The notes under the pieces: generated by a model
Seen by the model: only the letters and a program-made list of their open reading frames with translations
What the model was told of the DNA's origin: nothing
The model's database searches: none
Shown here: positions 1 through 64,000 of the stretch, piece by piece
How the letters are laid out: every line of letters begins with the position of its first letter
How positions within the stretch are numbered: position 1 is the stretch's first letter
Program-made: the position numbers and the translations under genes
NCBI GenBank assembly: GCA_023251555.1
Contig: JAHEYN010000017.1
Span: 2,693-66,692, forward strand
Direction: 5' to 3'
Source: Bacteroidota bacterium
GTDB lineage: Bacteria > Bacteroidota > Bacteroidia > AKYH767-A > JAHEYN01
Length of the DNA: 64,000 nt

Positions 1-1
1 A

Positions 2-169
2 CCGGACAGCAAAGAAGCGGGCATACCTCTTAAAGATTATATCTATAATGAATCACGCTACACACGACTTCTGAAACAGGACGAAAAGTTTGCAAAAGAA
101 CTCCTTCATCTTGCGGAAGAAGAGGTCAGTACCAGATGGAATCAACTGCAGTCGTTAGCAGGATTGTAA
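2..169 (+). CDS. 3' end (last 55 codons plus stop) of an upstream gene; the tail resembles the C-terminus of pyruvate:ferredoxin/flavodoxin oxidoreductase (NifJ/PFOR)
   Basis: Frame 2 reads PDSKEAGIPLKDYIYNESRYTRLLKQDEKFAKELLHLAEEEVSTRWNQLQSLAGL* open to the window edge; the pattern E-x-R-[YF]-x-x-L-[LT]-K ... A-x-x-L-L ... V-x-x-R-W-x-x-[LY]-Q-x-L-A matches what I recall of PFOR C-termini; no alignment run. Confidence 0.45.
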   Translation, partial: PDSKEAGIPLKDYIYNESRYTRLLKQDEKFAKELLHLAEEEVSTRWNQLQSLAGL

Positions 170-485
170 ATAAATACGCCATGGAAAATATCACAAAAGA
201 CACCATGTACGCCTGCATGAAGCTTGAAATGGCCATGAGGGAAATGGAACGCCCTTCAGAAGATGTGGTTACTGTGGCGGTTTGCAGTGATACCCGTGAT
301 GCAATGGAAACTTTTATAAAGATTTACAGGAATGCAGGGAAAGCGATTGGAAGATCCCTTTCCGCAAAAATCAAAAAAAACATGACTTGCAGAAACAGCG
401 CTGGGAATTGCTATTGCCTCGGGATTGAAAAAGTAAATAAGTGTCTGAATATTGCAATGGAACTGAGAGCGTGCATAAGATGAAT

Positions 486-860
486 TTATTTTTTCTTTGT
501 CCTCTCTGTGTTTTCTTTTACCCTGAACCGGACAATCTTCATTATCAGGCTTACAGGCAAAGGTTTATCAAAAGAAAACTGTACTGATCCTTTGGAACTT
601 TTGTATGCAGAAAGTTCTTTTTTAAAGTTTGAGATCCCGGACATTCTCGGATAAAAGCCTATGTGCTTTGTATGTCCGGCAAACCATACAAGCATTCCAT
701 TCATTCTGAATGCGGGCATTCCATAGCTGATGACTTCTTCGGCATCAGGTGCAGCTTTTCTTATTATGCTGCGCATTTGCTCCAGTTTGAGTTTTTGGGC
801 AGCGGGAAAAGTGACAATGTAACTGTTTGTATCCTGGGGAATGATTTTTTTGACGGACAT
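486..860 (-). CDS. DUF1801 (YdhG-like) domain protein
   Basis: 124 aa, ATG start; ISYGMPAFRMNGMLVWFAGHTKHIGFYP ... KPLPVSLIMKIVRFRV matches the DUF1801 pattern from memory. Confidence 0.6.
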   Translation of the reverse strand: MSVKKIIPQDTNSYIVTFPAAQKLKLEQMRSIIRKAAPDAEEVISYGMPAFRMNGMLVWFAGHTKHIGFYPRMSGISNFKKELSAYKSSKGSVQFSFDKPLPVSLIMKIVRFRVKENTERTKKK

Positions 861-1062
861 TCGGGAAATGTAGTATGATTTGTTTAATCCGCCTTCGGTT
901 CTGCTACAGCAGACAAGAGATACTGGGCTTGCCCCGGGGTTAATATCAATTTATTACAAATGTACAGAAAACCTACCGATACGTGTCAACAACATCCCTG
1001 CCTAAAGTTATTGTTTTAACGGAGTATTTCATAACTTTGCCGCCCTTCTTTACAGGCTCTCA

Positions 1063-1150
1063 GGAGAGGTGGGTGAGTGGCCGATACCAGTAGTTTGCTA
1101 AACTGCCATACGCCAAAAGCGTATCGAGGGTTCGAATCCCTCCCTCTCCG
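1063..1150 (+). tRNA. tRNA-Ser (anticodon GCT)
   Basis: Acceptor GGAGAGG/CCTCTCC, anticodon stem GTAGT/ACTGC with loop TTGCTAA (anticodon GCT), long variable arm CATACGCCAAAAGCGTATCG, T-arm GAGGG-TTCGAAT-CCCTC, discriminator G, no encoded CCA. Confidence 0.85.
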
Positions 1151-1168
1151 CTGAATGGATCAAATGAG

Positions 1169-1194
1169 ACCCCGCGATAGCGGGGTTTTCTTTT
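1169..1194 (+). terminator. Rho-independent terminator after tRNA-Ser
   Basis: Hairpin CCCCGCG-ATA-GCGGGG followed by TTTTCTTTT. Confidence 0.55.
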
Positions 1195-1284
1195 GGAAGG
1201 ACGCGAATCAAGCCTCGCTTGAATTCGCGAACTGAAAAAAGAAAAGCCGTTAGGCCTCATTTGATGTTGACGATGGGAGTAAAC

Positions 1285-1324
1285 GGGATCATGAGCACAG
1301 CGAACTAATCCCTCCCTCTCCGCC
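1285..1324 (+). repeat. Degenerate copy of tRNA-Ser 3' end (T-arm plus acceptor) with conserved 5' extension GGGATCATGAGCACAGCGAAC
   Basis: GGGATCATGAGCACAGCGAACTAATCCCTCCCTCTCCGCC vs tRNA 3' end TTCGAATCCCTCCCTCTCCGC; followed by hairpin GCCAACCGAAGG...GGTTGGC. Confidence 0.6.
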
Positions 1325-1508
1325 TTCGCCAACCGAAGGTTTAGCATAGGTTGGCTTTTTTGCACGGTTGGCTTCGGCGGACAAAGTCCGCCGGGTTGCG
1401 AAGGCGATCATTACTTGGGTTTGAAATGAGCAAATCAGGCTTGCTTGACTTTGAGAAGCGAAAAAAAAGAACCCGCAGGGTTTACTTCACTGTAGCTTTC
1501 CCCCCAAT

Positions 1509-1546
1509 GGGATCATGATCAAAGCGAGTAATCCCTCCTTCTCTGC
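1509..1546 (+). repeat. Second degenerate copy of tRNA-Ser 3' end with the same 5' extension
   Basis: GGGATCATGATCAAAGCGAGTAATCCCTCCTTCTCTGC; about 90% identical to the copy at 1285-1324; a third partial copy (GGATCAAATGAG) directly abuts the real tRNA at 1157-1168. Confidence 0.6.
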
Positions 1547-1681
1547 AATGTTAATTAAAGATAACAATCTTTTTTCTACTAAAAACTTTTTATTGAAAAA
1601 GAAAACGGCTATCTCAATTTGAGATAGCCGTTTTGCCTATCATTTATTTAACTTAATGTAAAATGTATTTACGCTTGATTT

Positions 1682-2890
1682 TTATTTAAGTGCTAAAATA
1701 ATTCCAAAATCACCCACCGCCCAGCAAGTTGTTGCACTGAGACATGTAACACCTAACAGACGAGTCGAAATACCACTTGACCATTGCTTCCATGTTGTAC
1801 CTCCGTCGGTGGTTGAAAGGATTTTTCCAGATTCACCCGCCACCCAGCCGTTTGTTGCATCGGCAAATGATACGCTTCTGAGTTTATCCCCAACCCCGCT
1901 TGTCTGAGCCGTCCATGTTGTTCCTCCGTTGGTGGTTGAAAGGATTGTTCCAGCATCACCCACCGCCCAGCCGGTTGTTGCATTGGCAAATGATACGCTT
2001 CGAAGAAAATTATTAGTCCCGCTTGTCTGAGCCGTCCATGTTGTTCCTCCGTTGGTGGTTGAAAGGATTGTTCCAGCATCACCCACCGCCCAGCCGGTTG
2101 TTGCATTGGCAAATGATACACCAACTAGATTTTTATTAGTCCCGCTTGTCTGAGCCGTCCATGTTGCTCCTCCGTTGGTGGTAGAAAGGATTGTTCCAGT
2201 ATCACCCACCGCAAAACCGGTTGTTGCATTGGCAAATGATACACTTCGAAGAAATTTTAAAGTCCCACTTGTCTGATCCGTCCATGTTGTTCCTCCGTTG
2301 GTGGTTGAACGAATTGTTCCAAAATCACCCACCACCCACCCGGTTGTTGCATTGGCAAATGATACGCCATTAAAATGTATAACAGTAGTCAGCTGAGGCG
2401 TCCATGTTGTTCCTCCGTCGATGGTAGACAGGATTGTTGCACTTTCACCCACCGCCCAGCCGGTTGTTGCATTGATAAATGAAACCCCGTTGAGTCTATA
2501 TGATGTTCCAGACGTCTGAGATACGAATGCATGAACATTAATGGTTTGTTTTGTTGAGTTTGAACCACTTTTACCATTAGCAGTTAGCGTTACCTCGTAA
2601 GAGCTAAGGGTATTATATGAGTGTGTTGGGTTTAGCAATGTGGACGTTTGTCCATCTCCAAAATCCCATGAGTAGGTATCTGCATTAGTTGAATTATTAG
2701 TAAATGTAACCGTTTCTCCAACTTTAGGTGAAGCTGGATTAAAAGAAAAAGATGCAGTAGGAAGATTCGTTTTTTGGCAGGAAGCAAGCACTAAAATAAA
2801 AACTGCTAAAAACAGATGCTTATAAATTAATTTTGTTTTACTCGCGCCTTTATTAAAAGGGGTGAGCTGTTTGTGATTCTTTGAGTTCAT
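1682..2890 (-). CDS. Lipoprotein: N-terminal PKD domain plus multi-blade BNR/Ycf48-like (Asp-box S/TxDGGxTW) beta-propeller
   Basis: 402 aa; signal/lipobox VFILVLASC; PKD-like SFSFNPASPKVGETVTFTNNSTNADTYSWDFGDGQTS; then ~8 repeats of about 41 aa [GVSFANATTGWAVGDAGTILSTTNGGTTWTAQTSG]. Confidence 0.7.
   Translation of the reverse strand: MNSKNHKQLTPFNKGASKTKLIYKHLFLAVFILVLASCQKTNLPTASFSFNPASPKVGETVTFTNNSTNADTYSWDFGDGQTSTLLNPTHSYNTLSSYEVTLTANGKSGSNSTKQTINVHAFVSQTSGTSYRLNGVSFINATTGWAVGESATILSTIDGGTTWTPQLTTVIHFNGVSFANATTGWVVGDFGTIRSTTNGGTTWTDQTSGTLKFLRSVSFANATTGFAVGDTGTILSTTNGGATWTAQTSGTNKNLVGVSFANATTGWAVGDAGTILSTTNGGTTWTAQTSGTNNFLRSVSFANATTGWAVGDAGTILSTTNGGTTWTAQTSGVGDKLRSVSFADATNGWVAGESGKILSTTDGGTTWKQWSSGISTRLLGVTCLSATTCWAVGDFGIILALK
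1790..2525. repeat. Tandem near-identical 120-123 bp repeats (6 copies) encoding propeller blades
   Basis: Unit ccatgttgttcctccgttggtggttgaaaggattgttccagcatcacccaccgcccagccggttgttgcattggcaaatgatac... recurs at about 1790, 1913, 2036, 2159, 2282 and 2402; copies at 1913 and 2036 are nearly identical; shadow ORFs 1753-2124 and 2191-2373 read the repeat in other frames. Confidence 0.8.
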
Positions 2891-3290
2891 AGATTTGGGG
2901 ATTTAGGAGTTTTGTAAATTTGTGCGAAGATACAACATTTTTTTCTGTTTTAACATTGTTTGGCTAAGTTAGTTTTTTAGGGTTTTCCTGTAATTCTACA
3001 ACCCACAATTGACAAAGCTTTGTGAAGAAATATAGTTGATACATGCTGTGCAAGTTTCGCTTGTGAAAGATTAATTTTCTTTCTTGCTTCGGCAATTTTA
3101 TTGCCAATTGATTTTGAATTCAGCATCATTTTTTTTATTTTTTATGATGCCGCAAAGTTATCTGGTATCATTGTCATGATGCAAATAAAGTTCGCTACCA
3201 TTGGTTGCTTTTACGCTACTTTCAGTTGTATCACGACAACTACACAAAGGGCTACGCAAACAACAACCTTTAAAACTAAGCATTTCACAC

Positions 3291-4880
3291 CTATTTTTTA
3301 TATACATTGTTGGATGTGTTTATTAATTTATAAATATCAATATTATTGAATTGGCCTATTTTATTTGTTATAAATGGTTTTACGCTTTGTTCATCATATG
3401 TTTTTATATCAGATATTAAAAGATATTTTGCTCCTTGTTCTATTCGTTGCCTGATTTTTAAACTGTCTGTATTTATTCCATAGTTCGTCCATCCTTTTTG
3501 GTTCATTAAGTATAGACTAATGTTAATGCTATTATCCGATAAACTTATTACCCTGTCTTCCTTGTTTATTCCAAGAGATCTCAAATAAGGTGATATTTCC
3601 CCAAATGACCGGATATTCGTTATGTAATAACTATTTTGCCATCCTTCGGGGTTATACCGGCCTGAAATCCTCCTTCTTGCGAAATCTACATTATGAATAA
3701 GAAATGCAATTACAATACCCCTGAAGACTAAGGAAGTGTAGATGAAATTGAATTGATTTTTGAGTAATCGTAAAAACGCAAATAGTATAATGGGAACCAG
3801 GATGAACAGGTTAATTGTATAATAATCATGTTCTTTTAATGGGTAAAAGAAAAGAAGTATGTATGCCAGAAATCCTACCGAAGTTATAATTGTTAAAAGG
3901 AGTATTAGTTTATTGACCTTTTTGTGAAAGGCGAGAACAATGGTAAATATTAAAAGAAAAATAATCTGAGTTTCCTTTCTAAAGTAATCCCATTTTATAT
4001 GATCATTTATAGCATGAATTGTTGTTTTAATTTCAGAGAGACTCATGTCCCATATTGGCAGAATTCCGATCAGGAAGTTTTCCGAATGATGTTGGGTATT
4101 ATATTTATGCGCATATGTATACCAAATTATCTGAACGAAAATAACACCAATAAAAACAATAGTTTGCTTAATCGGATATTTAAATATTCTTCGGTCAGGA
4201 TTTAATTTCACTTTGAATAATTCAAGTACTAACAAACTAAAAATTGCAAAAAAGCTCAACAAAGATGAAATCTTAAGCAAGCCTGCTATTGCATAAAAAA
4301 ATGCAAACCAATAGAGGTGTTTGTTTGCCGTGGATTGCTCAAACTTAAAAAAGAAATATAGCCCGATAAGAGCTAGTGAAAAGGCCGGAATATCCATCAG
4401 GAAGTTATTGGCATAATATATTAGGGTTGGTGAAGTAAATAAAAACAATGCGCTTATCATTGACAGTATTGAATCTTTTAATGTGCTTTCAAAAACTTTG
4501 AATATTAAAAAAAGACCTGTAAAAAGAAACAGCAATACTATAAGCCGATAAAAAAATTCGTGATATCCAAAAGCCTTCCACAGGGATGCAATTGAGTAAT
4601 ATAACACAGGACACTCACTAATAGCTTTCCCCGTTCCGTCTCCTTCTAAGTTATGTACTGCTGGTTCGAGAAAGGGATTATTATCCTGATAATAATTCAT
4701 TGTAATGGAAAGGCAATCACATTGTCGCCACTGATGAATACTTTGAGAAGACTTGAATAAAATATTGTGATAGTTATAAATGATTGAAAAGATTAAAAGC
4801 AAAACGGCAAATATCCATTTAGAATATTTTGGGAAGTACGCGTGATTTTGAATACAAAATATAAACTCACTAAATTTCAT
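3291..4880 (-). CDS. Polytopic membrane protein, putative GT-C-fold glycosyltransferase (ArnT/PMT/Wzy-like), low GC
   Basis: 529 aa, ATG start; about 12 predicted TM helices in the N-terminal two thirds plus a C-terminal soluble ~130 aa; GC visibly far below the neighbours (roughly 28-30% by eye). Confidence 0.4.
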   Translation of the reverse strand: MKFSEFIFCIQNHAYFPKYSKWIFAVLLLIFSIIYNYHNILFKSSQSIHQWRQCDCLSITMNYYQDNNPFLEPAVHNLEGDGTGKAISECPVLYYSIASLWKAFGYHEFFYRLIVLLFLFTGLFLIFKVFESTLKDSILSMISALFLFTSPTLIYYANNFLMDIPAFSLALIGLYFFFKFEQSTANKHLYWFAFFYAIAGLLKISSLLSFFAIFSLLVLELFKVKLNPDRRIFKYPIKQTIVFIGVIFVQIIWYTYAHKYNTQHHSENFLIGILPIWDMSLSEIKTTIHAINDHIKWDYFRKETQIIFLLIFTIVLAFHKKVNKLILLLTIITSVGFLAYILLFFYPLKEHDYYTINLFILVPIILFAFLRLLKNQFNFIYTSLVFRGIVIAFLIHNVDFARRRISGRYNPEGWQNSYYITNIRSFGEISPYLRSLGINKEDRVISLSDNSINISLYLMNQKGWTNYGINTDSLKIRQRIEQGAKYLLISDIKTYDEQSVKPFITNKIGQFNNIDIYKLINTSNNVYKK

Positions 4881-5101
4881 ATAATCCCAATAGAATTCTA
4901 AATAAAGATTTTATAAAATGTTAATATCCGGTTTTTTTATTTATAAAGTTTCTATATGCCACTACTTCTTGTTATTTTTGGGCATCCTTAATGGAAATTC
5001 TTTAATGCAGCCACCAGCAAAGTTACCCTGTCCAGGTGTAAATAGGGAAGGCTGAATGGAAAAGAAAGATTAAGGATGCTCATTGAGTTAAAATAAAAAA
5101 G

Positions 5102-5176
5102 CGGGGTGTAGCGTAGCCTGGTTATCGCGCCTGGTTTGGGACCAGGAGGTCGCAAGTTCGAATCTTGCCACCCCGA
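5102..5176 (+). tRNA. tRNA-Pro (anticodon TGG)
   Basis: Acceptor CGGGGTG/CACCCCG, anticodon stem CCTGG/CCAGG with loop TTTGGGA, T-arm GCAAG-TTCGAAT-CTTGC, discriminator A. Confidence 0.85.
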
Positions 5177-5284
5177 CAAAATAAGTGTGGCTATGAGTTT
5201 GAGTGTGGAGGGAGTACTGATTTTCTCTCAATACTTACACTGGGACTCAAAGTCACATCGCCATCTTAAGTCGACACTATCATA

Positions 5285-5358
5285 GATCCCGTAGCTCAGG
5301 TGGATAGAGCAGCAGTTTTCTAAACTGCTGGTCACTGGTTCGAATCCAGTCGGGATCA
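5285..5358 (+). tRNA. tRNA-Arg (anticodon TCT)
   Basis: Acceptor GATCCCG/CGGGATC, D-stem GCTC/GAGC, anticodon stem GCAGT/ACTGC with loop TTTCTAA, T-arm ACTGG-TTCGAAT-CCAGT, discriminator A. Confidence 0.85.
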
Positions 5359-5585
5359 CAAAATCAGAGTGGGAGCAGAGAGTGAGAGCGAACAGCCCTC
5401 TGTGATTTATACTCAATCTCATTCTGTTTCTCTTGTAAAAATTTGAAAGCAAAAGCCGGCTAAATCCATAGGTAGTTTTGTTATATGAAAAATCTATTTT
5501 TAATTTTGCAGGGAAGGAGTAGGGAAAGAAATTTTGTAAATTCAAATCCTACTCTTAATATTGTGTTAAGAAAAAAATCCGCTTC

Positions 5586-5915
5586 ATGAAAAAGATTAAA
5601 AAATCTTCTTCAAAAAAGAAAGTTGCTCCGGCAAAAAAACAGGCTACCAGGAAAAAAACTGTGCCGGTAAGGAAAGCTGCATCTTCAAAACATTCTAAAA
5701 AGGCTATTCCCGCCGCAGCTGTTTCCAAAAAGGCAAAAGGAAAATCATCCAGGTCTGCATACAAGGACGTGGATGCTGAACCGATGGCGGATGACAAGGA
5801 CTGGGGTGAAGTAGAAGAAGTTGAGGAAATGGGGCCTCTTGACGATGACTTCAAAGGCTTTGGCGATGATTTCTTTGCAGATACCGATGAAGATGACGAT
5901 GATGAAACATTTTAA
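5586..5915 (+). CDS. Small bipartite protein: Lys/Ala-rich basic N-terminus (histone H1-like) plus strongly acidic C-terminus
   Basis: 109 aa; MKKIKKSSSKKKVAPAKKQATRKKTVPVRKAASSKHSKKAIPAAAVSKKAKGK then ...DDKDWGEVEEVEEMGPLDDDFKGFGDDFFADTDEDDDDETF; followed by a strong terminator. Confidence 0.6.
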   Translation: MKKIKKSSSKKKVAPAKKQATRKKTVPVRKAASSKHSKKAIPAAAVSKKAKGKSSRSAYKDVDAEPMADDKDWGEVEEVEEMGPLDDDFKGFGDDFFADTDEDDDDETF

Positions 5916-5934
5916 AAAAACAGAGATTATACGA

Positions 5935-5969
5935 AACCCTGCCCGGTAACCGGGGCAGGGTTTCTTTTT
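5935..5969 (+). terminator. Rho-independent terminator
   Basis: AAACCCTGCCCGGT-AA-CCGGGGCAGGGTTT hairpin followed by CTTTTT. Confidence 0.7.
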
Positions 5970-6075
5970 GGTGGTATTTTAATCCGCCTTTACCTTCCAG
6001 TGCGATCGACAAGATTATATGCTTCAAATCCCCGCAACTTGCTGATGTTAACACTATTTTAGTTTAAAACAGGGA

Positions 6076-6483
6076 TTATACTTCACAGCTCCAGCTTATG
6101 GCAGCAGTCTTTTCGAGCATATAAGAAACCGAACAGTATTTTTTGAGCGAAAGGCGGATGGCATTTTCAAGTTTTCCTTTTTCCACGTTCTTCGCTCTGA
6201 AGTGAAGGTGAATTTTTGTAAAAGGAGAAAAACTCCCGATCTTTTCCTTTTCACCGCTGACACTGACCGTATAATCTTCGGGACTTTGCCTTTGCTTTTT
6301 AAGGATTGAAAGCACATCCATTGAGCTGCAGCTCCCGATGGCCATCAGCAGAAGGTCGGTAGGAAGAACGCCTTTGCCACTCCCTCCGATCCCTGCAGAG
6401 CCTTCTATCATCACTGCATTCCCATTCTCATCTTTCGCTTCAAGAAGCAGGGCTTCATTAACTCTGCTGATTTCCACCTTCAT
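6076..6483 (-). CDS. osmC: OsmC/Ohr family protein
   Basis: 135 aa; LLLMAIGSCSSMDVLSILKK and the C-terminal CSVSYML pattern fit the OsmC fold signature. Confidence 0.65.
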   Translation of the reverse strand: MKVEISRVNEALLLEAKDENGNAVMIEGSAGIGGSGKGVLPTDLLLMAIGSCSSMDVLSILKKQRQSPEDYTVSVSGEKEKIGSFSPFTKIHLHFRAKNVEKGKLENAIRLSLKKYCSVSYMLEKTAAISWSCEV

Positions 6484-6495
6484 AGTTATGCGCTT

Positions 6496-7260
6496 TTACT
6501 TTTTGGGAAGATACTGGAAAAAAGTGTCGCTTCTTAAGCCCAGCCTCAGCGTCTCAAGTGCAATGACTTCGGAAGGCGGAATGTTTCCGAGGTTTACATT
6601 GGCCCCTATGAGTTTTATGAAATAGGTCTGCTGGGATTTCTGGGGTGCTTCCCATATGATATTTTGCGAAGGAATTTTTGCAAGAATCCTGTTAATCAGC
6701 ACCACGTGAGCCTTTCCGCTTGGGCGGTAAATTCCTACTTTCCCGCTTTCCCTTGCTTCGGCAATCACTTTCCACGCTCCCGCATCGAGTTCTTTCTGCA
6801 TCATTTCTATCCACTTGTTTGGGTGAATGATGATACCCTCCTCTTTTGATCCTACCTCCGAAATTACGGTAACCCGCGCTGAGAGTTCTTTGATATACTT
6901 GCATTTTTCCGCATGCGGAATAATGATGGAGCCATCCGAAACTTCGGCATATTTCATTTCATACTTCTCAATGTAACGGAGGTAATCATCAAAACGTTTA
7001 CGTATAACGAAAGCCTCGAAAAGCGTTCCCCCAAAATAAACAGACAGCCCGGCCTTTTTATAAACATCCAGTTTTTTTTCAAGATCTCTGGTCACGAGTG
7101 CACTGCCGAATCCCAGTTTCAGAAGATCCGTGTATTCGGCATTTCCTGCAATAAAAGCTTCGGCTTCAGGAAGGCTCATGCCTTTGTCCATCACCATGGT
7201 GATGCCGCTTTCTCTCGGCTTTGAGGGTCTCGCCGGAATATGGGGGAGAGGGAAATTCAT
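6496..7260 (-). CDS. comA: (2R)-phospho-3-sulfolactate synthase, ComA family
   Basis: 254 aa; GITMVMDKG, LKLGFGSA, GGTLFEAF, EVSDGS, EARESGK, IWEAPQKSQQ, VNLGNI, EVIALETLRLGLRSDTF match the blocks I recall from M. jannaschii ComA almost one for one. Confidence 0.75.
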   Translation of the reverse strand: MNFPLPHIPARPSKPRESGITMVMDKGMSLPEAEAFIAGNAEYTDLLKLGFGSALVTRDLEKKLDVYKKAGLSVYFGGTLFEAFVIRKRFDDYLRYIEKYEMKYAEVSDGSIIIPHAEKCKYIKELSARVTVISEVGSKEEGIIIHPNKWIEMMQKELDAGAWKVIAEARESGKVGIYRPSGKAHVVLINRILAKIPSQNIIWEAPQKSQQTYFIKLIGANVNLGNIPPSEVIALETLRLGLRSDTFFQYLPKK

Positions 7261-8675
7261 TTTCTTGGCTTATATGAATTAATCAATTCAATAAATGAGG
7301 GATGATTTTTCAGAACAGGATTATACTCGAACAGCAGGTGATAATTTTCATACGAAAGTTCAAGCGCCATTCCGAGACTCATCATTGCTTCTTTCTGGTT
7401 CCCTGAATCAAACAGGTAGGAAACCATTCTGTAGTAAAACTCCGCCGAAGAAGGAAGGTTGCGTATTCCTTCGGTAAGTACTCCAATGGCTTCATCCAGT
7501 CGCCCTTCTTCTGCCAGGAGATCGGAGTGGTCAAGCCACGCATCAATATTTTCCGGTTCATGTTCAATGACTTTTCTGTATGCCTTCAGCGCTTCTTCAG
7601 GACGCCCCAGAGTGTTTTCCAGTTCCGCAAGCAATTGCCAGAATTCTCCGCGAAATTCTTCCAGCTCAATGGCTTTTCTCACATAATGAAGAGCCTCAAA
7701 GCTCCGGCTTTGGGCATGAAGCGTTATAGCGATTCCATGCCAGGCCTCAGCAAGATCAGGATTGATTTTAGTTGCTTTCTTATAGCAAGACCTTGCCTCA
7801 TCCATTTCGGAAAGCTTTTCATAACACTCCCCGATATTGTAGTATGTTAGTGCGTCCGGTGTTTCAAACTCGAAAGTCTGCTTGTAACAGGCAATTGCAT
7901 CTTCATACCGTTCCATGTTGGCAAGTGCATTGCCCTTGTTGAAATGTGCAATGGAGAAGTCGTATTTTACTAGGAGCGCATAATCGAAAGCTTCAATGGC
8001 TTTTTCATAAAGCCCCATTCCGTTGTATATGTTTCCAAGCACAAACCAGGCAATATGGGAATATGGGCTTTCATCAATAATATTCCTGATCAGGGTTACA
8101 GCTTCTTCAGGCTTTTCAAGTACCTCGTAACAATAAGCAATCTCATGGTAGCATGTTTCATTCTCAGGGTTAATATCCAGCGCCCTCCGGAAAGATGTCA
8201 GGGCTTTCTCAAAATCACCTTTGTTTTCAAGTATAAACCCGAGGTTGATGTGGAGAGGTTCGAGCTCTTCTTCAGATTCAATCATTGAGATGGCTTTCTC
8301 AAGGCACGCTATGGCTTCCTCATACTTTTCCTGCTGGTTGTATACATTGCCTCTTGCTATAAAGATGTCAGGGTCGAAAGGGGTTTCCTGTTCAAGCTTA
8401 TGCAGGATCTGCAGTGAGCCTTCTGTATTTCCCCGGAAAGCCATCACCTGCGCCTGCTTTAAGAGAAGAATATCTGAATTCGGGTGAAGTGTAAGCGCAT
8501 ACTCTATCACCTGGGCGGCATGTTCAGGGTTATTTTTCCCGAAATAATAATCAACGATATCAATAAAAGAGTCTACGTCAAAAAAATACTGATGTTTGTT
8601 TCTCAGCATTTCTTCGTAGCGCTCAATGGTGTGCTTTGTTTCTTCTGACTGGGGGATCTCGTTGTCTTCCTGCAT
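7257..8675 (-). CDS. Tetratricopeptide (TPR) repeat protein, cytoplasmic
   Basis: 472 aa, many 34-aa W-LG-Y-A-F-A-P motifs; its stop overlaps the comA start by 4 bp. Confidence 0.7.
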   Translation of the reverse strand: MQEDNEIPQSEETKHTIERYEEMLRNKHQYFFDVDSFIDIVDYYFGKNNPEHAAQVIEYALTLHPNSDILLLKQAQVMAFRGNTEGSLQILHKLEQETPFDPDIFIARGNVYNQQEKYEEAIACLEKAISMIESEEELEPLHINLGFILENKGDFEKALTSFRRALDINPENETCYHEIAYCYEVLEKPEEAVTLIRNIIDESPYSHIAWFVLGNIYNGMGLYEKAIEAFDYALLVKYDFSIAHFNKGNALANMERYEDAIACYKQTFEFETPDALTYYNIGECYEKLSEMDEARSCYKKATKINPDLAEAWHGIAITLHAQSRSFEALHYVRKAIELEEFRGEFWQLLAELENTLGRPEEALKAYRKVIEHEPENIDAWLDHSDLLAEEGRLDEAIGVLTEGIRNLPSSAEFYYRMVSYLFDSGNQKEAMMSLGMALELSYENYHLLFEYNPVLKNHPSFIELINSYKPRK

Positions 8676-8927
8676 ATGGGTAAAGAATAAAAGTTAATAA
8701 AACATAACTGCTCTCCAAAGATAAAAAAAATAAGGAATCAGTGAACCTAGCCGGGATGAAAAAAACAACCACATATGGGTGCCAAAGGTGAAGAAAATGA
8801 CATATACGGTGTTTTTGAGATATGCGCTGTCTTTTAGCTGATTTCCCCGGGGCTGCGAGGCTATTCAGTATGACAAATGTCATTACCTGGATATCTGGTT
8901 ATACTTAATTTTATTGCTGTAAAAAAT

Positions 8928-10397
8928 ATGAGGGTGATGAATAAAAAATATCTGAGATTTATTTTTATTTTGCTTCTGCCTTTTCTTGGGGTGAATTGTC
9001 GCCGTGATCTCCCTGTAATGGATGGAAGCGGTTACCCTAAGCGTATAGCCAAAATAATCCTGACACAATGCGTGGTTCCCGGATGCCATACGGAAGCGAG
9101 CAGGGAAGGGGCGGGCGGCTTATGCCTTTCAACATGGGATAAACTTTTTGAGGGCGGAATGAATAACTCTTCGGTGATCCCTTTCCGCCCCGATCAGAGT
9201 TTCTTCTTTTTTGCAATCAACACATTCCCGGATCTGGGTCCTTGCCTTAATCCTCCCATGCCTGCAGGCAGATCTTCTCTGGACCGTCAGGATGTTATTC
9301 TGATAAGAGACTGGATTGCGGCGGGTGCCCCGTCCGAAAGCGGGCAGGTAAAGTTTTCAGGGAATCCGGGCAGGAAAAAACTTTATGTTGCAAACCAGGG
9401 CTGCGACCTCGTAACAGTCTTTGATCTTGAAACAAAGCTGGTGATGAGGTGCATAGATGTGGGTAACAGCCCCTCAACGGAATCACCTCATGATATACAG
9501 GTGTCACCCGATGGTCAAAACTGGTATGTATCATTTTTTGCCAATGGAGTATTTCAGAAATACAGTGCTTCCGGTGACGTGAAAACCGGGGAGATTGACC
9601 TTTCAGACCCAAGCTGGCATTCGATGACTATCTCGCCTGATTCCAAATACGCCGTAATAAGTCATCTCGCTTCCGACGGGAAAGTGGCTCTTGTAAGTCT
9701 CAGCGACATGAAACTGGTTGCCAAATACAGCGGGAGCGGACTTTTTGTTTATCCGCACGGGTGCGCTTTTAATAAAAGTTCTTTAATATTTTATACTGTT
9801 TCTCTTCTCGGGAACTTTGTTTATAAAACTGATATCAGCAACCCGGCAGACCCTGTTATATCACAGGTACCCCTTCAGCCGGGCGAAGTTCCATCTCCCT
9901 ATGGACAAGAAAAACCTTATGAGGTGGATTTTACGCCGGACTTCAGCAGATACGTTGTCACATGCCAGGGAACACTCGATGTGCGCATATTTGATGCAGG
10001 TACGGATAGTCTCATGCAATCGATTCCTGCAACAGGAATTCCCCAAACCATGGCTTTTTCGGCTGACAATCATTATGTTTTCGTTACTAACATGGAAGAC
10101 TCTTCTCTTGCAGGAACCCGCAGCTCTGTTGATATTATTGATTTGAAAACAATGAGCAAGGCATTCACTGTATTTCCCGGATACCAGCCCCGCGGTCTCG
10201 CGGTAGATGACGATCACAGGGTGGTTTATATTGCCGATCGCAATGTAACTCCCGCAGGGCCCCAGCCTCATCACACCACTGCATGCAAGGGAAAAAGTGG
10301 ATATATCACTATGCTTGATATGAACACCATGCAGATGATCAGTACGTGGAGAACAGAAGTGTCAGTAGATCCATACAGCATGGCCATAAGGAAGTAG
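8928..10397 (+). CDS. Lipoprotein with an N-terminal PSCyt1-like (Planctomycete cytochrome c-like) domain carrying CX4CH, fused to a YVTN-type beta-propeller
   Basis: Start choice ambiguous (ATG at 8877, 8928 or 8937); signal LLLPFLGVNC; CVVPGCH ... NPPMPAGRSSLDRQDVILIRDWIAAGAP (MPP...L...WI..GA signature); then KKLYVANQGCDLVTVFDLETKLV and further propeller repeats. Confidence 0.6.
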   Translation: MRVMNKKYLRFIFILLLPFLGVNCRRDLPVMDGSGYPKRIAKIILTQCVVPGCHTEASREGAGGLCLSTWDKLFEGGMNNSSVIPFRPDQSFFFFAINTFPDLGPCLNPPMPAGRSSLDRQDVILIRDWIAAGAPSESGQVKFSGNPGRKKLYVANQGCDLVTVFDLETKLVMRCIDVGNSPSTESPHDIQVSPDGQNWYVSFFANGVFQKYSASGDVKTGEIDLSDPSWHSMTISPDSKYAVISHLASDGKVALVSLSDMKLVAKYSGSGLFVYPHGCAFNKSSLIFYTVSLLGNFVYKTDISNPADPVISQVPLQPGEVPSPYGQEKPYEVDFTPDFSRYVVTCQGTLDVRIFDAGTDSLMQSIPATGIPQTMAFSADNHYVFVTNMEDSSLAGTRSSVDIIDLKTMSKAFTVFPGYQPRGLAVDDDHRVVYIADRNVTPAGPQPHHTTACKGKSGYITMLDMNTMQMISTWRTEVSVDPYSMAIRK

Positions 10398-10413
10398 CAG
10401 CCGGCAGAATACT

Positions 10414-12678
10414 TCATTTTGCAATTAAAAATCTGCGGGACAGTTCCCCTTTATTGGTTTTTATTTTCAGAAAATAAAGGCCGGCATCCAGGTGCCTTAC
10501 ATCAACAGTGAACTCTCCGTTGTGAAAAGTTTGGGGAAGGGCAATGGCCCGGCCTGTAATGTCTTCTATGCCAAGCTGCTGAACCTGCAGAAGTGCTGTC
10601 TTGATAAAAAGATATTCAGAGGCAGGGTTGGGATAAAATGATATTTCCTTACCCGTAAATGCTGATTCATATGTCCCCGATATCTGGATGGAATCTTCAA
10701 CTGCCTGAAGGCTGACAGGATTTCCATCTTTATCAATCGCAAGAACAGAGGAGATCGAAAGCTTCAGGACTCCGTTTCCTGTAACGGTAAACAACAGGGT
10801 GGCTGCCAGTCCGTTTCCTGAAATATTTGTATGATCAATCCTTGACAATCCTATGTCAATCTTTCCGGAAGAAGAAAAGTCCTTTTCAAGATGCACGAGG
10901 TTGAAAGCAGGCGTAAGCCAGGAGCCTGTGTAATCCACACTGACTCCCCCCTGCACTAAGGAAGGATCATAATTCACGGAAAAGGCTGCTCCATAAATAT
11001 CAGCCACAGGACTGGCAGGTGTTCCCATCTTAACAGGAACACTAACTACAGTGGCTGCTGCCACAACGCCCGGCGGTACTTCAAAATATAATTCCGGAGT
11101 ACCGGAATATGTTTCACTGAAACTGTTCTTTAAATGAGTCTGTCCGTAATTGAGAGAAACGGCCGTAGTATCGGCCTGGTCAACAGTACCAGTGCCGTCA
11201 CAATCAGCATGTTTCATGTTAACTCCGTTTGTAAACTGTGAACCCCAGTCGGCAGACTGTTGTGCGGTCCAGCTGTTCGATGCCGCGGTACGTGCAGGCC
11301 CCGATGCGTTGTAAGCGATGCCGATATACAAAATATCTTTATTGTCTGCAATCTTGTCATAATTGGCATCTCCGGGCCACACATTAGTAAGCGGAGGGGT
11401 ACATCCGCTCCAGATCCATCCTGAATTATTATTTATGTTCGTGCTGTTTCCTCCCGCATAAAAGGACGCCCCGCCTGCCACATGTATGTCCTGCATATCT
11501 ACATAATCCATACAGACACTGCCTGAAGATTTGCTCAATACAGACTGCGTTCCTGCTGAACTGCTCTGCATTGCAATTGAAAACCCCTGGCTGCCGGTGG
11601 CAAAGAGGTAATCACTGACCGTTTGAGTGTCTGATGCTCCAAGCTGGATAAGATAGCCGGGGTTCATGAACAGGAGAGAGTCAAAAGAATTATTTCCTGA
11701 AACACCTGCGGTATTTGAAAAAATAACTCTGTGAAAAACATTGCTGCCGGACAGTATATTCCCGTCGGCATTGAAGGCTATCTCGTTGAAGCTGTTGTTG
11801 CTTCCGGATATTGTTCCTGTACCTGTGAATGAGACGTTATGAACAATACAATGAGATACTTCAAGGCTTCCTGTTGAAGTAAAGATGACGTCATTATAAG
11901 TATTAAATCCCAAAGTGTCACTGAACGAGGTGCTGCATTTAATATATGCGCTGTCGGCATCAAGCATGGCCGGATATCCATCTACGATCCATGACTGGCA
12001 ATATATATCGGAAACACCCAGATACATGGATGACGTTGAAGAAGAGAATATTTCAAAAATGCCGCATTGTATTGTATGTCCTCCCGTAATAAACTTCCCC
12101 CCCGAGAGTGTTATGTCCGAACATTTCAGCGTATCGGCCAGCGTCCATTCCCCCCCAGGGTTGCTGAATATGAAGTCTGTGTGGGAATAAGAGGCGTTGG
12201 GAAGCAGAATCCCGCTGAGTTTTTTTTCCGAAGTGGAGATGGTGAAAACCCCCGAAGCAGTAAATGAAAGATCTCCCACAAGGCACCAGGACATGTTAGT
12301 TCCCAGGGTGACAGAGCCATATACTTTTATACTCGCATACGGAAGACCATCGTCATTGGCAAGTGCCGGGCTGTTCGATACTCCTGACCAGTCCATATCC
12401 TGGCAGTAAACTTCTGCAGAGTCAATATATACGGTGTCGCCTCCGGATAAAAATGAAGCAGCATTAAAATACACATTGTCGGAAGGGGAGGGGGGCTGGG
12501 AATAAAATGCAATCCCGCCCGGTGAAGTAGCCCAGTGGGAAGCATAGTCATTCCACTTTCCTGTTCCTCCTACCCAGTAAAAGTCGGCAGCCCGAAGAGA
12601 GGATGCATCTCCTGCATAAGCCAGGCAAAGACAAAGCATGTGTTTTACAAATGAGCCGTGTGCGCTGCGGAGTTGCAT
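10414..12678 (-). CDS. Large secreted T9SS cargo protein (beta-helix-like) with type-A C-terminal sorting domain
   Basis: 754 aa; N-terminal signal; ADFYWVGGTGKWND motif; C-terminus ISFYPNPASEYLFIK...DVRHLDAGLYFLKIKTNKGELSRRFLIAK typical of the Por/T9SS CTD. Confidence 0.7.
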   Translation of the reverse strand: MQLRSAHGSFVKHMLCLCLAYAGDASSLRAADFYWVGGTGKWNDYASHWATSPGGIAFYSQPPSPSDNVYFNAASFLSGGDTVYIDSAEVYCQDMDWSGVSNSPALANDDGLPYASIKVYGSVTLGTNMSWCLVGDLSFTASGVFTISTSEKKLSGILLPNASYSHTDFIFSNPGGEWTLADTLKCSDITLSGGKFITGGHTIQCGIFEIFSSSTSSMYLGVSDIYCQSWIVDGYPAMLDADSAYIKCSTSFSDTLGFNTYNDVIFTSTGSLEVSHCIVHNVSFTGTGTISGSNNSFNEIAFNADGNILSGSNVFHRVIFSNTAGVSGNNSFDSLLFMNPGYLIQLGASDTQTVSDYLFATGSQGFSIAMQSSSAGTQSVLSKSSGSVCMDYVDMQDIHVAGGASFYAGGNSTNINNNSGWIWSGCTPPLTNVWPGDANYDKIADNKDILYIGIAYNASGPARTAASNSWTAQQSADWGSQFTNGVNMKHADCDGTGTVDQADTTAVSLNYGQTHLKNSFSETYSGTPELYFEVPPGVVAAATVVSVPVKMGTPASPVADIYGAAFSVNYDPSLVQGGVSVDYTGSWLTPAFNLVHLEKDFSSSGKIDIGLSRIDHTNISGNGLAATLLFTVTGNGVLKLSISSVLAIDKDGNPVSLQAVEDSIQISGTYESAFTGKEISFYPNPASEYLFIKTALLQVQQLGIEDITGRAIALPQTFHNGEFTVDVRHLDAGLYFLKIKTNKGELSRRFLIAK

Positions 12679-12999
12679 ATAACAAAAATACGGAGCCTGA
12701 TTTAAAGAACAAAGGGAAGCGCTTGAATTTATCCTTAGAAAAGATATTGTTTTAAATTTGTTCCTGTGTTTTCCATCCTGCAGGGTTTATTATCGCAATC
12801 ACTATTTCGAAAAGCCTCACGGATATATACCGCTTTAAGATACAGGAAAAGATAGCCTATCCTTCTGCCTGAAAACCAGTCTCTCGGGAATGCGGGGTCA
12901 GTCCAGCTTAATATTTGCATATTCCGTATATCAATCACTATCTTTGCCCACTTATAAATTTTCTCAAAATCTGATATTTACTATTCAAATCCAAGAGCT

Positions 13000-15900
13000 A
13001 TGCAAAGTAAAGGCACCATTAAAGCATTTTCAATACTCCTGACACTGGTTTGTATTTACCAGCTTTCTTTTACATGGGTGTCGTATCATGTGGAAAGCAA
13101 AGCAAAAGAATACGCCAACGGAGATGAGAAGAAAGAAAGAACATACCTTGACTCGGTTGCTTCACAGCCGGTTTATAATCTTCTTGTAAAAAAATACACC
13201 TACGCCGAGTGTCGTGATAACCAGATTAACCTTGGGCTGGACCTCAAAGGCGGGATGAACGTAACCCTCGAAGTTTCTGTAATTGAACTCATAAAGTCTC
13301 TTGCCAACTTCAGCCCTGACACAACTTTCAATAAGGCTATTGATGATGCTTCGGAGCTCCAGAAAAACAGCCAGGAGGATTTTGTCACTCTTTTCGGAAA
13401 AGCCTTTGAGAACAGGGCAAAGGGCGGAAAGCTGGCAGCCATTTTTTCGACAAAGGATCTTCAGGACAGGATCACCTACAACTCCACTAACGAGGAGGTT
13501 CTGAAGGTTATCAAAAAGGAGGCTGATGACGCCATTGACCGCTCCTTTAATATTCTCCGCACCCGTATTGACAAATTCGGCGTTACACAGCCTAATATCC
13601 AGAAGCTCTCAGGAGGAAGAATTCTCATTGAGTTGCCAGGAGTGAAAGAGCCTGAGCGCGTGCGCAAGCTCCTCCAGGGTACAGCCCGCCTTGAGTTCTG
13701 GGAAACATATGAGAGCAAGGATATCCTTCAGTATCTCGCAGATGCTGACAAGTTCCTGAAAAATGAGATAAAAGGAATTCTTCAACCGGATTCATCATCT
13801 TCATCCGACTCTCTGCAGCAGGGAATAGATTCTCTGGCTACTTCGGCTGATACTGCTTCCAAATCCACTGCCGATACAGGCAAAAGCAAATCTTCTCTCC
13901 TTGAGCAGGTAATTAATAACGAGAAAAAGGATACGTCAGCCGGAAAAGACAGCCTTGGACTGAAGGAGTCTGCAGACCCGTCAAAAGAGAACCCTCTTTT
14001 TTACTACCTGAGACCTGCTGTTTCCCAGGATGAAAAGGGCCAAACCTTTGCGAGAAAAGGCCCTGTGGTTGGATTTGCAGCAATAAAAGATACGGCAAAA
14101 GTGAATGAATTTCTTGCCAACCCCGGTGTTAAAGCTATCTTCCCGAAAGAGCTCAAACTATTGTGGTCTGTTAAGCCTCCCAGTTGGGATAAGCAATCCA
14201 AGATACTTGAGTTGATTGCTGTTAAGATTACCAACAGGAGCGGGCGGGCGCCCCTTGAAGGAGATGTGGTTACTGATGCACGTCAGGATTTTGGTCAATT
14301 TAACAATGCACCTGAAATTTCCATGAGCATGAATGCCGACGGGGCAAAGACATGGAAAAGAATGACCGGTGAGAACATTGGCAAAAGCGTTGCAATTGTA
14401 CTGGATGATTACGTCTATTCTTTCCCTACCGTCCAGGGGGAGATTCCTAATGGAAGAACTTCCATCACGGGGAATTTTACCATAAACGAAGCCAAGGATC
14501 TTGCAAACATTCTCAAGGCAGGTAAACTTCCCGCCCCTGCAAGAATAGTGGAGGAAGCCATCGTCGGACCTTCTCTTGGAAAAGAAGCTATCAGCTCAGG
14601 GCTTCTCTCTTTTGCAATAGCCCTTCTGCTGGTACTTGTATTCATGGTGCTCTATTATAACAATGCCGGATTTGTCGCCGATCTTGCCCTCTTTTCGAAT
14701 ATCTTCTTCGTCATGGGTGTGCTGGCTTCACTTACCGCAGTTCTTACACTTCCCGGTATTGCAGGTATTGTGCTCACCATCGGTATGTCGGTTGATGCCA
14801 ACATTCTTATTTATGAAAGAGTGAGGGAAGAGGTAGCCAACGGAAAAGGCCTCAGGCTGGCTATCTCCGACGGGTTCAAACATGCATATTCTTCCATCAT
14901 TGACTCAAACGTAACAACCTTTCTGACAGGCGTGATACTGTTTATTTTCGGGACAGGACCCATACAGGGCTTCGCTACTACGCTCTGCCTTGGCATCGCG
15001 ACCTCCATGTTCAGCGCAATCTTCATTACCCGCCTTATATTCGAATGGATGCTTGCTACCAACAGAACAATTAAATTCTCAAACCGCCTCACGGAAGGCG
15101 CCTTCAAAAAGGTCAATATTAACTTCGTCGGCAAAAGAAAATATTATTACTGGATTTCAGGTACTGTTACTGCTGTTACAATCATATCAATATTTGTGAG
15201 AGGATTCAGCTATGGTGTTGATTTCAAAGGCGGCCGGACATATGTAATCAGGTTCTCGGGTAAACACAGCACCGAAGAAGTACGTTCTTCACTTACCAAA
15301 GCTTTTGACGGAACAGCCCCGGAAGTAAAAATGTTTAAGTCATTTTCCGGCGAAGAAGAAATAAAAGTCACCACGAGCTACCTCATCAATGAAAATTCCG
15401 CAGAAGCCGATGAAAAAGTGGAAGGCAGGATGAAAGAAGGTTTGTTAAAGGTTGATACCGGCTACGAAATCGTGAGCTCCCAGAAAGTGGGGCCCACCAT
15501 AGCTGATGATATTAAAACATCGGCATTATGGGCTGTATTCTTCTCTATAATCGTTATGTTCCTCTATATTCTTGTGCGGTTTAAGAAATGGCAGTACGGC
15601 CTTGGCGCTACCGTTGCTCTCATCCATGATGTTATGTTCCTTATCGGGTGCTTCACCCTCCTGCACGGTGTGGTTCCATTCTCCCTTGAGATAGACCAGG
15701 CCTTCATTGCAGCAGTACTAACCGTCATGGGTTATTCCATGAATGACACTGTGGTGGTGTTCGACAGGCTACGTGAATACCTCGGCATGCAGCTTAACAA
15801 ACGTCCCATGACGGAAACCATCAATATGGCAGTGAACAGTACCCTGAGCAGGACTATCAATACATCCCTCACTATTTTCTTCGTGCTGCTTGCCATCTTC

Positions 15901-16032
15901 CTGTTCGGCGGTGAAGTGATAAGGGGATTTTCTTTCGCCCTGCTGATGGGTATTATCGTTGGTACCTACTCCTCGATATGTATCGCAACCCCCATTGTTG
16001 TTGACTTCCGGAAGAAAGAGGAAAAACAGTAA
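13000..16032 (+). CDS. secDF: Protein translocase subunit SecDF (fused)
   Basis: 1010 aa; SecD motif GLDLKGG, large periplasmic domain, two 6-TM modules; fusion typical of Bacteroidota. Confidence 0.85.
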   Translation: MQSKGTIKAFSILLTLVCIYQLSFTWVSYHVESKAKEYANGDEKKERTYLDSVASQPVYNLLVKKYTYAECRDNQINLGLDLKGGMNVTLEVSVIELIKSLANFSPDTTFNKAIDDASELQKNSQEDFVTLFGKAFENRAKGGKLAAIFSTKDLQDRITYNSTNEEVLKVIKKEADDAIDRSFNILRTRIDKFGVTQPNIQKLSGGRILIELPGVKEPERVRKLLQGTARLEFWETYESKDILQYLADADKFLKNEIKGILQPDSSSSSDSLQQGIDSLATSADTASKSTADTGKSKSSLLEQVINNEKKDTSAGKDSLGLKESADPSKENPLFYYLRPAVSQDEKGQTFARKGPVVGFAAIKDTAKVNEFLANPGVKAIFPKELKLLWSVKPPSWDKQSKILELIAVKITNRSGRAPLEGDVVTDARQDFGQFNNAPEISMSMNADGAKTWKRMTGENIGKSVAIVLDDYVYSFPTVQGEIPNGRTSITGNFTINEAKDLANILKAGKLPAPARIVEEAIVGPSLGKEAISSGLLSFAIALLLVLVFMVLYYNNAGFVADLALFSNIFFVMGVLASLTAVLTLPGIAGIVLTIGMSVDANILIYERVREEVANGKGLRLAISDGFKHAYSSIIDSNVTTFLTGVILFIFGTGPIQGFATTLCLGIATSMFSAIFITRLIFEWMLATNRTIKFSNRLTEGAFKKVNINFVGKRKYYYWISGTVTAVTIISIFVRGFSYGVDFKGGRTYVIRFSGKHSTEEVRSSLTKAFDGTAPEVKMFKSFSGEEEIKVTTSYLINENSAEADEKVEGRMKEGLLKVDTGYEIVSSQKVGPTIADDIKTSALWAVFFSIIVMFLYILVRFKKWQYGLGATVALIHDVMFLIGCFTLLHGVVPFSLEIDQAFIAAVLTVMGYSMNDTVVVFDRLREYLGMQLNKRPMTETINMAVNSTLSRTINTSLTIFFVLLAIFLFGGEVIRGFSFALLMGIIVGTYSSICIATPIVVDFRKKEEKQ

Positions 16033-16143
16033 TGCATTGCCGGATAATATTGAAATGCAGCAGCCGTTATAATGCAGTATCATTTTCCCTCTGAAATCAA
16101 ATTATTTATATTCGCAATCAATTATCATAAAAACAACTGAAAA

Positions 16144-16971
16144 ATGGAAAACAACAATTCAATGGCCGGAAATGCAAAAGACAGTGTGCTCAAGTCGCTG
16201 TTTGCAACTATTGTTATACCTGTTGCCCTTGTCGCTGCTTTTATCATCTTTAAGTACGTGATGGGTAATGGAGCCAACTTTGAGGGAGGCAATCCTGAAA
16301 ACAATCCTCTTCCCGGAAATTATATGGGTATCATTTATAAGGGAGGGCTTATTGTTCCCATCCTGATGACGCTTCTCATCCTCGTGATTACGTTCTCTAT
16401 AGAGCGCTTCATTACCGTTGCTGCAGCAGGCGGAAAGGGTAATGTGGATGGGTTTATCCGCCGTGTAAGAGAATCGCTGATGAGGGGTGATGTTGATGCC
16501 TCCTCCGCGGAATGTGATGCACAGAAGGGTTCCGTTGGCAATGTGGTGCGATCCGTGCTCGCTAAGTACCGGGAGCTTGGATCCGATAACAGTATGCAGA
16601 AAGATCAGAAAGTACTCGCCATCCAGAAAGAACTGGAAGAGGCTACAGCTCTGGAACTGCCCATGCTTGAGAAAAACCTCGTGATACTTGCGACCATCGC
16701 ATCCATATCAACACTGTTCGGGCTGCTCGGGACAGTGCTCGGCATGATCCGCTCTTTTGCAGCCCTTGCCCATGCCGGAGCTCCTGATTCGGTAGCCCTC
16801 GCAACAGGTATTTCCGAAGCACTTATCAATACAGCCTTTGGTATTACAACCTCTGCTATCGCAATTATTGCTTATAACTATTTCACCACCAAGATCGACA
16901 AGCTCACATACAGCATAGATGAGGCAGGGTTCAGTATTATACAGACTTTTGCAGCCACCCATAAAGGCTGA
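16144..16971 (+). CDS. exbB: MotA/TolQ/ExbB proton-channel family protein
   Basis: 275 aa; LGLLGTVLGMIRSFAALA hallmark; 3 TM. Confidence 0.8.
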   Translation: MENNNSMAGNAKDSVLKSLFATIVIPVALVAAFIIFKYVMGNGANFEGGNPENNPLPGNYMGIIYKGGLIVPILMTLLILVITFSIERFITVAAAGGKGNVDGFIRRVRESLMRGDVDASSAECDAQKGSVGNVVRSVLAKYRELGSDNSMQKDQKVLAIQKELEEATALELPMLEKNLVILATIASISTLFGLLGTVLGMIRSFAALAHAGAPDSVALATGISEALINTAFGITTSAIAIIAYNYFTTKIDKLTYSIDEAGFSIIQTFAATHKG

Positions 16972-16993
16972 CTGAAACGCAAAGCAGAAGAGG

Positions 16994-17593
16994 ATGCCCA
17001 AAGTAAAACTTCCCAGGAAAAGCACTAACATTGACATGACCGCCATGTGCGACGTGGCATTCCTGCTCCTTACTTTTTTTATGCTTACTACCAAGTTCAA
17101 GCCGGATGAACCTGTCGTCGTGGATACCCCTTCCTCCATCTCAGAGATCAAACTCCCTGAAACGGATATTATAACGATTACCATAGACAAGGAAGGTGCT
17201 GTTTTTTTTGGAATAGACGGGCAGTTTACCCGTGAGAAACTCATACAAAAAATGGCTGAGCGTTATACCCTTGCGTTTTCTCCTGAAGAAATCAAGTCGT
17301 TTTCTGTACTGTCAAGCATTGGACTCCCTGTGGCAAACCTCAAAGAGTTCCTTAATATGAACAGCGAGCAGCGGGCAAAGGTGAAGCAAACGGGTGTCCC
17401 TTGCGACTCTCTTAAAAATGAACTCGGCGACTGGATTCTCTTTGCACGCCAGTCAAATCCTAAGTTCAGAATTGCCGTGAAAGGCGACAGGGATGCCAAA
17501 TTCCCTGTCGTAAAAGAGGTGATCGCAACCCTCCAGGAGAAAAAAGTCAATAAGTTTAACTTCATCACCAGTATGGAAACAGCCCCCCAGTAA
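16994..17593 (+). CDS. exbD: Biopolymer transport protein ExbD/TolR (copy 1)
   Basis: 199 aa; N-terminal IDMTAMCDVAFLLLTFFMLTT. Confidence 0.8.
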   Translation: MPKVKLPRKSTNIDMTAMCDVAFLLLTFFMLTTKFKPDEPVVVDTPSSISEIKLPETDIITITIDKEGAVFFGIDGQFTREKLIQKMAERYTLAFSPEEIKSFSVLSSIGLPVANLKEFLNMNSEQRAKVKQTGVPCDSLKNELGDWILFARQSNPKFRIAVKGDRDAKFPVVKEVIATLQEKKVNKFNFITSMETAPQ

Positions 17594-17608
17594 CAGGGCG
17601 CTAAAGCT

Positions 17609-18208
17609 ATGGCAGAAATAAATACCGAAGGCGGAGGCGGGAAAAAGAAAGGAAAGAAGCGGGCAAAAAAAATGTCTACCCGCATTGACTTTACACCAAT
17701 GGTGGATCTCGGATTCCTCCTTATCACTTTTTTCATGCTCACTACCACTCTCAGCAAACCCAATACTATGGAAATCAATATGCCTGTGAAGGATAAGGAT
17801 GCTGACTCCACCATGGTAAAGGAATCTACTGCAATGACACTCATCCTCAGTGAGAATGACAGGATTTTTTATTACTTCGGAATCACTGACCCGAAGGTCG
17901 AAGTCACCAACTTTTCAAAAGACGGTATCAGAAAAATTCTTCTCGAAAAAAATGCCCCCCAGATCGAAAAGATAAATGCGCTTAAAATAAAAATGGACCA
18001 TAAAGATATAACCGAAGAAACCTACCGGAAAGAGTCCATGAAAATAAAGGCGGATCCGAATGCGTTAATGGTATTAATAAAGTCGGACGATAAATCCAAG
18101 TATAAAAATCTGATCGACATACTCGACGAGATGCAGATTACTAATATAGCGAAGTATGCAATCGTCGATATTACGGATGTGGAGCTGGATATGATTAAAA
18201 ATCTATAG
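17609..18208 (+). CDS. exbD: Biopolymer transport protein ExbD/TolR (copy 2)
   Basis: 199 aa; IDFTPMVDLGFLLITFFMLTT; paralog of the upstream gene. Confidence 0.8.
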   Translation: MAEINTEGGGGKKKGKKRAKKMSTRIDFTPMVDLGFLLITFFMLTTTLSKPNTMEINMPVKDKDADSTMVKESTAMTLILSENDRIFYYFGITDPKVEVTNFSKDGIRKILLEKNAPQIEKINALKIKMDHKDITEETYRKESMKIKADPNALMVLIKSDDKSKYKNLIDILDEMQITNIAKYAIVDITDVELDMIKNL

Positions 18209-18209
18209 G

Positions 18210-19010
18210 ATGGCAGGGAAAGTGGATATATTCAGTGCCAGCTGGTGCGACCTGGTTTTTACAGGCAGGAACAGGGAGTACGGCGCATATATCCTTAGAA
18301 AGAAATATTCGAAGAATATTTTTCTTGCCGTTATTTTTGCTATTCTTCTTATCGCTCTTTCCATAGGAGTTCCTCTTATTGTTGAACTCATAAAGAGTAA
18401 AACAGGGGATGAAGAAAAAATAAAGATTACCGAAGTTACTACCCTCGAAGCCCCGCCCCCTATTGACAAGGACCAGCCTCCGCCTCCCCCGGTAGAACCT
18501 CCGCCTCCTTTAAAATCAACGGTGAAATTTACACCTCCGGTGGTTGTCAAGGATGAACAGGTTACCGACACGATACGCACGCAGGAGGAGTTGAAAGAAG
18601 TGGATGCCGGAACCAAAACACAGGAAGGGGATTCTCTTAATGGTAAAGACCAGAGTCTTGAGGAACAAACCATAGGAGATGACCCTACGGTTTATAATAC
18701 TTATGCTGTTGAGGTACAGCCTGGCTTTCCGGGCGGTGATGATGCCCTGTATAAATATCTCGGCGACAATATTCATTACCCCCCCATCGCAAAAGACAAT
18801 GGTATATCAGGTACTGTTTATCTCAGTTTTGTAATTGACAGGGAGGGTAAGGTTACAGATGTAAAAGTACTCAGGGGGCCTGGTGCCGGCCTTGATGAAG
18901 AGGCTATGCGCGTGGTGAAATCCATGCCTGCATGGAAACCCGGCAAGCAGAATGGCAAACCCGTAAAGGTACAGTGCCAGATACCCGTACGCTTCCTTTT
19001 GAAGAACTGA
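18210..19010 (+). CDS. tonB: Energy transducer TonB
   Basis: 266 aa; TM anchor, Pro-rich linker PPPPVEPPPP, C-terminal TonB domain GISGTVYLSFVIDREGKVTDVKVLRG...AMRVVKSMPAWKPGKQNGKPV. Confidence 0.8.
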   Translation: MAGKVDIFSASWCDLVFTGRNREYGAYILRKKYSKNIFLAVIFAILLIALSIGVPLIVELIKSKTGDEEKIKITEVTTLEAPPPIDKDQPPPPPVEPPPPLKSTVKFTPPVVVKDEQVTDTIRTQEELKEVDAGTKTQEGDSLNGKDQSLEEQTIGDDPTVYNTYAVEVQPGFPGGDDALYKYLGDNIHYPPIAKDNGISGTVYLSFVIDREGKVTDVKVLRGPGAGLDEEAMRVVKSMPAWKPGKQNGKPVKVQCQIPVRFLLKN

Positions 19011-19044
19011 TTCTCTGCGGGGATCTGCATCCCGCCTTTCCTTT

Positions 19045-19263
19045 ATGATGCACAATTTATATAATAAGTTTGCCTTTTACTTTGGCTTGCTGATGTCGGC
19101 TTTTTATATTTTTGCCGGCATATACATCGCATTTATAAACTCCTCTGTGATGAACCTGAACAGGTACACCGCCCTTTCGCTCGGAATATTAATGTCAGCA
19201 TACGGAATCTTCAGGGGTTACCGTTATCTGAAAATAAGGAAAGAAGATAAACATGAATCCTGA
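19045..19263 (+). CDS. Small two-TM membrane protein (hypothetical)
   Basis: 72 aa, ATG start, two hydrophobic helices; overlaps the next gene by 11 bp; its position inside the conserved exbBD-tonB-pstS operon argues it is real. Confidence 0.4.
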   Translation: MMHNLYNKFAFYFGLLMSAFYIFAGIYIAFINSSVMNLNRYTALSLGILMSAYGIFRGYRYLKIRKEDKHES

Positions 19264-20191
19264 CCGGGTGACTTATATTTTAGCCCTCTGGCTGTTTACT
19301 TCCTGCAGCCAGGATGGGAAAGCTCCTCTTGATACTCCCACTACCGGAGAGATAACTATCAGCGTGGACGAAACCTTCCGGCCGGTGATAGAATCGGAAG
19401 TAAGTACGTTTATGTCATTGTATCATTACGCAAAAATCAATGTGAAGTACACTTCTGAGGCAGAAGCATTCAGTAATCTCCTCAATGACAGCGCCCGGCT
19501 TATTATTGTGACCCGCAATCTTCTGCCGGATGAAAAAAAACATTTTGACCGCATTAAAATTTTCCCGCGTGTCATCAAAGCAGGTGTGGATGCCATCGCC
19601 TTCATTGTAAATGAAGAAAACACGGATACCAACATCACATTATCAGCACTTCGTGAAATATTCGGAGGAAAAAAAAGAAGATGGGAGCAACTGAATGCTC
19701 ATTCCCGGACCGGAGAAATTAAAATTATATTCGATAATAAAAATTCCGGGACTGCAAGGTATATTAAAGAGGTGTTATGCGGAAACAGCGAAAACCTTCC
19801 GTCCAACACTTTTGCCGTAAATACAAATCCGGATGTGGTTGATTATGTTGCCAAAGATAAAAATGCTATTGGCGTGATAGGAGTAAACTGGATCAGCGAC
19901 GGAGATGATCCAATGTCGCTTGGTTTCCTGAGCAAAGTGAATGTAATGGCTGTCGCTTCTGACACTTCCGGTGTAGTATTACCGGAATTTATTCAGCCAT
20001 TCCAGGCATATATCGCACAGAAAAAATATCCTTTTTGCCGGGATATGCTTATTATAAGCCGGGAAGCCCGATCCGGGTTAGGCACGGGGTTTGCTGCTTT
20101 CGTTGCAGGCGATAAGGGGCAAAGAATTATTCTTAAATCAGGCTTGTTACCTGCCGCCATGCCGGTGAGGATCATCAACCTTCATAATTAA
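19253..20191 (+). CDS. PstS-like periplasmic substrate-binding lipoprotein (PBP superfamily) of the TonB operon
   Basis: 312 aa; lipobox LFTSC; the order exbB-exbD-exbD-tonB-PBP-TPR is the conserved Bacteroidota arrangement. Confidence 0.55.
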   Translation: MNPDRVTYILALWLFTSCSQDGKAPLDTPTTGEITISVDETFRPVIESEVSTFMSLYHYAKINVKYTSEAEAFSNLLNDSARLIIVTRNLLPDEKKHFDRIKIFPRVIKAGVDAIAFIVNEENTDTNITLSALREIFGGKKRRWEQLNAHSRTGEIKIIFDNKNSGTARYIKEVLCGNSENLPSNTFAVNTNPDVVDYVAKDKNAIGVIGVNWISDGDDPMSLGFLSKVNVMAVASDTSGVVLPEFIQPFQAYIAQKKYPFCRDMLIISREARSGLGTGFAAFVAGDKGQRIILKSGLLPAAMPVRIINLHN

Positions 20192-20198
20192 AATAAGT

Positions 20199-21788
20199 AT
20201 GAAAACAAAAGCAATCTCTTTAATCTTCTCTGCCTTCACCCTCTCCCTTTCCGCACAAACACTGGAGGATGGGATAAAAGCACTTGACTGCGAGCAATAC
20301 AGTTATGCTCAGAGAATCTTCTCGCTTCTCCATTCCACAAATCCTCTTGACGCAGAAGTGCTTTATTATAAAGGGATGGCGTTTTATGCCACAGGGATGA
20401 AAGATTCTGCGAAAGCCTGTTTTGAACAGGGAATTGTTTTAAACAATAACAACTCAAAAGTGGCCTATAACTATACCGGGCTGGGGAGGGTGATGCTCGA
20501 TGAAAAAAATACGGCAGAAGCAAAGAAAAACTTTGACAAGGCATTCTCGCTTACTTCTTCAAAGGATCCTAAAGTATACATGTTTGCGGGGGAAGCGTAT
20601 GCCTTTACCACGGGAAGCAAAGACCTGCCCCAGGCCATCAATCTTCTTTCTACAGCAATTTCTATCGATAAGAAAAATCCTAACCTCTACATGTCGCTGG
20701 GGGATATATATACCGGGCAGTATGACGGCGGAGGTAAAGCCATGTCGAATTATGAAATGGCGTCGGAGATAAATTCTGCCAACCCCAAAGCTTTCTGCAG
20801 AATCGGGCAATTATATATCAAGGCAAAGAATCCTTCGGAAGCACTTGATGCCCTCAGGAAGTCTCTTGCTCTGGATTCAACCTGGATACCTGCATACCGC
20901 GAGATGGGGGAGGCCTATTTCCAGATGCATCGCTATGAAGAGGCCAAAGAGGCCTATAAAAAATATATATCAAAAGCCGAACTAAAGATTTCTGCATTAA
21001 GCCGCTATGCCTCATTCCAGTTTCTCAGCAAGGATTACAAGGGAACCATTGCCACTGTCAGCCAGGTAACAAAAATGGATTCCTCGAACGCCGTTATGAA
21101 CAGGCTGATTGGCTATTCTTACTATGAGCAGGGGAAATTCCAGGAAGGTCTTGCTGAAATGAAAAGGTTTTTCTCAAAAGCTGACACTTCAAAAATTCTC
21201 TCCGGAGATTATGAATACTACGGCAAACTTCTCTTGAAAACGAACAATGATTCAATGGGTATTTTTTTCCTGAGGAAAGCCATTGATATGGATTCTTCTA
21301 AAGCAGAACTTCATTCCGATATCGCCCAGTCCTATTACCAGAAAAAACGTTATAGGGAAGCAGCTTCCGAATATGAGGCCAGAAATGAGAGAATAACGCC
21401 TAAAGCCCAGGATTATTTCCTGCTCGGAAAAGCATGGTATTATGCCCAGGAATATCTAAAAGCTGACACGGCCTTTTCAAAGGTCATTGAGCTGCAGCCT
21501 GCGGCGGCAATAGGCTACCTGTGGAGAGGCCGGTCTTCTTCATTGCTTGACCCCGAGATGAAAAGCGGACAGGCAAAACCCTATTATGAAAAATTTGCTG
21601 AAATAGCTTCGGCGGACAGCGCATCTGTTTTGAAATACAGGAAAGATCTGGTTGAGGCATATTCCTATCTCGGGAATTATTACCTTCAGAAAGATGATAA
21701 GCAGAATACACTGCTGTATTACAGGAAAGTTGTGGAAATGGACCCCGAAAACAAGGACGCCAGGAAAGTTATCGAGGGAATGAAGTAA
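20199..21788 (+). CDS. Secreted TPR repeat protein (last gene of the TonB operon)
   Basis: 529 aa; signal peptide; multiple TPR motifs. Confidence 0.7.
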   Translation: MKTKAISLIFSAFTLSLSAQTLEDGIKALDCEQYSYAQRIFSLLHSTNPLDAEVLYYKGMAFYATGMKDSAKACFEQGIVLNNNNSKVAYNYTGLGRVMLDEKNTAEAKKNFDKAFSLTSSKDPKVYMFAGEAYAFTTGSKDLPQAINLLSTAISIDKKNPNLYMSLGDIYTGQYDGGGKAMSNYEMASEINSANPKAFCRIGQLYIKAKNPSEALDALRKSLALDSTWIPAYREMGEAYFQMHRYEEAKEAYKKYISKAELKISALSRYASFQFLSKDYKGTIATVSQVTKMDSSNAVMNRLIGYSYYEQGKFQEGLAEMKRFFSKADTSKILSGDYEYYGKLLLKTNNDSMGIFFLRKAIDMDSSKAELHSDIAQSYYQKKRYREAASEYEARNERITPKAQDYFLLGKAWYYAQEYLKADTAFSKVIELQPAAAIGYLWRGRSSSLLDPEMKSGQAKPYYEKFAEIASADSASVLKYRKDLVEAYSYLGNYYLQKDDKQNTLLYYRKVVEMDPENKDARKVIEGMK

Positions 21789-21804
21789 AAAGCTATCCTC
21801 CTAA

Positions 21805-23550
21805 TTATTTTCTCTTCCTGAACACCCTCCGGCTTCCTTCCCGCCCGGATTTCCAATCCTTCCCGCCGCTGTGTTTCGTTTTCCGGTCATAGCTCCCGTT
21901 TTCAGAATGATGGGTAGAATGACCATAAGCCGGGGATCTTTTGCTGCCGTCAGAAATATCCGCACGCACCCGCCGCCCTCTGTACACTTCGTTCGAAAAA
22001 GAAGCAACTGCCCTTGGCAGCAGGGATTCCTCTACGTCAAGGAATGAATAAACTCCTTTGACATCAATTCTGCCGAAGGAGTTCTTGTCAAGACCGGTTA
22101 CCTCTGAGATATAAGCAGATAGTTTTCCTGCATCGAGCCCGTCAACGCTTCCGAGATTAATAAACAGGCGTGGCTTCCCCGAACGGTATTTGTCGCCCTC
22201 CTTCACATGATCTCTCCGGGAGAAATCAACATTCAGGTCAGGGGCATTGCGGTAATACTCGAGAAAGCGGTTAAACTCTATGGAGACAAACCTTTTGATG
22301 ATTTCCTCTTTGTCCAGGTCCCTGAGTTCTTCGTAAATCCCGGGAAGATACTTACTGATACCATGCTCATCTACCTCCACTTTGTGTACCTTCTGAATAA
22401 GCCCTATGAGTTGACGCTCGCATATTTCAACAGCTCCCGGAATTTTTTCATGCCGGAATTTTTTACTCATCTTTTTTTCCAGTTGTTTGATATGAACAAT
22501 CTCCCGGCTGGTGATGAAAGAGATAGAGATTCCGGATTTCCCTGCCCTCGCCGTGCGGCCACTGCGATGAGTGTAATTTTCAATTTCATCAGGCAGGTTG
22601 TAATTGATGACATGCGTAACATCATTCACGTCAATGCCGCGTGCCGCCACATCCGTGGCGATAAGCAGTTGCAGGGAACGCTGGCGGTAACGACCCATCA
22701 CTTTATCCCGCTGGGGCTGACTCAAATCGCCATGGAGGGCATCAGCATCATACCCGTCCCGGATGAGATGTTCAGAAACTTCCTGTGTTTCAACTTTGGT
22801 CCTGCAGAAAACAATGGCAAAAATACCGGGATTAAAGTCTATGATGCGTTTCAGCGCTGCATAACGGTCCCGCCCGTGAATAACGTAGTAAATATGGTCA
22901 ATGTTTTCCGCTCCTGAATTTTTCTGCCCTATAGTGAGCTCAAAAGGATTGTTCATGTAATTTCCTGCAATCCTCCGGACCTCGGCAGGCATTGTTGCTG
23001 AAAAAAGCCAGGTACGCTTTTCAGCCGGAGTTTTGCTGAGTATTTCATCAATATCCTCCTGGAAGCCCATATTGAGCATTTCATCTGCTTCATCGAGCAC
23101 AACATAGCGCACCTTTGAAATATCAACTGCTCTCCTCCCGAGAAGATCTATGAGCCGGCCGGGTGTTGCCACAACAACATGAACACCTTTCCGGATCTGT
23201 CTTATCTGGCCTTCAATGCTTGCTCCTCCATATACAGGTACAATACTGACAGCTCCCATCTTTGAAGAAAAAGCGGCGAGATCTCTTGATATCTGCACAC
23301 ATAACTCTCTTGTGGGCGCAATTACAAGTGCCTGCGGTCCCTGCAATTCCCTGATGAGATGCTGGAGCAGCGGGATGCCAAAGGCTGCTGTTTTTCCGGT
23401 GCCAGTCTGGGCAAGCCCGATAAAGTCTTTTTCGCCCGTGAGCAGCACGGGTATTGATTGTTCCTGTATAGGCGTGGGAGATTCAAATCCAAGTCCGGAT
23501 ATTGCTTTTAGAATATCAGTTCTGATGCCTAACTCCTCAAATGTGTTCAT
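21805..23550 (-). CDS. DEAD-box ATP-dependent RNA helicase (DeaD/CsdA-like) with DbpA-type C-terminal domain and RG-rich tail
   Basis: 581 aa; Q-motif, GTGKT, VVLDEADEML, SAT, HRSGRTAR; basic RG-rich C-terminus. Confidence 0.85.
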   Translation of the reverse strand: MNTFEELGIRTDILKAISGLGFESPTPIQEQSIPVLLTGEKDFIGLAQTGTGKTAAFGIPLLQHLIRELQGPQALVIAPTRELCVQISRDLAAFSSKMGAVSIVPVYGGASIEGQIRQIRKGVHVVVATPGRLIDLLGRRAVDISKVRYVVLDEADEMLNMGFQEDIDEILSKTPAEKRTWLFSATMPAEVRRIAGNYMNNPFELTIGQKNSGAENIDHIYYVIHGRDRYAALKRIIDFNPGIFAIVFCRTKVETQEVSEHLIRDGYDADALHGDLSQPQRDKVMGRYRQRSLQLLIATDVAARGIDVNDVTHVINYNLPDEIENYTHRSGRTARAGKSGISISFITSREIVHIKQLEKKMSKKFRHEKIPGAVEICERQLIGLIQKVHKVEVDEHGISKYLPGIYEELRDLDKEEIIKRFVSIEFNRFLEYYRNAPDLNVDFSRRDHVKEGDKYRSGKPRLFINLGSVDGLDAGKLSAYISEVTGLDKNSFGRIDVKGVYSFLDVEESLLPRAVASFSNEVYRGRRVRADISDGSKRSPAYGHSTHHSENGSYDRKTKHSGGKDWKSGREGSRRVFRKRK

Positions 23551-23556
23551 AAAAAT

Positions 23557-25761
23557 TCAATTATTCGATCCAAAGATACGCTTAAATAACGGGCGGGAAA
23601 TAATAAATAAAAATGACAGGAAGAATACAATGCTGACAGCAAGGGAAAAAAGATAAAAATTATTAACGTATCTGAATTCAACGGTATGCTCCCCCGGCGG
23701 AACAGGAACAGAAATCAAGGTATAGTTGCTTGTGAAAATTTCTGCAGGCCTGCCGTCAAGAAAAGCCTTCCATCCAGGGTAGTTGTTCTGCACCATTGTA
23801 AGAAATTGCCTGCCATGGGAAGAGATTTCAACTTTCACTTTCCCCGGGCCAAAATCTACAATATGCAGCGTATCTCCCGGGATGTGAAGAATCTTATTTT
23901 TCAGGACAAACTTTTCATAGTCATTTCCTGATACAAAGAGACTTTGATTGTTTTTTTCTTTAACCGATATAGAGTCGTAAGTGAAAATATCCCCTGAAAG
24001 AAAGGCAAGGGGATTTCTGAGCGTATATTCAGCCAGAGAACTTTCTTCAAAAGATAGATATCTGCTCAGGGTGAATGGATTGTATCCGTCGTGCGATGTT
24101 TTCTTACGGAAATTGCTGAGGTTGATGCTCATGGCTCCCATGGGATTTCCTTCACCGGAAACATCCGCAACACTTTTTCCAGAAGGAAGAGGAAACCCCT
24201 TTGGCAGGGCTGATAACTGCTCTGAAATTTTCCATGCACGTGCCTTATAAATTACGGTAGCAGGAATATTCAGCTGAGCGGCAATAAACAAGTCTGCGGC
24301 AACAAGCCATACGAGGAGCCCCAGGTGCCTTTTCAAACCTGCGTTATAGAGAACGGAAATGAAAATAGTTAATATTACAACTTGTATAAATCCCTGTATG
24401 AGAATAGCCTGATAGATATTCAATTTGTAGAAAATAATGTCAGTAATACTGAATGTGAAGAGGTTGTTTAATCCTTCTCTTGAAACGTGAATCATTGAAA
24501 AAACCATTAGTCCCGTAATTACTGCCGAAAAAAGAACAGAAAAAATAAGAATGAATCTGTCTGTTTTGCCTGTCCGTTCCTTTGAAAGCTCATCAGCCCT
24601 GAAACCGGCAACAATGATGAAACTGATAATCATAAAAACCCTCAGCACGCTGGAGCCCCTGAAAAGGTGGATAAGCGGAAGGTACTTATGAAGTATAAGC
24701 CTCAGGGGAGTGTGATCCCCGAATGATACTAGAAGAAAAAATATTCCCATAATAAGAAAAAACCACTCTGCCGGTTTTTTCTTCCGGGGCAGGGAAGAGC
24801 ATAGCAGCAGGAATCCTGTGATTCCAAAATAAGCATTTGACATAGAAATATCCGTCCCGAAAAAAACAGTATCCTTAACTACGGCCATAGGCAGGATGAA
24901 GGATAACATGGAACGCGGAGAAAATGCGTCACCTGGGGCTTCCCAGCAAGGCACTCCTGCACCCCTGCTTATAAGAGGTACAGCATCAAACAATGCTATG
25001 ATAACAGGGCTGCATAAAAGCAGGGTGCCGGTAAAAAGCAGCATGTGGGACTTAATGAGTTCCGGGGCGTTCAGATTTTTCTTTAAAAAGAATCCTGCAC
25101 TTGTTTTTGCAAAAAAAATGGAGAGGAGTATGTAAGCTGTGATGATGGCAAAAGCAGGATAACCGGCAGTAATTAAAAGGTAAATGTTTATGGCGGCTAT
25201 GATAATATTCCTTACGGACCCGTTTTTCAGCATGGAAAGGTATGATTGAATTACCCATGGAATCCATGCCCCGCAGAGAATCCAGATAAGGTGCTGTGCA
25301 TTGCCTATAAAAAAACCAGAGAGCATGTAGGATGCACCCATCATAAAGGATACCGCATTGCTGATACCAAGTTCTTTCCCTAAACGATGCATTCCGCATC
25401 CCCCGATAAACACATGAAGGACAAATTGAAAATGTATGGTGTAAATGCTGTAACCCGCGATGAGTCCCGCAATCCATGTGAACGGATACCATACCCCGCT
25501 TTGTGGATCGGCATAGATGGGATAGCCCATATTCTGGTAAGGATTCCATAAGGGAAGATATCCGTTCCTCAGGCATTCGCCTATGAAATACCTCCAGGGA
25601 AGATGCTGGTCGAGCATGTCCCATTTGAGCGGGCACAGGATAAAGGACACCGGCCAGTATGCAGTAACGCAAAGAAGCAGAAGGCAGAGATACGGGTTGC
25701 GGGAAGGGGAGAGGAAATGGCGGTTTTTCAAAATGCCGGATTTATGACCGGCTTTTCGCAT
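23557..25761 (-). CDS. YfhO family membrane protein (GT-C-like)
   Basis: 734 aa; WNPYQNMGYPIYADPQSGVWYP motif; >10 TM followed by a C-terminal soluble domain. Confidence 0.65.
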   Translation of the reverse strand: MRKAGHKSGILKNRHFLSPSRNPYLCLLLLCVTAYWPVSFILCPLKWDMLDQHLPWRYFIGECLRNGYLPLWNPYQNMGYPIYADPQSGVWYPFTWIAGLIAGYSIYTIHFQFVLHVFIGGCGMHRLGKELGISNAVSFMMGASYMLSGFFIGNAQHLIWILCGAWIPWVIQSYLSMLKNGSVRNIIIAAINIYLLITAGYPAFAIITAYILLSIFFAKTSAGFFLKKNLNAPELIKSHMLLFTGTLLLCSPVIIALFDAVPLISRGAGVPCWEAPGDAFSPRSMLSFILPMAVVKDTVFFGTDISMSNAYFGITGFLLLCSSLPRKKKPAEWFFLIMGIFFLLVSFGDHTPLRLILHKYLPLIHLFRGSSVLRVFMIISFIIVAGFRADELSKERTGKTDRFILIFSVLFSAVITGLMVFSMIHVSREGLNNLFTFSITDIIFYKLNIYQAILIQGFIQVVILTIFISVLYNAGLKRHLGLLVWLVAADLFIAAQLNIPATVIYKARAWKISEQLSALPKGFPLPSGKSVADVSGEGNPMGAMSINLSNFRKKTSHDGYNPFTLSRYLSFEESSLAEYTLRNPLAFLSGDIFTYDSISVKEKNNQSLFVSGNDYEKFVLKNKILHIPGDTLHIVDFGPGKVKVEISSHGRQFLTMVQNNYPGWKAFLDGRPAEIFTSNYTLISVPVPPGEHTVEFRYVNNFYLFSLAVSIVFFLSFLFIISRPLFKRIFGSNN

Positions 25762-26000
25762 AACTGTTCAGTTCTGCTTTTTCCCGGTTGTTTCAGAAGC
25801 AATCCAAAGATAACACAAAAAAGCAGGTGCCACGTAAGGGAAGGTGCCGTAAAGCATATCGCTTACGGAATGAACTTTACTGCCAACGGAAATAAAAATG
25901 TGGACACAGAAAGCAAGAAGAATAACACAAATTAAGAAGCCCTGCATGCTTACAGGAAGGTATAACAGGCCGCCTTTCTGAACCACCCCTTCCTCACGGA

Positions 26001-26429
26001 TTATTCAGGTTTCTTCCCGGGATCCGTTTTTGCGACAACGGTTCCTTTCAGGTGCAGGATATAAGGGCTGTTCTTCGCATTTGAAGTGACAGTAACTGTC
26101 TTATCCTGGTAACCCGACTTGCCAGTTGAATTAAAGGTTACTTTAATTACAGCTTTCTCTCCGCTCTTAACGGGCTGCCTAGGATACTCGGGAGCGGTGC
26201 ATCCGCAGGACGCATCGGCACCTGTTATAATCATAGGGGTCTTTCCGGCATTTGTAAAATGAAAGTCGTAGTTTACCATGTCGCCCTCGTTTACCGGGTT
26301 GAAACTGTACTCGCTTACTTCAAACCTGAATTCGGCCGAGTCAGATAGGACTGCTTTTGATTTGGGAGACTGAGCAAATAAAAAGGCAGTTGCCGGGAAA
26401 ATAATTCCCAGTAGGAGGATTTTTTTCAT
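26001..26429 (-). CDS. DUF1573 domain protein (secreted)
   Basis: 142 aa; signal; YDFHFTNAGKTPMIITGADASCGCT. Confidence 0.65.
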   Translation of the reverse strand: MKKILLLGIIFPATAFLFAQSPKSKAVLSDSAEFRFEVSEYSFNPVNEGDMVNYDFHFTNAGKTPMIITGADASCGCTAPEYPRQPVKSGEKAVIKVTFNSTGKSGYQDKTVTVTSNAKNSPYILHLKGTVVAKTDPGKKPE

Positions 26430-26434
26430 ACTGA

Positions 26435-26914
26435 TCAGAATTTGCTTTTGGAATTCTCAAGCGGGGTGCCATCCTCATCCACTTTCTTCAGGGGCATTGT
26501 CTGTTCCTTTTCAGGAGCTTCCACCATTCCTTTGATCGTGAGGACTTTTGTCGCAGTTTTGGCATTGGAAGAGATCGTTACGGTCTTTGTAAAAGCCCCG
26601 ATTCTTTTTGTATCATAGGTAGTCTTGATAACACCGCTATCTCCGGGTTTAATGGGGTCTTTGGACCATTCAGGAACAGTACACCCGCAGGACCCTCTTG
26701 CATTCGAAATGATGAGGGGCTCTTTGCCGGTGTTTTTGAACTTAAACTCATACGTGCCGTTGGCGCCCTGTTTAATGGTACCGAAATCATGCATGTCGGT
26801 TTCAAAAGAGATTTCTGCAGCATTCGGGTTGGGAGTCGCAGCCTTTGCAGTGTCCTGGGCCTTCATCGAGAAAGAAATGATACCCAGTGAGAGAAGAAAT
26901 ACAATCTTTTTCAT
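26435..26914 (-). CDS. DUF1573 domain protein (secreted), paralog of the downstream gene
   Basis: 159 aa; YEFKFKNTGKEPLIISNARGSCGCTVPEW. Confidence 0.65.
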   Translation of the reverse strand: MKKIVFLLSLGIISFSMKAQDTAKAATPNPNAAEISFETDMHDFGTIKQGANGTYEFKFKNTGKEPLIISNARGSCGCTVPEWSKDPIKPGDSGVIKTTYDTKRIGAFTKTVTISSNAKTATKVLTIKGMVEAPEKEQTMPLKKVDEDGTPLENSKSKF

Positions 26915-27126
26915 AAGTGATTTTTTTTAGAGGTTTCAAAGTTAATAATTTTCCGATATATGAACATTTTCCGTGCCAAATTTATAGCCACTTAATGAAC
27001 AAATTGATAACAGAGCTATTTACACCTTTGCTTTCTTCAAAAGCAGTAAAATGAATGAAGTGTTATATCTCATAAGCTTATCCGGCAGCTATGTTATTTT
27101 AAGCAAGAAGAAAAACTCAAAGAGTT

Positions 27127-27156
27127 TCTTGTTTTAAGGATAAATTGGTACATTTG
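27127..27156 (+). promoter_or_regulatory. Putative Bacteroidota sigma-A promoter of rpsA (-33 TTG / -7 TAcaTTTG)
   Basis: cTTGtttt...17 nt...TACATTTG, about 45 nt upstream of the rpsA ATG. Confidence 0.3.
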
Positions 27157-27202
27157 CATCCCGAAAAAATAAAACCACTTTAAAAAGTAAATAATCAATA
27201 AG

Positions 27203-29038
27203 ATGACTAAACAAAGCGAATCTTCCGAAGTTATTGAGACCCTGAAGCCCGTTCCTGACCAGAATTTTAACTGGGATAATGCAGGCCGTGATAACGATTC
27301 TTATTCGGAGTCTGAGCGTTCCGCAATGGAAGCAATGTATGGTAAAACCCTCAGTGATGTTATTGAACATCAGATTGTTGATGGCATCATAATGGCCATT
27401 ACAGCGAAAGATGTGATTATCAATATAGGATTCAAATCGGATGGAATGGTTGCCCTGTCGGAATTCCGCTACAACCCGGACCTTAAAGTGGGGGATAAGG
27501 CAGAAGTGTATGTCGAAAGCCAGGAAGATCAAAACGGGCAGCTTGTTCTTTCTCATAAAAAGGCCAGAGCCATGCAGTCATGGGATAAAATAATCAAAGC
27601 ATATGAAACAGGGGAAGTTATTCAGGGTTATGTAAAATGCAGGACAAAAGGCGGACTTATTGTGGATGTGTTCGGGATAGAAGCATTTCTACCCGGATCA
27701 CAGATTGATGTGAAACCCATCCGCGACTACGATGTTTTTGTAAACAAAACCATGGAGTTTAAAGTGGTGAAAATAAACCATGAATTCAAAAACGTAGTGG
27801 TATCGCATAAGATTCTTATTGAAGAAGAGCTCGAAGCTCAAAAAGCGGAAATAATCTCCAAACTGGAAAAAGGGCAGGTGCTGGAAGGGCTTGTTAAGAA
27901 CATTACCTCCTACGGGGTGTTCATGGATCTTGGAGGTGTGGATGGCCTTCTTCACATCACTGATATTTCATGGGGCAGGATTGGCCACCCGCAGGAAGTG
28001 CTTCAGCTTGACCAGAAGATAAACGTGGTTATTCTTGATTTCGATGAACAGAAGAAACGTATAGCGCTCGGATTAAAGCAACTTACGCCTCACCCGTGGG
28101 ATTCCCTGGATCCTAATCTGAAAGCCGGCGATAAGGTCAAAGGGAAAATTGTAGTGCTTGCCGATTACGGAGCATTCCTCGAAATAGCCCCCGGGGTAGA
28201 AGGACTTATCCATGTATCTGAAATGTCCTGGTCACAGCACCTCAGGAGCCCGCAGGATTTCTTTAAGGCAGGAGATGAAGTTGAAGCGGTTATTTTAACC
28301 ATTGACCGTCAGGAAAGAAAAATGTCGCTGGGCGTGAAACAACTCACCCCTGATCCCTGGAATAGCATTAAAGACAAATATCCCGTTGGAACAAAGTTCA
28401 ATGCTGTAGTGAAAAACTATACCAACTTCGGGGTCTTTGTTGAACTTGAAGACGGAGTGGATGGCCTGATACACATCTCCGATCTCTCCTGGTCTAAAAA
28501 AATTAAACATCCTTCTGAACTTGTAAAAGTTGGCGACCCCATTGAAGCAATTGTACTTGATGTGGATGTGGAAAACAGGAGACTCAGCCTCGGGCATAAG
28601 CAACTCGAAGAAAATCCATGGGATGTTTATGAAACTGTGTTTACTCTTGACTCTGTCCATCCCGGTACAGTACTGAAACTGACTGATAAAGGTGCAATCA
28701 TTGGTCTTCCATATGGTATTGAGGGCTTCGCTCCTTCAAGGCATCTAGCCAAAAAAGATGGAACCACAGCAAAGCCAGATGAATCGCTTGACTTTAAAGT
28801 GATAGAGTTTTCAAAAGAAAACAAGAAAATAATTGTTTCTCATACCGCTACCTTTGAAACGCTTAGTGCAGAAACAAAGACGGATGTAAAAACCAGCAGA
28901 AAAGAAGAAGCCAAGTCCACCAAGAAAGCTATAAAAAAGATAAAAGATTCTATGGAGAAGAGTACCCTTGGGGACATAGGAGCGCTTTCTGCGCTGAAGT
29001 CTAATATGGACCCTTCGGGTGAAACCAAAGCTGAATAA
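27203..29038 (+). CDS. rpsA: 30S ribosomal protein S1
   Basis: 611 aa; six S1 domains. Confidence 0.9.
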   Translation: MTKQSESSEVIETLKPVPDQNFNWDNAGRDNDSYSESERSAMEAMYGKTLSDVIEHQIVDGIIMAITAKDVIINIGFKSDGMVALSEFRYNPDLKVGDKAEVYVESQEDQNGQLVLSHKKARAMQSWDKIIKAYETGEVIQGYVKCRTKGGLIVDVFGIEAFLPGSQIDVKPIRDYDVFVNKTMEFKVVKINHEFKNVVVSHKILIEEELEAQKAEIISKLEKGQVLEGLVKNITSYGVFMDLGGVDGLLHITDISWGRIGHPQEVLQLDQKINVVILDFDEQKKRIALGLKQLTPHPWDSLDPNLKAGDKVKGKIVVLADYGAFLEIAPGVEGLIHVSEMSWSQHLRSPQDFFKAGDEVEAVILTIDRQERKMSLGVKQLTPDPWNSIKDKYPVGTKFNAVVKNYTNFGVFVELEDGVDGLIHISDLSWSKKIKHPSELVKVGDPIEAIVLDVDVENRRLSLGHKQLEENPWDVYETVFTLDSVHPGTVLKLTDKGAIIGLPYGIEGFAPSRHLAKKDGTTAKPDESLDFKVIEFSKENKKIIVSHTATFETLSAETKTDVKTSRKEEAKSTKKAIKKIKDSMEKSTLGDIGALSALKSNMDPSGETKAE

Positions 29039-29043
29039 AAAAA

Positions 29044-29069
29044 AGTCTGCCACCGGCAGACTTTTTTTT
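29044..29069 (+). terminator. Rho-independent terminator after rpsA
   Basis: AGTCTGCC-ACCG-GCAGACT followed by TTTTTTTT. Confidence 0.7.
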
Positions 29070-29114
29070 GCCTTCTTCGCCGGGAGATGAGAGAATAGTA
29101 ATACCTTTGTGCGG

Positions 29115-29660
29115 ATGAGATCACGGTTAATTCTCAATAGCGAAAATTTCGAACTCACCATTAACCGTCTTTGTTACCAGCTCATTGAAAATCACAATGA
29201 CTTTTCCCGTTCTGCAATAATAGGCATCCAGCCCAGGGGGATTTTTCTTGCCAGACGTATTTATAAAACCCTTTCAGATATACTCGGAAAGCAACCTATA
29301 CTATGCGGGGAGCTTGATGTGACTTTTTTCAGAGATGACTACCGGAAACACGGGACTCCCCTCATACCAAGCGCTACACAACTTGACTTTATTGTGGAAG
29401 ATAAGCATGTTATACTTGTAGATGATGTGCTCTATACAGGACGCACCATCCGCGCCGGACTTGATGCAATGCTCGCCTTCGGGCGGCCACAGAAAGTGGA
29501 ACTTATGGTTCTCATAGACAGGAGATACAGCCGCCACCTGCCCATACAGCCCGACTATGTGGGAAGAACCGTGGATACTATAGCATCCGAAAAAGTAAAA
29601 GTGGAATGGAAAGAAGTAGAAGGAGAAGATAAAGTTTCATTATACACGTTGCCTAAATGA
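29115..29660 (+). CDS. pyrR: Bifunctional PyrR (pyr operon regulator / uracil phosphoribosyltransferase)
   Basis: PRPP-binding VILVDDVLYTGRTIRA; the ORF track's start at 29109 is a GTG, the first ATG is at 29115. Confidence 0.8.
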   Translation: MRSRLILNSENFELTINRLCYQLIENHNDFSRSAIIGIQPRGIFLARRIYKTLSDILGKQPILCGELDVTFFRDDYRKHGTPLIPSATQLDFIVEDKHVILVDDVLYTGRTIRAGLDAMLAFGRPQKVELMVLIDRRYSRHLPIQPDYVGRTVDTIASEKVKVEWKEVEGEDKVSLYTLPK

Positions 29661-29661
29661 T

Positions 29662-30603
29662 ATGGAAAGCCGCCTGACTTCAAAGCATCTGCTGGCAATC
29701 AAAGATATCTCCGCTGAAGACATTAATCTTATTTTTACCACTACTGACACTTTTAAAGATGTCATTAATCGTCCCATTAAGAAAGTCCCTTCGTTAAGGG
29801 ATATTACCATTGCAAATATTTTTTTTGAAAACTCAACACGAACAAAACTCTCTTTTGAACTTGCTGAGAAAAGGCTTTCTGCCGATGTGATAAATTTCTC
29901 GGCATCTTCTTCTTCCGTAAGTAAAGGAGAATCGCTCATCGACACCGTAAATAACATTCTTGCCATGAAGGTGGACATGATTGTGATGAGACACCCCCGG
30001 CCGGGAGCTGCAAAATTCTTGTCCTCTCATGTTTCGGCAAAAATTATAAACGCCGGCGATGGTACCCATGAACATCCCACCCAGGGACTCCTTGATGCAT
30101 ATTCTATAAGGGAAAAGTACGGTAATGTCAGGGGAATGAAAGTTGTAATAGTGGGAGATATCCTCCATTCAAGGGTTGCCCTCTCGAATATCTTCTGTCT
30201 CCAGAAACTGGGAGCAGAAGTCATGGTGTGCGGCCCTACCACTCTTATACCGAAATATATCGATTCGCTTGGAGTCAGGGTTGAACATAATCTTGATGAA
30301 GCTCTTGCATGGTGCGATGTGGCCAATATGCTGAGGATACAGATGGAACGTCAGGATATCAGATATTTCCCTTCTCTTCGTGAATATACCATGCTTTACG
30401 GTCTTGACAGAAAACGTCTTGAAAAGGTAGGAAAAAAAATAACGATTATGCATCCCGGACCCATCAACCGCGGAATTGAAATAACCAGTGATGTGGCAGA
30501 TTCCGGGCAATCCATCATCTTGGACCAGGTTGAAAACGGAGTTGCTGTCCGAATGGCAGTTCTTTATCTTCTTGCCGGACAGCAGGCCGGGGAAGAAAAG
30601 TAA
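29662..30603 (+). CDS. pyrB: Aspartate carbamoyltransferase catalytic subunit
   Basis: 313 aa; STRTK(R) carbamoyl-phosphate site, HPTQ, HPGP. Confidence 0.85.
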   Translation: MESRLTSKHLLAIKDISAEDINLIFTTTDTFKDVINRPIKKVPSLRDITIANIFFENSTRTKLSFELAEKRLSADVINFSASSSSVSKGESLIDTVNNILAMKVDMIVMRHPRPGAAKFLSSHVSAKIINAGDGTHEHPTQGLLDAYSIREKYGNVRGMKVVIVGDILHSRVALSNIFCLQKLGAEVMVCGPTTLIPKYIDSLGVRVEHNLDEALAWCDVANMLRIQMERQDIRYFPSLREYTMLYGLDRKRLEKVGKKITIMHPGPINRGIEITSDVADSGQSIILDQVENGVAVRMAVLYLLAGQQAGEEK

Positions 30604-30701
30604 TGCAAAGTAATCCGGCAGAAAGATTTTGAATAGAAGCCGAATTTCCTGCAGAATCGGATTTTGGAGTATTCACACTTATTTTTAACTTTGGATAAAA
30701 T

Positions 30702-31076
30702 ATGATGCTTATGAAATGCAATATTAACAAGCAAGACAGGTATACGGTGGTGAAGGTCGAGGAAGATAAGCTTAACAGTCAGGTAGCTCCCGAACTTAAA
30801 GCCCAGTTCGTATACATGAACGGCAAGGATGTGAAAAACATCATTGTTGATCTCGGTGCTGTAAAATATTGTGATTCGTCAGGACTGAGTGCCATCCTCG
30901 TTGGAAACCGCCTCTGCAAAAACGCCAAGGGATCCTTTGTAATCACAGGTCTGCAGGAGGCAGTAAAAAAGCTGATTTCCATTTCACAACTTGACACTGT
31001 GCTTACTATTACTCCTACCATCCAGGAAGCTACAGACATTGTCCTTATGGATGAAATAGAACGCGATATTGAATAA
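30702..31076 (+). CDS. STAS domain protein (anti-sigma-factor antagonist SpoIIAA-like)
   Basis: 124 aa; DLGAVKYCDSSGLSAIL pattern of STAS including the phosphorylatable Ser. Confidence 0.6.
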   Translation: MMLMKCNINKQDRYTVVKVEEDKLNSQVAPELKAQFVYMNGKDVKNIIVDLGAVKYCDSSGLSAILVGNRLCKNAKGSFVITGLQEAVKKLISISQLDTVLTITPTIQEATDIVLMDEIERDIE

Positions 31077-31078
31077 TT

Positions 31079-31846
31079 ATGTATGCGAAGAAGAATCTTT
31101 TCCTTGTAATACTTTTCCTTTCGCACATCTTCCTTTCAGCAGCCCAAAACTGTACTCCAAGTCTTTCTTACACTCAACCCGGAATCTATCCTGACAGCGT
31201 AATCGGTCTTCCTCATGCTTATGCGGGAACTCCTTACGCAACGGTTATTAACATTAAGGTAGATAGCGATACTGTTTATTCTGGCTTTACTTTCATTTAT
31301 GATTCCGTAAGAATCGACAGTGTTAAAATGATGAAAGGATCTGCCTGGGTATCACCTTCTGTTTTGGGATTTGGCTACTCATGTAATTTACCGGCATGCA
31401 CCTGGCCAGGCGGAGCTAACGGATGTATTGATTTAAGCGGGACGCCTTCTCTTGCTGACTCGGGGGTAAATCCTGTGCGGGTTTATCTCACCGCATATCT
31501 CCACGGCGTCCTTGGATCCACAGTACAGGGCGTTGTAAGAGATGACTATAAATTGGTTATTGAACCTCCGCTTGGGCTTTATAAAATCCCTTCTCCGGAG
31601 GAAAAAATTGTCGCTATCTCCGATCCTTCTTCCGGGAACATCTCTATAATTATATCTGCTTTAAGAACAAGAGAAGAACACGTGAAAATATATAACCTGA
31701 GGGGAAGCTTACTGTATGAGGAAAGGGTTTCTTTCCTCAAAGGAGAAAATAAAATTTCTATTCCTTCAATTATCTTTCCTTCCGGGCTTTATATATTCAT
31801 TGATGGGGAGACTAAGCACAAATTCCTTATCTGCCCGCAAAACTGA
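31079..31846 (+). CDS. Secreted protein with T9SS type-A C-terminal sorting domain
   Basis: 255 aa; signal; C-terminus VKIYNLRGSLLYEERVSF...SGLYIFIDGETKHKFLI; starts 3 bp after the STAS gene and ends directly at rnz. Confidence 0.55.
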   Translation: MYAKKNLFLVILFLSHIFLSAAQNCTPSLSYTQPGIYPDSVIGLPHAYAGTPYATVINIKVDSDTVYSGFTFIYDSVRIDSVKMMKGSAWVSPSVLGFGYSCNLPACTWPGGANGCIDLSGTPSLADSGVNPVRVYLTAYLHGVLGSTVQGVVRDDYKLVIEPPLGLYKIPSPEEKIVAISDPSSGNISIIISALRTREEHVKIYNLRGSLLYEERVSFLKGENKISIPSIIFPSGLYIFIDGETKHKFLICPQN

Positions 31847-31855
31847 GTGCCTTAT

Positions 31856-32770
31856 ATGACTTTTGAACTTACCATTCTCGGCAGCAGTTCAGCAACCCCG
31901 GCACATGACAGAAACCCTAGCGCACAAGTTCTCAATATTCACGCCCAACTGATTCTTATTGACTGCGGGGAAGCCACACAGATACAACTTTCCCGGTATA
32001 AGATAAAAGCACATTCGATCAGGCACATTTTTATAAGCCATCTTCATGGCGACCATTACCTCGGACTTATTGGCCTGCTTTCTACTATGCATCTGCAGGG
32101 AAGAACTGCAGAGATCCATCTCCATGCGCACCAGGAGTTAAAAGAAATAATTGATGTACAGCTAAAATACTCTGACACAAAATTCCGTTACCCTCTTGTT
32201 TTTCATGAACTGCCTCCGAATTCCGGTCAAATCCTGCTTAACGAAACAACTTTTACCGTTGAAAGCATACGGATGAACCACAGGATTCCATGCAGTGGAT
32301 TTGTTTTCCGGGAAAAAAAAGCGCCGAGAAAGTTAATAAAAGAGAAACTCGCATATTACCGAATTCCCCCGGAGGCCTGTGCAGAAATAAAAACAGGAAA
32401 AGATTACTTTGATGCTGCCAGCGGTAAAAATATCAGAAACGAAGATCTCACTATCGACTCTCTCTCACCAAGAAATTATGCATATTGCCCTGATACTATT
32501 TATGATGAATCCATTCTTCCATTCATAAAGAACGCCGATTTGCTTTACCATGAAGCCACATTTGCAAATGACATGGCTGAACGTGCCAGGGAAACATTTC
32601 ATACAACGGCAGAGCAGGCCGCCATGATGGCAAGCAGGGCAGAGGCAAGGCGCCTCATAATAGGCCATTTTTCGGCAAGGTACAAGGACCTCAATTCTAT
32701 CCTTTCGGAAGCAAGAAATGTTTTTCCGGAAACACATCTTGCGCTTGAAGGAAAAAAATTTACCCTCTGA
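31856..32770 (+). CDS. rnz: Ribonuclease Z (tRNA 3' endonuclease)
   Basis: HLHGDH motif in FISHLHGDHYLGLIGLL; about 305 aa; ORF-track start at 31847 is a GTG, first ATG at 31856. Confidence 0.8.
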   Translation: MTFELTILGSSSATPAHDRNPSAQVLNIHAQLILIDCGEATQIQLSRYKIKAHSIRHIFISHLHGDHYLGLIGLLSTMHLQGRTAEIHLHAHQELKEIIDVQLKYSDTKFRYPLVFHELPPNSGQILLNETTFTVESIRMNHRIPCSGFVFREKKAPRKLIKEKLAYYRIPPEACAEIKTGKDYFDAASGKNIRNEDLTIDSLSPRNYAYCPDTIYDESILPFIKNADLLYHEATFANDMAERARETFHTTAEQAAMMASRAEARRLIIGHFSARYKDLNSILSEARNVFPETHLALEGKKFTL

Positions 32771-32872
32771 CTGTCCGCTCTTTTCCTGTTAACAAATTAA
32801 ATCGGGTTTTTACTTGGATTCAGCCGGAAGAATTTATTTATTTGTCTGCTTAACATTAAATATATAATACTC

Positions 32873-34039
32873 ATGAATAAAAAATATATTATTCTGCCTG
32901 CATTTCTTGCGATGGCAGCTATCACTTCAAATGCACAGGACTCCACCGGAAGCAAGACCTCCGTCGGAGGATATGCGGAGGCACATTACCATCAGGATAT
33001 CAGCATGGATGAAAAAATTCCAGGAGAACTGGATTTACACCGGGTAGTGCTTTATGTCGGGCATACATTTTCAGATAAACTGAGTTTCAAATCTGAACTT
33101 GAGTGGGAGCACGTTTTTGAGGCTGAAGTCGAACAGGCCTACTTTGATTATAAGTTTTCAGATCTCATAGGCATGAGGGCCGGTTACGTGCTCACGCCCA
33201 TGGGGATTATCAACGAATACCATGAACCGCCTCTCTTCAACGGAGTGGACCGCCCCAACATAGACAGATATATTGTTCCAACAACATGGAGGGAACTTTC
33301 AGCAGGCTTCTTTGGAAGGCTGGATAAGCTCTCTTTGAAATACCAGGCCTACATTACCAACGGGTTTATCAGCCACAAGGAAGGAAAAACTGCTCTCAGC
33401 GGGGAGATGGGATTAAGGGAAGGAAGACAGGAGGGTGCGGAATCCATTATTCATTCCCCTAATTTTGCTGCCAAGATCGACTGGTATGGCATCAGCGGCC
33501 TCAAGGTTGGTTTAGCTGGTTACATGGGTAATACCCAGTCGGATGTGCCTCTTTCAAATGTCAGCAACCTGAAAGTGGCATCACAACTTTCATACGATTC
33601 AACTGTAGTGGGGATTAAAATGATTGGTGTTGATTACCGTTATGCCATCAATGGCCTGGAAACACGCGGAGAATTTATCTACAGCATGCTGAGCAATACA
33701 GCCCGGTTTAACCAGAAGGATTCCACAGATCTGGGGTCGGCTATGATGGGTTATTATATTGAAGCAGGTTATAATATTATGCCGCTTATCTGTATGGCAA
33801 GTAATCAGAAACTCGCACTTTTTGCACGGATCGAAGAATATAACATGCACCAGGATGTAGAGGACAGTTTTGTAACTCCGGTGAACGGGGCATATAATCA
33901 CAGAGATTTTGTCTTTGGTGCTTCATACAGGCCCAAAGACAATTTTGCTTACAAATTTGATTACCGGCTCAGGTCTGATGCCAACGGAGAGGAACTGCCT
34001 TCCCAGGTCAATCTTGGTGTAGGTGTTTATTTTTACTAG
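32873..34039 (+). CDS. Outer-membrane beta-barrel, putative porin (OprO/P-like)
   Basis: 388 aa; signal peptide; alternating amphipathic strands; C-terminal aromatic VGVYFY. Confidence 0.45.
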   Translation: MNKKYIILPAFLAMAAITSNAQDSTGSKTSVGGYAEAHYHQDISMDEKIPGELDLHRVVLYVGHTFSDKLSFKSELEWEHVFEAEVEQAYFDYKFSDLIGMRAGYVLTPMGIINEYHEPPLFNGVDRPNIDRYIVPTTWRELSAGFFGRLDKLSLKYQAYITNGFISHKEGKTALSGEMGLREGRQEGAESIIHSPNFAAKIDWYGISGLKVGLAGYMGNTQSDVPLSNVSNLKVASQLSYDSTVVGIKMIGVDYRYAINGLETRGEFIYSMLSNTARFNQKDSTDLGSAMMGYYIEAGYNIMPLICMASNQKLALFARIEEYNMHQDVEDSFVTPVNGAYNHRDFVFGASYRPKDNFAYKFDYRLRSDANGEELPSQVNLGVGVYFY

Positions 34040-34064
34040 TATCTTCGTAAAAAAAACTAACAAT

Positions 34065-34877
34065 ATGGCAAACGATCTGCTAAGAGGGAAAAGAGGAATA
34101 ATCTTCGGTGCGCTGGATGAAAAATCCATCGCATGGAAAGTTGCCTTACGCTGCCATGAAGAGGGGGCGGCATTTACTTTAACGAATGCTCCGGTGGCGC
34201 TGCGGCTCGGCACTATCAATAAACTTGCATCTGAATGTAAAGCCCAGGTGATACCCGCAGATGTAACAGCCGTTCCGGATCTTGAAAACCTGTTTACAAA
34301 GTCCACAGAAGCACTTGGAGGAAAAATTGATTTTATCCTTCATTCTGTGGGGATGTCTCCCAACGTCAGAAAGGGGAGGGGGTATACCGACCTGGACTAC
34401 GATTTCTATCATAAAACGCTGGATATTTCAGCTTTATCCCTTCACAAGGTTCTGCAAACAGCGCAAAGGATGGATGTTTTAAGCGAAGGAGGATCCGTTG
34501 TTGCTCTCACTTATATAGCTGCCCAGAGAGTATTCCCTGATTACGGTGATATGGCAGATGCAAAGGCAATCCTCGAATCCATTACAAGAAGTTATGGATA
34601 CCATCTCGGCAAGGCAAAGAAAATACGTATAAATACAGTATCACAATCACCCACCAAAACAACGGCCGGCAGTGGAGTTAAAGGATTTGATTCCTTCTAC
34701 AACTATGCCGATGCAATGTCCCCGCTTGGCAATGCAGACGCTGCAAGCTGCGCAGATTACTGCGTTTCATTGTTTTCAGACTTGACAAGGATGGTTACCA
34801 TGCAAAACCTCTTCAATGACGGAGGTTTTTCATACACGGGAGTAAGCAGGGAGGTAATGGAAAAATTCTCTTCCTGA
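34065..34877 (+). CDS. fabI: Enoyl-[acyl-carrier-protein] reductase (NADH), FabI
   Basis: LLRGKRGIIFGALDEKSIAWKVA N-terminus typical of FabI; the first ATG after the porin stop is at 34065 (ORF-track 34023 start would overlap the porin). Confidence 0.75.
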   Translation: MANDLLRGKRGIIFGALDEKSIAWKVALRCHEEGAAFTLTNAPVALRLGTINKLASECKAQVIPADVTAVPDLENLFTKSTEALGGKIDFILHSVGMSPNVRKGRGYTDLDYDFYHKTLDISALSLHKVLQTAQRMDVLSEGGSVVALTYIAAQRVFPDYGDMADAKAILESITRSYGYHLGKAKKIRINTVSQSPTKTTAGSGVKGFDSFYNYADAMSPLGNADAASCADYCVSLFSDLTRMVTMQNLFNDGGFSYTGVSREVMEKFSS

Positions 34878-34920
34878 GAAGATTTATTTTTATACGGAGG
34901 TAGAAAAAAGGAGGAAGAGT

Positions 34921-37467
34921 TTAACTTTCCTCCTTTTTCTTTTTGGGCTTTTGGGGTTTCACAATATTGAGTTTAAGAGATGTTGCATCTTTCTCATACC
35001 CTATTTCTATTGTGTCACCGGGATGAAGCTCCGCCTTAATTATTTCTTCTGCGAGAGGGTCTTCTATGTATTTCTGAACAGCCCTTTTAAGCGGCCTGGC
35101 GCCAAAACTGGAGTCGAAGCCCTTGTCTGCAATAAAATCTTTGGCTCCATCCGAGAGTTTCAGCTTATAGCCCATTTCCTCTATGCGCTTATTAAGGGAG
35201 AACAGCTCAATATCAATAATTTTATGTATGTCTTCTTTTGTAAGAGAGTTGAATATCACCACATCATCAATCCGGTTAAGGAACTCAGGGGCAAAGGCTT
35301 TCTTAAGAGAGTTTTCAATAACAGATCTGGCATTTTCATCCATGTTTGATTGCCTTGTAGAGGTGGTAAAACCAACACCCTGTCCGAAATCCTTAAGCTG
35401 TCTCGATCCGATATTAGAAGTCATGATGATAATAGTGTTCTTAAAATCCACCTTCCTTCCGAGGCTGTCAGTAAGCTGCCCGTCATCAAGAACCTGCAGG
35501 AGCAGGTTAAAAACATCGGGGTGTGCTTTTTCAATTTCGTCAAGAAGAATCACAGCATATGGTTTTCTTCGCACTTTTTCAGTAAGTTGTCCGCCTTCTT
35601 CATATCCGACATATCCCGGTGGTGCACCTACAAGTCTTGAAACTGCAAACTTCTCCATATATTCACTCATATCAATTCTCACGAGTGCTTCCTCGCTGTC
35701 AAACAGATATCTTGAGATCTCTTTCGCCAGCTCAGTTTTTCCGACACCTGTGGGGCCGAGAAAAATAAATGATCCTATAGGCTTTTTCGGGTCTTTCAGT
35801 CCTGCGCGGTTTCTTTGAATGGCTTTAACCACTTTCTTAACAGCTTCTTCCTGGCCTATCACCCTGTGTTTTATTTCCTCTCCCATCTGCAGAAGGCGGG
35901 TAGTTTCCGTTTGTGCAATCCTGTTCATGGGTATTCCTGTCATCATGGCAACCACTTGGGCGACATCTTCTTCGTTTACCGTGAAGCGCTGGCTTTTTGT
36001 CTCCTCTTCCCATGAATGCTTTGCTTTTTCAAGCTGCTCGAGGAGATCTTTTTCAATATCCCTCAGGCGGGCAGCCTCTTCGTACTTCTGGCTTCTGACC
36101 ACCTTGCTTTTTTCGCCTTTGATATCCTGTATTTTGGATTCAATATCAAGAATAGTTTTAGGAACGTGAATATTCGTAATATGAACCCTGGATCCGGCTT
36201 CGTCAAGGGCATCAATGGCTTTGTCAGGGAGGAAGCGATCGGTAATATAACGGTTGGTAAGTGTGACACATGCCTTGACAGCTTCAGGCGTATAATTTAC
36301 ATTGTGATGCTCTTCGTAACGCTCTTTGATATTATTCAGGATCTGAATAGTTTCATCGGGGGTTGTGGGATCTACCAACACTTTCTGGAAGCGCCTGTCA
36401 AGTGCCCCGTCTTTTTCTATATACTGCCTGTATTCATCAAGGGTTGTAGCGCCTATGCATTGCAATTCACCCCTGGCAAGTGCGGGCTTAAACATGTTAG
36501 AGGCATCAAGGGAACCTGAAGCGCCGCCGGCTCCGATGATAGTGTGGATTTCATCTATAAACAAAATCACATCCGGAGATTTCTCCAGTTCATTCATGAC
36601 GGCTTTCATGCGCTCCTCAAACTGCCCACGGTATTTGGTGCCTGCAACAAGGGAAGCCAGGTCCAGAGTTACTATGCGCTTGTTAAACAAAACCCTTGAG
36701 ACCTTTCTCTGTATGATTCTCAGGGCAAGACCTTCTGCGATGGCTGATTTTCCAACACCCGGCTCTCCGATAAGTATGGGATTGTTCTTTTTTCTTCTGC
36801 TGAGGATCTGCGACACTCTTTCAATTTCTTTCTCACGGCCGACAATGGGGTCAAGCTTTCCTTCCTCTGCAGCTTTAGTAAGATCACGGCCGAAATTATC
36901 AAGTACAGGAGTCCTTGATTTGGAATCACCGGTTTTCTTGGGTCCTGCTCCAAAGGGGCCGCCTTCATCTTCTTTTTCAAAAGGCTCATCCCCCGGAGGA
37001 GGCTGTGGTGACTCCATGCGGGTAGTCTTGTCTGGTTTCAGGAGTTCGAGTTCCTCCTTTACACTTTCATAATCAATATTATAGTGCCGGAGTATCTGGG
37101 TTGCAATATTATCCTCGTCTTTCAGGATGGAAAGAAGAAGGTGTTCCGTCCCGATCACATCACTTTTGTACAACTTTGCCTCAAGGTAAGTAATTTTGAG
37201 GGCCTTTTCTGCCTGTTTTGTCAGCGGTATATTGGAAAGAGTCTGAGCATTACCGGAATTACTTTTAACAGCTTTTTCTATGGATTTACGCAATTCAGGC
37301 AGTCCTGCCCCGAGATTTTTGATGATTTTTATTGCTTTCCCTTCACCCTCCCTGATTAATCCCAGCAGAAGGTGCTCTGTTCCTATATAATCATGTCCAA
37401 GCCGCAAGGCCTCCTCGCGACTAAAGGTTATCACATCTTTTACCCGTGGAGAAAATTTAGCTTCCAT
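34921..37467 (-). CDS. clpC: ATP-dependent Clp protease ATP-binding subunit ClpC (two AAA+ modules, tandem Clp_N)
   Basis: 848 aa; Walker A GEPGVGKS and GPTGVGKT; Clp_N repeats. Confidence 0.85.
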   Translation of the reverse strand: MEAKFSPRVKDVITFSREEALRLGHDYIGTEHLLLGLIREGEGKAIKIIKNLGAGLPELRKSIEKAVKSNSGNAQTLSNIPLTKQAEKALKITYLEAKLYKSDVIGTEHLLLSILKDEDNIATQILRHYNIDYESVKEELELLKPDKTTRMESPQPPPGDEPFEKEDEGGPFGAGPKKTGDSKSRTPVLDNFGRDLTKAAEEGKLDPIVGREKEIERVSQILSRRKKNNPILIGEPGVGKSAIAEGLALRIIQRKVSRVLFNKRIVTLDLASLVAGTKYRGQFEERMKAVMNELEKSPDVILFIDEIHTIIGAGGASGSLDASNMFKPALARGELQCIGATTLDEYRQYIEKDGALDRRFQKVLVDPTTPDETIQILNNIKERYEEHHNVNYTPEAVKACVTLTNRYITDRFLPDKAIDALDEAGSRVHITNIHVPKTILDIESKIQDIKGEKSKVVRSQKYEEAARLRDIEKDLLEQLEKAKHSWEEETKSQRFTVNEEDVAQVVAMMTGIPMNRIAQTETTRLLQMGEEIKHRVIGQEEAVKKVVKAIQRNRAGLKDPKKPIGSFIFLGPTGVGKTELAKEISRYLFDSEEALVRIDMSEYMEKFAVSRLVGAPPGYVGYEEGGQLTEKVRRKPYAVILLDEIEKAHPDVFNLLLQVLDDGQLTDSLGRKVDFKNTIIIMTSNIGSRQLKDFGQGVGFTTSTRQSNMDENARSVIENSLKKAFAPEFLNRIDDVVIFNSLTKEDIHKIIDIELFSLNKRIEEMGYKLKLSDGAKDFIADKGFDSSFGARPLKRAVQKYIEDPLAEEIIKAELHPGDTIEIGYEKDATSLKLNIVKPQKPKKKKEES

Positions 37468-37691
37468 TTTGAGTCGTTTTTATTGTTTTATACGTGCCCG
37501 ACAGATGCTGCGTTCCGTATCTTGGCAAACATAAAAAAAAATACCGGCATCAAAGCTTTTTAAGCCTCTATTTATGAACAAAAAAATGTTAGTAATTATG
37601 TTACTGATTAACGGTTTTAATACGTATTTTCGTGCTGTTCAAAGAGATCATTTTACGATACTTATTTTCCAAAAATATAATAAAAAAAACT

Positions 37692-40259
37692 ATGGCAGAA
37701 GGCGAAAGAATTATCCCCATTAACATTGAAGAGGAAATGAAGACCGCTTACATTGATTACTCAATGTCGGTAATTGTGTCACGTGCGCTCCCTGATGTCA
37801 GAGATGGCCTGAAGCCTGTGCACCGCAGGGTGTTGTTTGGAATGCTGGATCTGGGCGTGCTTTCAAACAGGCCATATAAAAAATCTGCAAGAATAGTGGG
37901 CGAGGTGCTTGGAAAGTACCATCCCCACGGGGATAGTTCTGTATATGATACCATGGTCAGGATGGCCCAGACGTGGTCATTGCGTTATCCCCTTGTTGAC
38001 GGGCAGGGCAACTTCGGATCTGTTGACGGCGATAGTCCTGCAGCGATGCGTTACACGGAAGCGCGCCTGAAAAAAATCGCAGAAGAACTCCTTGCAGACA
38101 TTGATAAAAACACAGTTGATTTCAGGTTAAACTTCGATGATTCTCTTCAGGAACCAACAGTGCTTCCTGCAAAAATTCCCAATCTCCTTATAAACGGAGC
38201 TGCGGGTATTGCGGTGGGAATGGCAACCAATATGCCTCCGCACAACCTGACAGAAGTAGTGAACGCCACTATCGCTTTTATTGAAAATAAGGAGATCAGC
38301 ATAGAGGAACTGATGAAATACATCAAAGCACCTGATTTTCCAACAGGAGGAATTATATATGGAGTGGAAGGAGTCCGTGAAGCCTTTTTAACCGGCAGGG
38401 GGAGAGTCGTTATCCGTGCAAAAACAAACTTCGAGGAAACAGAACATGGAAGGGAAAGAATAATAGTTTCCGAAATCCCATACCAGATCAATAAAGCGGA
38501 ACTCATCAAGAAAACAGCAGATCTTGTCAATGATAAGAAAATAGAAGGCATTTCCGATATCCGGGATGAATCGGGGCGCGATGGAATGCGGATTGTTTAT
38601 GAGCTGAAAAAAGATGCCATCCCCAATGTGGTTCTGAACAGCCTGTTCAAATACACAGAACTGCAGACATCCTTCAGTGTGAACAACATAGCGCTCGTTC
38701 ATGGCAGGCCGATGAAGCTTAACCTGAAAGATCTTATATCTCATTATGTTGATCACAGGCATGAGGTAATTATCCGCAGGACACAGTTTGATCTTGCGGA
38801 AGCGGAGAAAAGAGCGCATATACTTGAGGGGCTTTTGATTGCCCTTGATCATCTCGATGAGGTAATAGCTCTCATAAGGGCATCCAAAACCGTTGAGGAT
38901 GCCAAAACCGGGCTCATGACATCCTTCCAGCTCAGCGAGATACAGGCCAAGGCAATCCTCGATCTTCGCCTGCAAAAGCTCACCGGGCTCGAAAGGGAAA
39001 AAATCAAAGAAGAGTATGCAGACCTCATGCGGCTGATTGAATACCTGAAGGATGTTCTTGCCGATGAGTCGCTCCGTATGGAAATAATCAAGGATGAGCT
39101 TTCTGAAATCCGCGAAAAATACGGTGATGAAAGGAGAACCAGTATCGAATATTCCGCAAAGGACATCTCCATAGAAGACATGATACCCGACGAAGACGTG
39201 GTGATAACCATATCCCATATGGGATATATTAAACGCACCGCTCTTGCAGAGTACCGCACTCAGAACAGGGGTGGGCGGGGAGCAAAGGGAAGCGCAACGA
39301 GGGACGAGGATTTTGTAGAACATCTTTTTGTAGCATCCACTCACAATTACATGTTGTTCTTCACTGAAAAAGGAAAATGCCTATGGCTAAAGGTTTATGA
39401 GATTCCGGAGGGAACCAAAACTTCTAAGGGAAGGGCTATTCAGAATCTTATCAGGATTGAGCCTGGCGACAAGGTTAAGGCCTTTATCAATGTGCAGAAC
39501 CTTACGGATGAAAACTACCTTAATAACAACTTTATCATTCTCTGTACAAAGCAGGGGACGATCAAGAAAACTTCTCTCGAAGCCTACTCAAGACCAAGAC
39601 AGGGTGGTATTAATGCAATTACCATTCATGAAGGAGACCAGCTTCTTGAGGCCCGGCTCACAGACGGCAACTCTGAAATTCTTATGGCACTGCGATCGGG
39701 AAGAGCCATCAGGTTTAATGAAAAAACTGTACGCCCCATGGGAAGAAATGCTGCAGGGGTAAGGGGAGTCCGCCTCGCACATGAAAAAGATGAGGTAATA
39801 GGCATGGTTTGTGTTAAAGACACCAAGGAGACCCTGATGGTAGTCTCAGAAAAAGGATACGGCAAACGCTCAGACCTTGAGGATTATCGTGTTACAAACC
39901 GCGGGGGCAAGGGTGTGAAAACAATCAGCATCACTGATAAAACAGGGAACCTTATCGCAATTAAATCTGTAACAGATAATGATGACCTTATGATCATTAA
40001 CAAATCCGGGATTATAATCCGTTTGTCTGTTAAAAACATACGTGTAATGGGAAGGGCCACCCAGGGAGTAAGGCTTATCCGCCTTGATGAGAGCGACGAG
40101 ATTGCTTCTGTTGCCAAAGTGGATATGGATGAAGAGAATGTTCCGGTAACAGGAGGAGAAGATATTTCCGCCATTTTGCCGGAAGCAGAAAGTAATGGAA
40201 CAGGCAGCGCAGAAGATATACAAAACTCTCCGGAGACAGATGAAACCAATCCTGAATGA
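37692..40259 (+). CDS. gyrA: DNA gyrase subunit A
   Basis: Active-site [10 protein letters not shown]; GyrA-box region; acidic C-terminal tail; ATG at 37692 gives the canonical [17 protein letters not shown]-terminus. Confidence 0.9.
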
Positions 40260-41448
40260 AAAATCAAGCATCGTGAAAAAGATTAGTTCTTTGGCATTTT
40301 TTCTTTTCACCTCGGCAGTTTTTTCTGTCCACGGACAAAAGGTAAAGGTGCAATCAGCATACAACCATTTAAAATACGGAGATCTCGATCTTGCAAAAGG
40401 GGCGATAGATGAAGCTGTAACTAATGATCAAACAAAGGAAATGGCTAAGGCCTGGTACTACAGGGGCCTAATCTATCAGGCACTCTATAAGGATCCCAAA
40501 TTCGGAAGTCTTGATGCAAATCCTCCTTCAAGGGCATTTGCATCGTATTTAAAAGCCCTTGAAATAGAGCCTAAGGGAGAGTTTGCTGACGATATCAACT
40601 CCAGGCTGCCGGTAATAGCTTTTTATAAGGGCATTGAGGAGTATAAAGCAAAGAATTATACAGATGCATTCGTCTCATTCGAGTTTGTAACGAACCGCAA
40701 CCCGGGAGATACGCTTGCCGTGCTCTATGCTGCGTATTCAGCAGATTATTCAGGCCAGTTCGAAAAATCCCTCCAGTATTACAGCAGGCTTATCAGTATG
40801 AACTATACCGATCCGGAGCCGGAGAAAACGAACATATATCTTGAGCTTTCTACCATCTATAAAAAAGAAATTAAGGATACTACCAAAGCGCTGGAATACG
40901 TTTTAATGGGAAGAAAAAAATTCCCGGAAGCCGTTAATCTTATTAAAGAGGAAGCCAATATCTATATGCAAACGGGAAGACCTTCGGAAGCTATTGACCG
41001 TCTGGAAATTGCGCTTGAAAAAAATCCGGGCGACTATAATCTCCAGCTGGTAATGGCAAGCCTGCTTGACGGAATGTGGAATACAGCATATAAAAAGAAA
41101 GATCCGGCTGCCAATGAGTATTTTATCAAAGCTGATGCAGCTTACAAGAAAGTTATCCAGATGAAATCCGACTTTTTTGAAGCTTATTATAATCTCGGAG
41201 CAATGATTTTTAATCAGGGAGCGGACATGGCCAATGCGGCAAATGAAGCAAAATCGGATAAGGAGTACCAGGCTGCAAAGGCAAAAGCTGATGAAAAATT
41301 AAAACAATCATTACCGTTTCTTGAAAAAGCCTACGAGCTGAATCCGACAGACAGGAACACATTGATTTCCCTGAAGCAGCTTTATATACGGTTAGGGGAA
41401 ACAGAAAAGTACAATAGGGTAAAAGCTATCCTGGATAATTTGAAGTAA
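40240..41448 (+). CDS. Secreted TPR-like repeat protein
   Basis: Signal peptide [33 protein letters not shown] from the ATG at 40240 (overlaps the gyrA end by 20 bp); TPR-like helical repeats. Confidence 0.55.
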
Positions 41449-41544
41449 AGCTCCTGAATCCACCTTTAGAGGTGGGTTTATTTTAGGAAGTTATATTTAA
41501 CATAATATTTATTATAAGACACAATAGGTTGGAAATAAATCAAA

Positions 41545-42546
41545 CTATGGATTCCTGTAAAGAACACCATTGTCTTCCCGCAATAACTTAAACGGTTCGT
41601 TTTTAATCAACATAAAACCATCAAGGTCAACAATTCCGGCCAATGAAGCCAGGCTGAATCCTGACAAAATTCCAAGCGTAGTTTCCACCATGCAGCCGAC
41701 CATGGTTTTCATCCCGCATGCTGATGCAGTCTTCAGAATTTCAATTCCACGGAAATAGCTTCCTGCCTTCATAAGTTTCATGTTAACTCCATGGAAACAC
41801 TCCGTTATTAAATCAAGATCAAAGTCTCCGGATAAAGATTCATCCGCCATTAAAGGGATTGGTGTTTGTTTTTTCAGGTACCTGTATTCCTCCGTAAAGC
41901 CATCCGGCATTGGCTGCTCCAGGAAAATAAGATTTCTGTTTCTGAATTTCTCAATACTCCGGCAAAGATTTTCCACATCTTTCCATGATTCATTGGCATC
42001 TATTATAATCTCCTGATGCCCGGTATATTTTTCCAACTCCCGAAGCATTTCGGTTGCATTCTCCTGATTTACTTTCAGCTTGACTGTCCTGAATCTTGAA
42101 AGCCCGTACTCCCTGTAAAAATCTGCTATTGCAGAGGGATCCATTACTGGAAGCGTATATACAGTATGGCAGTTAATGGTTTCCGGGATATTCATATAAC
42201 GGTGAAAAGGTTTTCCGGAAGATTCACACAAAAAATCAATGTATGCGGATTCAATTCCAAAACGCAGGGCTGAAGGCAGTTTAAAGCTATCCAGCAGGCT
42301 GATAAAATCAGTTATTTCTTTAATTTCTCGATTACTGAATGAGGTAAATTTTTCAAAATCAAGAAGGAAATCAGAAGGTGTTTCGCCATATCTTATATTG
42401 GGTGCAGCCTCTCCTTTCCCTTCATGCTTTCCGTCAGAAACTTTTATTATCAGATTTTCCTTGAAATCAGTTTCATTTCTCGAAAGCTTCCATGTGTATT
42501 TCAGGTCCAGACGTATCTTTTCTATTTGCCATATCAGATTTCTCAT
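41545..42546 (-). CDS. Enolase-superfamily dipeptide epimerase (L-Ala-D/L-Glu epimerase, YcjG-like)
   Basis: 333 aa; KxK (VKLKV), IIDANESW, LEQP, ADES, KLMK residues of the MR/MLE subgroup. Confidence 0.7.
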   Translation of the reverse strand: MRNLIWQIEKIRLDLKYTWKLSRNETDFKENLIIKVSDGKHEGKGEAAPNIRYGETPSDFLLDFEKFTSFSNREIKEITDFISLLDSFKLPSALRFGIESAYIDFLCESSGKPFHRYMNIPETINCHTVYTLPVMDPSAIADFYREYGLSRFRTVKLKVNQENATEMLRELEKYTGHQEIIIDANESWKDVENLCRSIEKFRNRNLIFLEQPMPDGFTEEYRYLKKQTPIPLMADESLSGDFDLDLITECFHGVNMKLMKAGSYFRGIEILKTASACGMKTMVGCMVETTLGILSGFSLASLAGIVDLDGFMLIKNEPFKLLREDNGVLYRNP

Positions 42547-42547
42547 A

Positions 42548-44503
42548 TCAGTTTGTAAAATAAATATCGTCCATCATGAGGGAATCTGCAGGGATACTGT
42601 CGGCCGGGAGAATATATTGTTTGGCTTTCCCCCTGATCTCCACGTTAGGCCTCAGTTGTTCGTATTCCATATCAGTGATAATCATTTTTCTCAGGAGAAT
42701 TCCGGAAAGAAGTTTGTAATATCCTTCGAGGTATCCCTGTAAGTTCCCTTTTTCATCGAATGAATACCTGAAAAGTTTGGGGCTTGGGATGATACTGGCA
42801 AGGAATATGCTTTCCGCGAGGTTCAGCTCAGAAGGTTTCTTCCTGAAATAAAAACGTGAAGCCTGCCCGATCCCATATACCCCAGGTCCCCATTCTATGA
42901 TATTGAGATACACTTCGAACATTCTTTCTTTGCTTACGAGGCGGTTGTTTTCAATCAGCCACACTATCAGGGCTTCTTCGAGTTTCCTGCCTATTGTCTT
43001 GTTACGGCTAAGGAAAATATTTTTCACCAGCTGCATGCTGATTGTGCTTCCTCCTCTTGCAAAGCGACCAGCTTTTATATTGGCTGCTATTGACTTCCCG
43101 AACATCTCCTGGTTAAACCCATGGTGAAAATAAAAATCCCCGTCTTCTGATGTGAGCACTGAGTTTTTAAGAAATTCAGAAATTTCGTTCAGGGGGTAAA
43201 AAGAAGGGTTGGGCTGCCCCACCATGAATACCTGCACAGGCGCACCATGTTCATAGGCAGTATACTCAAATGCCTGATTAAGCTTTCCGAAGTTTCCTCT
43301 CCCCGTGTTTTTGAGTTTAAAGTTTTCTCCATTAAGGGCTGATTCAAAACGAAGACTGTCCGGCATTTCAAGGTTAAGATAAAAATCAAGCCTGTAATCA
43401 AGCCGGCCATCCGCATCAACACCCTCTATATTTTTAAAGAGTCCCATGGGAAGGGATATGAAAAAATCCCGTGCATTCATTTTTTCCATGCTTATTTTTA
43501 AAGCAAAAATCTTTTCCTGCGAGAGCTTGTAAAAAATATAGGGGTGGAATTTTATACTGTTCATGGAAAACAGGGATGTGCTGTCTATTTCAAAAAAGTT
43601 TTCAGCAACAGAAAGCCTGAAATCTGCTCCTGTTTTCCTGATGACAACATCATTTCCCGCTACTTTAGGATGATTGAGGACAAGATTATCTACTCCCGCC
43701 TTACCATTGATATGCATTTTGCCACCTGAAAAATCTTTGAAATCAAGTTCCATATGAAGGGAATCAAAAGCAGCTGCGGCATTCCATTTCATATCAACGT
43801 AGGGTATCACAACTTTTTGATTTTTTCCGGCATAAAGTCTGGCGTTCAGGTATTTATTTTTCGCATCCACTATCCCATCGACGAAGAACTCCCTGTTTTT
43901 TCCGGCTGAGTTTACAATCATCTTCATGCTGAACCTTCCGTTTTCAACAGACAAATCCGGGAGGTTGCACTTAAGATTCCTGCCCGGAGCGGATAATTCG
44001 AAATTCAGGTTTCTGATTTCAATCCTTTGGGGGAACATCTCAGTGAACCGCTCAGAGAGATTATGAAGGGACTCCGAATAGCCCGATGAAGATGGCGCAG
44101 TTGTTTTCTTTTCAGCGGACGTTCTCTTCCATAAAAAAGTATAGTTGTCGGAGGCCGTTTTTCTGACGGGTGTAACAGTGACATCCGAGATTTGAAATTC
44201 CTTTATTATTTTCTTTCCTGCGAGGAGGTTCCATAAATCGGGAGTCAAGAAAATCTCAGATACCCGAACCAGGGTATCTCCATTCTCCGGAACCATGCTG
44301 ATCCCCGATAAATGTATTGTAGCCAGCCCGCTTATGAATACACCGGAAATAAATGTATGGGTCCTGTAGCGGGAATCAAACTGCCCGACCGCTTTATAGA
44401 TTTCCCTCTCTATGATTTTTTTCCTGAGAAAAAAAAAAGAACCTGCGAGAAGCAGGAGTATCAGTAACGAAAACACTCCGGCTTTTCCTGCAAGTTTAGC
44501 CAT
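42548..44503 (-). CDS. Membrane-anchored protein with unknown ~440-aa periplasmic N-domain and C-terminal GT51 peptidoglycan glycosyltransferase (transglycosylase) domain
   Basis: 651 aa; N-terminal TM FSLLILLLLAGSFFF; C-terminus EDGDFYFHHGFN, GGSTISMQLVKN, RKLEEALIVWLIE, EVYLNIIEWGPGVYGIGQASRFYF match GT51 motifs I-V. Confidence 0.65.
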   Translation of the reverse strand: MAKLAGKAGVFSLLILLLLAGSFFFLRKKIIEREIYKAVGQFDSRYRTHTFISGVFISGLATIHLSGISMVPENGDTLVRVSEIFLTPDLWNLLAGKKIIKEFQISDVTVTPVRKTASDNYTFLWKRTSAEKKTTAPSSSGYSESLHNLSERFTEMFPQRIEIRNLNFELSAPGRNLKCNLPDLSVENGRFSMKMIVNSAGKNREFFVDGIVDAKNKYLNARLYAGKNQKVVIPYVDMKWNAAAAFDSLHMELDFKDFSGGKMHINGKAGVDNLVLNHPKVAGNDVVIRKTGADFRLSVAENFFEIDSTSLFSMNSIKFHPYIFYKLSQEKIFALKISMEKMNARDFFISLPMGLFKNIEGVDADGRLDYRLDFYLNLEMPDSLRFESALNGENFKLKNTGRGNFGKLNQAFEYTAYEHGAPVQVFMVGQPNPSFYPLNEISEFLKNSVLTSEDGDFYFHHGFNQEMFGKSIAANIKAGRFARGGSTISMQLVKNIFLSRNKTIGRKLEEALIVWLIENNRLVSKERMFEVYLNIIEWGPGVYGIGQASRFYFRKKPSELNLAESIFLASIIPSPKLFRYSFDEKGNLQGYLEGYYKLLSGILLRKMIITDMEYEQLRPNVEIRGKAKQYILPADSIPADSLMMDDIYFTN

Positions 44504-44515
44504 GTAGTTATTGCT

Positions 44516-45271
44516 TTAGAAGCCGCCCGGGAAAGAGGATTGTGCAATATCAACCATTCCGTATCCCTGGTTATTGAGTATCCCGATGCCGCATTCCCAT
44601 ATAAACTTATGTACATCCGGGTGAGCATGCAGCGAAAAAGGAACCAGATAGCCCCTCATTGATAGTCCCTGGGTATTATGGTATATGCGGGCATACTTCT
44701 TTCCCGTGATATTAAGTTTGTGTACATACTCCTGGTCGGCGGTAGCTTCAAAAACAGCATAAGAATCAAGCTGGGCACTGGTATAACCTGCCTTTTCCAT
44801 ATTTTCCATTACGCTCTGGTAAAGGAGATCGGAGAACTCATGGGAAAGAACATCTATTTCCGGATTACTTTCCTCTTCTCCTTCCCTGGGCGGATGCAGG
44901 ACAATGGGTGCAATGCAAACATATTTCATTTTGGTTTTGAACTCAGGGTCGTGGATAATTTCAAATGTTTTGGGATGAAGGCGGAGGTCGCCCACCATCA
45001 TTCCCTGCTGTTCGAAAATCCTGCGCACAACGGATTCAATAAACTGCTTGTCGCGGCAAGCAAGGGCCAGAGTGACTTTAGAGGACAGGAAACGAATGTA
45101 TCCGCTGTTTATTCTGGACGTTCCTTTCAGAGAAGAGAACGTATAAAATTTTTCATTAAAGCCGAGTCCACGGACTATTTCTTCAATGGAGGATGCAATC
45201 AGGTGCTGGTGGTGTAAAGGAATCGGGGCATCCATATTCCTGTTCTTCAAAAAAGAAATCTTATAACGCAT
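44516..45271 (-). CDS. Cas6-like RAMP endoribonuclease homolog (orphan; no CRISPR array in window)
   Basis: 251 aa; N-terminus MRYKISFLKNRNMDAPIPLHHQHLIASSIEEIV resembles the Cas6 N-terminus; C-terminal glycine-rich loop GIGILNNQGYG (G-h-G-x5-G-h-G) 13 aa from the end. Confidence 0.45.
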   Translation of the reverse strand: MRYKISFLKNRNMDAPIPLHHQHLIASSIEEIVRGLGFNEKFYTFSSLKGTSRINSGYIRFLSSKVTLALACRDKQFIESVVRRIFEQQGMMVGDLRLHPKTFEIIHDPEFKTKMKYVCIAPIVLHPPREGEEESNPEIDVLSHEFSDLLYQSVMENMEKAGYTSAQLDSYAVFEATADQEYVHKLNITGKKYARIYHNTQGLSMRGYLVPFSLHAHPDVHKFIWECGIGILNNQGYGMVDIAQSSFPGGF

Positions 45272-45306
45272 AACAAAATATAAATTAGGAGTTGGTAAAT
45301 ATACTA

Positions 45307-46404
45307 CTAAACATTAAATTTAAAATGCATGATATCGCCGTCTTCAACTGTATATTCTTTCCCTTCTACCGACAACTTCCCTGCTTCCCTGCACCCGAAT
45401 TCGGATTCAAATTTAATAAAATCATTATATTTCATTACTTCGGCTTTAATGAAGCCTTTTTCAAAGTCAGAATGAATTACACCTGCAGCCTGTGGAGCCC
45501 TCATCCCCGAACGGATAGTCCAGGCTCTCACCTCTTTCTCCCCCACCGTAAAATAGGTAGAAAGACTAAGGAGGCGGTAAGCGGCCTTTATCAGCTTCGA
45601 AATGCCGGACTCGTTCAGGCCTATATCTGCAAGAAAAACCTGCCTTTCCTCAAAGGTGTCCAGTTGCGCAATTTCAGCTTCAATGGCAGCAGCAATCACA
45701 AGCACTTCTGCGCTTTCATTTTTCACACCCTCCCGGACCGCTTCAACATAGCGGTTTCCTGACGGAAGCGACTTTTCATCCACATTGCAGACATATATAA
45801 CGGGCTTATCCGTGAGGAGGAAAATATCTTGTACATGTTCTTTTTCTTCTTCGCTTACTTTCACTGTCCTAGCCGACCGGCCCTCTTCCAGAGCGTTTTT
45901 ATACATTACCAGCACGTCCATTCCTTTCTTTGCATCCTTATCACCGGATTTAGACATCCTTTCTATGCGCTGTATCTTTTTTGTGATACTTTCCAGATCC
46001 TTTAGCTGCAACTCTGTATCTATTATTTCTTTATCCCTCACCGGATTTACAGCACCCTCAACGTGGACAATATTTGGATCGTCAAAGCAGCGCAGCACAT
46101 GAATTATGGCATCAGTTTCCCTGATATGTGCAAGAAACTGGTTCCCAAGGCCTTCCCCCTTACTGGCTCCCTTTACCAGACCCGCAATGTCAACGATCTC
46201 AATTGTAGTGGGTACGACCTTTTGCGGGCGGGCAAGTTTTTCAAGAACAAAAAGGCGTTCATCGGGAACAGTGATTACCCCTACATTCGGCTCAATCGTA
46301 CAGAAGGGAAAATTTGCAGCCTGTGCTTTTGCGTTCGACAGGCAGTTGAATAAGGTAGACTTTCCCACGTTGGGCAAGCCGACAATACCGCATTTAAGGC
46401 TCAT
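45307..46404 (-). CDS. ychF: Ribosome-binding ATPase YchF (Obg-family GTPase)
   Basis: GIVGLPNVGKSTLFN G1 motif; TGS C-terminal domain; ATG at 46404 (MSLKCGIVG...), whereas the ORF track extends to 46428. Confidence 0.85.
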   Translation of the reverse strand: MSLKCGIVGLPNVGKSTLFNCLSNAKAQAANFPFCTIEPNVGVITVPDERLFVLEKLARPQKVVPTTIEIVDIAGLVKGASKGEGLGNQFLAHIRETDAIIHVLRCFDDPNIVHVEGAVNPVRDKEIIDTELQLKDLESITKKIQRIERMSKSGDKDAKKGMDVLVMYKNALEEGRSARTVKVSEEEKEHVQDIFLLTDKPVIYVCNVDEKSLPSGNRYVEAVREGVKNESAEVLVIAAAIEAEIAQLDTFEERQVFLADIGLNESGISKLIKAAYRLLSLSTYFTVGEKEVRAWTIRSGMRAPQAAGVIHSDFEKGFIKAEVMKYNDFIKFESEFGCREAGKLSVEGKEYTVEDGDIMHFKFNV

Positions 46405-46508
46405 AAGATAAATACAAATGGGGTGCAAATATAATATAATAGAGAGATAATTATTGCCTTTGGATAGTGCCGGGGCTTATTTATCTTTGCCTGCACAAGA
46501 TTATTTAA

Positions 46509-47423
46509 ATGGGTGATTTCCAGGACATAAGCTACGGCCTTCACAAGGAACATTTTAATGACTTCAGCGAGGAGCGGAAGAAGATCATGGAGACATGGTT
46601 CAGGGATGACTCTGCAGACAGCTGGAGAACCATGCGAATGTATGATTCCGTTAAGCCGCTTATCGAAGCTTTTCCATCTTCAAAATGGCTCACAGTGGGA
46701 GACGGGAGATTCGGGCTTGATTCCATACGGCTGAAAAAGATGGGCGTTCAGGATGTACTCCCTACGGACATTTCCCCATACCTTCTTGAGAAAGCAAAGC
46801 AACAGGGGCTTATCAGCAGCTTCAGCATTGAAAATGCAGAGAAGTTAAGTTTCGGAGACGGTAGTTTCGACTTTTCTTTCTGCAAAGACTCTTACCATCA
46901 TTTTCCCCGGCCATATATGGCGTTATATGAAATGCTGCGTGTCGCAAAGAAGGCGGTAATACTTACAGAACCCCATGACTGGTTTCCACGTCCGTATGGA
47001 AAGCGATTACTTGTTTTTTCGAAAAATATCCTGAAGAAACTACTTGGCAAAAAGATTCACCATAACGATCAGTGGAATTTTGAGGACAGCGGAAACTATG
47101 TTTATTCCGTTTCAAAAAGAGAAATGGAAAAAACAGCACTCGGGTTGCAGCTTCCTGCAATAGGCATAAGCTACTTTAACGACTATTATGAAAAGGGGCT
47201 TGAGTTTGAGAAGCGGGACGGCACTTCCGTCAAATACAGGAAAATGAAGAGAAAGATTCTGATTTCTGACATTAAATGCAAACTCGGACTTGCAAGTCCG
47301 ACATACATTACAGCCATTATTTTCAAGGAAAATCCGGAAAAAAAATTAAGGGATGCCCTGAATGCACAGGGTATGCAGGTATTTGATATTCCTGCCAACC
47401 CTTATCTTGAGAAAAAAAACTGA
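46509..47423 (+). CDS. Class I SAM-dependent methyltransferase
   Basis: 304 aa; motif I LTVGDGRFG, acidic post-I DVLPTD, motif II DGSFDF. Confidence 0.6.
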   Translation: MGDFQDISYGLHKEHFNDFSEERKKIMETWFRDDSADSWRTMRMYDSVKPLIEAFPSSKWLTVGDGRFGLDSIRLKKMGVQDVLPTDISPYLLEKAKQQGLISSFSIENAEKLSFGDGSFDFSFCKDSYHHFPRPYMALYEMLRVAKKAVILTEPHDWFPRPYGKRLLVFSKNILKKLLGKKIHHNDQWNFEDSGNYVYSVSKREMEKTALGLQLPAIGISYFNDYYEKGLEFEKRDGTSVKYRKMKRKILISDIKCKLGLASPTYITAIIFKENPEKKLRDALNAQGMQVFDIPANPYLEKKN

Positions 47424-47429
47424 GTCTTC

Positions 47430-47990
47430 TTATTTCACCCTCTCAACGTAAGCCGAGGTACGGGTGTCTATACGTATTTTTTCGCCCTGGTTTACAAACA
47501 AGGGTACGTTCACTGTGGCACCGGTTTCAAGTTTGGCAGGTTTCAGGGTATTGGTGGCAGTATCTCCTTTTACACCAGGTTCCGTGTATGTTATTTCCAG
47601 ATCCACAAAGGTTGGACCCTCCGCAATGATAGGCGCCTCCCCTTCAAAAGCTACTTTTACTTCCATTCCTTCTTTCAGGAATTTAAGCCCCTCACCAATG
47701 AGTCCCTGAGGAACATGGAACTGTTCGAAAGTGGAATTATCCATACATACAAGATTTTCGTTCTCGTTATATATGTACTGAAGTTCCTTGTAGTCGAGAT
47801 GTGCAATTTCAACATCCTCCCCTGCCCTGAAGCGGTATTCCACGAGGCGTCCTGTGCGAAGGTTGCGCATTTTAGCCTGGTAAAAAGCCCGGAGGTTGCC
47901 GGGGGTGCGGTGCTGATACTCAATTATTGAACAGAGCTCTCCGTTAAAGCGGATTACTGTTCCGACTCTTACATCTCCTGTGTTTGCCAT
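47430..47990 (-). CDS. efp: Elongation factor P
   Basis: 186 aa; three OB/KOW-like domains; C-terminal ...AYVERVK. Confidence 0.85.
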   Translation of the reverse strand: MANTGDVRVGTVIRFNGELCSIIEYQHRTPGNLRAFYQAKMRNLRTGRLVEYRFRAGEDVEIAHLDYKELQYIYNENENLVCMDNSTFEQFHVPQGLIGEGLKFLKEGMEVKVAFEGEAPIIAEGPTFVDLEITYTEPGVKGDTATNTLKPAKLETGATVNVPLFVNQGEKIRIDTRTSAYVERVK

Positions 47991-48081
47991 AGCTTACGTT
48001 TTTTTTAAGGACTTCGAATGTAAGGGATTTTTTCAAAAGATAAAAAGCGAAATGTGCATTGATTCAGATACCCCGCAGGAA

Positions 48082-48960
48082 TTACTTTGCAATCACCGTA
48101 TCATAAACTGTTCCATAGCCTCCCCATATTCCAATTCCTCCGCTGATATTTGTTTTAATGGTAGTAGGTGATGCGAATGGGTTTCCGTTACTGTTGGATT
48201 CCACTTCCGCAAGCCTCCAGAAATCAAAAGTGGCCTGGTCTATAGTACTCCATTTGAGAACGATAGTATCACCTTTCTTAAAATACCCCCACTCCCCCGG
48301 GGCTTCAGACTCCGCGTTTCCTCCCCTCTCCCATCCGCGTTCAATATAAAATTTAAAGTTTTTTCCGTTTATAAATTTATCTTCAAAAACAGAACCGAAA
48401 GAAGCCAGAAAATCCTTATCCTTATTCAGGCGTTTAACCATATATTTATAGCAATTTCCATATGAAGGAGGGTCTGTTATGAGGCACCACAGATAGCCAA
48501 GGGAATCTTTCTTTCCTTCGGTGCTGAACCATACAGAGTCAAGGGGAAGAAGTGCAGGGATAAGGGTCTGGGCAGTTAATGACTGTTCTCCCGATTCGAC
48601 CCTGAGTGTGTATGTTTTACCCGCTTCCCCTTTCATATTAAAAGCCTGGTAAAAAAAACCGGGAATTATTTCTTTCAGGGTATCTGCAGTAACTCCGTCA
48701 CTGACTGTTACGAGAGCCCCCTTTACCCCATATTGCTGCAGAGAAGAAGAATCGAGGGGAGCAAAATACGGTGCTGTCTTTGAAAGCATCACATAAGGAT
48801 GTTCTCCGTTTTCGATATAACCTTCCACCACAATTTTGTTCTCTGCGGAAGGAAGATCTATTGTGATTTCCTTTTCACAGGACAAAATAAATGGCAAGAA
48901 GAATAAAGAAATCAAAAGTGAGCTGCAAAGGGTAGGGATATGTTTTTTCATATACAGCAT
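48082..48960 (-). CDS. DUF4249 family lipoprotein (partner of the upstream TonB-dependent receptor)
   Basis: Lipobox FILSC; EITIDLP...KIVVEGYIENGE...YVMLSKT N-terminal pattern; an alternative ATG lies at 48951. Confidence 0.6.
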   Translation of the reverse strand: MLYMKKHIPTLCSSLLISLFFLPFILSCEKEITIDLPSAENKIVVEGYIENGEHPYVMLSKTAPYFAPLDSSSLQQYGVKGALVTVSDGVTADTLKEIIPGFFYQAFNMKGEAGKTYTLRVESGEQSLTAQTLIPALLPLDSVWFSTEGKKDSLGYLWCLITDPPSYGNCYKYMVKRLNKDKDFLASFGSVFEDKFINGKNFKFYIERGWERGGNAESEAPGEWGYFKKGDTIVLKWSTIDQATFDFWRLAEVESNSNGNPFASPTTIKTNISGGIGIWGGYGTVYDTVIAK

Positions 48961-48965
48961 GGAAA

Positions 48966-51335
48966 TCAGAATTTAAAATTCCAGGTTACTGACGGTATAA
49001 CAGGGAAAAGGGATACCTGTTTAGCTTTGAGGTCAAGGGTTCCTTTCTCAAGATTACCAGTGTTTTCAAAATAAATGAAATAAGGATTATGGCGGTTGTA
49101 TACATTATAAACGGAGAGGTTCCATGAGGACTCATAGCGAAGATGTTTTTTCCCTGTATAAGTGATTGAAACATCCATCCTGTGATAAGGATCCATGCGG
49201 AACCAGTTTCTGCCTCCCCACTCCGTGTGTATTTCTCCGTTGATAAAATAGCGGGCCACAGGAAGTGTAATGGCATTCCCTGTTCCATAAACAAAAACGG
49301 ATGAGAATGACCAGTGTGCATTCAGATCGTATGTGGCAATAGCAGACAGGTCGTGTCTTCTGTCATAGCGGGCATAATACTCTTCGCCCAGATTAATTTC
49401 AGGGAACTTTCTTTTTGTCCAGGACAAAGTGTATCCAATCCACCCGTTCAGCTTGCCCGTTCTTTTTTTCAGAAACAGTTCAAGGCCGTATGACCATCCC
49501 TTCCCGAAAGTAAAGCTGTTATCAATGTTATTATTGATATTATCTTCAGGAAGAGAACCTTCTTTATAATCAATCAGGTTTTTCATGTCTTTATAATACA
49601 CTTCGGCTGAGGTCTCATAAATATCTTTGCTGAAATTCCTGAAATATCCGATTGCATACTGCTTCCCGACCTGTGGCTTTATCAACAGGGAGCTTGGCAC
49701 CCATATATCTGTAGGGAGGGTTATGGACGACATTGATGCAAGGTGCATGTATTGGTTATTCATGGTAAATGAAGCTTTTACAGAAGAGAACTCATCAACT
49801 GCATAGCGGAGCGAGATTCTTGGTTCAGGGCCATGATAGGTCTTTATGTTCCGGAAGGGGTCGTAATGAATTGTATCTGTAATTCTGCCGGTAAGGCTAT
49901 CCGTTACAAACCTGTCGTATGGACCGGTATGCTGAAATGCGGAATACCGGATGCCTGCATTGAGCTTAAAACGATCAGAGATGTCAATATCATCTGAAAA
50001 ATAGAGTGCGCCTTCATTGGCATACTGCCGGATAATTTTTTCAGGAGCCAGTTCCACTTCTCCCGACCTGGCAGAAATACTGCTGGGGGTGAACGTGTGA
50101 AAAATATAATTTACACCATACCTGATACTGTGCTTTACGTTTGGATAATAGCTGAAGTCAACCTTGGCATTCCAGTCCCTTATTCCAGAATACAACCGGA
50201 ACTCGAACTTATCCTGCAAGGCTTTCATTTCAAATTTATAATCGCTGAAGAGCGCCATAGCATTCATAAACAGTTTATCGTTAAAAAGGTGATTCCATCT
50301 CAGGGTGGTAGTGGCATTACCCCATGGGATGGAAACACCAAAATCCGATCCTTTGTTTTTAAAACTGAAAACATCTCTGCCGAAATAACCGCTGAGCAGC
50401 AGACGGTCCTTATCGGAAATCCTGTAATTAATCTTTGTGTTGAGGTCATAAAAGAAATACCCTGACCCTTCAAACTCTGATTTTTGAGAAGAAAACAGTT
50501 GGGCTGTTTTTGTAAGAATATCAGCGTATGTTCTCCTGGCAGAAATAATAAACGAAGATGTATCTTTTTTCAAAGGTCCCTGCACCGTAAGCCTGGAGGA
50601 GATCAGCCCGATACCTCCTTCCGCATGATAAGACCGGTTATTCCCTTCTTTCATTGATACATCAAGCACGGAAGCCAGTCTGCCTCCGTAGCTGGCGGGC
50701 ATACCTCCCTTGATGAGCGTCACATTTTTCACTGCGTCGGCATTGAACACCGAGAAAAAACCAAAAAGGTGTGAAGCGTTGTATACCACCGATTCATCCA
50801 GGAGAATAAGATTCTGGTCGGGTCCGCCGCCGCGTACATAATAACCCGCATTACCCTCCCCTGCCGACTGGACTCCCGGCAGGAGCTGTATGGTTTTAAG
50901 AATATCCACCTCACCCATAAAAGCGGGAATTGATTTAATCGTTTCTATGGATATTTCGGTGGTTCCCATTTCTGTTCCTTTCAGATTCTTATCAGCGCGC
51001 TCAGCTTCAATAAGCACTTCCTTTGCCATCATTGACTTACTCATGAGATCTGCGTTAAGCCTGATATTCTTATCAAGAAAAACAGCATATACGGTATCCA
51101 TGAAACCAAGAAATGAAATCCCGATGTGATAAGTTCCTTTTTCAAGTGTAAGAGAGTAAAACCCATACTGGTTGGTAGTGGTTCCCTTCAGTATTTCTTT
51201 CACATAAACATTGGCCCCGATAAGATATTCGCCGCTCCCCGACTCTTTCACATAACCACTCACGGTATATTTTTCCTGGGCGGAAAGAGTATGTATGAGA
51301 AAGAATAGCAAAAAAAACGCGGCGATTTTTTTCAT
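48966..51335 (-). CDS. TonB-dependent outer-membrane receptor with N-terminal carboxypeptidase-regulatory-like domain
   Basis: 789 aa; signal; YTVSGYVKESGSGEYLIGANVYVK (CarbopepD_reg); plug and 22-strand barrel; terminal aromatic F. Confidence 0.75.
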   Translation of the reverse strand: MKKIAAFFLLFFLIHTLSAQEKYTVSGYVKESGSGEYLIGANVYVKEILKGTTTNQYGFYSLTLEKGTYHIGISFLGFMDTVYAVFLDKNIRLNADLMSKSMMAKEVLIEAERADKNLKGTEMGTTEISIETIKSIPAFMGEVDILKTIQLLPGVQSAGEGNAGYYVRGGGPDQNLILLDESVVYNASHLFGFFSVFNADAVKNVTLIKGGMPASYGGRLASVLDVSMKEGNNRSYHAEGGIGLISSRLTVQGPLKKDTSSFIISARRTYADILTKTAQLFSSQKSEFEGSGYFFYDLNTKINYRISDKDRLLLSGYFGRDVFSFKNKGSDFGVSIPWGNATTTLRWNHLFNDKLFMNAMALFSDYKFEMKALQDKFEFRLYSGIRDWNAKVDFSYYPNVKHSIRYGVNYIFHTFTPSSISARSGEVELAPEKIIRQYANEGALYFSDDIDISDRFKLNAGIRYSAFQHTGPYDRFVTDSLTGRITDTIHYDPFRNIKTYHGPEPRISLRYAVDEFSSVKASFTMNNQYMHLASMSSITLPTDIWVPSSLLIKPQVGKQYAIGYFRNFSKDIYETSAEVYYKDMKNLIDYKEGSLPEDNINNNIDNSFTFGKGWSYGLELFLKKRTGKLNGWIGYTLSWTKRKFPEINLGEEYYARYDRRHDLSAIATYDLNAHWSFSSVFVYGTGNAITLPVARYFINGEIHTEWGGRNWFRMDPYHRMDVSITYTGKKHLRYESSWNLSVYNVYNRHNPYFIYFENTGNLEKGTLDLKAKQVSLFPVIPSVTWNFKF

Positions 51336-51449
51336 TTACTGGTAAAAATCTGTTGGGTGCACAAAAATACTTCAATTATGCCAAACACATAAATTCTTTT
51401 ATTTTTGCAGGTGTAAAGAGAATGCTTTGTTAACAAAGAGCATTCCGTT

Positions 51450-51523
51450 CGGGGTGTAGCGCAGCCTGGTAGCGTATCAGCATGGGGTGCTGGTGGTCGT
51501 GGGTTCGAATCCCGCCACCCCGA
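51450..51523 (+). tRNA. tRNA-Pro (anticodon GGG)
   Basis: Acceptor CGGGGTG/CACCCCG, anticodon stem TCAGC/GCTGG with loop ATGGGGT, T-arm GTGGG-TTCGAAT-CCCGC, discriminator A. Confidence 0.8.
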
Positions 51524-51529
51524 CAGAGC

Positions 51530-51587
51530 AATGTGGGTGTGAGTTTTAGCGGAGAGTGAAGCAACGTCCAAAACGCACACCCACATT
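51530..51587 (+). other. 12-bp perfect inverted repeat (AATGTGGGTGTG / CACACCCACATT) enclosing a 34-nt loop, immediately 3' of tRNA-Pro
   Basis: Arms at 51530-51541 and 51576-51587; possibly a processing or termination structure or a small RNA. Confidence 0.4.
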
Positions 51588-51599
51588 CATTCAATCGAC

Positions 51600-51908
51600 A
51601 TGAACTTTATTGATTTTATCAGGACTTTTCCTCCTCAGGGAGACAAAAGACTTCAATCATTTATTGACCTTGCAAAAAATGATATGGACTTCCCTCCTAC
51701 CAGCGATCCTTCGAAACTCGCTATTTATCTTTATAAAAAATTAAACCCTGTACAAACGACAGCATTTCAAAACTGTTTAATGATATACAGCAAGTTGCCG
51801 GACAATGAACTGCCTAAACGATTTTTCGGACGTGCAGATATGCCGCTCATGGCAATCAATATTATTGTGTCACTCCAAAATTTTGATTCGGAATATCCGT
51901 GGAACTGA
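51600..51908 (+). CDS. Hypothetical small protein (possibly YozE-like SAM fold)
   Basis: 102 aa; ATG start; FIDFIRTF...DMDFPPTSDPSKLAIYLY. Confidence 0.35.
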   Translation: MNFIDFIRTFPPQGDKRLQSFIDLAKNDMDFPPTSDPSKLAIYLYKKLNPVQTTAFQNCLMIYSKLPDNELPKRFFGRADMPLMAINIIVSLQNFDSEYPWN

Positions 51909-52103
51909 TACATAGACAGCATTTCAACCAGAAGAGATTGTACTAACTCTCTTAATGACTTAAAGGTTTTGTTAAAATGGTTTTGCAATGATTCTGCTTT
52001 TTCGGTTAAGTATAAGTAACGGAATTGAATCTGGTCTTTGCTTTCATTTTTTCGATTCCCTGACTGATGCAGTTATGTGAAACGAAATATGAATGTGAAG
52101 CAG

Positions 52104-52140
52104 CAAAAAATGGAACGGGCTGCGCTTAATTGCGCAGCCC
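52104..52140 (-). terminator. Rho-independent terminator downstream of tRNA-Leu (minus strand)
   Basis: GGGCTGCGC-TTAAT-TGCGCAGCCC hairpin followed on the minus strand by GTTCCATTTTTTG. Confidence 0.6.
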
Positions 52141-52154
52141 TTACTGTTTCACCG

Positions 52155-52236
52155 TGCCCGAAGCGAGACTCGAACTCGCAAGCCTTGCGGCATACGCCCC
52201 TCAAACGTACGTGTATACCAATTCCACCATCCGGGC
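52155..52236 (-). tRNA. tRNA-Leu (anticodon GAG)
   Basis: Reverse complement GCCCGGATGGTGGAATTGGTATACACG-TACGT-TTGAGGG-GCGTA-...-GCGAG-TTCGAGT-CTCGC-TTCGGGC-A; long variable arm; G37. Confidence 0.8.
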
Positions 52237-52295
52237 AGTAATTTTTGAGGAATGCAAAGATAAAAAAATGTAACTAACCGGTAAATTTTATCTTT

Positions 52296-53114
52296 GTGAA
52301 AATAAGAACAGAGCGCTTGAGGAAATTTATAAAATACCTGCTACTATTATGTGCTGCGGCCTGGTTCACTTTTTTTGTTTTTCAAAAACTGAACCCGCAG
52401 CTCCGAAAATCAACGGGATCTCCTTTACCGGGTGATGAATTCAATCCCGCCATGGAAAGACTTCAGAGTCTGGATGATTTTATAAGTTATGCCGACAGCG
52501 CTGCCGCCGACTCGGGCTTTTATGCCTTTAACGATAAGGGCGACTACCCTCTGCTCATTTCACGCCTGATAAAATACCGTTTCTATCATGGATTCAGCTA
52601 CTACTCATATTCAGATAATATTATTGCATATCTCGCCGGCAAGCTTTTATGGGATGACTTTGCAGCCATAGTTGTCCCTGATGACATTCTCCGGTTCAAC
52701 AATGCCGCCTGCAGCCAGCAAAGCATTATCTTCATGGAAATTCTAAAGCGGAAGGGATTTTCCGTAAGGAGCGTTTACCTGCGGGGGCATTTCGCTGCCG
52801 AAATCCGCTATAACGGCAAATGGCATTTTTTTGACACCAACCTCGAGCCGAAATTCAGCAGGCTAACGGAGAGGCCCGGCATCGAAGAATTGGTTTTAAA
52901 CAAAGCCATACTTTATGAAGCCTATAAAAGCACGAGGGGAAATGCCATGATTGACAGCATTTTCAGCCAGCACAGGCTTTCCGGTGTTAACAATTTCCCT
53001 GCGCGCAAAATGTATCTTTTCCAGAGAAGCGCTTTTTACTTCTCAACATACGGATGGGTGCTTCTGATCATTATTGCTTTTTATTACAGTTTAAAAATCA
53101 GGAACCGCCAATAA
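52296..53114 (+). CDS. Membrane-anchored transglutaminase-like cysteine-peptidase-fold protein
   Basis: 272 aa; GTG start; N-terminal TM; Cys-His-Asp core NNAACSQQSIIFMEILKRKGFSVRSVYLRGHFAAEIRYNGKWHFFDTN. Confidence 0.45.
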   Translation: MKIRTERLRKFIKYLLLLCAAAWFTFFVFQKLNPQLRKSTGSPLPGDEFNPAMERLQSLDDFISYADSAAADSGFYAFNDKGDYPLLISRLIKYRFYHGFSYYSYSDNIIAYLAGKLLWDDFAAIVVPDDILRFNNAACSQQSIIFMEILKRKGFSVRSVYLRGHFAAEIRYNGKWHFFDTNLEPKFSRLTERPGIEELVLNKAILYEAYKSTRGNAMIDSIFSQHRLSGVNNFPARKMYLFQRSAFYFSTYGWVLLIIIAFYYSLKIRNRQ

Positions 53115-53150
53115 GTTTTTCAAGAAGGTTGCTCCTCCCTGCCGCCTGAT

Positions 53151-53597
53151 TCACTTCGTTACTGTAATTGCGGTACTGGTGACCGTATTGCTTTCATGCC
53201 CTGCACGATCCAACAAGTGAACAGAATATGTAACCGTTTGGGATGAAGATCCGTCTGTAATCCCTGTATTCCGGATGGAGACGGATAAATTCCCCCTGAT
53301 AATAATCCCGGCTCCCTGTGGTGCCAGCTGGGGAATGCGGTATTCATAGGTAACTCCGATACGGTTATCGGTAATAAAAAGATTTTTTACATCCGGGCTA
53401 TCTTCTCCAAGATCTCCGTCGCCATCTTCGTATGAAATGACAAAGACAACAGCTTCCTTATATTCTTTAACGGAAGAAGGAGAAACGCTCTCAAGTTTTA
53501 TTTGAGGAACGTCGCTATAGACGGGGGCATCCTTTTTGCAGGAACCAAGGAGAGTTGCTCCAAGTAGAAGTAAAGCCGGAAAAATAAAAATCTTCAT
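53151..53597 (-). CDS. Hypothetical lipoprotein (last gene of the DUF1501 operon)
   Basis: 148 aa; lipobox LLGSC; start overlaps the upstream gene stop by 4 bp. Confidence 0.6.
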   Translation of the reverse strand: MKIFIFPALLLLGATLLGSCKKDAPVYSDVPQIKLESVSPSSVKEYKEAVVFVISYEDGDGDLGEDSPDVKNLFITDNRIGVTYEYRIPQLAPQGAGIIIRGNLSVSIRNTGITDGSSSQTVTYSVHLLDRAGHESNTVTSTAITVTK

Positions 53598-54514
53598 TGT
53601 ATCTTAAAGGAGTAATATGTTTTGTACCCGGCGGCCGATTCTGCGGAAGGGAATTCTGTATCAGCAGCATGATTTCCATCGTTCACATAATATCTCATAT
53701 ATAGCACATCTCCAACAGAAAAAACAGAAGCATTAACATCTGCAATCCATAAGCTGTACCCGCCCAAAGAAAAATAATAAGCACTGTAAATTGCGGAAGA
53801 GGCGAAATCATTCATCGCATATGAAAGTTTTAATTTATTCACCGTCAGTGCAGAAACGGCAGTGCTGTCGTCTTCCACAACCATTACAATTTTTATTTTT
53901 GAATTTGCGGAGACAATGAAAGGATTATAAAACACACCCCCTACCCTGATGCTGTCTATTCTGTTAAAAGCAGAATCGGTAGCAATATACCCTACCACGA
54001 CTGGTTTTGTATTAGGAAGCGCGGGAGAATTTCCGAACATATCCCTGGCGCCATCCATTATCCATTTATTGATACAATTCATTTCTGAAGCTGACAAAGG
54101 AGAAGAGTATAACGGCATGCGGCCGAGATTGGCATCGTCGGTAGTAAGACGTTCATGAAACCAGGACGCAGCAGTGTCGTAAGGCACTACGCGGTATCTG
54201 AATGCAGAGTCGACAGTATATTTTTTAACGGGATGATAAACGAGGGTAGAATAAGAAGATTGCACTGTGCGGTAATCCGGTTCAAAATGCCCGTCGTGGC
54301 AGCCAGGCATGGCACATTTCACACGAAGAATATTGTAATGTATCCCGACGATAGTATTAGGGTCGGGAGGCTGGGAGCTTCCCCCGCCTGTTCCATAATC
54401 AATTGTATCGTAAGGATTGGGAGGAGGTGCGTCTTTTTTGCAACTATCAGACAAGACGGAAACAACAATACCGGTGAACAGAGCCGGGAGAAGATATCTA
54501 ATTACCCTGCTCAT
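53594..54514 (-). CDS. Lipoprotein with PSCyt1-like (Planctomycete cytochrome c-like) domain, CX4CH motif
   Basis: 306 aa; lipobox LSDSC; CAMPGCHDGHFEP ... LGRMPLYSSPLSASEMNCINKWIMDGARD parallels CVVPGCH ... NPPMPAGRSSLDRQDVILIRDWIAAGAP in the 8928-10397 protein. Confidence 0.55.
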   Translation of the reverse strand: MSRVIRYLLPALFTGIVVSVLSDSCKKDAPPPNPYDTIDYGTGGGSSQPPDPNTIVGIHYNILRVKCAMPGCHDGHFEPDYRTVQSSYSTLVYHPVKKYTVDSAFRYRVVPYDTAASWFHERLTTDDANLGRMPLYSSPLSASEMNCINKWIMDGARDMFGNSPALPNTKPVVVGYIATDSAFNRIDSIRVGGVFYNPFIVSANSKIKIVMVVEDDSTAVSALTVNKLKLSYAMNDFASSAIYSAYYFSLGGYSLWIADVNASVFSVGDVLYMRYYVNDGNHAADTEFPSAESAAGYKTYYSFKIQ

Positions 54515-55839
54515 ATAAAAGCCTGCTGAAGATCGCAGGAGGAGAAGGGTTTAAGGAGCCCGGAGGAGATGTCTCCCTCAAAACCGAGGATATCAGCTAT
54601 TGCAGGAACTATTTCAATACTTTCTCCCGCCACTGCGTTTATAACCTGGTTCTGTTTAACCACTGACGGAGGTCCCGCAACGAGGCAAAAAATATTCCTT
54701 GCATTCTGGTCTCCCCCGGATGCGGGAGCAGTATGGTCAATGGCATATCTTCCGAAGGTATCCACAAGTGTGTTGCTCTGCAGGTTGCGGCCGTGCTCCG
54801 GGGCGACAATAAGTATAGTGTCATTCATCATGCCCGGTGTGCTCTGTATCATATTCCAGAGGTGGGCAACGGCATAATCCGCTTTGCGGAGATTGTTGCA
54901 ATACGCAGTGAAGTTGGAATGGCATATATCCACTCCCTGCATGTTCACGACGAGCAATTCCGGCTTGTATTCCCTGATAATTTCTTCTGCAAAAAAGACA
55001 TTAAACATATCGTTATTCATGGCTGCCCCTGCCCCCCAGGGATCAGCGTATTGGCCCGACATCGCTTTGGAAAACAGTCCTGAGAGATATGCCTGTATGG
55101 ATTCCGAAACAGCCAGGGGATTCACAACGCCTGCCTCTTCAGGGTTGTACTGCCCGGAAAAGTTAGCGTCGAGGAAGCCTCGCAGCCCGGAAGATGAGGC
55201 TTTCTGAGAGGACGAAAAGATTTTCGGTGTTCCGAGAACGGAATATCCATCAACCCCGATAAGGTTTGTAGGTGCAATAAAATTAGCCCCGTACATACTT
55301 CCATACCCGGGGTACCGGCTGTAGTTAAGGGCGGGATAAGGGCCGAGGGTATCTGAGATCCACCATGCATTCAATGCTGCAGGTGAAGGGGTATTGTGTT
55401 TCCTGTAATATTCAAAAACGGTAGGGTGTTCAGGGTGTTCCCTGAGATTCAGGTCGGTGTCTGTGTAAACTCCGGTGATTGCGGCAGTATGCCCGTTGAA
55501 ATGCCCTGTGGGTCCTCCGGCATAACGGAATTCCCTGAAAAGCGTTCCATAATTCTGGAGGGGCATGGGGAGAGGCGATGCCGGGAGGGGCTGTATTCCT
55601 CCAAGGATACCGGGGTTGATATTTTCAGTACCATTGAGGATGTTGGGCATAAGATTGCCTTCCGATTTCTGTGTGGATTCAAAATTACGTACTCCCCCGG
55701 CGTAAAGGCAAAACACTACATGGTTTGCTTTCCTTGCGCCTGAAGCGGCAAACAGGCGGCCCGACGGAAGGATATAGGGAGCTATAAAAGAACCGGCTGC
55801 TGCAAGCCCCGTGGATCTTATGAATGTGCGTCTTTTCAT
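54511..55839 (-). CDS. DUF1501 family protein (Tat-exported, sulfatase / alkaline-phosphatase-like fold)
   Basis: 442 aa; twin-arginine signal MKRRTFIRSTGLAAAGSFIAP; VVFCLYAGGVRNFES fits the DUF1501 GG-S/x-x-D block. Confidence 0.6.
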   Translation of the reverse strand: MKRRTFIRSTGLAAAGSFIAPYILPSGRLFAASGARKANHVVFCLYAGGVRNFESTQKSEGNLMPNILNGTENINPGILGGIQPLPASPLPMPLQNYGTLFREFRYAGGPTGHFNGHTAAITGVYTDTDLNLREHPEHPTVFEYYRKHNTPSPAALNAWWISDTLGPYPALNYSRYPGYGSMYGANFIAPTNLIGVDGYSVLGTPKIFSSSQKASSSGLRGFLDANFSGQYNPEEAGVVNPLAVSESIQAYLSGLFSKAMSGQYADPWGAGAAMNNDMFNVFFAEEIIREYKPELLVVNMQGVDICHSNFTAYCNNLRKADYAVAHLWNMIQSTPGMMNDTILIVAPEHGRNLQSNTLVDTFGRYAIDHTAPASGGDQNARNIFCLVAGPPSVVKQNQVINAVAGESIEIVPAIADILGFEGDISSGLLKPFSSCDLQQAFI

Positions 55840-55842
55840 AGC

Positions 55843-56349
55843 TCAGTAATATCTGTATTCATTTGAAGTAAGGAAAGAGTAATAAACGAGCTCAGGAGTA
55901 ACGGACGTATCTGATTTAATAAGATTTGTAACGAACCATTTCTCATACTCATTGGGAGAACGATTATAAAATTTTTTATACGTGTCTGAAACAAACTTGC
56001 CCACATCCGCCGTCATGGATGCTTTTGCCGGCACCTGGGGCGGAGGGGTTGTCCTGTTCAGAAAATTACGGATTACCATATCTTCAATAAGCTTGCGGTC
56101 GCCGAAAGAGGAATATGCCGTTGAGAGCTTTACCAGATCCGCATTACTGATAGATGTGCCGAAAATATCCGCATATGCAATTGAAATAAACTCCGTAGTT
56201 GTTTTGACATTGGGCTTAAGGCTTCCTTCCTGGGAAACAGTCACATCCTTTACTCCATACACATAACTTTTTTCTTTACGGCAGGATGTAACGGCAGGAA
56301 GGATGAGAAGTAGCGAAAATGTGCAGGCAGACAGAATTTTATTGTACAT
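55843..56349 (-). CDS. Hypothetical lipoprotein, paralog A
   Basis: 168 aa; lipobox AVTSC; FYNRSPNEYEK core and C-terminal FLTSNEYRYY shared with the upstream gene. Confidence 0.55.
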   Translation of the reverse strand: MYNKILSACTFSLLLILPAVTSCRKEKSYVYGVKDVTVSQEGSLKPNVKTTTEFISIAYADIFGTSISNADLVKLSTAYSSFGDRKLIEDMVIRNFLNRTTPPPQVPAKASMTADVGKFVSDTYKKFYNRSPNEYEKWFVTNLIKSDTSVTPELVYYSFLTSNEYRYY

Positions 56350-56358
56350 GGGGAAAGT

Positions 56359-57225
56359 TTATTTTATGCCGGCATATTCATCCGAGGAGAGAATTTTTTT
56401 CTGCAATCCTTCATAGCTGCCGGAAGATTTATACAGAGCTGTGCATTCCGATATCTCCGTTGATCCGGGCAGGCGGAAGAGATACCTGGAGTACAGATCT
56501 CTCACCTGGCCTTCGAGGTAATCGGCGGAGGCAAAGAATATGGAGAGGAAATCCTTTTTCCCAACCCCGGCCTGGAAGAACACGGAGGCGTTGAACCCGT
56601 CCACCATCCGGCTTGCGGATTGGAGCTCGGCATCAGTAGGGTATCTGTAAAGAAAATGCTGCCACATGGAAACCACGAAGTTGGCGGTTCCCATATTTAT
56701 CTGGTCATAGAAATAATTGTTCACACATCTCCCGTACAGTTCTTTTTCGTCTATGGTTCCGTCCTTAAGCCCTGCAGGCACAGCACGTAAATCATTCAGT
56801 CTTGTGATTTCATTTCCTAGCAGGTCCCATATCACGAAATAACTGCTGTCCTGAAGGAGTACCTGGAAAACAGCTATCATCTGAGCGATCTCGTTTGTAT
56901 CCTGGTCATTGAGGAGATCAATTCTTGCAATGGAGTACAGGTGCTCCCTGTATTCCGGTTTCATGAAAACAGTATCGAGGATTTCCCGGCGGTCGGCTCC
57001 GGAGAAATTGTTTTTACCGGCAATCAGCATACACTGCTGAAACTCTCCGGCAGCAGGCTTCCGCCCCAGAATGCTGATAAATACTTTGTTGATATACGAT
57101 TCCTTAAGGGAGGCAGGAATGGTTTTGTCAGGCGGAGGAGTGTTGCCGGAAATAACGACTTCTTCGTATTTCTTACATCCGGAAAAAAGAAGGATGAGTG
57201 AGAGATATAATAGAGTTATATGCAT
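56359..57225 (-). CDS. Hypothetical lipoprotein, paralog B
   Basis: Lipobox LLFSGC from the ATG at 57225 (ORF track extends to a GTG at 57237); FLYRYPTDAEL core and C-terminal ILSSDEYAGIK. Confidence 0.55.
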   Translation of the reverse strand: MHITLLYLSLILLFSGCKKYEEVVISGNTPPPDKTIPASLKESYINKVFISILGRKPAAGEFQQCMLIAGKNNFSGADRREILDTVFMKPEYREHLYSIARIDLLNDQDTNEIAQMIAVFQVLLQDSSYFVIWDLLGNEITRLNDLRAVPAGLKDGTIDEKELYGRCVNNYFYDQINMGTANFVVSMWQHFLYRYPTDAELQSASRMVDGFNASVFFQAGVGKKDFLSIFFASADYLEGQVRDLYSRYLFRLPGSTEISECTALYKSSGSYEGLQKKILSSDEYAGIK

Positions 57226-57360
57226 GGGGGGAAGCACTGATGGGGAATTAGAAATTCAAATATATGAAAATATACAAAGCGCAATAATTTACACGGATGC
57301 ATGGATAGACCGGATCTTTGTATCAAATTGCTGCCTGGATTCTTCCCCCCACTCCCACTC

Positions 57361-58830
57361 TCACTCTCTATTATGCCGGGGCAGGTATTGATGAAATTCC
57401 GGAACTATTTTCATAAAATAAGTTCCGGAGAGATACAGCAGTAAAACAAGAGTTGAACGGATGAGTATATCTGCAAGGGGAAAGCCGGTGAGGGGAATCA
57501 TATATTTTAATAAAAAGCAAAGAACGGTCAGCAGAACTATGCGCAGGGTTTTACCGTCATATGGCTGCAGATGATGCTTCTTCCATATAAAGAAATATTT
57601 CATCAGTGAATAAACCAGCCCTGACAAAGCTGTTGCAACGGCAGCACCTTCGAGGTTCCACAAAGGGATAAATATCATATTCAGGACGAATGCAATCACT
57701 ACAAGAAAAATCAGGAGGAATGCCCCGAACTTATAATGTTCAGAGTTGAAAATTATGGAAGTGTTTGAGCCTGCAGCCATATTGAAGAGAGTGCCTATGC
57801 TGATGATAAGCACCACTCCCGAACCCATGCTGTAGCTTTCCGGAAGAAAAGCAAGGAGGGAATCTATGTTCACATTTATACCTGCAAAAAGCAACCCTCC
57901 CGCAAGCAGGAGGTAGCGGGACGACTTATAATAAATCTCTTTTATCTCATCCCTGTTGCCGGAGGCCAATGCAGCCGCAGTTTTCGTATTTGCAATTTTT
58001 TCAAGGGAATTCAGGGGCGCTTCAATCACAGTGGGAATGAATGCTGCTATCGTATATATTCCCACGTATGAAAGCGGGAGGTAATGCCCGATCATAATAG
58101 TATCGAGGTATTTCAGTCCGAGAGATGCAACAGAGGCAAATGAAAGAAGGAATCCGTAACTGAACATTCCCGGAAGATTCTGACTTTTCAGGCGGGTAAA
58201 ATCTATCCTGAATCCGGGACGGTCAACCATAAATATGTAAACAAGAAGTGCAATCATCTGCACCGCGTAAACCGCCACAAAAAGAAAGATGAATTGGGAG
58301 AGTGTGATCCACTTCAGGAAATAGACGGAAATCACCACCATTGAAAAAATCCGTATCACCACATCGTTAAGGATTGAAGGTATTGTGGTTTTATACAGGG
58401 CAAAAGCATAAATATTCAATACCGTAACCAGCCCGAGGAAAAAGGAAAGAGGAATCACATAATTAAAATAATCCGCAAACATCCGGGATTCTTTTTCATA
58501 CTGTGCGATAAAAAAATCCCTGAACAGGAAGAGAAAAAGTGCGACGGCCAGCATTCCTGCAAGCGGGAAAAGCAGAACAAAACCGAAAAAGCCGTGGTGA
58601 CGTTTTTCTTCATTCCTGAATCCCGGAAAGTAACGGACAATGATATGCCCGACTCCGAGAGGAAGAAAAACCGAGATGAGTGAAGAAAAAGAGAAAAGCA
58701 CCCGGGTAAGGCCGATTTCCTCTGGAGTAAGAAAAAGAGGCTGGAGTACAATAAGGTTCAGGAAGCCAATAAGGATACCGGCATAAGTGACGATAGTGTT
58801 TTTTATTCCCTGCCTCTGTATAATGCCCAC
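57361..58830 (-). CDS. Polysaccharide biosynthesis protein / oligosaccharide flippase (Wzx/MOP family)
   Basis: 489 aa; about 12-14 TM; GTG start at 58830. Confidence 0.6.
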   Translation of the reverse strand: MGIIQRQGIKNTIVTYAGILIGFLNLIVLQPLFLTPEEIGLTRVLFSFSSLISVFLPLGVGHIIVRYFPGFRNEEKRHHGFFGFVLLFPLAGMLAVALFLFLFRDFFIAQYEKESRMFADYFNYVIPLSFFLGLVTVLNIYAFALYKTTIPSILNDVVIRIFSMVVISVYFLKWITLSQFIFLFVAVYAVQMIALLVYIFMVDRPGFRIDFTRLKSQNLPGMFSYGFLLSFASVASLGLKYLDTIMIGHYLPLSYVGIYTIAAFIPTVIEAPLNSLEKIANTKTAAALASGNRDEIKEIYYKSSRYLLLAGGLLFAGINVNIDSLLAFLPESYSMGSGVVLIISIGTLFNMAAGSNTSIIFNSEHYKFGAFLLIFLVVIAFVLNMIFIPLWNLEGAAVATALSGLVYSLMKYFFIWKKHHLQPYDGKTLRIVLLTVLCFLLKYMIPLTGFPLADILIRSTLVLLLYLSGTYFMKIVPEFHQYLPRHNRE

Positions 58831-58843
58831 TTGCGCTGGTATT

Positions 58844-60745
58844 TTATTTGTTCATCCATTGTTCGTGCCACATCTGGAACATAAGCAGAAACCAGATTCG
58901 CGGGAAGTCCACCCTTTTATTTTCAAGGTATTTTTTTTTCATAAGAATGGTTTGCTTCACATCAAAAATTCCCTGTTTCCGCATAGTATCATCATCAAGA
59001 TAATGAAGGAATAAATCTTTCAGCTCATTTTTGCACCAGAGAGACACGGGAACGCCAAAGCCCATCTTCGGGCGTTCCATAATTTTTTCAGGGATATACT
59101 TATGAACAATCTTCCTGAGCAAAACTTTTCCTTTTCCGTTCACGAGCTTATATCCTGAGGGCAGGCGGGAAACAAATTCTATGATGCGGTGATCCAGGAA
59201 GGGTTCACGGCCTTCAAGGCTCACCGACATAGTTGCCCTGTCCACCTTGTGGAGAATATCATCTACGAGGTACGTTCTGAACTCAGTTGCCATGAATTTC
59301 TGAAGGGGATCATTATAATTATTAAGCAGATTGCCTTCGTCGAAGGCCGTTTCAAGATACTTTACCGGTTTGGCTATGAGGCGTGCTGCTTCCGAAGGTG
59401 TCATGGCCTGGGTTACTGTATTGAAGGCATATACCGGCTCCCTGTTCAGGAGAACTCCCGCCAGCTTCTCATACCTGTCGGCAAAAGCAAGATTTCCTGT
59501 AGGGTTCAGAGGGAGAGCTTTCATCAGTCCGCCGGCAGCCTTTGTAAAGAGAGTGGGTATCTTCTCAAGGATGCTGTAATACTTTGTTCCCTTGATGTAT
59601 TTTGGGTAGCCTGCAAATATTTCATCTCCTGCATCAGCAGAAAGCGCCACAGTAACATATTTTCGGGCCACCATACTCACGAGGGTGGTCGGCAGTGCCG
59701 AAGAATCTCCGAAAGGTTCGTCATAAATAAAAGGAAGGCGGGGGATAATGTCCATCGCCTCTTTAAATGTGCAGTAATGTTCATGGTGCCCGGTGCCGAG
59801 ATGCTGTGCCACCTCTTTTGCGTAATGGGCCTCGTTAAACTCATCTTCGTGAAAGCCGATGGTAAACGTTTTTATTTTCCGTGAACTGTTTGCCTGTAAA
59901 AGAGCCGTAACTGCAGAACTGTCATACCCTCCGCTGAGAAAAACACCTACGGGAACATCTGCAATCATACGGTATTGGAAGGCCGACAACATAAGTCTCT
60001 CCGTTTCTTCGGCTGCTTCCTCAAAAGAGATATCCAGCTTGGGTTGATTATAAAATTCATTTACATCCCAGTATTTTGTAATTGCAAAAGATTTTTTCGC
60101 AAGATCCAGTTCCAGTATATGCCCCGGCAGGAGTTTAAAAGTGTTTTTAAAAATACTGTATGGAGCAGGTATATAGCCGTGGCAGAAATAAAGAGCAAGG
60201 GCATCGAAATCAATCTCTTTGACAAAGCGGGGGTGCCTGTGAAAAGACTTCAGTTCGGAAGCAAAAAGGAAGAGTCCGTTTTGCCAGTAATAATAAAGCG
60301 GCTTCACCCCTGCCCTGTCCCTCGCAAAAAACACTTTGTTGTTTTTCGTGTCATAGATGGAAATGGCAAACATGCCGATGAATTTTTTTACACACTCTTT
60401 TCCCCACTGCCGGTATGAATGCATAATGACCTCTGTGTCTGAATTGGAGCGGAAAGAAACTCCCATACTTTCGAGTTCTTTTCTTATCTCCCTGTAATTA
60501 TATATCTCACCATTAAAAACGAGTGTCAGTTGCCTGTCGGCAGAAAACATCGGCTGGTGACCAAGGGGAGAAAGTTCGATAATGGAAAGCCGCCTGAAAC
60601 CAAGTCCAACCTGGGCCTTCTGCCCGTCAAAGTGTTCATAGCCGCTGTCATCGGGGCCCCTGTGGGAAAGGGCATCGGCCATGCCAGCCAGGGTGTCCCG
60701 CGTGGAAGTACTTGTAAAATCAATATATCCGGCTATGCCGCACAT
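58844..60745 (-). CDS. asnB: Asparagine synthase (glutamine-hydrolysing) family amidotransferase, AsnB/WbpS-like
   Basis: 633 aa; MCGIAG N-terminal nucleophile; PP-loop SGGYDSS. Confidence 0.8.
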   Translation of the reverse strand: MCGIAGYIDFTSTSTRDTLAGMADALSHRGPDDSGYEHFDGQKAQVGLGFRRLSIIELSPLGHQPMFSADRQLTLVFNGEIYNYREIRKELESMGVSFRSNSDTEVIMHSYRQWGKECVKKFIGMFAISIYDTKNNKVFFARDRAGVKPLYYYWQNGLFLFASELKSFHRHPRFVKEIDFDALALYFCHGYIPAPYSIFKNTFKLLPGHILELDLAKKSFAITKYWDVNEFYNQPKLDISFEEAAEETERLMLSAFQYRMIADVPVGVFLSGGYDSSAVTALLQANSSRKIKTFTIGFHEDEFNEAHYAKEVAQHLGTGHHEHYCTFKEAMDIIPRLPFIYDEPFGDSSALPTTLVSMVARKYVTVALSADAGDEIFAGYPKYIKGTKYYSILEKIPTLFTKAAGGLMKALPLNPTGNLAFADRYEKLAGVLLNREPVYAFNTVTQAMTPSEAARLIAKPVKYLETAFDEGNLLNNYNDPLQKFMATEFRTYLVDDILHKVDRATMSVSLEGREPFLDHRIIEFVSRLPSGYKLVNGKGKVLLRKIVHKYIPEKIMERPKMGFGVPVSLWCKNELKDLFLHYLDDDTMRKQGIFDVKQTILMKKKYLENKRVDFPRIWFLLMFQMWHEQWMNK

Positions 60746-60829
60746 GGAACGGCAAAACTAAGTAAAAAACAGGAAGGGATAAGATTTATTCAACAAACCA
60801 TTAACTTTGGCCTGCATATAAAATTGTCC

Positions 60830-61783
60830 ATGATTGATTTTATTTCTCCCCTTACAGGGCAAAAACTTATTGCGGAAAATGACTTCCTGTTATCAACTTC
60901 CGGGGAACGCTTTCCTGTGATAAAAGGTATCCCCAGATTTGTAGACCCCGATAACTACGCCGGGGCTTTCGGACTGCAGTGGAAGTCATTTGCGAAAACC
61001 CAGCTCGACAGCCATAACGGGGCACATATATCACAGGAGAGGCTGGAACGCTGTATGGGATTTACCATAGAAGAACTGAAAGGGAAAAATGTACTGGAAG
61101 TCGGATGCGGGGCCGGGAGATTTACCGAGCTGCTTCTGAAGGGCGGAGCCCATGCCCATGCTGTTGACCTGAGTACTGCCGTTGAAGTGAACAGGGAAAA
61201 CATGGGGGAGGAGGAAAACTACAGGGTGGCACAGGCTAATGTTTACAGGCTTCCCTTTCCCCCGGAATCCTTTGATGCAGTGCTTTGCCTTGGCGTAATA
61301 CAGCACACTCCTTCATCTGAAAAAACGATACAGGCTTTATGGAAAATGGTAAAGCCGGGAGGGCTGATGGTCATTGACCATTACAAATGGCGACTGGGTT
61401 ATTATAGCACCCTCTCACCCTTGTACCGTATGATACTCAAGGAACTGAAACCGGCAACATCAAAGAAGATAGTAGACGCACTTGTTGATTTCTTCTTCCC
61501 TATGCACTGGACTCTCAGAGAAAATCCCATCATGAACTGGCTTCTGCACCGCATCTCTCCCCTTATTGTTTACATAAAAAATTATCCCGAAAAGGACAGG
61601 ATGTTTCATTATGAGTTGTCAAAACTGGATACCTATGATCAGCTGACAGATTATTATAAGCACCTTAAAACGTCCCGGGGAGTAAAAAAAATAATCCTCA
61701 CCCTCAACGCCATTGATATTCCAAGCATGTGGATTAATACCGGAGGAAACGGGATAGAGGCCAGAGTTAAAAAACTAAAATGA
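60830..61783 (+). CDS. Class I SAM-dependent methyltransferase
   Basis: VLEVGCGAGRF motif I, DAVLCLGVIQH; the ATG at 60830 is divergent from asnB (ORF-track start at 60530 would overlap asnB). Confidence 0.65.
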   Translation: MIDFISPLTGQKLIAENDFLLSTSGERFPVIKGIPRFVDPDNYAGAFGLQWKSFAKTQLDSHNGAHISQERLERCMGFTIEELKGKNVLEVGCGAGRFTELLLKGGAHAHAVDLSTAVEVNRENMGEEENYRVAQANVYRLPFPPESFDAVLCLGVIQHTPSSEKTIQALWKMVKPGGLMVIDHYKWRLGYYSTLSPLYRMILKELKPATSKKIVDALVDFFFPMHWTLRENPIMNWLLHRISPLIVYIKNYPEKDRMFHYELSKLDTYDQLTDYYKHLKTSRGVKKIILTLNAIDIPSMWINTGGNGIEARVKKLK

Positions 61784-62610
61784 ATATGAGCGCTGTTGCA
61801 GATAAAGCCGGAGAAGAATACTGGAGCCGGGTTTGGGAACACTCTGAATTGCCGGAGGCGATCTCTCCCTCTTCGAGAGATATAAATAAATATCCTTACA
61901 GAAGAATCCATCAATATTTCAAAGAAAAACTTTCGGGAATGGAAACCCAAGGCAAGACTCTGCTGGAGGTGGGGTGTGGAAATTCTGTATGGCTGACTTA
62001 TTTCGCCAAAGAATTTGGCTTTAAGGTATATGGCATAGATTATTCAGAATACGGTTGTGAACAGACAAAAGCGATATTAAAAAGAGATGGCGTGGAAGGT
62101 GAAATCTATTGCGCCGATCTTTTTTCTCCTCCTGAACCTCTTCTTGGCTGTTTTGACTTTGTGATTTCTTTGGGAGTTGCCGAACACTTTTCAGACACTT
62201 CAAATACACTTGCCGGCATTTCTAAATTTCTTAAACCCGGCGGAATATTAATCACTACTGTTCCAAACCTCTCAGGACTCATCGGGTTTCTCCAAAAGAA
62301 ATTTAACAGGCCTGTTTATGATATACATATTCCCATGGACAAAAAACATCTTGGAGATGCACTTGTAAAAGCAGGATTAAAAATTATCAATATCAAATAT
62401 CTAATCAGCATAGGGTTCCCTTTAACGCTTGAAGGCAAAAACGGTACTATACAACACTATAACCTGAAAAAGAAAATTGTATTGATGTTATCAAGACTTG
62501 GGAAAATCATCTGGTTTTGGGAAAGTTTTTCGGGAACATTTCCTGAGACCCGCTTGTTTTCTATGGCCATATTCTCCATTGCTCAAAAGCCCAAAACAGA
62601 TAAGTTATAA
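61780..62610 (+). CDS. Class I SAM-dependent methyltransferase (second)
   Basis: 276 aa; LLEVGCGNSVW motif I, FDFVISLGVAEHF; ATGA overlap with the upstream gene. Confidence 0.65.
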   Translation: MNMSAVADKAGEEYWSRVWEHSELPEAISPSSRDINKYPYRRIHQYFKEKLSGMETQGKTLLEVGCGNSVWLTYFAKEFGFKVYGIDYSEYGCEQTKAILKRDGVEGEIYCADLFSPPEPLLGCFDFVISLGVAEHFSDTSNTLAGISKFLKPGGILITTVPNLSGLIGFLQKKFNRPVYDIHIPMDKKHLGDALVKAGLKIINIKYLISIGFPLTLEGKNGTIQHYNLKKKIVLMLSRLGKIIWFWESFSGTFPETRLFSMAIFSIAQKPKTDKL

Positions 62611-63684
62611 ATGTCCAAAAGAAAAATTTTATTTTTCTACCCTCACCTTTCCACTTTTATCAGGAATGATGAAATAATCCTCTCTGAACGATTTAACGTA
62701 AAAGGATTTTCATTTGGCATAAAACAAAAATGGCTTACACCCCTTGCCTTCCTGAAGCAGAGCTTCATCCTCCTGCGTTACGGGTGGACTTCGGATTTTA
62801 TTCTATGTAAATTTTCGGCTTATCATTCTTTTTTTCCCTGCCTGTTTGCACGCCTGATCGGCAAGCCATCCCTTATCATGGCCGGAGGCATGGACACTGT
62901 TTCATTTCCATCCATAAGGTATGGTAATTTCAGCAGGGAGCTGCTTGGAACATTCACCCGCTGGTCATATATGCTTGCTTCCCGCATCAGCCCGAATCAT
63001 CAAACTTTAATCAGAAGCGACTATACCTATACAAAGGATTGTTACCCGGCGCAGGGAATTCTGAATTTCTGTCCCGGCCTGAAAACACCTTTTACCGTGA
63101 TACACAACGGATTTGAACCTGACAAATGGAAGCGGGTTTCCAAAAAAAAAGAAAATGCCTTTATCACAGTTAGCGGTAACCTTGAATATCCGTTCCAGGT
63201 ACAGCTTAAAGGCATTGATCTTATTTTATCAGCCGCTCCTCTTTTCCCTTCCTGTACATTTACCATCATAGGCATCACAAAAAAAATTATAAACGATTCA
63301 ATAAAAACAATTCCCAAAAATGTTCTTCTTCTCCCTCCTGTTCCCAATGAGAAGCTCATTGAATATTTCAGCGAATCTGAATTTTATATGCAACTTTCCT
63401 TGGCAGAAGGATTCCCGAATGCCCTTTGCGAAGCCATGCTGTGTGAATGTATTCCCATAGTATCGGGCGTTTTCTCCATGCCCGATATTGTTTCGGGGAG
63501 CGGCTTCATTGTCCGGGAAAGAAATACGGCCCTGCTCGCGAAAGTAATTGAAGAGGCACTGGGGAGTGATAAAAAATTATTGCAGGAAAAGGCAAGAAGA
63601 AGAATACAGGAAAATTACACCCTTGAGAAAAGAAAAACAGCATTGCAGGATCTGATAACCTCAATGCTTTCTCTAAACAAATGA
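62611..63684 (+). CDS. Glycosyltransferase family 4 (GT-B)
   Basis: 357 aa; E-x7-E region AEGFPNALCEAMLCECIPIV. Confidence 0.7.
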   Translation: MSKRKILFFYPHLSTFIRNDEIILSERFNVKGFSFGIKQKWLTPLAFLKQSFILLRYGWTSDFILCKFSAYHSFFPCLFARLIGKPSLIMAGGMDTVSFPSIRYGNFSRELLGTFTRWSYMLASRISPNHQTLIRSDYTYTKDCYPAQGILNFCPGLKTPFTVIHNGFEPDKWKRVSKKKENAFITVSGNLEYPFQVQLKGIDLILSAAPLFPSCTFTIIGITKKIINDSIKTIPKNVLLLPPVPNEKLIEYFSESEFYMQLSLAEGFPNALCEAMLCECIPIVSGVFSMPDIVSGSGFIVRERNTALLAKVIEEALGSDKKLLQEKARRRIQENYTLEKRKTALQDLITSMLSLNK

Positions 63685-64000
63685 AGCAGGCAAATCAAGA
63701 ATCCAAGATATTAGCCGTCCTGATGATACTGGCTGCAAAGCAAGCAAAATATCCGGAGCCGGAAAACTCACAGAACCAACAGGAGAATGAAGTACCCAAA
63801 ACAGAAATAACTCCTTAGCAGATAAAGACAGGGAATCAGAAAGCTGATGGTGAGGAATAAAATTGATTCACCTATGTATTGCACAGCCAAATAGGTTTTC
63901 CTCCGGTAATTTGATAGAAAAGATTTTTTTACCTTCGTCCCGGCTTTAACGGAAGATTAAAAAAGGCCAAAACAGGCCGGTATTACAAGAATAAATGACA

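Follow-up and report, generated by a model that had tools for sequence, protein, structure and literature searches.

The closest described relatives of the N-terminal domain of the protein discussed here (protein 1) are haem-c domains of the PSCyt1/FoxE kind. The domain PSCyt1 (PF07635) and the dihaem cytochrome FoxE (5mab) share a layout in which an N-terminal helix leads into Cys...Cys-His and is followed by G-L-x-L, a Ser, Met-Pro and a helix with W-I-x-x-G-A. Their haem motif is CXXCH, and their hosts are Planctomycetes or Proteobacteria. The haems of FoxE are His/Met-ligated, with the Met ligands swapped between its two domains (PMC10654088). A wider spacing of the cysteines is found in the tetrahaem cytochromes c3, where KCATAGCH is a solved CX4CH haem site (2cdv residues 43-59). 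These cytochromes have an unrelated fold, carry several haems and are bis-His-ligated.

Three further systems resemble parts of the locus. NirS (cytochrome cd1 nitrite reductase) and NirN (dihydro-haem d1 dehydrogenase) also place an N-terminal haem-c domain before a beta-propeller, which in their case has eight blades and binds haem d1. Propellers of the YVTN/YncE type (e.g. 1l0q; TIGR02276) share both the repeat type and the blade number of protein 1. Finally, Planctomycetes carry a protein pair, itself of unknown function, made up of a PSCyt1-PSCyt2-PSD1 protein (DUF1549/DUF1553) and a DUF1501 protein.

Here, we compare these systems with two genes found in a 64-kb stretch of DNA (64,000 nucleotides; 'the window') from a Bacteroidota bacterium (table 1). 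The N-terminal domain of protein 1 follows the PSCyt1/FoxE layout. However, its motif is CX4CH instead of CXXCH, the second Cys being preceded by a conserved Gly, it is a single domain rather than a pair exchanging Met ligands, and its family is hosted by Bacteroidia. It is fused to a seven-bladed propeller of the YVTN type. The same variant domain recurs in protein 2, where it sits in a conserved five-gene cassette instead of on a propeller. We put the probability at roughly 0.7 that the N-terminal domain of protein 1 is a monohaem, class-I-type haem-c domain of the PSCyt1/FoxE kind, probably His/Met-ligated, which would exchange electrons with a pocket on the propeller.

Table 1. Features of the two genes and of the protein 2 cassette (positions within the window).
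Feature	Position	Strand	Basis or presumed role
Protein 1 gene, 486-aa lipoprotein: cytochrome-c-like domain and 7-bladed YVTN propeller	8937..10397	+	
Protein 1 signal peptide and lipobox ending at Cys21 (codon 8997-8999), MNKKYLRFIFILLLPFLGVNC	8937..8999	+	
Protein 1 PSCyt1/FoxE-type cytochrome-c-like domain, residues ~31-140	9027..9356	+	profile matches
Protein 1 CX4CH motif, C45-V-V-P-G-C50-H51	9069..9089	+	presumed two thioether Cys and proximal His
Protein 1 M108-P109	9258..9263	+	presumed distal Met ligand; conservation, and alignment with MP of CXXCH domains and FoxE
Protein 1 W126-I-A-A-G-A131, C-terminal helix of the domain	9312..9329	+	
Protein 1 seven-bladed YVTN beta-propeller, residues ~146-486	9372..10394	+	
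Protein 1 long blade-7 loop, R435-N436...P444-H445-H446...C450-x-G452...G455, most conserved stretch of the propeller	10239..10301	+	
Cassette partner, 148-aa lipoprotein, start overlapping the protein 2 stop	53151..53597	-	no family match
Protein 2 gene, 306-aa lipoprotein (Cys25): second CX4CH module and C-terminal domain of unknown fold	53594..54514	-	
Protein 2 cytochrome-c-like module, residues ~55-165	54020..54352	-	hhalign to protein 1 family and CXXCH domains
Protein 2 W151-I-M-D-G-A156	54047..54064	-	
Protein 2 M133-P134	54113..54118	-	
Protein 2 CX4CH motif, C67-A-M-P-G-C72-H73, then invariant D-G-x-F-E-P	54296..54316	-	
Cassette partner, 442 aa, twin-arginine signal	54511..55839	-	weakly related to alkaline-phosphatase superfamily (DUF1501, Phosphodiest, Sulfatase)
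Cassette partner, 168 aa	55843..56349	-	weak DUF4214 matches
Cassette partner, ~290 aa	56359..57237	-	repeated sub-threshold matches to PSD1 (DUF1553) C-terminal end and DUF4214

The reading frame of protein 1 (8877..10397, forward strand) offers three in-frame ATGs, at 8877, 8928 and 8937. A preliminary description, made from the DNA alone, had started the protein at 8928. Public gene calls start it at 8937, and the resulting 486-aa product is 100% identical to a public entry (P0001). The sequence quoted earlier holds, and the two versions differ solely in the signal peptide. Protein 1 carries an export signal, consisting of this signal peptide and a lipobox with a conserved Cys21 (97% of 181 orthologues). 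Cys21 is probably lipidated, so that protein 1 would be a lipid-anchored protein of the periplasm or possibly of the cell surface.

The motifs on which the earlier comparison of the two proteins was built (CVVPGCH, MP and W-I-x-x-G-A in protein 1; CAMPGCH, RMP and WIMDGA in protein 2) are all present. In the AlphaFold model of protein 1 (pLDDT 90.2, pTM 0.88), the domain comprises helices at residues 35-45, 68-71, 89-94 and 117-128. Cys45 terminates the N-terminal helix and W126 sits in the C-terminal one. The four haem-binding positions are conserved: C45, C50, H51 and M108, together with G49, P109, W126 and G130, each reach 97% conservation or more among 181 non-redundant orthologues. The cysteines, whose possible loss from orthologues had been raised, are thus retained. 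In the protein 2 family, H73, M133 and P134 are invariant (32 sequences).

The unusual spacing is equally constant. The preliminary description had counted four residues between the cysteines instead of two, and this is the rule: among the members listed, CX4CH occurs in 120 of 120 for each family, with MP in 118 of 120 for protein 1 and 120 of 120 for protein 2. All 80 species-level genomes examined have CX4CH as well. The protein 1 family form is C-[AS]-x-x-G-C-H, a gain of two residues relative to CXXCH. In neither family does the motif hold an internal Cys able to give CXXCH.

The relationship to known cytochromes emerges from family profiles. With the protein 1 N-domain alone, a word-indexed homologue search gave no match, a single-sequence PDB search found nothing significant and Foldseek with the isolated domain model returned no significant cytochrome. 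The assignment to PSCyt1 proposed earlier holds for the family: 22 of 24 orthologous N-domains match PSCyt1 (best E 1.5e-6) and 17 of the 24 match the haem-c domain of CTI, while protein 1's own PSCyt1 score (15.4 to 18.6 bits) lies under the Pfam gathering cut-off of 22. Against the PDB, the protein 1 family profile reaches FoxE (E 0.0044). An exhaustive search with the N-domain profile recovered 5933 representative proteins. CX4CH predominates among the closest matches, and the full set includes tandem-domain proteins with CXXCH at the aligned site. When the protein 1 CX4CH domains are aligned with these CXXCH domains (hhalign 99.5%, E 4e-23), the leading Cys residues coincide, two gap columns come next, and the CH pairs coincide as well. 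In the PDB the CXXCH domains in turn match FoxE (5.6e-19), hydrazine synthase alpha residues 644-769 (8e-9) and cytochrome c6 (4e-5), as well as CcoP. The domain is therefore homologous to haem-c domains.

The two spacings even appear to be interchangeable at one site. In the tandem-domain protein P0355, three repeats carry CXXCH and one carries CATAGCH, and in its relatives P0377 and P0258 the last repeat reads CVACH and CISCH at the corresponding position. That is, CX4CH and CXXCH alternate at one site in these proteins. The CATAGCH repeat also recalls cytochrome c3, whose KCATAGCH shares both its spacing and its local sequence with the protein 1 family consensus, kCAtsGCH. This match to c3 is confined to the motif region and lacks significance (E 1.2), and the protein 1 domain is by its sequence monohaem and class-I-like, with a conserved Met, in contrast to the multihaem, bis-His cytochromes c3.

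Relics of a fold normally lose their ligand set. Here, Cys, Cys-His and Met-Pro are kept at 97% or more in the 181 orthologues and again in a second family sharing just 24% identity, which argues against the alternative that the domain is a haem-free relic of the cytochrome c fold. According to this alternative, haem attachment was lost when CXXCH gained its insertion. The two Cys would now form a disulfide or, with His51, bind a metal such as Zn or Cu, and the domain would act as a lid on the propeller, either structural or ligand-binding. Several observations would agree with it, namely the isolated-domain fold search without a match and the sub-cut-off PSCyt1 score of protein 1. Moreover, where the preliminary description had suggested a check for ccm or ccsBA genes, Pfam scans covering 30 ORFs of the window, together with a WWD regex, detected neither a ccsA, ccsB or ccm gene nor the WWD motif in the window or the fetched loci. 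In 23 of 83 orthologous loci, the gene immediately downstream encodes a DCC1-like thiol-disulfide oxidoreductase, and this too would fit a role in thiol chemistry. Yet CX4CH repeats stand beside CXXCH repeats within one polypeptide, and a CX4CH bearing CATAGCH binds haem in solved cytochromes c3. Overall, we consider a relic unlikely.

C-terminal to the domain, the YVTN propeller described earlier is borne out by profile and model. The TIGR02276 YVTN repeat scores 36.9 bits (cut-off 27.85) and Lactonase PF10282 29.9 bits (cut-off 21.7); the model has 28 strands, making seven blades, and its best Foldseek match is the YVTN propeller 1l0q (E 3e-20, TM 0.68 on target). In addition to the fused domain, which would be a haem domain by its sequence, protein 1 differs from YVTN/YncE propellers in the invariant His, Cys, Asp and Arg residues specific to its family, with a 20-residue PHH...C loop in blade 7 among them. 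The strands of the model form an up-and-down meander whose alternate loops contain all of the conserved propeller residues, an arrangement that would place them on one face.

Membership in four further families was considered and rejected on the scores. Protein 1 is not YncE itself (NF052280 equivalog, 36.9 bits against a cut-off of 400), nor cytochrome cd1/NirN (PF02239, 13.5 bits against 25.5, and seven blades, not eight). The clade III lactonase-type nitrous-oxide reductase L-NosZ (NF052460) gives 40.6 bits against 700, over 46-168 of 480 positions, and only 4 His are invariant among the protein 1 orthologues. Hydrazine synthase beta (NF052340) gives 54.1 bits against 560. Foldseek aligns the full model with NirN and NirS over 496 to 564 columns (E 2.5e-18 to 3.7e-15), longer than the propeller alone. 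At about 11% identity the rmsd is 12 to 18 Å, and so the arrangement of the domains differs.

In the reading we favour, that of a haem-c domain serving the propeller, one haem would be covalently bound through Cys45 and Cys50, with His51 as the proximal ligand and Met108 of the conserved Met-Pro as the distal one. Since FoxE swaps its Met ligands between domains, Met ligation within the single domain of protein 1 is an extrapolation. The haem domain would then pass single electrons between a respiratory-chain partner and the conserved pocket on the propeller face (Q154, C156, D157, H185, H274, R435, N436, H445, H446 and C450), which may hold a metal. That haem is attached, which residues ligate it, which way electrons flow and that the propeller is catalytic are all inferences within this reading.

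The character of this pocket also bears on another alternative, in which protein 1 is no enzyme. It would instead be an accessory lipoprotein of TonB-dependent uptake of iron, haem or another metal, whose propeller would bind a ligand in the manner of BtuG- or YncE-type propellers and whose haem domain would reduce or oxidize the captured metal or chelate. In E. coli, YncE is under Fur control, and its gene adjoins the receptor gene yncD. A haem/haemoglobin-type TonB-dependent receptor is encoded upstream on the same strand in 16 of 83 loci (TIGR01785 E 2.5e-45, a score short of the model's cut-off), 25 of 83 have a small lipoprotein upstream (median distance 80 bp), and the nearest solved relative of the haem domain, FoxE, is an Fe(II) oxidase. 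However, these associations concern a minority of loci and are absent from the window, the YncE equivalog score is far from its cut-off, and an invariant pocket of His, Cys, Asp and Arg would suit catalysis or metal binding better than the capture of a ligand. An uptake accessory is, in our view, unlikely as well.

Protein 2 carries the second copy of the module. As the preliminary description had proposed, the two N-terminal regions are related: BLASTP aligns them directly (E 5e-4, 24% identity over 101 aa), and the family profiles align over 127 columns (hhalign probability 98.7%, E 4e-16). The modules are homologous, and their resemblance goes beyond chance. The protein 2 module also aligns with the CXXCH domains (hhalign 97.8%, E 7.8e-13). 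Protein 2 itself matches nothing in Pfam or the PDB directly, and its link to cytochromes runs through profiles only; against the PDB, its own profile gives at best E ~1.3 (cytochrome c6, FoxE). A chance resemblance of two unrelated proteins, which the low pairwise identity and the missing Pfam or PDB match of protein 2 might suggest, is already refuted by these profile comparisons, in which the families align with each other and each independently with the CXXCH domains.

The gene order of the cassette (protein 2 with its 442-aa partner) is conserved in two further loci, L003 and L004. The cassette shares with the Planctomycete pair a PSCyt1-like domain, the C-terminal motif of PSD1 and a Tat-exported DUF1501-like protein, and differs in having its modules spread across five small genes. 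Matches to the PSD1 C-terminal end occur in three genomes (E 0.21, 0.0039 and 0.0028), always at profile positions 216-243. The matches to DUF1501 (E 0.16) and Sulfatase (E 0.0057) fall below curated cut-offs; the sole cassette match above one is Phosphodiest in the L003 orthologue (26.2 bits, cut-off 23). PSCyt2 (DUF1549) has no match among the cassette proteins. In protein 2, the variant domain would probably also be an electron-carrying module, here beside a Tat-exported protein of the alkaline-phosphatase superfamily.

Two unlinked copies had earlier been taken as a sign of an expanded family in this genome. Our scans do not support this. A six-frame HMM scan of the 64 kb found exactly two PSCyt1-like domains, those of proteins 1 and 2, with no other CXXCH or CX4CH copy and no canonical CXXCH cytochrome in the window, and 984 kb of related loci held only 4 extra stand-alone PSCyt1-like copies. 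The two copies belong to two different, widespread families. In the window, protein 1 is flanked by a divergent TPR gene and a convergent T9SS cohesin-domain gene; this neighbourhood is not conserved and so gives no functional clue. Elsewhere, the right side of the window holds glycosyl- and methyltransferases only, and a 402-aa protein lies at its left edge (1682-2890).

Both families are large. The genome scan for the protein 1 family was run with the full-length alignment, and the blade-7 loop pattern G[PW][AQ]PHH[TS][TSG]xC served to search for genomes that carry it. The family is present in hundreds of uncultured species across Bacteroidia, with at least 422 species-level genomes, and the protein 2 family spans at least 770 sequence clusters. 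Sources name these proteins 'YncE family', 'DNA-binding beta-propeller fold protein YncE', 'YVTN family beta-propeller protein' or 'hypothetical', and none as a cytochrome. Cytochrome surveys of genomes and metagenomes mostly count CXXCH or apply Pfam cut-offs, and either approach misses proteins of this kind. In the literature searched, we found no description of this CX4CH variant.

A bolder proposal goes beyond a haem-c domain. The protein 1 family might constitute an undescribed class of periplasmic, haem-c-dependent redox enzymes, seen so far only in uncultured Bacteroidia, with a metal centre formed by H185, H274, H445, H446, C156 and C450 on the propeller face and a CX4CH site that needs relaxed or dedicated maturation. 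We regard this as doubtful. If it were true, CXXCH-based surveys would systematically overlook a whole set of Bacteroidia cytochromes. Should haem binding be confirmed, a monohaem class-I-type CX4CH domain would be the rule in two families, and these would provide a natural test of the spacing tolerance of cytochrome maturation in Bacteroidia. Confirmation would also point to an uncharacterized redox propeller enzyme, together with a conserved five-gene cassette, in Bacteroidia abundant in freshwater, soil and groundwater.

The best-supported reading of protein 1, judged from its sequence, is that a predicted monohaem c-type domain, its attachment motif widened, is joined to a propeller. The sequence quoted for it in the preliminary description was found as stated. 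Its open reading frame has three in-frame ATGs (8877, 8928 and 8937), and the public call (P0001, from a 101,592-bp contig, 100% identical) starts at 8937 to give 486 aa; residues are numbered from this start. Protein 1 is probably a lipoprotein, because its N-terminus, MNKKYLRFIFILLLPFLGVNC, is a signal peptide whose terminal Cys is conserved in 97% of orthologues.

The putative haem residues are strongly conserved. C45, G49, C50, H51, M108, P109, W126, G130 and A131 are each kept in at least 97% of 181 non-redundant orthologues of protein 1. Among the members listed for each family, CX4CH occurs in 120/120 relatives of both proteins, and Met-Pro in 118/120 (protein 1) and 120/120 (protein 2).

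Profile comparisons bear out the proposed PSCyt1/cytochrome c signature. Protein 1 itself gives only a weak match to Pfam PSCyt1 (E 0.029 over the full sequence; E 0.003 and 18.6 bits for the domain alone, under the cut-off of 22). Among 24 orthologous N-domains, 22 match PSCyt1 (best E 1.5e-6) and 17 match CTI, a family with an N-terminal CXXCH haem-c motif. The N-domain profile of protein 1 (A3) also matches the dihaem cytochrome FoxE (5mab, E 0.0044), in an alignment that starts at CH, passes G-L-x-L-S and MP, and ends at W-I-x-x-G-A-P.

An exhaustive search with A3 over 1.84 billion representatives returned 5933 proteins at E<=1e-3 (542 at <=1e-10 and 94 at <=1e-30). The best 150 of these hold 192 domains, of which 130 carry CX4CH, 52 CXXCH, 6 CX3CH and 1 CX6CH, with 3 lacking a motif; the majority also carry MP and W-x-x-x-G-[AG]. 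Some matches are tandem arrays, with five CXXCH motifs in P0258, three CX4CH in P0366, and three CXXCH plus one CATAGCH in P0355. The last repeat reads RCATAGCH in P0355, RCVACH in P0377 and HCISCH in P0258; therefore, CX4CH and CXXCH alternate at one homologous site. These four proteins and P0241 have between 3 and 8 PSCyt1-like domains, with Gly-rich linkers in between, mixing CXXCH with CX3CH (CSDACH) or CX4CH within one chain. P0321 has five such repeats without Met-Pro.

An alignment of 22 CXXCH repeats (A4) has matches in FoxE (5.6e-19), in hydrazine synthase alpha (its C-terminal haem domain, 5c2v_A 644-769, 8e-9), in cytochrome c6 (4e-5), and in CcoP and other class I cytochromes. A3 aligns with A4 (hhalign, 99.5%, E 4e-23) first Cys on first Cys, followed by a two-column gap and then CH on CH, and the protein 2 family shows the same gap (97.8%, E 7.8e-13). 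There is also a local alignment between the family consensus 'lkkCatsGChneaskda' and 'YQKCATAGCHDNMDKKD' in cytochrome c3 (2cdv residues 43-59), a solved CX4CH haem site; at E 1.2, this likeness shows chemical feasibility only, not homology.

Genes and motifs discussed, in the window or in related loci of other genomes (L-numbers)
Feature	Position	Strand	Remarks
Protein 1 open reading frame	window 8877-10397	+	
Protein 1	window 8937-10397	+	486 aa
CVVPGCH, protein 1	window 9069-9089	+	C45 to H51
Met-Pro, protein 1		+	residues 108-109
WIAAGA, protein 1	window 9312-9329	+	residues 126-131
Cohesin domain + T9SS C-terminal sorting domain protein	window 10414-12678	-	754 aa; 16-bp gap to protein 1 end
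(2R)-phospho-3-sulfolactate synthase ComA homologue, then OsmC-like protein	window 6076-7260	-	ComA: PF02679, E 2e-85
Protein 2	window 53594-54514	-	306 aa; lipobox Cys25
CAMPGCH; RMP; WIMDGA, protein 2		-	residues 67-73; 132-134; 151-156
Five-gene cassette with protein 2	window 53151-57237	-	kept in three genomes
Same cassette	L003 7298-11385; L004 7144-11451		
TonB-dependent receptor (CarboxypepD_reg) + DUF4249 lipoprotein	window 48082-51335	-	~2 kb from cassette
DCC1-like thiol-disulfide oxidoreductase	L001 11431-11850; L050 7163-7576; L059 7410-7832; 20 further loci		PF04134, E 1e-31; directly downstream, abutting or overlapping stop codon; 23/83 loci
128-aa lipoprotein, no family match			upstream, same strand, median 80 bp; 25/83 loci
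FG-GAP protein with T9SS tail			upstream, same strand; 22/83 loci
TonB-dependent receptor, haem/haemoglobin type			upstream, same strand; 16/83 loci
Examples of upstream genes	L034 2450-4837; L017 2321-2707; L062 3753-5948		
Stand-alone PSCyt1-like ORFs near fused gene	L042 2782-3195; L051 5605-5979; L083 2961-3449; L012 8514-8939		125-163 aa

The N-modules of proteins 1 and 2 are indeed related, as had been proposed. Their N-regions align by BLASTP (E 5e-4, 24% identity over 101 aa), and the two family alignments (A1 and A2) match over 127 columns (probability 98.7%, E 4e-16), pairing lipobox with lipobox, CxxxGCH with CxxPGCH, MP with MP and WIxxGA with WIxxGA. A six-frame HMM scan of the 64 kb with three profiles detected only these two domains. 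The further suggestion of a family expanded in the source genome found no support. The two copies represent separate families, each of them widespread, and extra copies are rare: nearly 1 Mb of related DNA holds four small domains standing alone, three of them with CX4CH (CNTAGCH, CVSSGCH, CNSSGCH) and one with CXXCH (CTRCH). Protein 1 has 406 homologues, with full-length orthologues 40 to 60% identical and all in Bacteroidia metagenome-assembled genomes. Scanning one genome per species gave at least 422 species-level relatives, the best 80 of which all come from Bacteroidota metagenome-assembled genomes (Flavobacteriales, Chitinophagales, Saprospiraceae and unclassified Bacteroidia) and carry CX4CH (80/80). 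Protein 2 has at least 770 homologues, all unnamed or just 'hypothetical protein', with no Pfam domain recorded. Five genomes encode two cytochrome-propeller paralogues on separate contigs (L006/L046, L011/L024, L016/L033, L008/L067 and L009/L059).

The products of the protein 2 cassette are, in order, about 290, 160, 440, 306 and 150 aa long. A twin-arginine signal marks the 440-aa protein. Weak matches to DUF1501 (E 0.16) and Sulfatase (E 0.0057) come from this protein and its orthologues; the L003 orthologue matches Phosphodiest at 26.2 bits, over the cut-off of 23. In all three genomes the 290-aa protein matches the last 25 positions of PSD1/DUF1553, as well as DUF4214. As a lead from these sequence matches, the cassette looks like a split and diverged version of the PSCyt/PSD1 + DUF1501 pair of Planctomycetes. 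A TonB-dependent receptor and a DUF4249 lipoprotein lie nearby on the same strand.

The confident AlphaFold model of full protein 1 (pLDDT 90.2, pTM 0.88) places N-domain helices at 35-45, 68-71, 89-94 and 117-128, the first ending at Cys45 and the last bearing W126. Its 28 strands form seven blades, in keeping with the propeller first described, and the top Foldseek match in the PDB is the YVTN propeller 1l0q (E 3e-20). NirN follows (6rtd and 6rte, E 2.5e-18 to 1.9e-17), with cd1 NirS further down (6tsi, E 1.0e-16; 1gjq and 1nir, E 1.6e-15 to 3.7e-15). The NirN/NirS alignments span 496 to 564 columns and reach over the cytochrome domain, yet at an rmsd of 12 to 18 Å. Hydrazine synthase beta is also among the matches. 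Scores fell far below cut-off for L-NosZ (40.6 vs 700), hydrazine synthase beta (54 vs 560), YncE (36.9 vs 400) and Cytochrom_D1 (13.5 vs 25.5), and protein 1 was assigned to none of them.

Propeller residues kept in at least 97% of the 181 orthologues are N153-Q-G-C156-D157, D163, R171, E182, P184-H185, D192, W227, H274-G275, Y339, R350, S375, R435-N436, G441, P444-H445-H446, C450, G452, G455, E474 and D478-P-Y480. In the model's strand order they map to every other loop of the up-and-down meander, or to adjoining strand starts; one of these loops, 20 residues long, joins strand 429-434 to strand 455-461. By this topology they are predicted to lie on one face, suggesting a putative pocket that is possibly a metal site of four His and two Cys. 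Protein 1 departs from its family at residue 385 (window 10089-10091), an Asn where 92% of the 181 orthologues have Cys (VTCMED), and at residue 454, a Ser where 92% have Asn. It retains Cys343 (TCQG), in the equivalent place to residue 385 one blade earlier.

Synteny around the orthologues is only partial across 83 loci. Protein 1 is flanked in the window by a divergent TPR gene, apparently in an operon with the ComA homologue and the OsmC-like protein, and by the convergent cohesin-domain gene. ComA is unusual outside methanogens, and the homologue may be linked to sulfonate or sulfonolipid metabolism. Elsewhere, the DCC1-like protein might act on cysteines of the cytochrome-propeller protein. 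None of the DCC1-like, 128-aa lipoprotein, FG-GAP or TonB-dependent receptor genes adjoins protein 1 in the window.

No gene for cytochrome c maturation, and no cytochrome with the canonical CXXCH, lies in the 64-kb window. E. coli Ccm reportedly matures a monohaem cytochrome whose site has been changed to CX3CH or CX4CH; Bacteroidia probably rely on CcsBA, for which less is known about tolerance of CX4CH. The two domains of FoxE swap their two Met ligands (PMC10654088), so to assume intradomain His/Met ligation in protein 1 would be to extrapolate; alternatively, the protein might dimerise and exchange Met.

All occurrences of CX4CH found in the literature concern multihaem proteins (cytochromes c3, anammox enzymes, Methanosarcina MmcA and iron-oxidiser candidates), with nothing on PSCyt1-like or Bacteroidia proteins carrying it. 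Protein 1 clearly sets a cytochrome-c-type domain on a propeller of a known type, and the style of architecture, haem c plus propeller, is known as well. What is new is a family-wide conserved atypical attachment motif, together with an uncharacterised putative propeller pocket. The propeller of protein 1 probably carries a redox-active site, and in protein 2 the CX4CH domain would be one component of another periplasmic system.

Follow-up and report, generated by a model that had tools for sequence, protein, structure and literature searches.

What do the five minus-strand genes packed into positions 53151-57237 of the window, the 64,000-nucleotide stretch of Bacteroidota DNA analysed here, encode, and do they belong together? 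The sequence-only reading of this DNA had described them as one transcription-unit-like block with 4-bp overlaps and gaps of 3-9 bp, and its coordinates agree exactly with ours. The order is lipoprotein B (56359-57237; 292 aa from a GTG start, whereas the public gene call begins at the ATG at 57225 and has 288 aa), lipoprotein A (55843-56349; 168 aa), the Tat-signal alkaline-phosphatase-superfamily protein AP442 (54511-55839; 442 aa), lipoprotein C (53594-54514; 306 aa) and lipoprotein E (53151-53597; 148 aa). Overlaps of 4 bp lie at 53594-53597 and 54511-54514, the other gaps being 3 bp and 9 bp. A candidate -7 promoter box, TAtaTTTG (57257..57264, minus strand; a consensus match only), is found 20-32 nt 5' of the GTG and ATG starts of gene B and fits the Bacteroidota consensus, TAnnTTTG. 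The motifs quoted earlier (CAMPGCH, RMP, INKWIMDGA, FLYRYPTD/FYNRSPNE and LSSDEY/LTSNEY) are all present in the translations.

None of the five window proteins reached a Pfam or NCBIfam cut-off, and this lack of any curated family assignment would be expected if unrelated small ORFs had been juxtaposed by chance or genes mis-called. That explanation, however, is rejected, and we give it practically no weight: homologues of the cassette proteins number in the hundreds (more than 1380, 770 and 342), and an AP442 relative is present in 508 species-representative genomes, the cassette being spread over hundreds of uncultured Bacteroidia. In the best 80 loci, where AP442 identity is 57-68%, the genes run B-A-AP-C-E as far as each contig permits, with AP present in 80, C in 78, A in 77, E in 77 and B in 75, median intergenic distances of -4 to +13 bp and a single copy at each genome locus examined. 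Such conservation is far beyond chance; the synteny expected in related genomes was found, and the five genes form one conserved operon, co-transcription being predicted from their spacing. The wider setting behaves differently. A tRNA-Leu(gag) gene (52154-52236) lies about 0.9 kb from the cassette, with a 272-aa plus-strand ORF between them, and glycosyltransferase and methyltransferase genes lie upstream; these neighbours are in the window as had been noted, but in the best 80 loci the cassette never stands next to a gene that flanks it in the window, so neither the tRNA nor the glycan locus informs on function.

AP442 begins with a twin-arginine signal (MKRRTFIRS), and the RRxF[LIV] motif is found in 76/80 orthologues. 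Its putative metal ligands are D304, H307, E348, H349 and H369; D304, H307 and H369 are invariant in the family down to 21% identity, over which range R51 and H113 are near-invariant (at least 90%). In cofactor-independent phosphoglycerate mutase (iPGM), the aligned motifs are D-x3-H for D304/H307, D-H for E348/H349 and H for H369, and a broad AP profile matched PDB sulfatases (2.4e-9, the best being an S1_8 sulfatase), iPGM (8e-6), phosphonate monoester hydrolase, LtaS and NPP. Judged from these alignments, AP442 is an alkaline-phosphatase-fold protein that keeps the C-terminal metal-ligand motifs. With the solved enzymes of the superfamily (S1 sulfatases, iPGM, phosphonate monoester hydrolase, NPP, LtaS) it shares the C-terminal half and the motifs D-x2/3-H, [DE]-H-G and H; in contrast to them, its N-terminal half does not align, Gly (GGVR) stands where a first-strand Asp is usual, and a conserved Ser/Thr/formylglycine nucleophile is not evident, the Thr at the nucleophile-like position being lost outside the close family. 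With both the Asp and an obvious nucleophile missing, AP442 might be non-catalytic.

The Tat signal and superfamily thus bear out part of the earlier description of AP442 as a Tat-exported DUF1501 protein, but direct placement in DUF1501 fails (11.5 bits, cut-off 27). The AP442 family profile does match three proteins (P0413, P0414 and P0422; E 5.5e-39 to 2.6e-34), two of which, P0414 and P0422, just reach the DUF1501 gathering score of 27 (28.0 and 28.6). These bridging proteins also reach or come near the cut-offs of Phosphodiest and Sulfatase, so what AP442 is linked to is the edge of the clan rather than DUF1501 alone: AP442 appears to join DUF1501 only by remote homology, through intermediates barely over the cut-off.

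Could the operon act on sulfated glycans, as a sulfatase system of the formylglycine type tied to the adjoining glycan-modification genes? The S1_8 match, the frequency of Sulfatase as the commonest Pfam match among distant AP442 relatives (26/45) the likeness of the beta-sandwich of C to modules (carbohydrate-binding or Ig) found in glycoside hydrolases, and the glycosyltransferase and methyltransferase genes upstream all speak for it. However, the C/S-x-P-x-R motif occurs in 0/80 orthologues, which rejects AP442 as a formylglycine sulfatase and makes the 'sulfatase-like' label misleading; the PDB sulfatase matches span only the C-terminal half common to the whole superfamily, glycan genes never adjoin the cassette in other loci, and no maturase gene recurs near it in related loci. 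We consider such a system very improbable.

Lipoproteins A and B are, on the basis of profile matches, helical lipoproteins of the DUF4214 / phycobilisome-linker type. B carries three Y..hLGR.P...E repeats of this type and an invariant NNYFYDQINMG block; its family matched DUF4214 in 41/41 members (best 2e-9), PSD1 in 19/41 (best 5e-4) and PBS_linker in 9/41, and the B profile found phycobilisome linker proteins in the PDB (E 0.004-0.04). In A a single repeat of this type is clear and MTSxEYRYY is conserved at the C-terminus; 36/39 of its orthologues matched DUF4214 (best 2.9e-6). The window copies themselves score 13.5 bits (B) and 15.1 bits (A), below the cut-off of 23.2. A and B had been called paralogs; the profiles do have a single 39-column DUF4214-type block in common (hhalign 85%, E 6e-6), but BLASTP between the two gave no match and full-length paralogy does not hold.

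Lipoprotein C, which had been read as a lipoprotein with a PSCyt1-like domain, consists of a signal with a lipobox (Cys25), a cytochrome-c-type domain (residues about 55-155; 54050..54352, minus strand) and an Ig/FN3/CBM-like beta-sandwich (residues about 172-305; 53600..54001, minus strand). The first of these holds the motif C67-x4-C72-H73 (54296-54316, minus strand), and the Cys, Cys and His, together with M133-P134, are invariant among orthologues. No Pfam cytochrome family matched C306 or 39 relatives; plain HMM placement, named beforehand as a refuting test, thus failed here as it did for AP442. An AlphaFold2 model of C306 has a mean pLDDT of 85.6, and the protein carries a PSCyt1-like fold of c-type cytochromes, in which the putative haem motif, C-x4-CH, is non-canonical. 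Its best structural match is FoxE; the likeness to this periplasmic c-type cytochrome (5mab) and to another, PccH (4rlr), is at fold level only, as both differ from C in having CxxCH, no lipid anchor, no Ig domain and another genomic context.

Further light on the cassette comes from a distant sister clade of metagenome loci (L082-L094), which has a helical partner, a phosphatase-fold protein and a cytochrome protein in the same order. The broad AP profile A8, in which the AP442 family is included, scored 321-387 bits on the phosphatase-fold genes, which are borderline DUF1501 matches. Directly before them lies a gene, visible in only 2 of about 8 long loci, whose product joins a B-like middle and an A-like C-terminus in one polypeptide (DUF4214, 30.2 bits; PSCyt2, 28.4 against a cut-off of 29.8). 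The A and B profiles each match this protein, and the whole of mature A aligns to its C-terminus (E 1e-9). Unlike the window cassette, the sister clade therefore has A and B fused, with a PKD-like segment, and its downstream cytochrome, unlike C, carries 10-11 CxxCH motifs and a beta-propeller of LVIVD repeats; these loci showed neither an E homologue nor lipoprotein anchors.

These data bear on a more ordinary explanation, in which AP442 would be a secreted NPP-type phosphodiesterase/phosphatase of a phosphate-scavenging operon, the lipoproteins would tether it or bind substrate, and the cytochrome-like domain would be a haem-less relic. Some close AP442 homologues have PF01663 or go under the name 'alkaline phosphatase family' or 'type I phosphodiesterase', Phosphodiest matches 4/25 close and 21/45 distant relatives, C-x4-CH is not a canonical haem motif, and two phosphatases, PhoD and PhoX, are known Tat substrates. 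On the other side, the NPP-type Asp and the Thr are lost as described, the invariant residues of the C domain are hard to account for without haem, 10-11-haem cytochromes adjoin the sister-clade genes, and no phosphate transporter or Pho-type gene recurs beside the cassette. We regard phosphate scavenging as doubtful, while deserving serious consideration.

Where the products act depends on their anchors. Orthologues with a lipobox-type Cys behind a hydrophobic stretch number 72/74 for B, 76/77 for A, 75/78 for C and 76/76 for E. E, which gave weak Ig-like Pfam matches only, is probably a beta-sandwich by sequence, with an invariant, calcium-loop-like Y-x-D-G-D-G-D-L-G-E-N loop and a DRAG..SN motif. 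An export signal of the K-(D/E)2 type (as defined in PMC5080379) comes after the lipid-anchored Cys in 40/76 orthologues of E, 32/75 of C and 19/72 of B, so that some subunits, C and E, may be surface-exposed, away from periplasmic AP442. Together with the Ig/CBM-like domain of C, the probable beta-sandwich of E and the iron-oxidising role of FoxE, this would suit a surface complex of C, E and perhaps B that binds an extracellular polymer or mineral and shares a pathway, but not one complex, with AP442. We find this unlikely: the signal is missing from the window copies (CKKDAP, CKKYEE, CRKEKS), from about half of the orthologues and from nearly all A proteins (3/76 have it), and no SusC/SusD-like or porin partner recurs in related loci. 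AP442 itself lacks both a lipobox and a type IX sorting domain.

Among known systems, the likeness that had been proposed to modules of Planctomycetota, Verrucomicrobiota and Lentisphaerota is borne out at the level of remote homology. In these bacteria DUF1501 genes associate most strongly with PSCyt1/PSCyt2/PSD1 proteins, many copies per genome, and the function of the modules is unknown (Kamneva et al. 2012, PMC3542564; He et al. 2017, PMC5615132). As in the window cassette, a Tat-signal alkaline-phosphatase-clan protein stands beside a PSCyt1-type cytochrome-domain protein with Ig or carbohydrate-binding-like modules, a helical region bears an LGR.P..E motif, and conservation is tight. There, however, the partner is one giant PSCyt1-PSCyt2-PSD1 protein with CxxCH, whereas in Bacteroidia it is split into four small lipoproteins with C-x4-CH, occurs once per locus, and includes no component that passes Pfam DUF1501, PSCyt1, PSCyt2 or PSD1; all links of the cassette to Pfam families appear remote or transitive. 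In the DUF1800 + DUF1501 gene pairs of Proteobacteria and others, where the pairing itself is as stated in the sequence-only reading, a helical partner gene likewise lies 5' of a Tat-signal phosphatase-fold gene; the window cassette differs in having a cytochrome subunit. DUF1800 proteins are reported to be similar to the phycobilisome linker ApcE (PMC12981691), and B resembles such linkers likewise, but the proposed DUF1800 (PF08811) search gave no match at E<=1 for A, B, 39 A-family or 41 B-family members.

Taking these comparisons together, we favour, with a probability of about 0.55, the reading that the operon encodes an envelope complex in which Bacteroidia have their own version, split and lipid-anchored, of the 'DUF1501 + PSCyt/PSD' module; this product is probably a redox-linked metalloenzyme complex. 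AP442 would be loaded with metal (of Mn or Fe type) in the cytoplasm and exported folded by Tat; once in the periplasm it would dock on its tether or scaffold, the helical lipoproteins A and B. Electrons would pass between the predicted monohaem lipoprotein C and either the AP442 metal centre or the substrate or product of AP442, and the Ig-like modules of C and E may be spacers or binding modules. Rather than plain phosphate scavenging, we favour a reaction coupled to redox chemistry, whose substrate would be phospho-ester-like, sulfo-ester-like or a metal oxyanion.

The five genes of the cassette lie on the minus strand in the order B-A-AP-C-E, with open reading frames at 56359-57237 (B, 292 aa; 288 aa in the public gene call, which takes the ATG at 57225 as its start), 55843-56349 (A, 168 aa), 54511-55839 (AP, whose 442-aa product we call AP442), 53594-54514 (C, 306 aa, C306) and 53151-53597 (E, 148 aa). 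Neighbouring frames overlap by 4 bp twice and are otherwise separated by gaps of 3 bp and 9 bp; this layout was located where the sequence-only reading had put it, and all the motifs it had quoted were found in the cassette. A perfect TAnnTTTG box at 57264-57257, a consensus match only, is a candidate for the cassette's own promoter and fits that role. A scan for sigma-70 promoters and terminators, a model inapplicable to Bacteroidota promoters, gave nothing above shuffled expectation.

In a scan that took one genome per species, relatives of AP442 were present in 508 genomes, and the best 80 loci (tblastn; 57-68% identity) carry the five genes in identical order and orientation, which bears out the synteny expected in related genomes. 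AP is present in all 80 loci, C in 78, A and E in 77 each and B in 75; the absences coincide only with contig ends, and the median intergenic gaps across cassette loci range from -4 to +13 bp. The genes that flank the cassette in the window, which upstream include flippase-like, asparagine-synthase-like, methyltransferase and glycosyltransferase genes, were never beside it in the compared loci. A common sixth gene was sought in the 80 loci and none was found; the best candidate, an M20-like peptidase, was rejected because it lies upstream in only 25 of the 80, where it probably reflects lineage synteny. Since the order of the five genes is kept, the flanks are not and no sixth gene recurs, the cassette is an autonomous five-gene unit. 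The tRNA-Leu gene and the glycan locus that had been offered as its context do not recur beside it and carry no functional information. The tRNA-Leu(gag) gene (52154-52236) is separated from the cassette by a plus-strand 272-aa ORF (52296-53114) with hydrophobic segments at its N- and C-terminus, which converges on the cassette with the two stop codons 36 bp apart, has no Pfam match and is not kept beside the cassette in other loci. Further along, an 84-aa ORF at 51332-51586 (-) lies opposite tRNA-Pro(ggg) (51450-51524, +), overlapping it, and is very unlikely to be a real gene.

Database homologues of AP442 number more than 1380, every one in a Bacteroidota metagenome bin, and the AP442 family profile found only 790 relatives among the 1.84 billion representatives searched. 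AP442 had been assigned to DUF1501 (PF07394); a plain HMM comparison did not place it there, scoring 11.5 bits (E 0.16) over a single 60-residue stretch against a gathering threshold of 27, and NCBIfam returned no match for any of the five cassette proteins. Among 25 close relatives (E<=1), four matched DUF1501, eight TAT_signal and four the NPP / type I phosphodiesterase model (Phosphodiest, PF01663), which AP442 itself did not match. The Pfam matches of 45 distant relatives were to Sulfatase (26), Phosphodiest (21), Metalloenzyme (20) and DUF1501 (7). Three relatives, P0413, P0414 and P0422, are full-length Tat-signal proteins with DUF1501 as their top Pfam match, and were found by the AP442 family profile at E 5.5e-39 to 2.6e-34 (P0414 at 9e-39, P0422 at 2.6e-34). 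P0414 and P0422 pass the DUF1501 threshold narrowly (28.0 and 28.6 bits), the latter over model positions 41-317 of 390; P0414 passes Phosphodiest too, so that the link is not exclusive. By these profile comparisons the connection of AP442 with DUF1501 is real but transitive.

The N-terminus of AP442 reads MKRRTFIRS, and the pattern RRxF[LIV] occurs in 76 of 80 orthologues. Directly after the hydrophobic core of this Tat signal lies the stretch PYILPSGRLFAA.G.R (residues 21-36, window 55720-55779, -), which is invariant in 25 family members of approximately 60-68% identity and can still be made out in relatives of 30-40% identity. Cleaved signal peptides are not usually so conserved, and the stretch may serve in docking or belong to the mature protein.

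Informative PDB matches for AP442 were obtained only with a broader AP alignment, A8; single-sequence and narrow-profile searches had returned aIF2-beta and Rb structures, which we regard as spurious. A8 matched an S1_8 sulfatase (2.4e-9) and cofactor-independent phosphoglycerate mutase (8e-6), as well as choline sulfatase, phosphonate monoester hydrolase, LtaS and NPP structures, all of these matches being confined to the C-terminal half. There, D304-x2-H307, E348-H349-G-R and D368-H369 fall on the D-x3-H, D-H and H motifs of the mutase, which are the Mn ligands of that enzyme. Invariant down to 21% identity are G123, P139, G180, D277, P293, D304, H307, G350, R351 and H369, while G48, G49, R51 and H113 are shared by at least 90% of the sequences. 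AP442 is, as judged from these alignments, a member of the alkaline-phosphatase superfamily, and they show an intact C-terminal set of predicted metal ligands.

Two familiar enzyme classes of this fold were considered and rejected. A formylglycine sulfatase (PF00884) carries C/S-x-P-x-R, and none of 80 AP442 orthologues has this motif in the expected region, a result that also removes the label "sulfatase-like" given to the 442-aa protein. A canonical NPP was suggested by the four Phosphodiest-matching relatives; NPP-type enzymes hold a metal-binding Asp at the first-strand position, where AP442 has GGVR and no Asp, and T111, at the place of the Thr nucleophile, is conserved in the close family only, both positions being assigned from sequence alone. 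A clade-wide conserved Ser, Thr or Cys nucleophile was not found in AP442.

None of the 770 homologues found for C306 carries a Pfam domain. The PSCyt1 model (PF07635) matched 0 of 40 family members even at E<=10, and the full-length profile gave nothing useful against Pfam and PDB sequences. The invariant residues include C25 (the putative lipid anchor), C67, C72, H73, D74, G75, F77, E78 and P79, followed by M133, P134, W151, I152, G155 and A156; C-x4-CH occurs in 76 of 78 orthologues and CxxCH in none of the 78. Among the invariant residues, C67, C72, H73 and M133 are the candidate sites for a covalently bound haem with His and Met as axial ligands. An AlphaFold2 model (pLDDT 85.6) comprises a signal helix, a helical domain (55-153) and a beta-sandwich (172-305), and residues 47-168 modelled alone reached a pLDDT of 88.9 and a pTM of 0.85; the predicted helical domain has the cytochrome c fold, class I-like and of the FoxE/PccH type. 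Nine weak matches were returned when the domain profile was compared with the PDB, all nine to cytochrome c6, aligning on Met-Pro ... WI..GA and, with a two-residue gap, on CA--ACH. The link to PSCyt1 appears through a protein of the sister-clade metagenome locus L093 that scores 81 bits on PF07635: both its domains match the C306 profile (hmmsearch E 1.8e-7), and hhalign aligns it with the C306 domain at 92.7% (E 4e-7, 75 columns), the homology block being VVPG..S.L...MP...L..EE...WI..GA. The description of C306 as "PSCyt1-like" thus holds at the profile level, but neither for the Pfam model nor for a CxxCH site.

A second lipoprotein of the window, at 8928-10394 (+) with the signal ...LLPFLGVNC, has a similar N-terminal cytochrome-like domain, with C-x4-CH (CVVPGCH), PPMP and IRDWIAAGA motifs and an E of 2e-5 with the C306 domain profile. 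There the domain shares one polypeptide with a 7-bladed beta-propeller (Lactonase/NHL matches), a parallel to the 'PSCyt1/WD40' and 'multihaem/LVIVD' partners of other loci; the neighbouring genes encode a TPR protein and a ComA-like phosphosulfolactate synthase.

Lipoprotein B has the Y..hLGR.P...E repeat in three copies, together with an invariant NNYFYDQINMG block. Its family matched DUF4214 in 41 of 41 members, PSD1 in 19, PBS_linker in nine and PSCyt2 in two; the PSD1 (PF07587) matches are sub-threshold (best E 5e-4) and cover no more than the final 26 model positions, and in the PDB the B profile matches phycobilisome linker proteins (E 0.004-0.04). With DUF4214 (PF13946, cut-off 23.2 bits) the window's B scores 13.5 and its A 15.1, and at E<=1 all 41 members of the B family (best 2e-9) and 36 of 39 of the A family (best 2.9e-6) match; many database homologues are already annotated with PF13946. 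DUF1800 had no match among the cassette neighbours of AP442. A and B had been called paralogues; BLASTP gave no significant match between them and their profiles share one 39-column block (85%, E 6e-6); the two have a repeat type in common and are not paralogous along their full length. Lipoprotein E has weak Ig-like matches only and an invariant Y.DGDGDLGEN loop. Paralogues of E (~183 aa) with a similar ..F.D.NGD.. loop region lie 1.3-3.9 kb downstream of the cassette in 12 loci, including L005:12094-12645 and L024:14018-14566; the E profile finds them at E 1e-13 to 1e-19, and none was seen in the window. In the C, A and E families the lipobox Cys after a hydrophobic stretch is invariant, and in the B family it is near-invariant; A, B, C and E have lipoprotein signals, and their lipidation is predicted.

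A metagenome scan with the DUF1501-borderline relatives of AP442 yielded 13 loci of a sister clade. Every long locus encodes, directly after the phosphatase-fold gene, a protein of 994-1151 aa with 10-11 CxxCH motifs (Cytochrome_C7/c3, MtrC-like) and LVIVD repeats. In L090 and L086 a single 545-614-aa protein is encoded directly before the phosphatase-fold gene; its middle matches positions 146-262 of B (E 2e-8) and its C-terminus the whole mature A, including the terminal S.EY.YY (E 1e-9). The L086 protein also matches DUF4214 (30.2 bits), PSCyt2 (PF07583; 28.4 against a cut-off of 29.8) and PBS_linker. An apparent 1436-aa phosphatase-fold/cytochrome fusion in L088 was discarded, because its first 392 residues are unlike AP and come from prolonging the cytochrome ORF upstream in another frame. 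Helical partner, phosphatase-fold protein and cytochrome thus recur in this order at deep divergence. Because the order recurs with A and B as one protein and with a different cytochrome, it gives independent support to a joint function of the three components; the A+B fusion and the exchange of a monohaem for a multihaem cytochrome are independent genomic evidence for a functional link with the cytochrome.

Three further proteins flank the phosphatase-fold/multihaem pair in L093 (372-2306, 8098-9609 and 9642-11920): a B12-binding radical-SAM protein, a thioredoxin-domain protein and a two-domain PSCyt1-TPR protein. In L085 (5518-7041) and L088 (5197-7059) the sister-clade module is closely preceded by a gene for a hybrid PAS histidine kinase / response regulator, a possible regulator of the module.

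As to how the cassette might work, AP442 would take up its metal in the cytoplasm and then be exported folded; the nearest solved relatives with the 'Metalloenzyme' motif are Mn enzymes. A and B may tether or scaffold AP442 at the membrane, and C may exchange electrons with its metal centre, the substrate or the product. The cassette is most simply placed in the periplasm, because AP442 has neither lipobox nor sorting domain and haem attachment is periplasmic. A motif like the K-(D/E)2 lipoprotein export signal (PMC5080379) follows the anchor Cys in 40 of 76 E and 32 of 75 C orthologues, and some subunits could still be surface-exposed. We consider a redox-linked reaction more likely than plain phosphate scavenging, since the haem-type residues are invariant and the sister clade has multihaem partners. 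A bolder possibility, which we consider unlikely, is that AP442 is not a hydrolase and is instead the catalytic subunit of a new type of periplasmic oxidoreductase. An Mn/Fe centre, carried on an alkaline-phosphatase scaffold and exported by Tat, would then exchange electrons with dedicated c-type cytochromes, monohaem with C-x4-CH here and deca- or undeca-haem in the sister clade. If true, an oxidoreductase of this kind would also account for hundreds of planctomycete DUF1501/PSCyt pairs.

Among systems in the literature, the nearest is the DUF1501 + PSCyt1/PSCyt2/PSD1 module of PVC bacteria, among them Planctomycetota and Verrucomicrobiota, reported to be membrane-targeted, possibly electron-transferring and of no known function (PMC3542564). 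The cassette resembles it in parts list and order; however, formal membership failed for each Pfam family, and the cassette differs in being split into small lipoproteins, in its C-x4-CH site, in its Bacteroidia host and in the extra subunit E. The overall interpretation of the sequence-only reading survives in spirit, but not its formal family membership, its sulfatase-like label or its A/B paralogy.

These results extend the three-part logic of helical partner, Tat-exported phosphatase-fold protein and c-type cytochrome beyond the PVC superphylum, to at least 508 species-level Bacteroidia genomes. To our knowledge, few unexplained gene families of Planctomycetota and Verrucomicrobiota are larger than the DUF1501/PSCyt/PSD modules, to which no function has been assigned since 2004-2012. 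The cassette is a minimal form, made of separate proteins of 148-442 aa that lend themselves far better to expression, purification and modelling than the giant multidomain PVC proteins, and its conserved C-x4-CH poses the question of how the system II haem lyases of Bacteroidota handle such a site. It brings no new principle; its value is that of a clean and widespread minimal system through which to approach a long-standing problem.
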